A DNA stretch of 32,000 nt from Candidatus Minimicrobia sp. QA0096 (GCF_963967315.1 NZ_OZ017288.1:180001-212000), one strand, 5' to 3'. Positions 1 through 32,000 are shown, numbered from the stretch's first letter. Numbers and translations: made by a program. The notes: generated by a model not told the origin, from the sequence alone.

Positions 1-658
1 TCACCCGATACGCTCGGTCGCGAACCCTCTGCTCAATTCCGTCAATCATTTCCTCTGTAAAGCCAGGATATTCCTTAATCGGCACTTCACCAATTTGCGC
101 CGTTTCAATTGTCGAAAATGATGAATCGCCATGCTCGCCCAGAATATAAGCATCAACCGCTTTACTGTCGACATTGAATGCGTCCGCCAAATACGACTTC
201 AAACGCGAAGTATCAAGCGTCGTGCCCGTCCCAAACACGCGATTTTTCGGCAAACCAGATTCCTTAAGCGCCACGTAAGTCAGAACATCAACCGGATTAC
301 TGACAATCACCAAATACGGCTTCGCGCCATTCGCCATAATGTTTTTCACAATATCACGCATAATTTTCGCATTAACGTCAATCAACTCCAACCGAGTCTG
401 ACCAGGAAGTTGCGGCGCACCTGCAGTAATCACAACGATATCATCGTCATTGATATCAGAATAATTTCCCGTATGAACCACGACATTCCTGTCAATTCCC
501 ATCGCGTCATTAATGTCGGCTGCTTGACCCCAAGCCAAATCCTCACTGCGGTCAATCAACACAATCTCTTCGATGACACTACGCAATGCACACGCATAAG
601 CCGCCGTCGCACCGACCATTCCACCGCCGCCAACAATTAGCAATTTCTGTTTATTCAC
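1..658 (-). CDS. ldh: L-lactate dehydrogenase, N-terminal ~219 codons; the 3' end runs off the window start
   Basis: Absent from the ORF track because no stop lies in the window. My reverse-complement translation from GTG (658-656) reads VNKQKLLIVGGGGMVGATAAYACAL...VITAGAPQLPGQTRLEL...VIVSNPVDVLTY...GTGTTLDTSRL...LGEHGDS. It shows a Rossmann GxGxxG and the L-LDH active-site signature. An AAGGAG SD (rc of 665-670) sits 6 nt upstream. Confidence 0.9.
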   Translation of the reverse strand, partial: MNKQKLLIVGGGGMVGATAAYACALRSVIEEIVLIDRSEDLAWGQAADINDAMGIDRNVVVHTGNYSDINDDDIVVITAGAPQLPGQTRLELIDVNAKIMRDIVKNIMANGAKPYLVIVSNPVDVLTYVALKESGLPKNRVFGTGTTLDTSRLKSYLADAFNVDSKAVDAYILGEHGDSSFSTIETAQIGEVPIKEYPGFTEEMIDGIEQRVRDRAYRV

Positions 659-803
659 CAAAATCTCCTTTTTCTGTTTTATATTAGATGTTTTTATTCT
701 GCCATAAACATTACCGCTTTGTCAATTAACTTTACTTTACAGCAAAAAATATGTATAATATTGGCAATTTATTAACTTTTACATATTATCAACGGGAGGA
801 TAT

Positions 804-1577
804 ATGGAAAAAAGAATGTTTGCAGAAAAAGCGCCACGCGTCGATACTGCAAAAGTATATCGAGCACTTGCAATGCTAGCTTTATTACCATCGTGTGTAT
901 TGGCTGGATGCGCAGGCGAAAAAGGAGTTGATGCTGGAAGCTCAAGTTCAGCCCCATATGGCGACTCTGAAACTACTACATCTCAGCCAGAAAATAGCAA
1001 TACCGGGAATCCGTCACAAAATAAAAAAGACGATTCTGCGGGAAAAATAGATATAGAAAAGAACTCAATGTACTATTCGGAGAACGGAACCCGCGAAGGA
1101 TTTATAGCTAACTGTACAGCAAGAACCTACGACGGATTCCCTGAAAAGGCAAACTGTTCAATGTATATTTGCGATGGAAACGATGTGGTTTTCTTCACAT
1201 TCGAAGATATCGACTTCACCGAACAAACTCATGGACGAAGAAAACCTGAGATCTCAGACCTAATGAACAAGACAAGAACATTAGCAATGGAGTATGAGTA
1301 TTATATTCCAACCGAAATCGGAAAGAATATGACTGAATGCCGAGAGAAGAAAAGCAGCGTAGGGCAATTCACTAAGCCTGTATCTTCTTCACGCAGCGAA
1401 AATGAGCAATACCTCTGCCTTCCTCAATTTATGACAACAATAGACGGAGAGAAGGTTGCTTTGGAAATCACAAAGACTACATCTGTCAACGAGGAAGACA
1501 ATAACAATAGCCCATATTATCCTCACTATACGCTTGGTACTTCTAAAGAATGTTTTGACACAAGGTTCACTCATTAG
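804..1577 (+). CDS. Hypothetical Cys-rich lipoprotein
   Basis: GGGAGG SD lies 4 nt before ATG 804. The N-terminus ...ALAMLALLPSCVLAGC has a lipobox L-A-G-C (Cys36), followed by an S/T/N/Q-rich linker. The mature part has several Cys. No family recognised. Confidence 0.7.
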   Translation: MEKRMFAEKAPRVDTAKVYRALAMLALLPSCVLAGCAGEKGVDAGSSSSAPYGDSETTTSQPENSNTGNPSQNKKDDSAGKIDIEKNSMYYSENGTREGFIANCTARTYDGFPEKANCSMYICDGNDVVFFTFEDIDFTEQTHGRRKPEISDLMNKTRTLAMEYEYYIPTEIGKNMTECREKKSSVGQFTKPVSSSRSENEQYLCLPQFMTTIDGEKVALEITKTTSVNEEDNNNSPYYPHYTLGTSKECFDTRFTH

Positions 1578-1603
1578 ACATACATTATCGCAGTGGTATC
1601 AAA

Positions 1604-1629
1604 AAATCCCCCGAAAGTTCGGGGGATTT
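1604..1629. terminator. Bidirectional intrinsic terminator between the convergent lipoprotein gene and tuf
   Basis: AAATCCCCCGAA (1604-1615) is perfectly complementary to TTCGGGGGATTT (1618-1629). A-run upstream and T-run downstream, so it is followed by U-rich sequence on both strands. Confidence 0.85.
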
Positions 1630-1651
1630 AATTAGGCTTGTGTTATCAAGA

Positions 1652-2836
1652 TTATTTGTTAATCTTTGTAACAACACCAGCACCAACTGTACGGCCACCT
1701 TCGCGGATAGCAAAGTTCAAACCTTGCTCCATAGCGATTGGTGCAAGCAACTTAACCTTGAAGGTTACAGTGTCGCCTGGCATAACCATTTCTTTGTCAG
1801 CTGGCAATTCAACTTCACCAGTAACGTCAGTTGTGCGGAAGTAGAACTGTGGCTTGTAGCCCTTTGAGAATGGAGTGTGGCGACCGCCCTCTTCCTTCTT
1901 CAAGATGTAAACTTCAGCTTCAAACTCAGTATGTGGAGTAATTGTGCCTGGCTTTGCCAAAACTTGACCACGCTCAATGTCGCTGCGCTCAATACCGCGT
2001 AGCAAGACACCTGCGTTGTCACCTGCTTGACCTTGGTCAAGAGATTTCTTGAAGGCCTCAATACCAGTTACAACTGACTTCTGAGTTGGCTTCAAACCAA
2101 CGATTTCAACTTCGTCGTTCAATTTAACAACACCCTGCTCGATACGACCAGTTGCTACTGTACCACGACCCTTAATTGAGAAGACGTCCTCAATTGGCAT
2201 AATGAATGGTTTGTCCATGTCACGTGCTGGCTCTGGAATGTAGCTGTCCATTGCGTCAACCAATTCCATAATAGCGTCTTCGTATTTCTCTTCACCTTCA
2301 AGAGCCTTAAGAGCAGAACCCTTGATGATTGGAGCGTCTTTGTCGAAGCCGTTCTTTTCAAGAAGTTCGCGGACTTCTTCTTCGATCAGCTCAACCATTT
2401 CTTCGTCAGCCATGTCCATCTTGTTCAAGAAGACAACGATCTTTGGCACACCAACCTGCTTTGCAAGCAAAACGTGCTCACGAGTCTGAGGCATTGGGCC
2501 GTCAGTTGCAGCGATAACCAATACCGCACCGTCAACCTGAGCAGCACCGGTGATCATGTTCTTGACGTAGTCAGCGTGTCCTGGCATGTCAACGTGTGCA
2601 TAGTGACGATTCTTTGATTCATACTCTTGGTGTGAAGACGCGATAGTAATACCACGTTGCTTCTCTTCTGGTGCGTTGTCGATCTGGTCGTACGCAACAG
2701 GTTTGTTAACTGCGCTTGGTAGGCGCTTTGCCAACACTGCAGTAATCGCAGCAGTCAGCGTAGTCTTACCGTGGTCAACGTGGCCCATTGTACCAACGTT
2801 AACGTGCGGTTTGCTTCGGTCAAATGCATCTGCCAT
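1652..2836 (-). CDS. tuf: Elongation factor Tu
   Basis: 394 aa with [10 protein letters not shown]-loop, DMPGHADY and NKMD. Full-length EF-Tu-like sequence. AAGGAG SD upstream. Confidence 0.99.
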
Positions 2837-2917
2837 TTGTAGAAGTTCTCCTTAATTTAATTATTATTTTTCACGCGGGTACAGTCCATAAAAAAGACCT
2901 CACGGCGTATGAGTTTA

Positions 2918-2946
2918 ATTATAACGATTTTCCAATCAGTTGTAAA
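2918..2946 (-). promoter_or_regulatory. Putative sigma70-type promoter for tuf
   Basis: The minus strand reads TTTACA (rc 2941-2946), a 17-nt spacer, then TATAAT (rc 2918-2923), about 80 nt upstream of the tuf ATG and just after the tgt stop. Confidence 0.55.
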
Positions 2947-2950
2947 TAGC

Positions 2951-5876
<2,926 letters not shown>

Positions 5877-5886
5877 ATTGCTATAT

Positions 5887-5914
5887 ATTATACAACTTTA
5901 ATCGATATTTACAA
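5887..5914 (-). promoter_or_regulatory. Putative promoter for the 565-aa ORF/tgt operon, with a very short leader
   Basis: The minus strand reads TTGTAA (rc 5909-5914), a 16-nt spacer, then TATAAT (rc 5887-5892). The ATG at 5876 lies only 10 nt after the -10 and no SD is present. Confidence 0.45.
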
Positions 5915-5930
5915 GCATAGCCCCTTCCGT

Positions 5931-7916
5931 ATGCTGTATACTAGAAACATGAGCAATAAAACCCTCGTTGATTTGGACCAGTGGCTAGCCCCGCACAAAT
6001 CCACAATTCAGGCGCGTGAGAAGTATATTTCTTCGAAGCTGAAAACGGTTTTAAACGGCAAGACGCCAGCCGAATTCGCGATAGGTTTTTTACATTTCGG
6101 ACTTCATAAAACAGATGCAGGATGGGCTTTTAGAGAATGGGCGCCGAATGCCACTCGGATATTCTTAGTTGGCGATTTTTCAGATTGGAAAGAACGCGAA
6201 GAATTCGCCTTAGATCGCGGCGAGAATAGCGAATGGAGCATAAACCTTCCTGAAAATTCACTTCGCCACGGACAGAAATATAAATTGCGCGTCTATTGGA
6301 CTAACGGCAACGGCTGGCGACTGCCCTCGTATGCGAATTACGTCGTTCAGGACGAAAATTCTGTCGATTTTTCCGCGGTCGTGTGGTCGCCAAAAACTCC
6401 TTATGATTGGCAATATAAAACCCCACCCAAGCCAAAAGTTCCACTAATTTACGAAGCGCACGCCGGCATGAGTAGTCAGGAAGAAAAAGTTGCCAGTTTC
6501 AGTGAATTTACCACGGAGGTTTTACCGCGAATTAAAGAATCTGGCTATAACACCATTCAGCTAATGGCAATCGCCGAGCATCCATATTACGGCAGTTTCG
6601 GTTATCATGTCAGCAACTTTTTCGCGGTTTCGTCAAGATTTGGCACGCCCGACGATTTTAAGAAATTGGTCGACACGGCGCACGGAATGGGACTGCGCAT
6701 CATCATTGACCTTGTTCACGCTCACGCCGCCAAAAACGAAGTCGAAGGTCTGAGCAATTTTGCCGGCGATCCGACACAATATTTCAAGCCAACAAATCAT
6801 CCAGAATGGGATTCGCGATTATTCGATTACGGTAAGCCAGAAGTTTTGCATTTTTTGGCAAGCAATTGTCGCTGGTGGCTGGACGAATATCACATTGACG
6901 GATTTAGGTTTGATGGCATAACTAGTATGATTTACCACGATCACGGACTCGGAAAAAGTTTCACTAGTTATGACGATTATTTCCGCGATAATGTCGACAA
7001 AGACGCGCTCGCTTATTTAAGATTGGCAAATGAAACCATTCACGCCGTTCGCCCCGACGCCACGACCATTGCAGAAGAAATGAGTGGCTTTCCTGGACTT
7101 GGCGCATCAACAAAAGACGGCGGGCTGGGATTTGATTATCGCTTGCAAATGGGCGCGCCAGATTTATGGATAAAAACTCTGAAAGAGAAAAATGATGAAG
7201 ATTGGGATTTGGGGCAATTGGCTTACACTTTGAGTTCGTATCGGCCAGAGGAAAAAGTCATTAATTACGCCGAAAGCCATGACCAAGCGCTCGTCGGTGA
7301 TAAAACGCTGATTTTCCGATTGATTGATAAAAATATGTATTGGCATATGGATAAAATTGATCCAGATTTAACAGTTGAGCGTGGCGTGGCGCTGCATAAA
7401 CTAATTCGTCTAATGACAGCTGGGCTGCATGGCGGCGGTTATTTGAATTTTATGGGCAATGAATTCGGGCATCCGGAATGGATTGATTTTCCGCGTGAAG
7501 GTAATAATTGGTCGTTTAAGCACGCTCGACGGCAATGGAATTTGCGCGACAATGGCTTCTTAAAATATCAATGGTTGGGAGATTTTGACGCGGCGCTGAT
7601 GAAGATTATTAGGCAAATTGATAATCCTAATGTTCACCATTTGACAGTTCGCCAATCTGATCATATGGTCAGTTTTATGCATGGCGACTTTTTATTTGTT
7701 ATCAATTTTTCGCCCGACAAATCCCACTCAGATTACGCAGTACCCGCAGAAGCTGGCTCTTATAAATTGGCATTAAGTAGCGATGACAAGAACTTCGGCG
7801 GGCAGGAGCGAATAGACCATAATTCCCGATTTTTCACTTCCCCGGCTGATAATAGCCACGACCTTAAAGTTTACTTGCCAGCCAGAACGGGCATTATTCT
7901 ACAGAAAGTTGACTAA
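5931..7916 (+). CDS. glgB: 1,4-alpha-glucan branching enzyme, GH13 eukaryote-like type
   Basis: 661 aa. It shows YEAHAGMSS, GYNTIQLMAIAEHPYYGSFGYHVSNFFAVSSRFGTPDDFKKLVDTAHGMGLRIIIDLVHAHA, GFRFDGITSMIYHDHG, IAEEMSGFPG and YAESHDQALVGDKT. These closely parallel the conserved GH13 regions of eukaryotic GBE1-type branching enzymes. The start is ambiguous between ATG 5931 and ATG 5949. Confidence 0.93.
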   Translation: MLYTRNMSNKTLVDLDQWLAPHKSTIQAREKYISSKLKTVLNGKTPAEFAIGFLHFGLHKTDAGWAFREWAPNATRIFLVGDFSDWKEREEFALDRGENSEWSINLPENSLRHGQKYKLRVYWTNGNGWRLPSYANYVVQDENSVDFSAVVWSPKTPYDWQYKTPPKPKVPLIYEAHAGMSSQEEKVASFSEFTTEVLPRIKESGYNTIQLMAIAEHPYYGSFGYHVSNFFAVSSRFGTPDDFKKLVDTAHGMGLRIIIDLVHAHAAKNEVEGLSNFAGDPTQYFKPTNHPEWDSRLFDYGKPEVLHFLASNCRWWLDEYHIDGFRFDGITSMIYHDHGLGKSFTSYDDYFRDNVDKDALAYLRLANETIHAVRPDATTIAEEMSGFPGLGASTKDGGLGFDYRLQMGAPDLWIKTLKEKNDEDWDLGQLAYTLSSYRPEEKVINYAESHDQALVGDKTLIFRLIDKNMYWHMDKIDPDLTVERGVALHKLIRLMTAGLHGGGYLNFMGNEFGHPEWIDFPREGNNWSFKHARRQWNLRDNGFLKYQWLGDFDAALMKIIRQIDNPNVHHLTVRQSDHMVSFMHGDFLFVINFSPDKSHSDYAVPAEAGSYKLALSSDDKNFGGQERIDHNSRFFTSPADNSHDLKVYLPARTGIILQKVD

Positions 7917-7929
7917 TCTCCTCCTAGTA

Positions 7930-7958
7930 TTGACTTTTTTACGCAAGTGTTGTATAAA
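7930..7958 (+). promoter_or_regulatory. Promoter of small membrane-protein cassette A
   Basis: TTGACT (7930-7935), a 17-nt spacer, then TATAAA (7953-7958). The same arrangement recurs at cassette B. Confidence 0.6.
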
Positions 7959-7967
7959 TGAATACAG

Positions 7968-7997
7968 ACTTTCGTTGACAATCCCGTCAACGAAAGT
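7968..7997 (+). promoter_or_regulatory. 5'-leader hairpin of cassette A (or palindromic operator)
   Basis: ACTTTCGTTGAC (7968-7979) pairs perfectly with GTCAACGAAAGT (7986-7997), loop AATCCC. It starts about 10 nt after the -10 element. Confidence 0.6.
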
Positions 7998-8017
7998 AGT
8001 CCTTAGTGAAAGGGTCA

Positions 8018-8413
8018 ATGATGAAACTCAAGCTGACTGCGGCAGTCCTGGCGCTGATCGGGATGACAAGCCTCCTCATGGGAGGCTCATATCTGACTGT
8101 CGTCGTGGCTGTCATCTGTACAGCCACAGCACTGCCCCTATCTCTGCACCTAACATTTAGGTGGTTTGTAGAGGATCCGCACGACGGTCTACTGTGGTTC
8201 TGGTCGGTCGTGTGGGCCACTATATCAGTGATGGCGGCAGCTAGCATGCTCCAATACATTGGAGTCGTAGACGTACCGCTTAGTGCGGCCATTGACAACG
8301 CACAGAAGATAGGGGAAGTGAGACAGTATGTCTCATATGCAAACATTGTCTCCATTCTTCTCGCGGTCATCATCCCACAGTCGCCCAAGTGCGACAACAA
8401 TGACGAGGACTAA
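8018..8413 (+). CDS. Small polytopic membrane protein A (131 aa) with acidic C-terminal tail ...PKCDNNDED
   Basis: Start taken at ATG 8018 or 8021 after GAAAGGG, since the ORF-track GTG 8006 lies immediately 3' of the leader hairpin with no SD upstream. The sequence is almost entirely hydrophobic helices (LTAAVLALIGMTSLLMGG, TVVVAVICTATALPLSL, LLWFWSVVWATISVMAAASML, ANIVSILLAVII). It is bracketed by its own promoter and terminator. Confidence 0.65.
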   Translation: MMKLKLTAAVLALIGMTSLLMGGSYLTVVVAVICTATALPLSLHLTFRWFVEDPHDGLLWFWSVVWATISVMAAASMLQYIGVVDVPLSAAIDNAQKIGEVRQYVSYANIVSILLAVIIPQSPKCDNNDED

Positions 8414-8415
8414 CC

Positions 8416-8486
8416 GCCCGTCAAGAAATAGTTCGCCTTGAGACTTTTAGTCTCGGCTGGAGCTTTCTTGGCGGGCTATTTCTTTT
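8416..8486 (+). terminator. Long-stem intrinsic terminator of cassette A
   Basis: A 13-bp outer stem pairs GCCCGTCAAGAAA (8416-8428) with TTTCTTGGCGGGC (8464-8476), including one G.U pair. An inner hairpin GAGACT-TTT-AGTCTC lies at 8440-8454. TATTTCTTTT follows. Confidence 0.7.
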
Positions 8487-8514
8487 GGTTTGTGGAATCA
8501 TTTCGTATATCCTA

Positions 8515-8543
8515 TTGACTTTTTGATGTAGATGTTGTAAAAT
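8515..8543 (+). promoter_or_regulatory. Promoter of small membrane-protein cassette B
   Basis: TTGACT (8515-8520), a 17-nt spacer, then TAAAAT (8538-8543), immediately preceded by TG (8536-8537). Homologous to the cassette A promoter. Confidence 0.6.
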
Positions 8544-8550
8544 GAATACA

Positions 8551-8580
8551 GTCTTTGTTGACAACCCCGTCAACAAAGGT
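8551..8580 (+). promoter_or_regulatory. 5'-leader hairpin of cassette B
   Basis: CTTTGTTGAC (8553-8562) pairs perfectly with GTCAACAAAG (8569-8578), loop AACCCC. It is extendable by two G.U pairs (8551-8552 with 8579-8580). Confidence 0.6.
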
Positions 8581-8601
8581 AGTTCTTGTGGAAGGAAAGC
8601 C

Positions 8602-9045
8602 ATGAACAGCAACAACACGAGTCTCGGCATCAGCCTGAGGACTATGGTCTTTACCATCAGTGCGTGCGCAGTCTTCGTGCTCACACTAGGCACGACTATC
8701 GGGGCAATTATCTGCTCCACAGCTCTCCTGGTGGCGGCGCAAGCTCTTACTATCCCCCTCGGCTGGGTCTACTTTAGTTCTACTGGTAAAATCCCAACAG
8801 TAGCGCTGAAGGTGACTGCAATACTTGGTACGGTAGTATATGTCGCGCTATTAGCCTCAAATATCGACACCCTAATCACTGACTGGGGTGACCTAACGAC
8901 GGCGTTTAACGTCGTCATTGATGGAGAGGGGTGGGCCGGCGCGCTGGCGTTCACGCTGTTTATGTGTACGTTGCCAGTGGTGACTGCGGTCATCGCGCCA
9001 GTGCCGCCCGAGCGCGATGATTACTGTAACGACGACGAGGACTAA
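8602..9045 (+). CDS. Small polytopic membrane protein B (147 aa) with acidic C-terminal tail ...YCNDDED
   Basis: Start taken at ATG 8602 after GGAAGGAAAG, because the ORF-track ATG 8542 lies inside the -10 element and leader hairpin. Multiple hydrophobic helices. The last codons GAC GAG GAC TAA are identical to cassette A. Confidence 0.65.
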   Translation: MNSNNTSLGISLRTMVFTISACAVFVLTLGTTIGAIICSTALLVAAQALTIPLGWVYFSSTGKIPTVALKVTAILGTVVYVALLASNIDTLITDWGDLTTAFNVVIDGEGWAGALAFTLFMCTLPVVTAVIAPVPPERDDYCNDDED

Positions 9046-9049
9046 CCAC

Positions 9050-9120
9050 GCCCGTCAAGAGAAATAGTTCGCCTTGAGACTTTTAGTCTCGGCTGAGCTC
9101 TCTTGGCGGGCTATTTCTAT
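9050..9120 (+). terminator. Long-stem intrinsic terminator of cassette B
   Basis: A 13-bp outer stem pairs GCCCGTCAAGAGA (9050-9062) with TCTCTTGGCGGGC (9099-9111), with the same G.U pair as cassette A. The inner hairpin GAGACT-TTT-AGTCTC lies at 9076-9090. TATTTCTATT follows. Confidence 0.7.
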
Positions 9121-9148
9121 TGGCATAAAATTTGTTACACTAGATATT

Positions 9149-10540
9149 GTGAAGAAAAAAGTACCAAAATTCATTGAGCAATCATTAGCCCGAGTTGCTA
9201 ATCTTTACAGCTTTGAGCCGGAGCATCACCTGGAGAAAATTGACGAAAGTTTGACGCCGAATATGCGAGCTTTGCGCCTGGCTATGGCGATTGCCGAGCA
9301 ACTCCTGAGTATGGGCGTGGTGGCGCGCGATGTGGTTCGTATGGCGCAAGGAATTACGCGGACATATTGCCGCAGACCCGTTCACGTGGACGTAAGTTAC
9401 ACTTTGGTGACAATTTCTCAAGACCGCGGAGTCAGCCATGAGCCTTTGACAATGGCGCGAGTTATCGTTCCTGACGATCCTAATTATCAATTGATTCAAG
9501 CATTGCAATTATTAGCCCTCGACATTCGCCGCAAGCAACTTTCCCTGGAAGAAGCCGAAGAGCGATTGCAACAAATACTCAAAAAACCCACCGAACATTC
9601 CCGGCTAGTCGTTTACGCGGCGGGCGGATTGGTGAGCGCGGGTTCTGTTATTTTGTACGGCGGAAGTTTGCTCATGGCATCAATCGCGTTTCTGCTCGGA
9701 TTCTCAGCGACTGGATTATTAAGATGGCTGGGACGTATTGGCGCGCCGTTGTTTTATTCGCAAGCCCTCGTGGCGATTTTCGTAACATTGGTGGCGGCGG
9801 GCGCAGCTTGGTGTAGCAATTATCTGGGACTAAGCGTCAACGCAACATTGTTGGTTATCAGCGGAATTGTCTTATTAGTCGCGGGACTAATGTTTGTCGG
9901 CGCATTTCAGGACGCAATCGACGAATATTACATGACTGCCAACGCCAGATTGTTAAAAGTCGTAATGGCGACGGGCGGCGTAATTGCTGGCGTGATGGTC
10001 GGATTATACATTGCGACAAAATTTGGCGTAACATTCCCTGCGACACCGGATCGATTGACATTAGCAGACAAGCACACTCAGTATTTGGGGGCTGGAATTA
10101 TCGCGGCGGCGTTTGTCCTGAGGAATCATTCTCGATTCTTTGGCATGATTATTTCAGCATTAATTGCTATATTCGGCTGGTGGATTTCAAGATTAGCCAT
10201 GAGTTTTGGTTTTGATATCGTGACCGCAAGTGGTATCGCGGCGGCGGTAATTGGACTAGTCGCAGTCATGACTTCCAGGTTATGGAAATTCCCTTCCCTG
10301 GCGATTATTGCGGCGGGAATCGTGCCATTAGTTCCAGGATTGTCGCTTTACAATGGATTGATGGGCGTAGTTTTATATCCACCGAACAGCGTAAACTTCC
10401 TACCAGCCTTGGCTATCTTAGCGCGAGCAATTCTCATCGGCGTAGCGGTAGCAATTGGCGCGTCATTCGGCAACATCGTCGGTCGCCCAATTCGCCGACA
10501 ATTCATTAATTTATTCCGTCGCAACACACAGATATCATAA
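9149..10540 (+). CDS. ThrE-family (threonine/serine exporter-like, YjjP+YjjB fused) membrane protein
   Basis: The N-terminal soluble part RLAMAIAEQLLSMGVVARDVVRMAQGITRTY..VHVDVSYTLVTIS is followed by about 10 TM helices, including LLVAGLMFVGAFQDAIDEY and IVPLVPGLSLYNGLMG, typical of ThrE/ThrE_2. The start is uncertain. The track's TTG 9074 lies inside the cassette B terminator, so I use in-frame GTG 9149. ATG 9262 (MRALRL...) is an alternative. Confidence 0.7.
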   Translation: MKKKVPKFIEQSLARVANLYSFEPEHHLEKIDESLTPNMRALRLAMAIAEQLLSMGVVARDVVRMAQGITRTYCRRPVHVDVSYTLVTISQDRGVSHEPLTMARVIVPDDPNYQLIQALQLLALDIRRKQLSLEEAEERLQQILKKPTEHSRLVVYAAGGLVSAGSVILYGGSLLMASIAFLLGFSATGLLRWLGRIGAPLFYSQALVAIFVTLVAAGAAWCSNYLGLSVNATLLVISGIVLLVAGLMFVGAFQDAIDEYYMTANARLLKVVMATGGVIAGVMVGLYIATKFGVTFPATPDRLTLADKHTQYLGAGIIAAAFVLRNHSRFFGMIISALIAIFGWWISRLAMSFGFDIVTASGIAAAVIGLVAVMTSRLWKFPSLAIIAAGIVPLVPGLSLYNGLMGVVLYPPNSVNFLPALAILARAILIGVAVAIGASFGNIVGRPIRRQFINLFRRNTQIS

Positions 10541-10565
10541 AAAATAACCCGAAATTTAGCCAAAC

Positions 10566-10596
10566 AAAAATCCCCGGATTCGCTCCGAGGATTTTT
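10566..10596. terminator. Bidirectional terminator between the ThrE-family gene and fusA
   Basis: AAAAATCCCCGGA (10566-10578) pairs with TCCGAGGATTTTT (10584-10596) with one mismatch, loop TTCGC. A-run and T-run arms serve both strands. Confidence 0.7.
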
Positions 10597-10609
10597 TATG
10601 AGGTAGAGA

Positions 10610-12700
10610 TTATTTATTTCGCTTTTCGATAATCTCTTGCGCAACGTTTGGTGGAACTTCCTCGTATTGAGCTAATTCCATCGTTGAAGCGGCGCGACCC
10701 TGAGACATTGAGCGAATGTCCGATGTGTAGCCGAACATATTTGCTAATGGCACAAACGCCTTAATCAACTTAGCGCCACCCATCAAGTCTTCCATAGCGT
10801 CGATACGTCCGCGACGTGAGTTAAGGTCGCCGATGATGTCACCCATGAAGTCTTCTGGTGTAGTAACTTCAACCTTCATAACTGGCTCAAGCAAGATTGG
10901 GTTAGCCTGCTTAATACCTTCACGAGCAGCTATCGAACCTGCCAATGAGAACGCCAATTCTGAGGAGTCGACATCGTGGTATGAACCATCGTAAAGTGTA
11001 GCCTTAACGTCAACAACTGGATAGCCAGCAATAACACCGCCTTCCAATGTTTCGCGAATACCCTTCATTACGGCTGGGCGATATTCCTGAGGAACCACAC
11101 CACCCTTAATTTCATCAACGAATTCAAAGCCCTTACCAGTCTCATTTGGCTCAAAGCGAACCCAAACGTCACCATATTGACCGCGACCACCAGACTGCTT
11201 GGCGTGCTTACCTTGAACTTCAGAGCGACCCTTGATACTTTCGCGGAAGGCAACCTGAGGTTCACCAATATTGGCTTCAACCTTAAATTCGCGCTTCATA
11301 CGGTCAATAAGAATATCTAGTTGCAATTCACCCATTCCTGACATAATCGTCTGACCTGTTTCTTCGTCAGTATGAATTCGGAAAGTTGGGTCTTCTTCAG
11401 CCAAGCGCTGCAATGCCAACGCCATTTTTTCCTGGTCAGCCTTTGACTTTGGCTCAACCGCGATTGATACAGGTGGCTCTGGAAATTCAATTGATTCAAG
11501 AGTAATTGGATGCGCCACGTCAGACAACGTGTTACCAGTTGCGGTAGATTTCAGACCAACCACAGCAGCGATGTCACCAGCTTCAACCTTGCTAATTTCT
11601 TCACGCTTGTCAGCAAACATACGAACGATTCGTCCAATTCGCTCTTTCTCGCCAGTTGTCGTGTTAAGTACGTAGCTTCCTGAGTTCAGAACACCAGAAT
11701 AGACACGAACGAAGATCAATTTACCAACAAATGGGTCGGTAGCAATCTTAAACGCCAAAGCAGACAAAGGCTCTTTATCTGACGGCTTGCGGCTAACTTC
11801 GTCACCGGTCTTTGGATTCTTGCCCCAAATTTCATCAACGTCTAGCGGACTTGGCAAAAAGTCAACCATCAAGTCAAGCAACTTCTCAACGATCACACCG
11901 CGACCGTCACCACCAGTGACTAGGTAAAAGTCACCAGCCAAAACGCGCTTACGTAGAGCCATCTTTAGCTCGTCAACGGTAATAGCTTCTTCGCCTTGAT
12001 CCAAGAACTTCATCATCAATTCGTCATCAGCCTCAACAGCGTTTTCAACCAACAGAGAACGTGCGTTCTTAGCTTTTTCAAGCATGTCAGCTGGAATCTC
12101 ACCAACCTTCAACTCGTGATCTGTGTAGTCGTCGTAGGTGTAAGCCTTCATGTCAATCAAGTCGACAACACCGTGGATAGTCTTTTCAAAACCAATTGGC
12201 AAGTGAACTGGGAAAGCTTGCTTACTCAAGCGGTTGTGAATTGATTCTAGAGACTTGTAGAAGTCGCCACCAGTCTGATTAATCTTGTTAACGAAACAAA
12301 TACGTGGCACGCCGTACTTATTGGCCTGGCGCCAAACGGTTTCAGACTGAGCCTCAACACCCATCTTACCGTCAAAGACCGTAACTGCACCGTCAAGCAC
12401 ACGCAAACTACGCTCAACCTCAGCAGTAAAGTCGATGTGCCCTGGAGTGTCGATGATGTTAATCTTGTGATCTTTCCAGAAACAAGTCACAGCAGCTGAC
12501 GTAATAGTAATACCACGCTCTTTCTCCTGTGCCATCCAGTCGGTGGTAGCACCGTCACCTTCACCACGAACCACACCGATCTTATGTGTCAAGCCAGTGC
12601 GGTACAAAATACCCTCAGTTGTCGTCGTTTTACCGGCGTCAATATGGGCAATAATACCAATATTTCTAAAATTCTTTAGCGGAACATGCGTCTCTGCCAT
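10610..12700 (-). CDS. fusA: Elongation factor G
   Basis: 696 aa with AHIDAGKTT and DTPGHIDF. Full-length EF-G-like domain order. AAGGA SD upstream. Confidence 0.99.
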
Positions 12701-12778
12701 AAATTTTCCTTTATATTACGTTAATTTGCCGAGATTTTTGGTCAATTTTTTGGCACCAAAAAACTACTCTTGCGTTTT

Positions 12779-12807
12779 ATTATATCAGTTATCTATGTTT
12801 TTGACTA
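12779..12807 (-). promoter_or_regulatory. Putative promoter for fusA
   Basis: The minus strand reads TAGTCA (rc 12802-12807, overlapping the protease stop), a 17-nt spacer, then TATAAT (rc 12779-12784). Confidence 0.4.
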
Positions 12808-15282
12808 GCTCTGAGTCGGAGGATTTTTAGACTCGTTGTCGTTCTGAGCTGGCGCCGCAGGCTGATAGTTAGATGGAGACTGTTGCATAGGCGGCTGCGC
12901 GTATGTTGGCGGATATTGACCAGGTTGCTGTGGATAGTAGTTCTGCTGCGAATATTGTTGTTGCGGCGGAGTTGGTTGTTGATATGGCTGCTGTGGATAC
13001 TGAGACTGCTGCGGGAATTGTCCAGCGACAGGATATGGATAGGCATTCATATTTCGGCGATTACTGACAGAAACAGCAATTGCGATAATTGACACTGTTA
13101 AGAATAATGCTCCCGTTGAAAGAATCGCCACAACCACGATTATAACTGTAGTGTTATTTTCTGATTCACTCGTTCCAGCTTCTGCGCTAGATGTCTCGCT
13201 TTCCGTAGAATCATCTGGAGTATTGGATGAAACTTCGATCATCTTCGCCACCAAATAATTGTCGGGATATTTTTTATCCAATTGTTCAAATTTAGCTTTT
13301 GCCTGAGAATATTTACCTTGAGAAAAACTCTCCAAGCCATCTTTCCAGAGCTTAGTCAATTCGCCGTTTGCCGATAACGCAACATTATTTTTCTTCGCCA
13401 TAGTCTTCAGATCGGCGATATCACGAAATATTCCCTCTCCAAAACAAGAATTGTTGCGCTCGCTCCTATCCGCACAGGATGAACCGCCGTAGGTGTTTAG
13501 TCCAATCTGCTTACCATCGTCATCAAACGCTGGACCGCCACTGTTGCCTGCCGCAATTTGCGCGCTCATTGAAAATAGCTTATGTCCGCCCGCGTCACTG
13601 CCCGAACCAGAAACATTCCCCTGAGTAACGGTTGGCACAGTCTTACTCTTCTTCGTATTTACACCGTCATCGACAATTGCTGGATAACCAATCGCCGTCA
13701 CCCGATCACCTCTAGAAATCCTAGATCTATCGCCCAATTCTACCGCCGGAAATCGCCCTTCGACCTTCAGAATCGCCACATCACTTTTGTCGCTATTCAG
13801 GTCCATGCCACGACCCTTCAAATCAACTTCCGCGTCAATTTTCTTAGCTGGAATATTAGTCTTCGTCTTTTTCCACTTAAGATTGCCCGAACCGTCATCT
13901 TCGCGCGCAATAGGTTCGCTTGAGGTCTGAATGACATAATCGTATCGATCGTTTTGCGAACGTATATTATCGGCAGGAACTTGGTTGATAAGACCGAGAA
14001 TTGCCGCTTGCGCACTCTGATCGCCGCCGTTAGCCTTATTTGCCAAATCCCGAAGCGTCTCTCGAGTCACATAGCCCGCATCTACCACAAACTTTATATA
14101 TTTATTCATGTTTTCTTGCGTGTTGAGACCCATGATCATACTCTGATTAGAAACTTCAGTAACATGCCCGTTTGTAGCAATGTAGCCGTCATCAGAAACA
14201 ATCGATCCACTACCAATTCCGCCCGTACACAAACCATTCAGCTGCATACTAGCACCGTTCTGTGCCGTATAGATCATATCCGCACAACGATATGTCCCTA
14301 CACGGACCGTAGCAATTTGATTCCTTGCCACCACTTTAATAACAGAATCTTCGTCTAGTTCATCCAAGGTATTCGTAGTGTCCTTATCTTCTGAGAAATT
14401 TTCCGCCTTAGTTTCGGTCTTAGCTATCGTAGCGGAAGCCACTTGCGCCTCATTGTTGCCATCAGCCCTAACCAAGTAGCTACTGTCTGGATTCTGGAAA
14501 GTAACCTTAGCAACCAGCGCCTCCAGCTGGTCAATATATGGCTGCGTGTACGAATTTTTACTCAATGCAAAAATCGTCATCCAGTAAGGTCTGCCGTTCT
14601 GAATCGTTAAATAAGTTATTTTTTCACCAGTTTTCTGCCACTTGCCATCAATAGTGCTTCCGTAATCGACGACCATCTTCTTAAACTTCTTCCCAGAAAT
14701 CGTCGCGTCGCTAGTGTGATATTTTAAGTTCGGATTATCCTTTTTCTGCTTGTTGATATCGCCCTGAAGCATTAAATCCAAATCTGAATATTTCTTCGTG
14801 TCCTTGTATTCCTCGGGCATCGTTGAGCGATCAAAATAAGCTTTTTTGCGCGAAGTTATGATTGAGAAGTCTGGCATAATCTTCCTAAACGAGAAGTTCT
14901 CTTCTTCCTCCTTCGGCTTTTCTGAACCTTTCCTAAAATGCAATCGCAAAATCGCATAAGCGCGGCTTTCTTTCAATTCATCATCGGCATACGTAGTGGC
15001 GCTATACTGTTTTTCATTAGAGTCTTTATTTAAAACGTGACCTTCGCCAGTAAAAATACTCTTATCGTACCGAATCGAATAGCCATATTTGGAAACGACC
15101 TTCTGCGAGTTCTTAGCATCTTCTTCGGCAAAAATCTTCTGGATCTTCTTTTTTGCGGTTTTACTAACTCCGGAAGAGCGGTTATTATTAACGACAATCA
15201 GCCCAACTATAACAGAGATCAAGAAAACTACACCCAGAACGATGGCTGCAATTTTTAATTTCTTCATTGACTTATGGTTCAT
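12805..15282 (-). CDS. Membrane-anchored trypsin-like (S1/HtrA-type) serine protease with a C-terminal second TM and Q/P/Y-rich tail
   Basis: 825 aa. N-terminal TM IAAIVLGVVFLISVIVGLIVV. Catalytic triad context GSGSIVSDDGYIATNGHV (His), SDVAILKV (Asp), GNSGGPAFDDDGKQIGLNT (Ser). A helical TPR-like stretch (SQGKYSQAKAKFEQLDKKYPDNYLVAKM) is followed by a second TM TVIIVVVAILSTGALFLTVSIIAIAVSV and an 86-aa low-complexity tail. Confidence 0.85.
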   Translation of the reverse strand: MNHKSMKKLKIAAIVLGVVFLISVIVGLIVVNNNRSSGVSKTAKKKIQKIFAEEDAKNSQKVVSKYGYSIRYDKSIFTGEGHVLNKDSNEKQYSATTYADDELKESRAYAILRLHFRKGSEKPKEEEENFSFRKIMPDFSIITSRKKAYFDRSTMPEEYKDTKKYSDLDLMLQGDINKQKKDNPNLKYHTSDATISGKKFKKMVVDYGSTIDGKWQKTGEKITYLTIQNGRPYWMTIFALSKNSYTQPYIDQLEALVAKVTFQNPDSSYLVRADGNNEAQVASATIAKTETKAENFSEDKDTTNTLDELDEDSVIKVVARNQIATVRVGTYRCADMIYTAQNGASMQLNGLCTGGIGSGSIVSDDGYIATNGHVTEVSNQSMIMGLNTQENMNKYIKFVVDAGYVTRETLRDLANKANGGDQSAQAAILGLINQVPADNIRSQNDRYDYVIQTSSEPIAREDDGSGNLKWKKTKTNIPAKKIDAEVDLKGRGMDLNSDKSDVAILKVEGRFPAVELGDRSRISRGDRVTAIGYPAIVDDGVNTKKSKTVPTVTQGNVSGSGSDAGGHKLFSMSAQIAAGNSGGPAFDDDGKQIGLNTYGGSSCADRSERNNSCFGEGIFRDIADLKTMAKKNNVALSANGELTKLWKDGLESFSQGKYSQAKAKFEQLDKKYPDNYLVAKMIEVSSNTPDDSTESETSSAEAGTSESENNTTVIIVVVAILSTGALFLTVSIIAIAVSVSNRRNMNAYPYPVAGQFPQQSQYPQQPYQQPTPPQQQYSQQNYYPQQPGQYPPTYAQPPMQQSPSNYQPAAPAQNDNESKNPPTQS

Positions 15283-15294
15283 ACCGCTCCAACC

Positions 15295-15789
15295 CTAACG
15301 ATAATTTACAAACTGCAGAGGTGTATCATAATCACTTTCTCGTAATAAACTAATGACTTTTTGCAGTTCATCCTTCGACGCAGAAGTAACACGAACGAGG
15401 TCGCCCTGAATTTGCGGCTTAGCTTTCGGCGCATTAGCGCGAATATCAGCGGCAATCTGCTTCGCCATCGGCTGATCAAGGCCTTGCTTGAACGTAATCT
15501 CCCAAGTAGTCTTCAGGTTCGAAACAACTTTCTCTTTTGACAAATCCAGAACTTTGCTCGACTGACCACGCCCCGCCAATTTCTTGCGCACGATATCCAG
15601 AACAGCATCAACTTGCCAATCATTGTCGCCGGTAATTTTCAGACCCTTTTTATCATCCAGCCAATCAATTGCCGCGCTCGTCCCCTTAAAATCATAACGC
15701 CCTTGGATTTCTTTTTCAGCCTGCATGAAAACATTATTCATCTCAGCCTTGTCAATTTCTGACACAATATCAAACGAAAAACTCGCCAT
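15295..15789 (-). CDS. yajQ: YajQ-family (UPF0234) nucleotide-binding protein
   Basis: 164 aa. The N-terminus MASFSFDIVSEIDKAEMNNV....RYDFKG matches the YajQ hallmark MPSFDIVSE...RFDF. AGGAGGG SD upstream. The stop lies 12 nt before the protease start. Confidence 0.85.
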   Translation of the reverse strand: MASFSFDIVSEIDKAEMNNVFMQAEKEIQGRYDFKGTSAAIDWLDDKKGLKITGDNDWQVDAVLDIVRKKLAGRGQSSKVLDLSKEKVVSNLKTTWEITFKQGLDQPMAKQIAADIRANAPKAKPQIQGDLVRVTSASKDELQKVISLLRESDYDTPLQFVNYR

Positions 15790-15810
15790 TTCTCCCTCCT
15801 AATTTTTTCT

Positions 15811-15845
15811 ATTATATCAAAAAATCGCCCCGTTTAGAGCGATTT
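15811..15845 (-). terminator. rpsG terminator overlapping an extended -10 promoter for yajQ
   Basis: The minus strand has stem AAATCGC/GCGATTT (15822-15828 with 15839-15845), a 10-nt loop and a T-run. TGATATAAT (rc 15811-15819) follows immediately, 21 nt upstream of the yajQ ATG. Confidence 0.55.
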
Positions 15846-15869
15846 CCTGATTTTGCTTTCAAGCAATAA

Positions 15870-16349
15870 TTAGCCACGAGCAAAGTGCGCAAAGGCGCGG
15901 TTAGCTTCAGCCATCTTATGAGTGTCTTCCTTCTTCTTAAAGGCAGCACCAGCTTCATTGTAAGCGTCAACGATTTCCAACGCCAATCGCTGTGAATATG
16001 GCATTCCACTGCGAGCGCGAGCTGATTGAACTAACCAACTGAACGCATAGTGCAATTGACGATGCCCCTGAACTGGGAATGGAATCTGGTAGTTAGCACC
16101 ACCAACGCGACGAGATTTAACCTCAAAGCTTGGGCTAACGTTCTTCAATGCTTTTTCAAACACTGCCAATGGATCTTCAGAATCCAATTTCTTAGCAGCA
16201 GTTTCTAGAGCTGTGTAGACAGCGCGTTCAGCCGCCAACTTTTTACCGTCTAGCATTGACTTGTTGATCAAACGCTGAACTAGTACGCTTTGATATCGGC
16301 GATCAGGTTTAAGTTCACGTTGCAACTTCTTGGTAACTTTACGAGGCAT
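15870..16349 (-). CDS. rpsG: 30S ribosomal protein S7
   Basis: 159 aa beginning MPRKVTKKLQRELKPDRRYQS, ending ...AHFARG. Typical S7 sequence. It starts 2 nt after the rpsL stop. Confidence 0.99.
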   Translation of the reverse strand: MPRKVTKKLQRELKPDRRYQSVLVQRLINKSMLDGKKLAAERAVYTALETAAKKLDSEDPLAVFEKALKNVSPSFEVKSRRVGGANYQIPFPVQGHRQLHYAFSWLVQSARARSGMPYSQRLALEIVDAYNEAGAAFKKKEDTHKMAEANRAFAHFARG

Positions 16350-16351
16350 GA

Positions 16352-16765
16352 TTATTTATCCCCTTTCTTTGTACCGTACTTAGAGCGACCCTTCTTACGG
16401 TTGTTAACACCCTGAAGGTCAAGTGCACCACGTACGATGTGATAACGCACACCAGGAAGGTCAGGCACACGACCACCGCGGATCAAGACCACAGCGTGCT
16501 CCTGCAAGTTGTGACCTTCACCACCGATGTACGCCCAAACTTCATAGCCATTGTTCAACTTAACACGAGCAACTTTACGCAAAGCTGAGTTTGGTTTCTT
16601 TGGCGTCTTAGTCGTCACACGCACACAAACACCACGCTTAAGCGGTGCATTCTGGTCGTAATAACGTGTTTTTAGGGCGTTATGAATACGACCTAGTGCT
16701 GGCGACTTGGACTTTTTCTTAGCCGTTTGGCGCGGTTTGCGCACCAATTGGTTGATTGTTGGCAT
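16352..16765 (-). CDS. rpsL: 30S ribosomal protein S12
   Basis: 137 aa with [12 protein letters not shown]... and [15 protein letters not shown]. Typical S12 sequence. AAGGAG SD upstream. Confidence 0.99.
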
Positions 16766-16791
16766 CCAATTTCTCCTTGGTTGATTAACTA

Positions 16792-16800
16792 ATTATGGCA
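16792..16800 (-). promoter_or_regulatory. Putative extended -10 promoter for rpsL-rpsG (proximal)
   Basis: The minus strand reads TGCCATAAT, 26 nt upstream of the rpsL ATG. A second candidate lies further upstream: TAGATA-17-TGTTATAAT, with the -10 at rc 16920-16925. Confidence 0.4.
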
Positions 16801-16990
16801 ATTTGCCTTACGGTTTGGATTCAGCAACTCCTCTCCGTGTCTATACCTTTTCCGCCGAGATTGCGATCTGTACACATTCAAAACACCGCGCACTCCGAAA
16901 AGAGGAAACTCTGAGAAGAATTATAACACACTTGACGTCAAATATCTACCCAAAATATAAAAATAATAGATGTCACTAAAATTTAATAGA

Positions 16991-17016
16991 AAACCGCCCC
17001 GGAATTGAGGCGGTTT
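16991..17016 (-). terminator. Intrinsic terminator after rpoC
   Basis: AAACCGCC (16991-16998) pairs with GGCGGTTT (17009-17016), 10-nt loop. On the minus strand it is followed by TTTTCTATTAAATTTT. Confidence 0.7.
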
Positions 17017-17038
17017 CTGTAGTTGCGAAGCCTACTTA

Positions 17039-20000
17039 TTAAGCGACGAATTCTTCTTCAGCAAGTTCGTCTTCACCCGGTGTTTCGAATTCTTCATCTT
17101 CTTCGACAGCGCCAGTTCCTACTGGAATCTTGCGGCCGATGATGACGTTTTCCTTCAAACCGTGCAAGTGGTCGGCTCGACCAGATACAGCAGCATTGAT
17201 CAAGACGCGAGTAGTGTCTTGGAAGGATGCGGCTGATAGCCATGAATCACTCCAGATTGACACCTTCGTGATACCGAGTAGCAATTGAGTGTAGCTAATC
17301 AAGTTCTTACCTTCAGCAGCCAATTGCTTATTTGCATTAACCACAGCGGCCTTAGAAACGATGTCGCCAGTCACGAATTCGCTATCACCAGCATCTTCGA
17401 TTTGCACGCGACTAAACATCTGTCGAACAATAATCTCCAAGTGCTTGTCAGCCACGTCCTGACCCTGAGCAGCGTAGATTCGCAGAACTTCGTTGATGAT
17501 GTAGCGCTGAGTTGCCTCAACACCCTTAAGTCGCATCAAATCGTGCAAGTTCAATGATCCAGCCGTCAATCGATCGCCAGCTTCAACAACATCGTTTGCC
17601 TTAACGACCAACTGCATATTGCCTGGGATTTCGTAGCGAGTTGGCGAAGCAGCCTCTGCCGCGATCACCAAAGTATCCTCAGCCGACTCAATCACACCGT
17701 CAAATGGCGCAATCAAAGGTCGAGTGTCGCTCTCGCCAGTTGCTAAGACGTCGCCAGCCTTGACGCTTGAGCCAGCCTTAACCACAACAGTTCGTCCCTC
17801 TAATGGCAATCGCTCAACCTTGCCAGATTCTGGTGTAATTTGAACGATATATTTCTTGCCATCTTCCCAAACGTCAACCAAACCAGCAACTTCCGTAATG
17901 AATGCTTGACCCTTTGGTGTGCGCGCTTCAAACAACTCTTCAACACGAGGAAGACCTTGGGTAATGTCACCACCAGCAACACCAGAGTTGTGGAAGGTAC
18001 GAAGCGTCAACTGAGTACCCGGCTCACCGACTGACTGAGCGGCGATAACGCCAACTGGCTGATGATTGCCAACCAATTTACCAGTCGACATATCAATACC
18101 GTAACTTCGCTGCGGAATGCCGTTAAGGTTATTTGTTGATAATACGGACTGAATCTTAACGCTTTCAATGCTTTCGTCGTCATCAATTGAATCTGCGATT
18201 TCACGCGTGATCAATTCGTTCTTATTGACGTGACCTGGAATTGTTTCAGCAGCATAACGACCAGCCAAACGGTTTGAGAAGTCAATCATCGTCTCTTCGG
18301 TTTCTGATCGGTAAATTGCGTAACCTTCATCGTCGCCATCAGTATCTTCAACGGTAAAGACGTCTTGTGCAACGTCAACCAAACGACGAGTCAAGTAACC
18401 CGAGTCGGCAGTCTTAAGAGCCGTGTCAATAAGACCCTTGCGCGCACCACGGGTTGCGATAAAGGCCTCAAGGCTAGACAAACCGCCCGTGTAAGAGCTG
18501 CGGATTGGAAGCTCAATCTCATGGTTGGTTGCGTCCATCTGAACACCAATCATCGCGCTCGCCAACTTCACGTTGGAAATATCACCACGAGCACCAGAGT
18601 TGACCATCATAGAAATACTGGTGTCCATATGCGCCAATTGGTCTTTCAGGAATGCCGTAATCTTATTGTCGACGTTTCGCCATGCGCTAACCGTCAAGTT
18701 GTATCGCTCTTCCTCAGTAATCAAACCTTGGTCGAATTGCTCAGAAATCAAAGCCGCCTTAGCATCACCTTCAGCCACAAACTGAGGGATTTCCTCGAAG
18801 TGGACGTAGTCGGTCATACCGGTCGACACAGCCGCAACCGTAGCAAAGCGGAAAGCTTGACCCTTCATACGGTCAGCAATCTTAGCAGTTTCCTCGGCGC
18901 CGTACTTGTTAAAGATTTGCGCCAGCACTTTCTTAAGCTGCTTCTTAGTCTGGACGTTGTTGTCGTATGGGAAATCTTCAGGCAGAATCTCATTGAAGAA
19001 GACGCGACCCAAAGTTGTTTCACGCATTTTACCTTTCGCAAAGATACGAATTGGGGTTTGCAATTGAATTACGCCATTGTCGTAAGCCATTTCTGCTTCG
19101 TAAACAGAGCTGTAAGTTTTAACCTTATCAGTCTGAGCTTGCGGCTTATCGTAAGTCAAGTAATAGTTACCAAGCACAATGTCCTGAGAAATGTGCAACA
19201 CTGGCGCACCATCAGCAGGCTTCAACAAGTTGGCAGTTGCACTCATCAATTCACGAGCTTCAGCCTGAGCCTCTTTTGATAGCGGCAAGTGAACAGCCAT
19301 CTGGTCACCGTCGAAGTCGGCGTTAAATCCGGCACAAACTAGCGGGTGCAACTGAATAGCTTTTCCCTCAACCAAAACTGGCTGGAAGGCTTGAATTGAC
19401 AAACGGTGCAAACTTGGTGCGCGGTTAAGCAACACGTACTTGCCTTCAATTGCTGAATCCAGCGCGTCCCAAACTACCGCTTCACCAGCTTCAATTAGGC
19501 GTGAAGCCGAGCGAATATTGTGCGCAAATTCGTTCTTAATTAACCAGCTAATCACGAACGGCTTGAACAATTCCAGCGCCATTTGCTTTGGCAAACCACA
19601 TTGGTTAATCTTCAATTTTGGACCAACCACGATAACCGAGCGACCAGAATAGTCAACACGCTTACCAAGAAGGTTCTGGCGGAAGCGACCCTGCTTACCC
19701 TTTAGCATATCGCTCAAGCTCTTCAAACTGCGGCGACCGCCAGTCGAGCTAACTGCACGACCGCGAGATGCTGAATTGTCAATCAAAGCATCAACAGCTT
19801 CCTGAAGCATGCGCTTTTCATTGCGCTGAATAACTTCTGGCGCGTTAAGCTCAATCAACTTCTTCAAGCGATTGTTTCGGTTGATAATTCGGCGATACAA
19901 ATCATTCAAGTCAGATGTCGCAAATCGACCACCAGACAACGCCACCATTGGACGAAGATCTGGAGGAATCACTGGCAGAACGGTCATACATAGGCTCGAC

Positions 20001-20872
20001 GGCTTAATGCCAGCAGATTCCATACTCTCGAGCATCTTCAAGCGCTTTAGCAACTTCTTCTGTCGCTGACCTTTTGCAGTTTCAACTTCTTCAGTCAATT
20101 CAGCGATAAGCTTTGGCAACTCAATCTTGTCCAAGAGTTCTTTGACTGCGCTGGCACCCATGCCAACTTCAATCAATTCGTCATATTCTTCTGGCAAGTT
20201 GCGATATTCGCTCTCTGAGATCAAAGCGCCGAAATTCAAGCTCTCCAATTGAGATTTCTTACCAACGTAAGATTCTTCCAATTCCTCGACTTCACGGCTC
20301 TGCTCTTTAGCTAGTTGCTTAACATCAGCACCATCTTCTTCAGCCATTTTTTCGTAGCGGATTTTGATAGCCTTGCGAGCCAAATCAGTTTCCGCTTCCA
20401 AATCTGCCAAATATTGATCACGAGTTGCTTCATCAACGTTTAAGATGACGTAAGTTGCAAAGTAAACGATCTTCTCAATATTGCGAACCGTCATACCAAG
20501 TAACTGGCTCATTGCGCTTGGAGTACCACGCATAAACCAAATGTGCGCTACAGGAACTGCCAATTGAATGTGGCCCATTCGCTCACGACGAACGATTGAC
20601 TTAGTGACTAATTCGCCATTCTTATCGACAGCAGCTTCGCGTGAACGTACACCCTTAAGCTTTGAGTCGTGTGGATTGATGTCCTTAACTGGACCAAAGA
20701 TTCGCTCACAGAACAATCCGTCGCGTTCTGGCTTTTGTGTGCGATAGTTAATTGTCTCTGGCTTCAAAACTTCGCCGTAGCTCCATTTCAGAATGTCTTC
20801 TGGGCTAGCTACCGCCAAACGAACCGCGTCAAAATCGCTGATGCCCGTTGCGTTAAATGCAGAATTTGCCAT
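17039..20872 (-). CDS. rpoC: DNA-directed RNA polymerase subunit beta'
   Basis: 1277 aa. Catalytic [12 protein letters not shown] motif and full-length beta' architecture. The ATG lies 1 nt after the rpoB stop. Confidence 0.99.
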
Positions 20873-20873
20873 C

Positions 20874-23800
20874 TTACGCGTCCTCCTTTATTTCTTCTAC
20901 TTCATCAATATCTTGCACGCTCATGCCATCGTCAATTTCACCGATGTCATCTGATTCGTCCAAGTATGTTTCTTCTTCCTCATTGTCAGCGGCAACGGTT
21001 TTGTCTTCTGGACCACTTGAAGCGATAACATGCTCAGCGTCAACTGCAGCCTCATCGTCAACCAAATCAACTCGAAGACCCAAACCTTGAAGCTCCTTAA
21101 CCAACACGTTGAAGGACTCTGGAAGTTTTGGACCAACAATCGGCTCGTCTTTAATAATTGACTCGTAAGCCTTTGCACGACCGTAAACGTCGTCGGACTT
21201 AATTGTCAACATTTCCTGCAAGGTTGCAGCAGCACCGTAAGCCTCCAATGCCCAAACCTCCATCTCACCGAATCGCTGACCACCGTTTTGTGCTTTACCA
21301 CCAAGTGGCTGCTGAGTAACCATCGTGTATGGACCAGTTGAACGAGCGTGAATCTTGTCAGAAACCATGTGGTGCAACTTAATCATGTGCATTACACCAA
21401 CTGTTGTTCGCTCCTCAAATGGTTCACCGGTGCGACCGTCAAACAATTGACTCTTGCCGTCACGCGCCAAACCAGCTTTTTCTAGCTCATCAGAAATCTT
21501 CTCGCTTGGAACACCGTTAAATGACGGAGTTGCTACGCGGTAACCCAATGCTCGTGCCGCCATACCAAGGTGAGTTTCAAAAATCTGACCAAGGTTCATG
21601 CGGCTTGGCACACCAAGTGGGTTCAAAACTACGTCAACTGGCGTACCGTCTTCTAGGAATGGCATATCTTCAACAGGAAGAACTTTCGCCACAACACCCT
21701 TGTTACCGAAGCGTCCAGCCATCTTGTCACCAACGCCAATCTTTCGCAATTGCGCAACGAAGATCTGAATTTGCATCAAAACGCCAGCCTTCAATTCGTG
21801 ACCATTTTCACGACTAAAGATCTTAACGCCAACGACTTTACCGCCGCCCGCGTTGTTCATTCGCTGTGATGTATCGCGAACGTCCTTAGCTTTTTCACCG
21901 AAGATTGCGCGAAGCAAGCGTTCCTCAGAGCTCAATTCCTGCTCGCCCTTTGGTGTAATCTTACCAACCAAAACATCGCCGGCCTTAACCTCTGAACCAA
22001 TTTGAACAATTCCGTTCTCGTCCAAATGACGCAAACTTTCCTCGGAAACGTTTGGAATATCGCGTGTCACAATCTCTGGACCAAGCTTCGTCTCGCGAAC
22101 CTCAACGGTGTAATCTTTAATGTTAATGCTTGTCAATCGATCATCTTCAACCAAACGACGACTCATAATAATCGCGTCTTCCATGTTGTAGCCGCCCCAT
22201 GGCATAAAGGCAACCAACAGGTTCTTACCTAGGGCAATTTCACCGCTAGCAATTGAGGCGCCTTCAATCAGGATATCGCCCTTCTTAACCTTGTCGCCAC
22301 GCTCGACGCGAACTTTTTGGTTATAACAACGATCGTCATTATTCTTTACGAAATGCTTCAACGTATAAATCTTTACGCCGTCAGCATATTTGACGTGAAC
22401 TTCATCAGCATCAGCGCGAACGACTTCGCCGTCGGCGCTAGCTTGAATCAAGTGACCACTATTCTCAGCCACAGCCTTCTCAATTCCAGTACCAACAGTT
22501 GCAGATTCTGGGCACAATAGAGGAACAGCCTGACGTTGCATGTTTGAACCAGTCAAAGCACGGTCGACACGAGTCTTTTCAATAAATGGCACCAGCGCCG
22601 CAGTCGAACCTAGAATCTGACGGTGGGCTGCATCCATGAATGTAACTTGGCTAGCATCAACTTGTGATGGCTGCATGTTACTTCGAGCATTAACGCGCTC
22701 ATCTCGGAAAGTTCCGTCTTCGTTAAGAGCCTCACCAGCATCAGCGATAACCTCACCAATTTCTTGCGAAGCATCCAAATAAACAAGTTCGTCAGTCACT
22801 TTACCATCTTTAACACGAAGATAAGGAGTCTCAATAAATCCGTATTCATTAACACGCGCATAAGCCGCCAAGTTCAACACCAGACCGATATTCGCACCTT
22901 CTGGCGTTTCCACTGAACAAATACGACCATAGTGAGTTGGGTGGGCGTCGCGAACCTCAAATCCAGCGCGCTCACGTGTCAAACCGCCAGGACCAGTCGA
23001 GCTCAAGCGTCGCTTGTGGCTCAATTCTGACAACGGGTTAACTTCGTCAAGTAGTTGCGACAACTGGCTTGAAGTAAAGAATTCACGAACCGCAGCAACA
23101 ATCGGACGAGCATTAATCAATTGGCTTGGGCTAACGCTTTCCAAATCAGCCACGCTCATACGATCCATCGCGTTGCGCTGCATTCGAAGCATACCAACGC
23201 GGAATTGTCGAGCAATCAATTCACCAACCAAGCGAACTCGGCGGTTGCTCAATGCGTCAATGTCATCAGCTGGCTCTTGTGTATTGTTCAAGCGAATAAC
23301 TTCACGCAAAATCGCCACCAAATCGCTCATCTGTAACGTACGATTTTCTGCTGTATTTGCAACATCCAGACCCAAGCGTTGGTTCAATTTATAACGACCA
23401 ACCCGCGAATAATCGAACCGCTTGAAGTCAAAGAACATTCGCTCAATCATCTGACGAGCGTTATCAACCGTTGCCAAGTCGCCTGGACGCAATCGACGAT
23501 AAACCTCAATCAACGCCTCGTTCGCACCACGAGAAGTATCCTTGTCCAAAGTTTCGTCAATGTATTTTACGTCGCCAGTATCAATATCAGCGAACAATTC
23601 CTTAATTTCGCTAGTCTTTGGATAGCCCAAAGCGCGCAACAAAGTCGTTGCTGGCATCTTGCGGCGGCGGTCAATCTTTACGTAAATTGCGCCGTTAGAA
23701 GCCGTCTCAAATTCCATCCAAGCTCCACGTCCTGGAATGATTTTCGCGCCGTAGTAATTACGTCCCGCTACTGTTTCAGCAGTAAAGAAAACACCAGCAG

Positions 23801-24227
23801 AACGAATCAACTGGCTAACGACCACACGCTCCGTACCGTTGATAACGAATGTACCGCGCTCAGTCATCCATGGATATTCACCGAGGTAAATTTCCTGCTC
23901 TTCAACTACGCCGGTTGTCTTGTTTGTCAATTCAACTGTTGCGTGTAGCGGCGCTTCAAACGTCAAGTTGTTTTCTTTGGCAAATTGGTCAGTGTTTTTT
24001 GGCTCGCCAAAATAATATTTGCCGAACTTTAACGACAACTTCTGACCAGTGTAGTCGTCAATTGGGTTAATTTCTGAAAATATCTCACTCAAACCTTCTT
24101 CGACGAACCAGCGCCAAGAATCTTTTTGGTGAGCGATTAAGTTTGGTAGCGGCAGGGCATTATCACCAGAGGTGAAATAGACGCGATCGCTACTTGTGGT
24201 TGGTTTTTTTGCCACAGGCGTAAACAC
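20874..24227 (-). CDS. rpoB: DNA-directed RNA polymerase subunit beta
   Basis: 1117 aa with GEMEVWALEAYGAA, GRFGNKGVV and other beta hallmarks. The GTG 24227 start abuts the AGGAG SD, so the in-frame GTG 12 nt downstream (24215) is an alternative start. Confidence 0.98.
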   Translation of the reverse strand: MFTPVAKKPTTSSDRVYFTSGDNALPLPNLIAHQKDSWRWFVEEGLSEIFSEINPIDDYTGQKLSLKFGKYYFGEPKNTDQFAKENNLTFEAPLHATVELTNKTTGVVEEQEIYLGEYPWMTERGTFVINGTERVVVSQLIRSAGVFFTAETVAGRNYYGAKIIPGRGAWMEFETASNGAIYVKIDRRRKMPATTLLRALGYPKTSEIKELFADIDTGDVKYIDETLDKDTSRGANEALIEVYRRLRPGDLATVDNARQMIERMFFDFKRFDYSRVGRYKLNQRLGLDVANTAENRTLQMSDLVAILREVIRLNNTQEPADDIDALSNRRVRLVGELIARQFRVGMLRMQRNAMDRMSVADLESVSPSQLINARPIVAAVREFFTSSQLSQLLDEVNPLSELSHKRRLSSTGPGGLTRERAGFEVRDAHPTHYGRICSVETPEGANIGLVLNLAAYARVNEYGFIETPYLRVKDGKVTDELVYLDASQEIGEVIADAGEALNEDGTFRDERVNARSNMQPSQVDASQVTFMDAAHRQILGSTAALVPFIEKTRVDRALTGSNMQRQAVPLLCPESATVGTGIEKAVAENSGHLIQASADGEVVRADADEVHVKYADGVKIYTLKHFVKNNDDRCYNQKVRVERGDKVKKGDILIEGASIASGEIALGKNLLVAFMPWGGYNMEDAIIMSRRLVEDDRLTSINIKDYTVEVRETKLGPEIVTRDIPNVSEESLRHLDENGIVQIGSEVKAGDVLVGKITPKGEQELSSEERLLRAIFGEKAKDVRDTSQRMNNAGGGKVVGVKIFSRENGHELKAGVLMQIQIFVAQLRKIGVGDKMAGRFGNKGVVAKVLPVEDMPFLEDGTPVDVVLNPLGVPSRMNLGQIFETHLGMAARALGYRVATPSFNGVPSEKISDELEKAGLARDGKSQLFDGRTGEPFEERTTVGVMHMIKLHHMVSDKIHARSTGPYTMVTQQPLGGKAQNGGQRFGEMEVWALEAYGAAATLQEMLTIKSDDVYGRAKAYESIIKDEPIVGPKLPESFNVLVKELQGLGLRVDLVDDEAAVDAEHVIASSGPEDKTVAADNEEEETYLDESDDIGEIDDGMSVQDIDEVEEIKEDA

Positions 24228-24347
24228 TCCTCGCTTTAATTAGTGGTTAATAGACGGCCGTGAAGATCTCTAATTCATAGCCCAAAATCACGATTTGCCT
24301 ACTCGCAATTTTCACCCGCCATGAATACACTACTTCTATAACTACTC

Positions 24348-24376
24348 ATTATGACGAAAAACGTCAATAAAATCAA
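24348..24376 (-). promoter_or_regulatory. Putative promoter for rpoBC
   Basis: The minus strand reads TTGATT (rc 24371-24376), a 17-nt spacer, then CATAAT (rc 24348-24353). The spacer contains the inverted repeat TGACG-N5-CGTCA (24352-24366). This implies a leader of about 115 nt. Confidence 0.4.
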
Positions 24377-24385
24377 GGGGTTTTA

Positions 24386-25033
24386 CTAGTGTTTTTCAAT
24401 GTTATCAATCAACATATCGTGAACTTCGTCAATTGTCCCGTCCGCCGAAACTACCGGAATTCCGTACGCCTCGGCAATCTCCAAATATCCATCGTCGACT
24501 TTTTTCTGAAAATCTTGCCCGCGCGACTCAAAAGTGTCAGGATTTTTTAACTCACCGCGCATAGAAATTCGCTCTTCCCGCTTATCGCGACTCAAACTCA
24601 AAATAACCATAACGTCTGGCTTCAGATATTTTTCGTCAGTAAACAACTTCGTTAATCGCAGAATCTCCGACTCATCAAATCCCTCACCTCGCCCCTGATA
24701 AACCAGCGTTGAGATATAATTTCTCGCGCTCAAAACAATTTCCCCACGTTCCAACGCAGGCTGAATTTTTTCCCGCCATAATTCACGCCGAGCCGCAGAA
24801 AATAGCGCCACATTCACCGCCGCAGAGCGAGCCAAATCGCCATTTTTAATCACTTTTCGAAGTTCATTTGCTATCGGAGTTGATTTTTCCGGATCATCGC
24901 TTCCCGGCTCTTCAATCACGCAAACCGTTCGCCCGATTGACTGAAAGTATTCCGCCAATTTCGCGACCTGCGTCGACTTTCCTGTACCGTCATTACCCTC
25001 GATAACTATATATTTTCCAGCGTCGCCCATCAT
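24386..25033 (-). CDS. tmk: Thymidylate kinase
   Basis: P-loop IVIEGNDGTGKST. Start taken at ATG 25033-25031 (MMGDAGKYIVIEG...), which overlaps the upstream TGA by 1 nt (TGATG), rather than at the longer track ORF (25078). Confidence 0.92.
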   Translation of the reverse strand: MMGDAGKYIVIEGNDGTGKSTQVAKLAEYFQSIGRTVCVIEEPGSDDPEKSTPIANELRKVIKNGDLARSAAVNVALFSAARRELWREKIQPALERGEIVLSARNYISTLVYQGRGEGFDESEILRLTKLFTDEKYLKPDVMVILSLSRDKREERISMRGELKNPDTFESRGQDFQKKVDDGYLEIAEAYGIPVVSADGTIDEVHDMLIDNIEKH

Positions 25034-25476
25034 CACCTCGTAATCACAATGTGCGGCTTCCGTAGAAATACCAGCCATTTTTTCGTTTTTCCATCAATTT
25101 TTATCAAGTGAGTATGCTGATGTATCATCGACTTGGTTTTGCTGCCTTGGGCTCGAGCGTAAATTGAATAGCCACTAGATTCAAACCTGGCAACCTGATT
25201 CATATAGTCAATTTTTTCCTCATCGCTCAAATTCGCCAACGAATCGACGTGTCGTTTCGGTATCACCATCAAATGGTCGTCCACGCCGCAGCCGTCCCAA
25301 AAATCATAGCCAAATCGATTTTTAATGATTAGGCAATGCTGCGTTTCTTCTACGACTTGACTAGTGTGCTGTTTTACCAATTGACAGAAGTCGCAACTTT
25401 CAGATCTATTACTTTTCTTATGATTCTTATATTCTTTTTCTTTTGTCCGCCAACGGAAAATTGAGCCAGTCATCAT
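25033..25476 (-). CDS. HIT-family (histidine triad) nucleotide hydrolase/transferase
   Basis: Histidine triad HQHTHLI, CDFC near the N-terminus, and HLMVIPKRHV. The ATG 25476-25474 overlaps the dcd TGA by 1 nt (TGATG). Confidence 0.8.
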   Translation of the reverse strand: MMTGSIFRWRTKEKEYKNHKKSNRSESCDFCQLVKQHTSQVVEETQHCLIIKNRFGYDFWDGCGVDDHLMVIPKRHVDSLANLSDEEKIDYMNQVARFESSGYSIYARAQGSKTKSMIHQHTHLIKIDGKTKKWLVFLRKPHIVITR

Positions 25477-26195
25477 CACAAAATCCCCTCTCTAAGTCCC
25501 GGAATTTCCATCGGTTTATGCCGACGATCCTTAAACGCCCGCGGCAACATCATTTCTGGACGCCAAGTTTTTATCAATTCATCCAAATCGTCAGTGTGCT
25601 GATATTTGCCACTCATTCCGTCGCGTCCACTAGCATATCCGCCGTCAACCTGACCAGTGTGATGAAAAATCAATTGCCCAATACGTTCGCCGACAGGCAA
25701 AACTACACTCTCATGCTTATTCAAATTGTAAATCTCAAGCGTAATCCGATTGATATACCCAGGATCAACCCAGCCAGCATCAAAACACACCGCCACGCCG
25801 TTTCGCCCCCAAGAACTACGACTTTTCACCTCAGCCGCGCCGCCATGCGTCCGAATCCCAACAAATTCGTGCGTATGTGCCAAAATTCGCTCACCAGGCT
25901 TCAGCACGATAATCGGATGATCTGGCGGAATATTCTTAAATTCCCGAAAACCGTGCCGCTCGCACCATTCGGCATGCGGCATAGCCTTAAGCGGACCCTT
26001 GAAGTATCGATTGACATCAGACTCATCAAACGGATTATAAACTCGCGAAATATCGTCATATTCCTGCTTATAAAAATTAAAGCCTAGCGTAAAATCTAAG
26101 CTGGCTTCCGATACGTTTGTTGGGTTGAACGGCGTACAGACAATTGTCCCGTCTTCAATCGCCGCTAATATATCTTTATTTGAGTACACGCTCAC
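25476..26195 (-). CDS. dcd: dCTP deaminase (dUTPase superfamily) with a ~40-aa C-terminal extension
   Basis: SLDFTLG, LKPGERILAHTHEFVG, KSRSSWGRNGV and GWVDPGYINRITLEIYN parallel the E. coli Dcd motifs, including the catalytic Glu. Start taken at GTG 26195, 6 nt after GGGAGG. The track start 26228 adds 11 codons upstream of the SD. Confidence 0.85.
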   Translation of the reverse strand: MSVYSNKDILAAIEDGTIVCTPFNPTNVSEASLDFTLGFNFYKQEYDDISRVYNPFDESDVNRYFKGPLKAMPHAEWCERHGFREFKNIPPDHPIIVLKPGERILAHTHEFVGIRTHGGAAEVKSRSSWGRNGVAVCFDAGWVDPGYINRITLEIYNLNKHESVVLPVGERIGQLIFHHTGQVDGGYASGRDGMSGKYQHTDDLDELIKTWRPEMMLPRAFKDRRHKPMEIPGLREGIL

Positions 26196-26284
26196 TAAAC
26201 ACCTCCCATTGCGTGATTTTTCTACCAAGTCTTATTATGGCAAGTTTACGCATTTCTATCAAGCTTTCGGTAAATTTTACAGCA

Positions 26285-26293
26285 TGTTAAACT
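26285..26293 (+). promoter_or_regulatory. Putative extended -10 promoter placing the TSS on the folA ATG
   Basis: TGTTAAACT (26285-26293), then 6 nt, then the A of ATG at 26300. There is no SD in between and no good -35. Confidence 0.4.
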
Positions 26294-26299
26294 GAGATT

Positions 26300-26794
26300 A
26301 TGGAAAAAGCCATTATTGTAGCTTACGATAAAAACCGCGCCATCGGACAAAATGGCGATATGCCGTGGGGGCGAAGTTTGCCGGCCGACTTGGTGAATTT
26401 TAAGCGCTTGACGAGAAACAGCAATGTCATTATGGGCAGAAAAACGTTTGAGTCAATTGGTTCGCGACCACTTCCAGACAGAGAAAATATTGTCATTTCA
26501 TCCAAGCCAACTGGCGTCAAAAAAGTCCTGACGGCTATGAATTTACGAAGCGCCCTGGCTTTATCGCGATATCCGACTTTTATTATTGGCGGCTCGCAAG
26601 TTTATAAAGACGCGCTAGATATTCCAGAAATTGACACTATTTACGCCACGGAAATTGACGCCGAATTTCCCAATGCTGACACTTTTTTCCCAGAGATAGA
26701 TATGGACGCGTGGGAGGAAGTAAGTCGCGCACATCATTCGGTAGATAATGAAAATAGTTACGATTTTGATTTTGTGACGTATAAAAGAAAATAA
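26300..26794 (+). CDS. folA: Dihydrofolate reductase
   Basis: 164 aa with IVAYDKNRAIGQNGDMPW, LPADLVNFKRLT, IMGRKTFESIG and RPLPDRENIVIS. Typical type-I DHFR. Confidence 0.95.
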   Translation: MEKAIIVAYDKNRAIGQNGDMPWGRSLPADLVNFKRLTRNSNVIMGRKTFESIGSRPLPDRENIVISSKPTGVKKVLTAMNLRSALALSRYPTFIIGGSQVYKDALDIPEIDTIYATEIDAEFPNADTFFPEIDMDAWEEVSRAHHSVDNENSYDFDFVTYKRK

Positions 26795-26804
26795 CCTTCT
26801 TAAG

Positions 26805-26833
26805 TTGACAGTATTTGGTATTTGTTATATAAT
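26805..26833 (+). promoter_or_regulatory. Perfect-consensus sigma70 promoter for the 84-aa ORF
   Basis: TTGACA (26805-26810), exactly 17 nt of spacer, then TATAAT (26828-26833). The ATG at 26841 follows after 7 nt. Confidence 0.75.
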
Positions 26834-26840
26834 GTAACAC

Positions 26841-27095
26841 ATGAATACTGAAGCATGTGTACAAATATTAAACCCCGAAGACAACTCAGAATACACTACG
26901 AACGCAATACTCAGAGGCGCACGATACCCTGACGAAGCCACCGGACTACTCAAAGAGGATGCCATGCTGTTCAATAAAGCGCCCGGCGATGATGGACGAG
27001 TGAAGTATATAGCAGGAAAGATTGCTACCCTATTGTATGATCCAGAAGCTAACAAATATATACTTCCGCCAGAGAAAAATTCCTGCAAAAAGTAA
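26841..27095 (+). CDS. Hypothetical 84-aa soluble protein, probably translated from a leaderless mRNA
   Basis: The ORF begins where the consensus promoter predicts the TSS. Its composition is ordinary and hydrophilic (MNTEACVQILNPEDNSEYTT...). The overlapping minus-strand ORF (26825-27106) has no comparable signals. Confidence 0.55.
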   Translation: MNTEACVQILNPEDNSEYTTNAILRGARYPDEATGLLKEDAMLFNKAPGDDGRVKYIAGKIATLLYDPEANKYILPPEKNSCKK

Positions 27096-27129
27096 ATTAT
27101 AGCCATTTCAGCCGGCAGGCATAATCAAC

Positions 27130-28068
27130 TTATACCGCAATCGGCGCTTTTATCGCTGGATGGCATTCATAGTCCTCCAGGCGAATATCATCAATCGTGA
27201 AATCGTCAATATTCTTGATGTCTGGATTTAGCCACAGTTTCGGTAGCGGCAGCGGACGGCGCGATAATTGCTCGTCAACTTGCGCGCGGTGATTATTGTA
27301 AATATGCGCACTATTCAAGGTGTGGACAAACTCACCAGGCTGCTTGTCGGTAACTTGGGCGACCATAGATAGAAGCAGCGCATAGCTAGCGATATTAAAC
27401 GGCACGCCGAGGAACATATCCGCCGAACGCTGCGTCAGCGCCAAATCCAGCTTGTCCTTCTCGCCATTCTTGCCAGGTCTTACGTTAAATTGAAACATCG
27501 TATGACACGGAGGCAACCCGCCGGCTTGGACAATGTCGTCAATTTCCGCCGCATTCCACGCGCTCACGATATTCCGACGCGACTCTGGATTTGCCTTTAT
27601 CATGTCAATGGCGTTCTGAATCTGGTCAATAGTTCCGCCTTTTCCATCCGGCCATTTTCGCCATTGAACACCATAAACAGGACCCAAATTTCCCCATTCT
27701 TCAGCAAATGCACGATCATTCGCAATCTTATCAATAAATTCCTTCATTCCAGCGCGCCATTCGTCGCCGTTAATTTCTGGTATTTTCTGACCAGTTTTTT
27801 CTAGGTAATTTTTATATGGCCACTCATCCCAGATATGAACGCCGTTTTGTGCCAAATATTCAATATTGCCCGTACCTTTAAGAAACCAAAGAAGCTCATG
27901 AGCGACGCTTTTGAAATATAACCTCTTAGTGGTCATAGCCGGAAATCCGTCTGCCAAATTATATCGCGTCTGAATGCCAAAAATTTCCGTCGTCCCCGTT
28001 CCCGTACGATCGCCTTTTTGCACACCGTTATCACGAACGTATTTCAATGCGTCTAAATATTGCCTCAT
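27130..28068 (-). CDS. thyA: Thymidylate synthase (ThyA, long form with insert)
   Basis: 312 aa with [16 protein letters not shown], catalytic PPCH and [30 protein letters not shown] upstream. Confidence 0.97.
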
Positions 28069-28090
28069 AAATCCTCCTTGCCTACTTCAA

Positions 28091-28099
28091 ATTATGACA
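28091..28099 (-). promoter_or_regulatory. Putative extended -10 promoter for thyA
   Basis: The minus strand reads TGTCATAAT, 22 nt upstream of the thyA ATG. Confidence 0.4.
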
Positions 28100-28158
28100 A
28101 TATCCTCCAAAAACCACAAGCAGAATCACTAGTAGTTTTAACAACAAACACGCATTTT

Positions 28159-28752
28159 TTACGACAATTTAGTCAAGACTTTGTCGATTAGTCCGTACTT
28201 TACAGCTTCATCCGGCGTCATCCAATAGTCACGCTCCATGTCGGATTTAACCTTAGCCAACTTCTGACCGGTGTTTTTTGCCATAATCTTCGCTAGCATT
28301 TCTTTGACTTCCAAAGTTTCCTTCATGTCAATTTCCATGTCGGTCACTTTTCCATGCGTTCCAGAAGACGGCTGATGAATCATAACCTTAGCATGCGGCA
28401 AACAAAACCTCTTCCCCTTAGCGCCAGAACTGAGCAAAAACGCGCCCATGCTTGCCTGTAAACCAATTCCATACGTCGCCACATCGGGCTTAATAAAATT
28501 CATCGTGTCATAAATTGCCATTCCGTCATAAACGCTGCCGCCTGGACTATTAATGTACAAAGATATATCAGCTTGCGGATCAACATATGCCAAATGCAGT
28601 AATTGCGCCACTACACTGTTAGCGGTATGCTCGTTAACATCTTCGCCAAGGAAAATAATTCTCTCATTCAACAATCTCGAATAGATATCAAAAGCACGCT
28701 CGCCGTCGGCCGACTTTTCAACGACAGTTGGAATGAGATATGATTTTGGCAT
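28159..28752 (-). CDS. clpP: ATP-dependent Clp protease proteolytic subunit
   Basis: 197 aa. Ser in [11 protein letters not shown], His in MIHQP, Asp in ERD. It starts 7 nt after the tig stop. Confidence 0.98.
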
Positions 28753-28759
28753 ATTTACC

Positions 28760-30049
28760 CTATTTCTTCGTGTTTAATTCGACCAATTTAGCAACGGTCT
28801 TATCTGTAATCATTCGGTTGGCAATATCGCGGTGAACATTTGGGTTGTCAAATTGTTCCAGCATTTTCTTGTCCTTGCCGTATTGTTGCTTGAAGAAGTC
28901 AATTTGTTTCTGAATTTCATCACGAGAAGCGTCAATCTTCAATTCCTTCGACAATTCCGCCAATACCAAACCAACCTTAACACGCTTTTCAGCCGCTGGA
29001 CGGGCCTCTTTCTTCACCCACTCCTCTTTATCCTTGAAGCCCTGAGTCTTCAAATAGCTGTCCAAACTCAGTCCGCTGTACATCAAATTCTGAGTCAAAT
29101 CACGCTCAATTGACCGCAATTGGTCTTCAACCAAAAGTTCTGGCAGCGCAACCTTACTTTTTTCCGTCAATTCACCAACCAACGCGTCCTTAAACTTCTC
29201 GTCAGCTTCGCGCTCTTTTTGTGCGGTAAGTTCACGCTTGATGTCTTCTTTTACTTCTTTCATCTCTGTAAATGGACCGCATTTTGCTGCAAATTCATCA
29301 TTTAATTCTGGCAATTTCAATTCATTAACCTTGTGAAGTTTCACAGTAAACACAACGTCTTGACCTGCCAAATTCTCAGCGTGATAATCCTCTGGGAATT
29401 TCAGTTTCAAATCGAACTCTTCACCAGCCTTATGACCAACAACACCTTCTTCAAATCCCGGAATGAATTGACCTTCGCCAAGCTTCAAGCCATATTCCTT
29501 AGCTGAACCGCCGTCAAACGCCACGCCGTCTTTCTTTCCCGTAAAGTCAATCACAGCCTCGTCGCCGAGCTTAGCGGCACGCTTGACCTCTGATTTTTCA
29601 GAATAGTTTTTACGGATTCGATCAATAACCTCGTCAACATCTTTATCTTCGACCTTTGCTACTTCTTTTTTCGCTGTCAATTTTTTATAATCGCCCAATT
29701 TTACCGGCGGAATGATCTCAACTTCAGCCGTAAATTCCAATTCGACGCCCGGTACAAACTTCTTCACCTCAACACTTGGTCGATCCAAAGCCTGCAATTT
29801 TTCCTGCAAAAACGCCTCAGCTACAGCCTTTGACAAAGCATTCTCTAAAATCTGCTCCTGAAGCGCATTCGGATCAACATGCTTAGCGGCTATGCTTGCG
29901 GGAACTTTTCCTTTGCGGAAACCTGGAACTTTAATGTCGCGCGCCAACTTTGTCAATGAAACCTGCTCCGCGTCAGCTAATTCGCTAGCACCCAAAGAAA
30001 TCGTCAATTGAACTTTAGTATCTGATAGTTTTTTTACAGTAGTCTTCAT
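28760..30049 (-). CDS. tig: Trigger factor
   Basis: 429 aa. Ribosome-binding signature GFRKGKVP, an FKBP-type middle domain (FIPGFEEG) and a helical C-terminal domain. Confidence 0.97.
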
Positions 30050-30075
30050 AAAGACTAATTATAACAGATATCAGA

Positions 30076-31410
30076 CTATATCTCAAACAGAGCGTCTTCA
30101 TCGCCATCGTATCGACGATCTTTGACAATTGTCACGATTCGTTCAGCGCTAACCTTCTGCTCATCAGATTCCACCAAGTTTCGAACCGTGTATGTGCCGC
30201 TAGCAATTTCATCCTCGCCCACGAACACCGCAAACGGAATTTGCTTTTTCAACGCCGCTTTTATCTGCTTGTCAATCTTTCTACCGGTGATATCCAGCTC
30301 TGCTCGCACGCCTTCGCTGCGCAATTTTCGCGCCAAATCGTCCGCGCCAGCCATAGATTCTTTTGACACCGGAATTATATATACATCTGTTTTAGATGCC
30401 AATTTAGGCAACAAATTGTGAACTTCCAGGAACTGTTGCATTGTCGTCGCACCCATGCCAACGCCGACCGTAGCAATCGGTTCAACGCCAAATAGCCCGA
30501 CCAATCCGTCATATCGTCCTCCACCAAACAACGCTCGGTTATTCTCTGGCGAATTATCAAAAAGCTCAAAAACCATGCCCGTGTAATAGTCCAGTCCGCG
30601 CATCAGAGTAACATCAAACACTGCATTCGTAATGCCTTTTTGGCTAAGCAATTTCATCACTTCGCGAAGCTGCTTGACGCTTTCATCTTCCATCAATTCG
30701 CTCGGCAAATCATCAACAGATTTCATGCTGATCATCTTAGCCAACTTAGGCAGACCTTCAGCCGCTTGACTTCCAAAAATCTCAATCGCCTGACGCTTAA
30801 ATTCTTCGGCAGTAATCTTATTTTTCCTATCAAGCAGCTTCATCATCATCGTCGAACCAACAATATCAAGCTTCAAAAATTGGCTCATCAAACGATTGAT
30901 CAATTGGCGATTATTAACCCTGACCGTAAACATTTCCTGCTTGGCGCCAAAATTCATCACGCTAGCGTGGCTCAACTCAATAATCTCCGCGTCCGCCGCC
31001 GCGCCGTCCACGCCAAACAAATCCGCATTCAATTGCCAAAACTCACGCTCACGCCCACGTTGCGGCCGTTCATAGCGCATAAAATTAGCAATTGAATACA
31101 ACCGCGCAGGCATCGCCAATTCCTGACGCTTAGCCGCCACCATTCGAGAAATCGACGGCGTCATCTCAGGACGAATTGCCACCATTCGACCGCCACGATC
31201 TTCAAAAGCGTATGTTTGCTCGCCCGCCAATTCCTGACCCGACTTCGCCAGATAAATATCTAGCGGCTCCAGTAGCGGCGCGCCGTATTCTTCATAGCCA
31301 AAACTCTCAACCGTCTTGTGCCAAACATTAAAAATGTAATTCTGCAGACGCTTTTCCTCTGGAAAATAGTCTCGCGAACCTTTGTAACTTTGTGTAGATA
31401 AACTGCTCAT
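30076..31410 (-). CDS. hisS: Histidine--tRNA ligase
   Basis: 444 aa class II aaRS with MRYERPQRGREREFWQ and GGGRYDGL motifs, plus a C-terminal anticodon-binding domain. Confidence 0.96.
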   Translation of the reverse strand: MSSLSTQSYKGSRDYFPEEKRLQNYIFNVWHKTVESFGYEEYGAPLLEPLDIYLAKSGQELAGEQTYAFEDRGGRMVAIRPEMTPSISRMVAAKRQELAMPARLYSIANFMRYERPQRGREREFWQLNADLFGVDGAAADAEIIELSHASVMNFGAKQEMFTVRVNNRQLINRLMSQFLKLDIVGSTMMMKLLDRKNKITAEEFKRQAIEIFGSQAAEGLPKLAKMISMKSVDDLPSELMEDESVKQLREVMKLLSQKGITNAVFDVTLMRGLDYYTGMVFELFDNSPENNRALFGGGRYDGLVGLFGVEPIATVGVGMGATTMQQFLEVHNLLPKLASKTDVYIIPVSKESMAGADDLARKLRSEGVRAELDITGRKIDKQIKAALKKQIPFAVFVGEDEIASGTYTVRNLVESDEQKVSAERIVTIVKDRRYDGDEDALFEI

Positions 31411-31419
31411 GTTAGCTCC

Positions 31420-31428
31420 ATTATGTCA
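31420..31428 (-). promoter_or_regulatory. Putative extended -10 promoter for hisS-tig-clpP
   Basis: The minus strand reads TGACATAAT, with only 9 nt (GGAGCTAAC) before the hisS ATG. Confidence 0.35.
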
Positions 31429-31455
31429 TTATTTCTTATTTATAGCAATCAAAAA

Positions 31456-31475
31456 CGCCGAGGCAGAACTCGGCG
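31456..31475 (-). terminator. Intrinsic terminator after the SpoU-type methyltransferase gene
   Basis: The minus strand reads CGCCGAG-TTCTGC-CTCGGCG followed by TTTTT (stem 31456-31462 with 31469-31475). Confidence 0.8.
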
Positions 31476-31549
31476 CGTACAATCAAAAATCAGAGTCCTA
31501 CCTCGGCAACACGTGTGAATGATGGAATTTAGGTAAAATCATGGTACTA

Positions 31550-32000
31550 TTATAGCACATTCTGTTGCAACCAACAATACATCGCCACAGTCGCTGCCGC
31601 ACCAACATTTATAGAGCGAGTCGAGCCGAATTGCTCAATCGCCACAATCTGATCCGCAGCACCGGCCAGCTCTGCAGAAATCCCAGGCCCTTCTTGCCCA
31701 AATACCAAAACCGCACACTTCGGTAACCTCGTCTGCGACATATTAACGCTGCCCGAAATATTATCAATAGCAATAATTTCCCTGCCTTCATTACGCATTT
31801 TTTCAACAAACTCTTCCGTCGTCGCCAAATATGTAATGTGAAGATATTTATCCGTCATCATCGCACCGCGCTTATTCCATTGCCTGCGCCCAATCACATA
31901 AATCTGCCGCACGCCAAACGCATTAGCGCTCCTGACAATTGTCCCCATATTAAAATCTCGCTCGGTATTTTCCAGCGCAATCACCAAACCGTGATCTTCA
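31550..32000 (-). CDS. SpoU/TrmH-family RNA 2'-O-methyltransferase; the 5' end probably runs off the window
   Basis: LVIALENTERDFNMGTIVRSANAFGV (motif 1), VLVFGQEGPGIS (motif 2) and IEQFGSTRSINVGAAATVAMY (motif 3). The reading frame stays open upstream of the track's TTG 31987 to the window edge. Confidence 0.85.
   Translation of the reverse strand, partial: EDHGLVIALENTERDFNMGTIVRSANAFGVRQIYVIGRRQWNKRGAMMTDKYLHITYLATTEEFVEKMRNEGREIIAIDNISGSVNMSQTRLPKCAVLVFGQEGPGISAELAGAADQIVAIEQFGSTRSINVGAAATVAMYCWLQQNVL

Follow-up and report, generated by a model that had tools for sequence, protein, structure and literature searches.

Two tandem units with near-identical flanks and dissimilar coding interiors at a variable locus of oral Saccharibacteria

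Integrons contain IntI and attI next to each other, their attC sites have cores of the type R''(RYYYAAC)-L''...L'-R'(GTTRRRY), and their cassettes are generally promoterless and share a common Pc. Replacement-type flexible islands such as O-antigen and capsule loci comprise multi-gene pathways that are exchanged by recombination in the conserved flanking genes. Arrays of polymorphic or orphan immunity genes are known from Bacteroidales (acquired interbacterial defence, AID/rAID), S. aureus (type VII secretion immunity, TsaI/EsaG) and pneumococci (blp bacteriocin immunity); those of rAID and blp contain repeated intergenic or promoter sequences that are conserved. The Mycoplasma vlp, vsp and vsa genes encode variable surface lipoproteins with repetitive extracellular regions, which are switched by promoter repeats or by site-specific inversion. 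The ermC and aprE leaders have 5'-terminal stabiliser stem-loops, as found in Gram-positive mRNAs.

We analysed a 32,000-nt stretch of DNA from Candidatus Minimicrobia sp. QA0096 (GCF_963967315.1, NZ_OZ017288.1:180001-212000), called the window in the following. It contains two adjacent plus-strand units, A and B, which lie between fusA and tuf, as the initial annotation had described. No published description of such cassettes was found in the literature.

The locus resembles integron arrays in its tandem single-ORF cassettes, its unrelated cargo with mostly unknown functions, its conserved imperfect 3' hairpin, and a cassette number and content that vary between strains at a fixed chromosomal platform. 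In contrast to integrons, it has no IntI, attI or attC cores, each cassette brings a promoter and a leader of its own, the hairpin is of the RNA-terminator type, the breakpoints point to homologous recombination, and three islets of 1-4 cassettes are present instead of one large array. Replacement-type islands are similar in their fixed place between conserved core genes, a cargo that is older than the backbone, exchange via conserved flanks, and a signature like that of balancing or frequency-dependent selection. They differ from the locus described here, where the variable element is one gene with a portable promoter, leader and terminator that recur elsewhere with other cargo.

Immunity-gene arrays are likewise tandem and variable in copy number, encode strain-specific small proteins, many of which are polytopic, and show mosaic recombination; the repeated sequences of rAID and blp are a further likeness. 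Unlike these arrays, the cassettes have no linked toxin, bacteriocin peptide, secretion system or recombinase, and their proteins have no sequence or fold similarity to known immunity families, so an immunity function would be only an analogy. With the Mycoplasma families, the locus shares clustered genes, a conserved 5' non-coding region or leader, divergent bodies and strain-variable repertoires, and one B-like type has a (CA)n tract directly following its ATG region's start codon, which recalls repeat-based ON/OFF switching. In contrast, the cassette proteins are predicted to form compact bundles of 4 TM helices that expose little surface, a lipobox is not general among them, and no invertase or promoter homopolymer was seen at the cassettes.

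The strong hairpin a few nt from the predicted 5' end, upstream of the Shine-Dalgarno (SD) sequence, is like the stabilisers of ermC and aprE, and at the 3' end of the cassette, a U tract comes after a GC-rich stem, as in long-stem intrinsic terminators. In the cassettes, this stem is unusually long (~27-30 bp), and conservation is far higher in the 3' arm than in the 5' arm.

Anatomy of units A and B

The promoters, 5' hairpins, ORFs and terminators of both units were all found at the positions given in the initial annotation. The islet comprises the following features.

5931-7916, plus strand: gene for a glgB-like branching enzyme (Pfam CBM_48, Alpha-amylase and Alpha-amylase_C), left islet border
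7928-8488, plus strand: unit A, cassette span from promoter to terminator
7930-7958, plus strand: predicted promoter of unit A (-35 TTGACT at 7930-7935, 17-nt spacer, -10 TATAAA at 7953-7958)
7968-7997, plus strand: 5'-leader hairpin of unit A (12-bp perfect stem ACUUUCGUUGAC/GUCAACGAAAGU, loop AAUCCC)
8009-8014, plus strand: SD-like sequence AAAGGG of unit A
8018-8413, plus strand: ORF of cassette A (131 aa, A-like with M-[LM]-KLK..., predicted four-helix membrane protein with an acidic C-terminal tail)
8363-8413, plus strand: unit A, coding portion of the 3' block common to both units (last part of TM4 and acidic tail, terminating in LLAVIIPQSPKCDNNDED and the stop codon)
8414-8488, plus strand: predicted long-stem intrinsic terminator of unit A (stem 8416-8476, U-rich tract 8477-8488)
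8489-8512, plus strand: inter-cassette spacer, TTTGTGGAATCATTTCGTATATCC
8513-9123, plus strand: unit B, cassette span from promoter to terminator
8515-8543, plus strand: predicted promoter of unit B (TTGACT at 8515-8520, 17-nt spacer, TAAAAT at 8538-8543), the variant of non-first positions
8553-8578, plus strand: 5'-leader hairpin of unit B (10-bp stem UCUUUGUUGAC / GUCAACAAAGG, loop AACCCC)
8602-9045, plus strand: ORF of cassette B (147 aa, B-like, four hydrophobic helices, acidic tail)
9046-9123, plus strand: predicted long-stem intrinsic terminator of unit B (stem 9050-9111, U-rich tract 9112-9123)
9103-9131, plus strand: predicted thrE promoter (TTGGCG-17-TAAAAT, promoter scan), overlapping the 3' arm of terminator B
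9149-10540, plus strand: gene for a ThrE-family exporter (Pfam ThrE and ThrE_2), right islet border

Both predicted promoters are of the sigma-70 type, with near-consensus -35/-10 hexamers and a 17-nt spacer; that of unit B had 10/12 consensus matches in the promoter scan. The leader hairpin of unit A starts ~3-5 nt into the predicted transcript and folds with -20.6 kcal/mol (z -4.6), compared to -17.4 kcal/mol (z -2.4) for unit B. The AAAGGG of unit A is located 3 nt 5' of ATG 8018 and 6 nt 5' of ATG 8021, and other cassettes have GGAG or GGAAAGG at this position. For ORF B, ATG 8602 is preceded by the SD sequence GGAAGGAAAG, and ATG 8542 was rejected as it sits within the -10 box. Start calls differ between gene callers, giving 130, 131 or 135 aa for A and 147 or 167 aa for B, and an antisense ORF of 137 aa (7987-8400) overlaps ORF A. 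The ORF lengths of 131 and 147 aa and the identical final codons GAC GAG GAC TAA of both ORFs were confirmed from the sequence. Both terminators are of the Rho-independent type, with a stable stem 2-7 nt past the TAA that is followed by CUAUUUCU(U/A)UUGG on the coding strand, and they fold with -36.5 kcal/mol (z -5.5) in unit A and -39 kcal/mol (z -6.1) in unit B.

Re-alignment of the upstream blocks yielded 71/82 matches with 5 gap positions, slightly fewer than the 73/82 with five indels counted by hand before, and their near-identity stands. The downstream blocks gave 84/86 with three indels, exactly as claimed. The conserved 3' block had been described as sharing the last four codons of the ORFs; it is present, but it starts ~50 nt inside the CDS, with 75-76% identity between 8363-8413 and 8986-9045 (76% when 8977-9045 is compared), and in unit A it contains the direct repeats D3 and D6.

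The interiors had been reported as unalignable. This holds for A versus B, for which BLASTP returned no alignment even at E<=100 and the DNA identity equals the shuffled baseline, but not among the A-like proteins of different strains, which have 33-91% aa identity. The GC-richer codon usage seen by eye was also borne out, with GC3 values of 0.62 (A) and 0.64 (B) versus 0.40-0.50 in eleven neighbouring genes; atypical codon usage is present in all 33 unique cassettes (GC3 0.585 +/- 0.036). The border genes are highly conserved between species, with 94-96% aa identity (dN/dS 0.03-0.10) for the glgB-like gene and 97-99% (dN/dS 0.01-0.07) for thrE.

Variable cargo and conserved flanks at three chromosomal islets

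Among 66 complete glgB|thrE slots, zero to four cassettes were found, A alone and A plus B being the commonest contents, and in some strains the slot is filled by unrelated genes. The numbers of promoters and terminators are equal in 60 of the 66 slots. One empty slot (L153) keeps only the terminator 3' arm, in front of thrE. The same architecture occurs in the isolate or complete genomes CP076459, CP157587 and OX335598.

At three chromosomal islets, i.e. glgB|thrE (the islet of the window), der|pth and a site beyond hisS, orphan cargos of at least eight unrelated kinds are enclosed by the same promoter, 5'-leader-hairpin design and long-stem terminator. These islets concentrate the strain-to-strain variation in gene content among the loci examined. 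The unrelated cargos include coiled-coil proteins of 300-340 aa as well as 2-TM and other multi-TM proteins, and they sit in the glgB|thrE slot itself and at both other loci. The promoter block of unit A also precedes unrelated cargo genes at two other loci, and the spacer TTTGTGGAATCATTTCGTATATCC is kept at internal array junctions of other strains and also 3' of unrelated cargo genes.

According to the initial annotation, a generic REP/MITE-type repeat beside unrelated genes would have argued against cassettes. Unrelated genes are indeed found next to the flanks, with at least eight cargo groups at three loci, but a dispersed repeat of the REP/MITE type was rejected: among the matches listed, no Saccharibacteria genome has the A/B hairpin at more than one locus, and the terminator arm occurs at three sites only, always 3' of a plus-strand cargo ORF with the promoter module 5' of it. 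Because the modules always form an ordered unit of promoter, ORF and terminator, their presence beside unrelated cargo extends the cassette reading rather than contradicting it. In viral contigs, no match to the terminator arm was found, and 10 isolated matches to the 18-mer of the hairpin were taken as chance, as none of the remaining cassette features was present.

Flank identity is decoupled from cargo divergence. In 465 cassette pairs, the flanks had identities of 0.82-0.92, versus the shuffled-baseline value of 0.65 for the interiors. The 5' blocks differ by a mean p=0.10 at a dS of 0.2-0.35 in the neighbouring genes, and by 0.08 (~92% identity) for L115, where the dS of the neighbours is >1. 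For the promoter block of unit A including the spacer, p was 0.05-0.19 in the first-position cassettes of 17 genomes, and the terminator 3' arm CTCTTGGCGGGCTATTTCT is nearly invariant (mean p=0.02). The flanks thus diverge far less than the synonymous sites of the neighbours, in agreement with the earlier suggestion that the proteins diversify while the expression signals stay homogeneous, and we infer that they are under purifying selection.

Six segments assort independently of one another (promoter, leader, N-terminus, middle, tail and terminator apex), which indicates that recombination is pervasive. The promoter variant follows the position in the array and not the type of cargo. Mosaic proteins are P0124, P0043, P0122, P0021, P0007 and P0095, with tails swapped between bodies in the first three; in metagenome assemblies, a hypervariable, repeat-bounded locus can be chimeric, and some apparent mosaics could be artefacts. 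The variable slot content and the freely combining segments lend support to cassette replacement or recombination between flanks, which had been the other explanation put forward at the outset.

The B allele of the window is identical in 8 other assemblies (dS 0-0.018), on backbones with a thrE dS of about 0.2; these eight loci were retrieved for encoding exactly that protein, a selection that is biased towards recent spread. The same allele carries three different terminator apexes, i.e. GAGAC/GUCUC in the window, as in unit A, and AAGGC/GCCUU or another one elsewhere. The A-type alleles have dS values of 0.5-1.5, possibly inflated in part by poor alignment and unusual codon usage, and dN/dS values of 0.25-0.5, compared to 0.01-0.10 for the neighbours. 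From these values, the A-type alleles appear to be older than the backbone (dS 0.5-1.5 versus 0.2-0.35), and the B allele appears to have spread recently across backbones. Old A alleles together with a recent spread of B would correspond to the pattern of balancing or frequency-dependent selection. Positive selection is not demonstrated, as dN/dS is <1 overall, and relaxed constraint combined with recombination could give much of the pattern.

The explanation we favour, at a probability of roughly 0.6, is that both units are copies of a standard cassette that contains all signals for its own expression, is used by Nanosynbacter/Minimicrobia oral Saccharibacteria and has its cargo exchanged by recombination. 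The signals of A and B would be near-identical and their coding regions unrelated-looking because strain-variable genes in standard cassettes are swapped, copied and deleted by recombination at three fixed places. Each cassette would consist of a near-consensus promoter, a stem-loop at the mRNA 5' end, an SD sequence, one cargo ORF and the long (~27-30 bp) terminator, and cassettes would sit singly or in tandem at the three islets, where the last terminator arm in front of thrE would double as the -35 element of the thrE promoter. The flanks would be conserved for two reasons, i.e. as working expression signals under purifying selection and as repeats that recombine with one another. The repeated flanks and the nearly invariant border genes would act as homology arms, and ordinary homologous recombination would replace, duplicate and delete cargo and generate mosaics, probably with DNA taken up by natural transformation. 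For strain TM7-008, which carries the glgB|thrE cassette locus (L043), natural transformation with linear DNA and homologous insertion have been used (PMC13622651 methods).

A more far-reaching version, which we consider possible rather than probable, is a recombinase-free "plug-and-play" system. The modules would be selected as expression signals as well as portable homology arms, transformation would shuffle a pool of membrane and coiled-coil proteins among the islets, and the cargo would decide on the host bacteria that are open to a strain, or on the weapons of hosts or competitors that it withstands. If true, an epibiont with a genome of 0.7 Mb would possess a small-scale counterpart of an integron or an immunity-gene array.

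The alternative that survives best, albeit as an unlikely one, is that A and B are ordinary tandem paralogs, which were duplicated in place, diverged fast and underwent gene conversion limited to the flanks and the tail, without any replacement of cargo or a wider system. A and B are alike in length class, in the layout of four hydrophobic segments and in the acidic tail, the A clade forms a continuum (33-91% identity), and flank variants spread between neighbours, as exemplified by the A-type terminator apex of unit B in the window. The comparison of full-length A and B profiles yielded an hhalign E value of 5e-14, but the whole match was due to the last ~20 residues. After removal of the tails, a weak in-register alignment of TM1-TM2 was left (E 0.006-0.05, probability 1-6%, versus 0.27-0.52 for reversed controls), and the homology of the interiors is not significant. 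The B-like clade was not retrieved by an exhaustive profile search seeded mostly with A-like sequences. Tandem paralogy is further disfavoured by the presence of the same modules around clearly unrelated proteins, here and at two other loci, and by flanks that are conserved across species at dS >1, for which intragenomic gene conversion offers no explanation. Under the cassette reading, A and B would be either paralogs whose kinship is no longer recognisable or genes of separate origin that were placed in a common frame.

RNA pairing of the leader and terminator hairpins

In an alignment of 24 distinct sequences of the A/B leader hairpin, 98.5% of the cells are paired. Three pairs change on both sides via U.G intermediates, a count that includes the compensatory changes between the unit A and unit B leaders (C-G to U-A and U-A to C-G), and 1/500 shuffles attains the observed score. 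The terminator has two compensatory apical pairs and U.G<->C.G switches on the plus strand. Both hairpins appear to show covariation of the RNA type, the support for which is modest because variable pairs are few, the aligned sequences share ancestry, and the A/B hairpin has an invariant core of 6 bp. A 5' hairpin is general across 117 distinct cassette leaders; among 58 leaders of other cargo types, 84% have such a hairpin with a different apex. Most likely, the 5' hairpin stabilises or regulates the mRNA.

The invariant core could also be read as a regulatory target. The palindrome GTTGAC-N6-GTCAAC would then be the operator of a dimeric repressor or activator of a cassette regulon, and recombination a side effect. 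In the 24 sequences, the core arms of 6 bp are invariant, as is most of the loop, the promoter spacers are conserved beyond the needs of the hexamers, and the element is placed where a roadblock repressor would bind. However, the stem outside the core covaries via U.G, which is relevant only in RNA, and cassettes with other cargo keep the hairpin with a changed, compensated core (ACAGAC/GUCAGU, AUUGAU/GUCAAU, GUUGGC/GUCGGC). We regard the operator as distinctly improbable; it is compatible with the cassette reading, and both could be true.

An integron-like site-specific system, with the 3' hairpin as an attC-like site for a tyrosine recombinase encoded elsewhere, has even less in its favour and is very improbable. 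It would fit units with a single ORF and, at the end of each, an imperfect inverted repeat of 60-70 nt that is conserved, as well as unrelated cargo with mostly unknown functions, a variable copy number and the one empty slot. In contrast, no integrase or recombinase was found among the ORFs of the 32-kb window or in the flanking genes of the three sites, each cassette comes with a promoter of its own, and the attC cores RYYYAAC...GTTRRRY are absent from the aligned block, as read directly. In addition, the empty slot retains the 3' arm only, the breakpoints are scattered over the 5' hairpin, the CDS and the tail, as expected for homologous recombination, and the G.U pairs, which can form only in plus-strand RNA, together with the U.G<->C.G switches fit a plus-strand RNA hairpin followed by a U tract, i.e. 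a terminator. Under the cassette reading, a genome without mobile-element machinery would keep an exchangeable cassette repertoire by means of repeated expression signals and homologous recombination.

That the ORFs are an artefact, i.e. chance frames in a GC-richer spacer or the result of repeat mis-assembly, as the 137-aa antisense ORF and the disagreement of the gene callers about the starts might suggest, has a negligible probability in view of ORFs that stay intact across complete genomes and dozens of independent assemblies, dN/dS values of 0.25-0.5 (<1), conserved motifs, SD sites, a confident four-helix model and hundreds of cluster members.

Cassette proteins and their possible roles

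Protein A (WP_338503329.1, a hypothetical protein at NCBI) has about 282 relatives, all of which are from oral Saccharibacteria, and it has no match in Pfam, NCBIfam, PADLOC or PHROGs. The exhaustive, mostly A-seeded profile search identified an orphan family of 29 clusters among 1.84 billion representatives, and the B clade has 46 clusters. Matches to known anti-phage defence or immunity families were found neither for A nor for B in PADLOC, Pfam and NCBIfam, and a Foldseek search against the PDB returned no fold match (best E 0.6). The AlphaFold2 model of protein A has helices at residues 2-21, 25-50, 56-81 and 95-118 (pLDDT 77, pTM 0.71). For protein B, four helices were modelled with low confidence (pLDDT 59), and its hydropathy pattern matches that of A. 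The acidic tails of both proteins would be cytoplasmic. The variability of A and B peaks in the TM2-TM3 loop and in TM3, and the conserved motifs of the ORFs are G22, T27, A31, C34, R48 and PLSA.

Some members are labelled as lipoproteins by JGI. Bacterial lipoproteins have a lipobox, [LVI][ASTVI][GAS]-C, in the first ~35 residues, behind the h-region of a signal peptide. The label was rejected, as A reads ...AVIC, with Ile at -1 and the Cys in the middle of predicted helix 2, most B-like members are devoid of the Cys, and only the 128-aa type (AIAC) fits a lipobox formally. Holins are small membrane proteins that are encoded beside the endolysin in a phage or lysis module and usually have a basic charged C-terminus. 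A holin-like role, one of the initial guesses, is disfavoured by the lack of phage genes nearby, PHROGs E values of >=0.076, the absence of complete cassette features in viral contigs and the acidic tail.

Saccharibacteria are obligate epibionts with very small genomes. We infer that the cargo genes may encode membrane determinants that differ between strains and act in antagonism or recognition. They might, for example, confer an immunity-like protection from factors with which the host bacterium or competitors attack the membrane, or they might set the specificity of the host interface. Antagonism directed at the membrane or surface does occur in this symbiosis, as exemplified by the Esx defence of the host side against Saccharibacteria; the cassette genes are not involved in it (PMC13622651). 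The islets are obvious candidates for host-interface, immunity or exclusion functions, because a variable orphan cargo of membrane and coiled-coil proteins is combined with signals from which a strong and autonomous expression is predicted. They lend themselves to direct tests, as natural transformation allows carrier strains (TM7-008, and probably TM7x) to be engineered. The conserved modules could be used for a simple cassette finder in metagenomes and for strain typing, and the set of promoter, leader and terminator might provide expression parts for Saccharibacteria genetics.

One der|pth cargo of 245 aa (L183) contains, as judged by eye, the motifs EExxxR, FxxxH and HxxxN of CPBP/Abi intramembrane proteases, and the Rce1-like Pfam model aligns over positions 11-92 of 93, at a score that is not significant (E=2, 9.2 bits, cutoff 22.4); this is the one hint at a function among the cargos.

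Layout of the two units

Two adjacent units on the plus strand, A (7928-8488) and B (8513-9123), had been described as small membrane-protein cassettes of a single layout, with near-identical flanks and unalignable coding interiors. Every listed part of the layout is present in both units within 7927-9123.

Features of units A and B and of the flanking genes (position, strand, feature)
1652-2836, minus: tuf, followed by tgt and then a 565-aa acidic orphan
5931-7916, plus: glgB, followed by units A and B
7930-7935 and 7953-7958, plus: unit A promoter, −35 TTGACT and −10 TATAAA with a 17-nt spacer (sequence)
7968-7997, plus: unit A 5′ hairpin, perfect 12 bp, −20.6 kcal/mol, z −4.6 versus 200 shuffles
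Unit A, plus: ribosome-binding site AAAGGG (sequence)
8018-8413, plus: unit A ORF, 131 aa
8416-8476, plus: unit A long hairpin, then UAUUUCUUUUGG; −36.5 kcal/mol, z −5.5
8515-8543, plus: unit B promoter TTGACT-17-TAAAAT (promoter scan, 10/12 consensus matches)
8553-8578, plus: unit B 5′ hairpin
8602-9045, plus: unit B ORF, 147 aa
9050-9111, plus: unit B long hairpin and U tract, −39 kcal/mol, z −6.1
9149-10540, plus: thrE, directly after A and B in the gene order
10610-12700, minus: fusA, after thrE

Re-alignment of the flanks gave 71 of 82 identical positions upstream and 84 of 86 downstream with three short indels, practically the figures of the initial annotation. Its claim that the interiors of A and B cannot be aligned is essentially right, i.e. 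BLASTP gave no match at E ≤ 100, and the DNA aligns no better than shuffled sequence. The GC-richer codons that had been noticed by eye were recovered as GC3 values of 0.62 (A) and 0.64 (B) versus 0.40-0.50 in eleven neighbouring genes. The observation stands in full with one refinement: the 3′ conserved block begins about 50 nt within the ORFs, and it takes in the final part of the last helix together with the acidic tail of both. Two antisense ORFs on the minus strand, 7987-8400 (137 aa) and 8421-8720 (99 aa), overlap cassette A and the A-B junction, respectively; they are probably a by-product of GC-rich third positions and are not supported as genes.

Cassette borders and unrelated cargo at three islets

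The units represent a modular cassette with conserved structured borders that occurs at three islets and carries unrelated orphan cargo, i.e. different ORFs inside the same borders. Querying metagenomes with the invariant terminator arm yielded at least 120 loci. At least 137 terminator copies had an upstream ORF; among the matches listed, about 77 followed A-like or B-like proteins (the clades of relatives of proteins A and B), and the remaining copies had at least eight unrelated cargo groups upstream, including other small multi-TM proteins, TM-plus-coiled-coil proteins, and coiled-coil proteins of 300-340 aa. The cassettes lie between glgB and thrE (at least 80 loci), between der and pth (at least 12 loci), and beyond hisS-tig-clpP-thyA (at least 18 loci), with one contig that covers both of the first two sites counted twice. 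Eleven of the listed loci outside these three sites are unassigned short contigs or chance matches.

Cassettes with other cargo have the same promoter block, in many cases without a single difference (TATTGACTTTTTTAC.CA.GTGTG.TATAAAT), and a predicted transcript start near AGCUUUU, which is followed directly by a 5′ hairpin whose base is conserved and whose apex is specific to the cargo. The folds of the leaders beat those of their shuffles at z < −2 in 84% of 58 other-cargo cassettes and in 95% of 59 A/B cassettes. Pfam, NCBIfam, PADLOC, and PHROGs assigned none of ten other cargo proteins to a family at a significant score. The flank blocks thus shared are not private to the A/B family but form the standard borders of one class of cassette. 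The C-termini of unrelated cargo tend to read ...KG* or ...QG* (RTKG, DEKG, AHQG, VQHQG, DSDKG; loci L144, L145, L155, L197, L203, L215, and others), followed by TAAC and the terminator, so that the 3′ block seems to dictate the last two or three codons of the preceding gene. One 245-aa cargo at the der-pth site (L183, 1493-2230) has EExxFR, FxxxH, and HxxxN motifs and resembles CPBP/Abi intramembrane proteases, a family often tied to bacteriocin immunity; the Pfam Rce1-like model can be aligned to it in register, though not significantly (E = 2).

The 18-mer of the A/B hairpin was found at one locus per Saccharibacteria genome among the matches listed from 596 Gb, and the remaining matches, in unrelated phyla, are due to chance. 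About nine Rothia genomes (L013, L015, L020, L024, L035, L060, L086, L088, L092) contain a single copy each of the 18-mer GTTGACAANCCCGTCAAC, which is presumably a conserved coding segment there, without relation to the cassettes. The viral contigs searched contained no match to the terminator arm; their ten isolated hairpin 18-mer matches, all lacking both a terminator arm and a glgB/thrE neighbour, were taken as chance. A dispersed repeat of the REP/MITE type was rejected, as the hairpin is at a single locus per genome and the terminator arm at three sites among the matches listed.

Slot variation, border conservation, and exchange

The slot between glgB and thrE is hypervariable within a rigid frame. 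The relatives are all oral Saccharibacteria (Ca. Nanosynbacter, TM7 oral taxon 352, Minimicrobia). In 20 species-representative genomes and eight assemblies, the amino acid identities of the border proteins are 94-96% for GlgB, 97-99% for ThrE, and about 99% for EF-G, and the proteins between glgB and thrE have 35-67% identity or are undetectable. Compared with the window, glgB and thrE have dS values of 0.2-0.35 and dN/dS values of 0.01-0.10; in the more distant locus L115, dS exceeds 1 for both genes.

Content of 66 complete glgB-to-thrE slots
One A-like cassette: 32
A+B (window type): 9
B alone: 3
Group-5 cargo alone (one class of other cargo): 3
A+A: 2
A+A+B: 2
B+A: 1
Essentially empty, 147 nt (L153): 1
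Other (unrelated cargo, untypable ORFs, mixed arrays): 13

The 13 slots in the last class hold as many as four cassettes with entirely different genes. The numbers of promoter modules and terminator modules are equal in 60 of the 66 slots. In Ca. Minimicrobia vallesae (CP076459; L027, 4528-4938) a lone A-like cassette combines a normal tail and N-terminal third with a scrambled, basic middle, which looks like a frameshift out of and then back into frame, i.e. a pseudogene or a sequencing error; similar frame-broken variants are present among the metagenome proteins (P0131, P0137, P0138, P0146, P0147). One B-like cassette type outside the window carries a (CA)5 tract directly 3′ of the ATG and in frame (MHTHIVNLL...), and in another assembly the tract is one repeat longer, (CA)6, and puts the sequence out of frame (L063, about 216-235 after orientation, and L221 versus L147). 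Such a tract could act as a slipped-strand ON/OFF switch.

Across 465 pairs from 33 unique cassettes, flank identity was 0.82-0.92 whatever the protein identity, and the interior DNA of every pair with less than 45% protein identity was at the shuffled baseline of 0.65, values that are read only relative to this baseline because the pairwise aligner is gap-liberal and shuffled sequences score 65% "identity". With proper alignments of first-position cassettes, the 5′ block differed from that of the window by p = 0.05-0.19 (mean 0.10), including p = 0.08 for L115, although neutral sites are saturated there; the mean difference of the terminator 3′ arm was 0.02. Conservation across species at dS > 1 is more than recent homogenisation alone would produce, and the flank blocks are therefore functional. 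A predicted thrE promoter (TTGGCG-17-TAAAAT, 9103-9131) shares sequence with the 3′ arm of the last terminator, and this arm is the sole part kept in the empty slot L153, which explains its much higher conservation than that of the 5′ arm.

The covariation pattern of both hairpins is that of an RNA folded from the coding strand; with few variable positions among related sequences, the support is modest. For the 5′ hairpin, 98.5% of the cells in 24 distinct sequences are paired, and three pairs are altered on both sides (C-G, U.G, U-A series). Only 1 of 500 column shuffles equalled the observed score, and all register shifts fell to 24-60% pairing. The terminator has two compensatory apical pairs (G-C/A-U in 9 and 7 sequences) and a U.G to C.G switch, in either direction, at three pairs; G.U pairs are possible only in the plus-strand transcript. 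The GUUGAC/GUCAAC core of the 5′ hairpin is invariant and may additionally be recognised by a protein.

The cassettes combine scattered breakpoints with old as well as recently transferred alleles, and no recombinase is nearby. The promoter variant follows the array position and the post-hairpin leader follows the cargo, which places breakpoints inside the hairpin. Terminator apex variants are compensatory (GAGAC/GUCUC, AAGGC/GCCUU, and others) and independent of the cargo: an identical B allele occurs with three apexes, and its copy in the window shares that of the neighbour A. Six segments typed in each of 41 cassettes assort semi-independently. Mosaics are common and include exchanged tails (P0124, a type-3 body with the tail of B; P0043, a type-3 body with a type-2 tail; P0122, a B body with another tail) and hybrids of N- and C-termini (P0021, P0007, P0095). 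Taken together, recombination is pervasive at the cassettes.

Allele B of the window differs from that of eight assemblies by dS of 0-0.018, compared to about 0.2 for the adjacent thrE, which indicates a recent transfer across backbones for these eight loci, chosen by exact identity of protein B. A-type alleles, with dS of 0.5-1.5 and dN/dS of 0.25-0.5, seem to predate the backbone and are under much weaker constraint than the neighbouring genes, yet not neutral. GC3 is high in all cassettes (0.585 ± 0.036), and codons preferred by the backbone are avoided (Leu TTG 0.12 versus 0.50, Val GTT 0.11 versus 0.55), a pattern that either a distinct history or GC-biased gene conversion at a recombination hot spot could produce.

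Proteins, proposed working, and neighbouring genes

In the AlphaFold2 model (fair confidence, pLDDT 77, pTM 0.71), protein A is a membrane bundle of four helices (2-21, 25-50, 56-81, and 95-118), with a conserved PLSA motif in the loop between helices 3 and 4 and a disordered acidic tail. Both termini are probably cytoplasmic, given the Lys-rich N-terminus and the positive-inside rule. Variability peaks in the 51-55 loop and helix 3 and is lowest in helices 1-2, which have a face of small residues (G22, T27, A31, C34, A38). The four-segment hydropathy pattern recurs in protein B, whose low-confidence model also has four helices (pLDDT 59, too uncertain for a fold search). A common ancestor of A and B is plausible from the shared architecture. 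A full-length profile-profile comparison of the two clades (hhalign, E = 5e-14) was rejected as evidence for interior homology, as the signal drops to E = 0.006-0.05 (probability 1-6%; reversed controls 0.27-0.52) once the shared tail is cut. An exhaustive profile search of 1.84 billion representatives, seeded mostly with A-like sequences, gave a tiny family of 29 clusters, with no relatives outside the lineage and without recovery of the B-like clade.

Neither A nor B has a significant family in Pfam, NCBIfam, PADLOC, or PHROGs, and when the A model was compared with the PDB by Foldseek, nothing beyond generic helical bundles came up (E ≥ 0.6), with no meaningful structural neighbour. No sequence or fold likeness to known immunity, holin, lipoprotein, or defence families was found. 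The PHROGs result and the absence of true cassette matches in viral contigs led us to reject a holin or phage origin, and the lipoprotein identity in the JGI names was rejected on the N-terminal sequence and the helix model.

Each cassette would be an autonomous, strongly expressed transcription unit, with the 5′ stem-loop stabilising or regulating the mRNA and the long hairpin ending transcription and insulating adjacent units. Repeated borders and invariant core genes could offer the homology for gene replacement, copy-number change by unequal crossing-over, and gene conversion, and DNA might enter via natural transformation. PMC13622651 describes the laboratory engineering of TM7-008 by natural transformation. 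This strain carries a glgB-thrE cassette locus (L043). At the population level, the pattern suggests balancing or frequency-dependent selection, with membrane-embedded specificity determinants as its possible target. An immunity-like or host-interface role of the cargo is our best guess, and a tentative one.

The cassettes fall among the recombination-exchanged hypervariable islets. Their nearest analogues include replacement-type flexible genomic islands, orphan immunity-gene arrays, Mycoplasma variable surface-protein gene families, and integron cassette arrays; in contrast to the latter, they have no integrase, no attC cores, and promoters of their own, and on these three defining features an integron identity was rejected. 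The unusual feature is that every single gene has standardised, portable expression borders that are common across loci and unrelated cargo. No published description of the cassettes or the locus was found in the literature; "hypervariable" refers to host proteins in PMC13622651, and the main text of the TM7x transcriptome preprint holds no gene-level data on such genes.

The window gene content includes no recombinase, transposase, or phage genes, and Rfam and tRNA scans of the window gave no matches. Past fusA, the gene order is trypsin-like protease, DUF520, rpsG, rpsL, rpoC, rpoB, tmk, dcd, folA, thyA, clpP, tig, and hisS. The classical rpsL-rpsG-fusA-tuf (str) operon is split (1652-16765): rpsG and fusA are parted by the DUF520 gene and the protease gene, and fusA and tuf by thrE, the cassettes, glgB, the 565-aa orphan, and tgt. 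The very acidic orphan (4179-5876, minus) adjoins glgB, has 560-567 aa in every related locus, and is without a match in Pfam, NCBIfam, PADLOC, and PHROGs; two plus-strand ORFs, 131-640 (169 aa) and 804-1577 (257 aa), have no Pfam match. The Trypsin_2 protease (12805-15282, minus, 825 aa) carries a membrane anchor at its N-terminus; a second hydrophobic segment precedes a long, low-complexity C-terminus rich in Pro, Gln, and Tyr. The gap between thrE and fusA is only 69 nt in the window (10541-10609); in some strains, a 158-aa extra gene overlaps the end of thrE before fusA (L002, 7518-7994; L203, 8224-8700; L215, 8736-9212).
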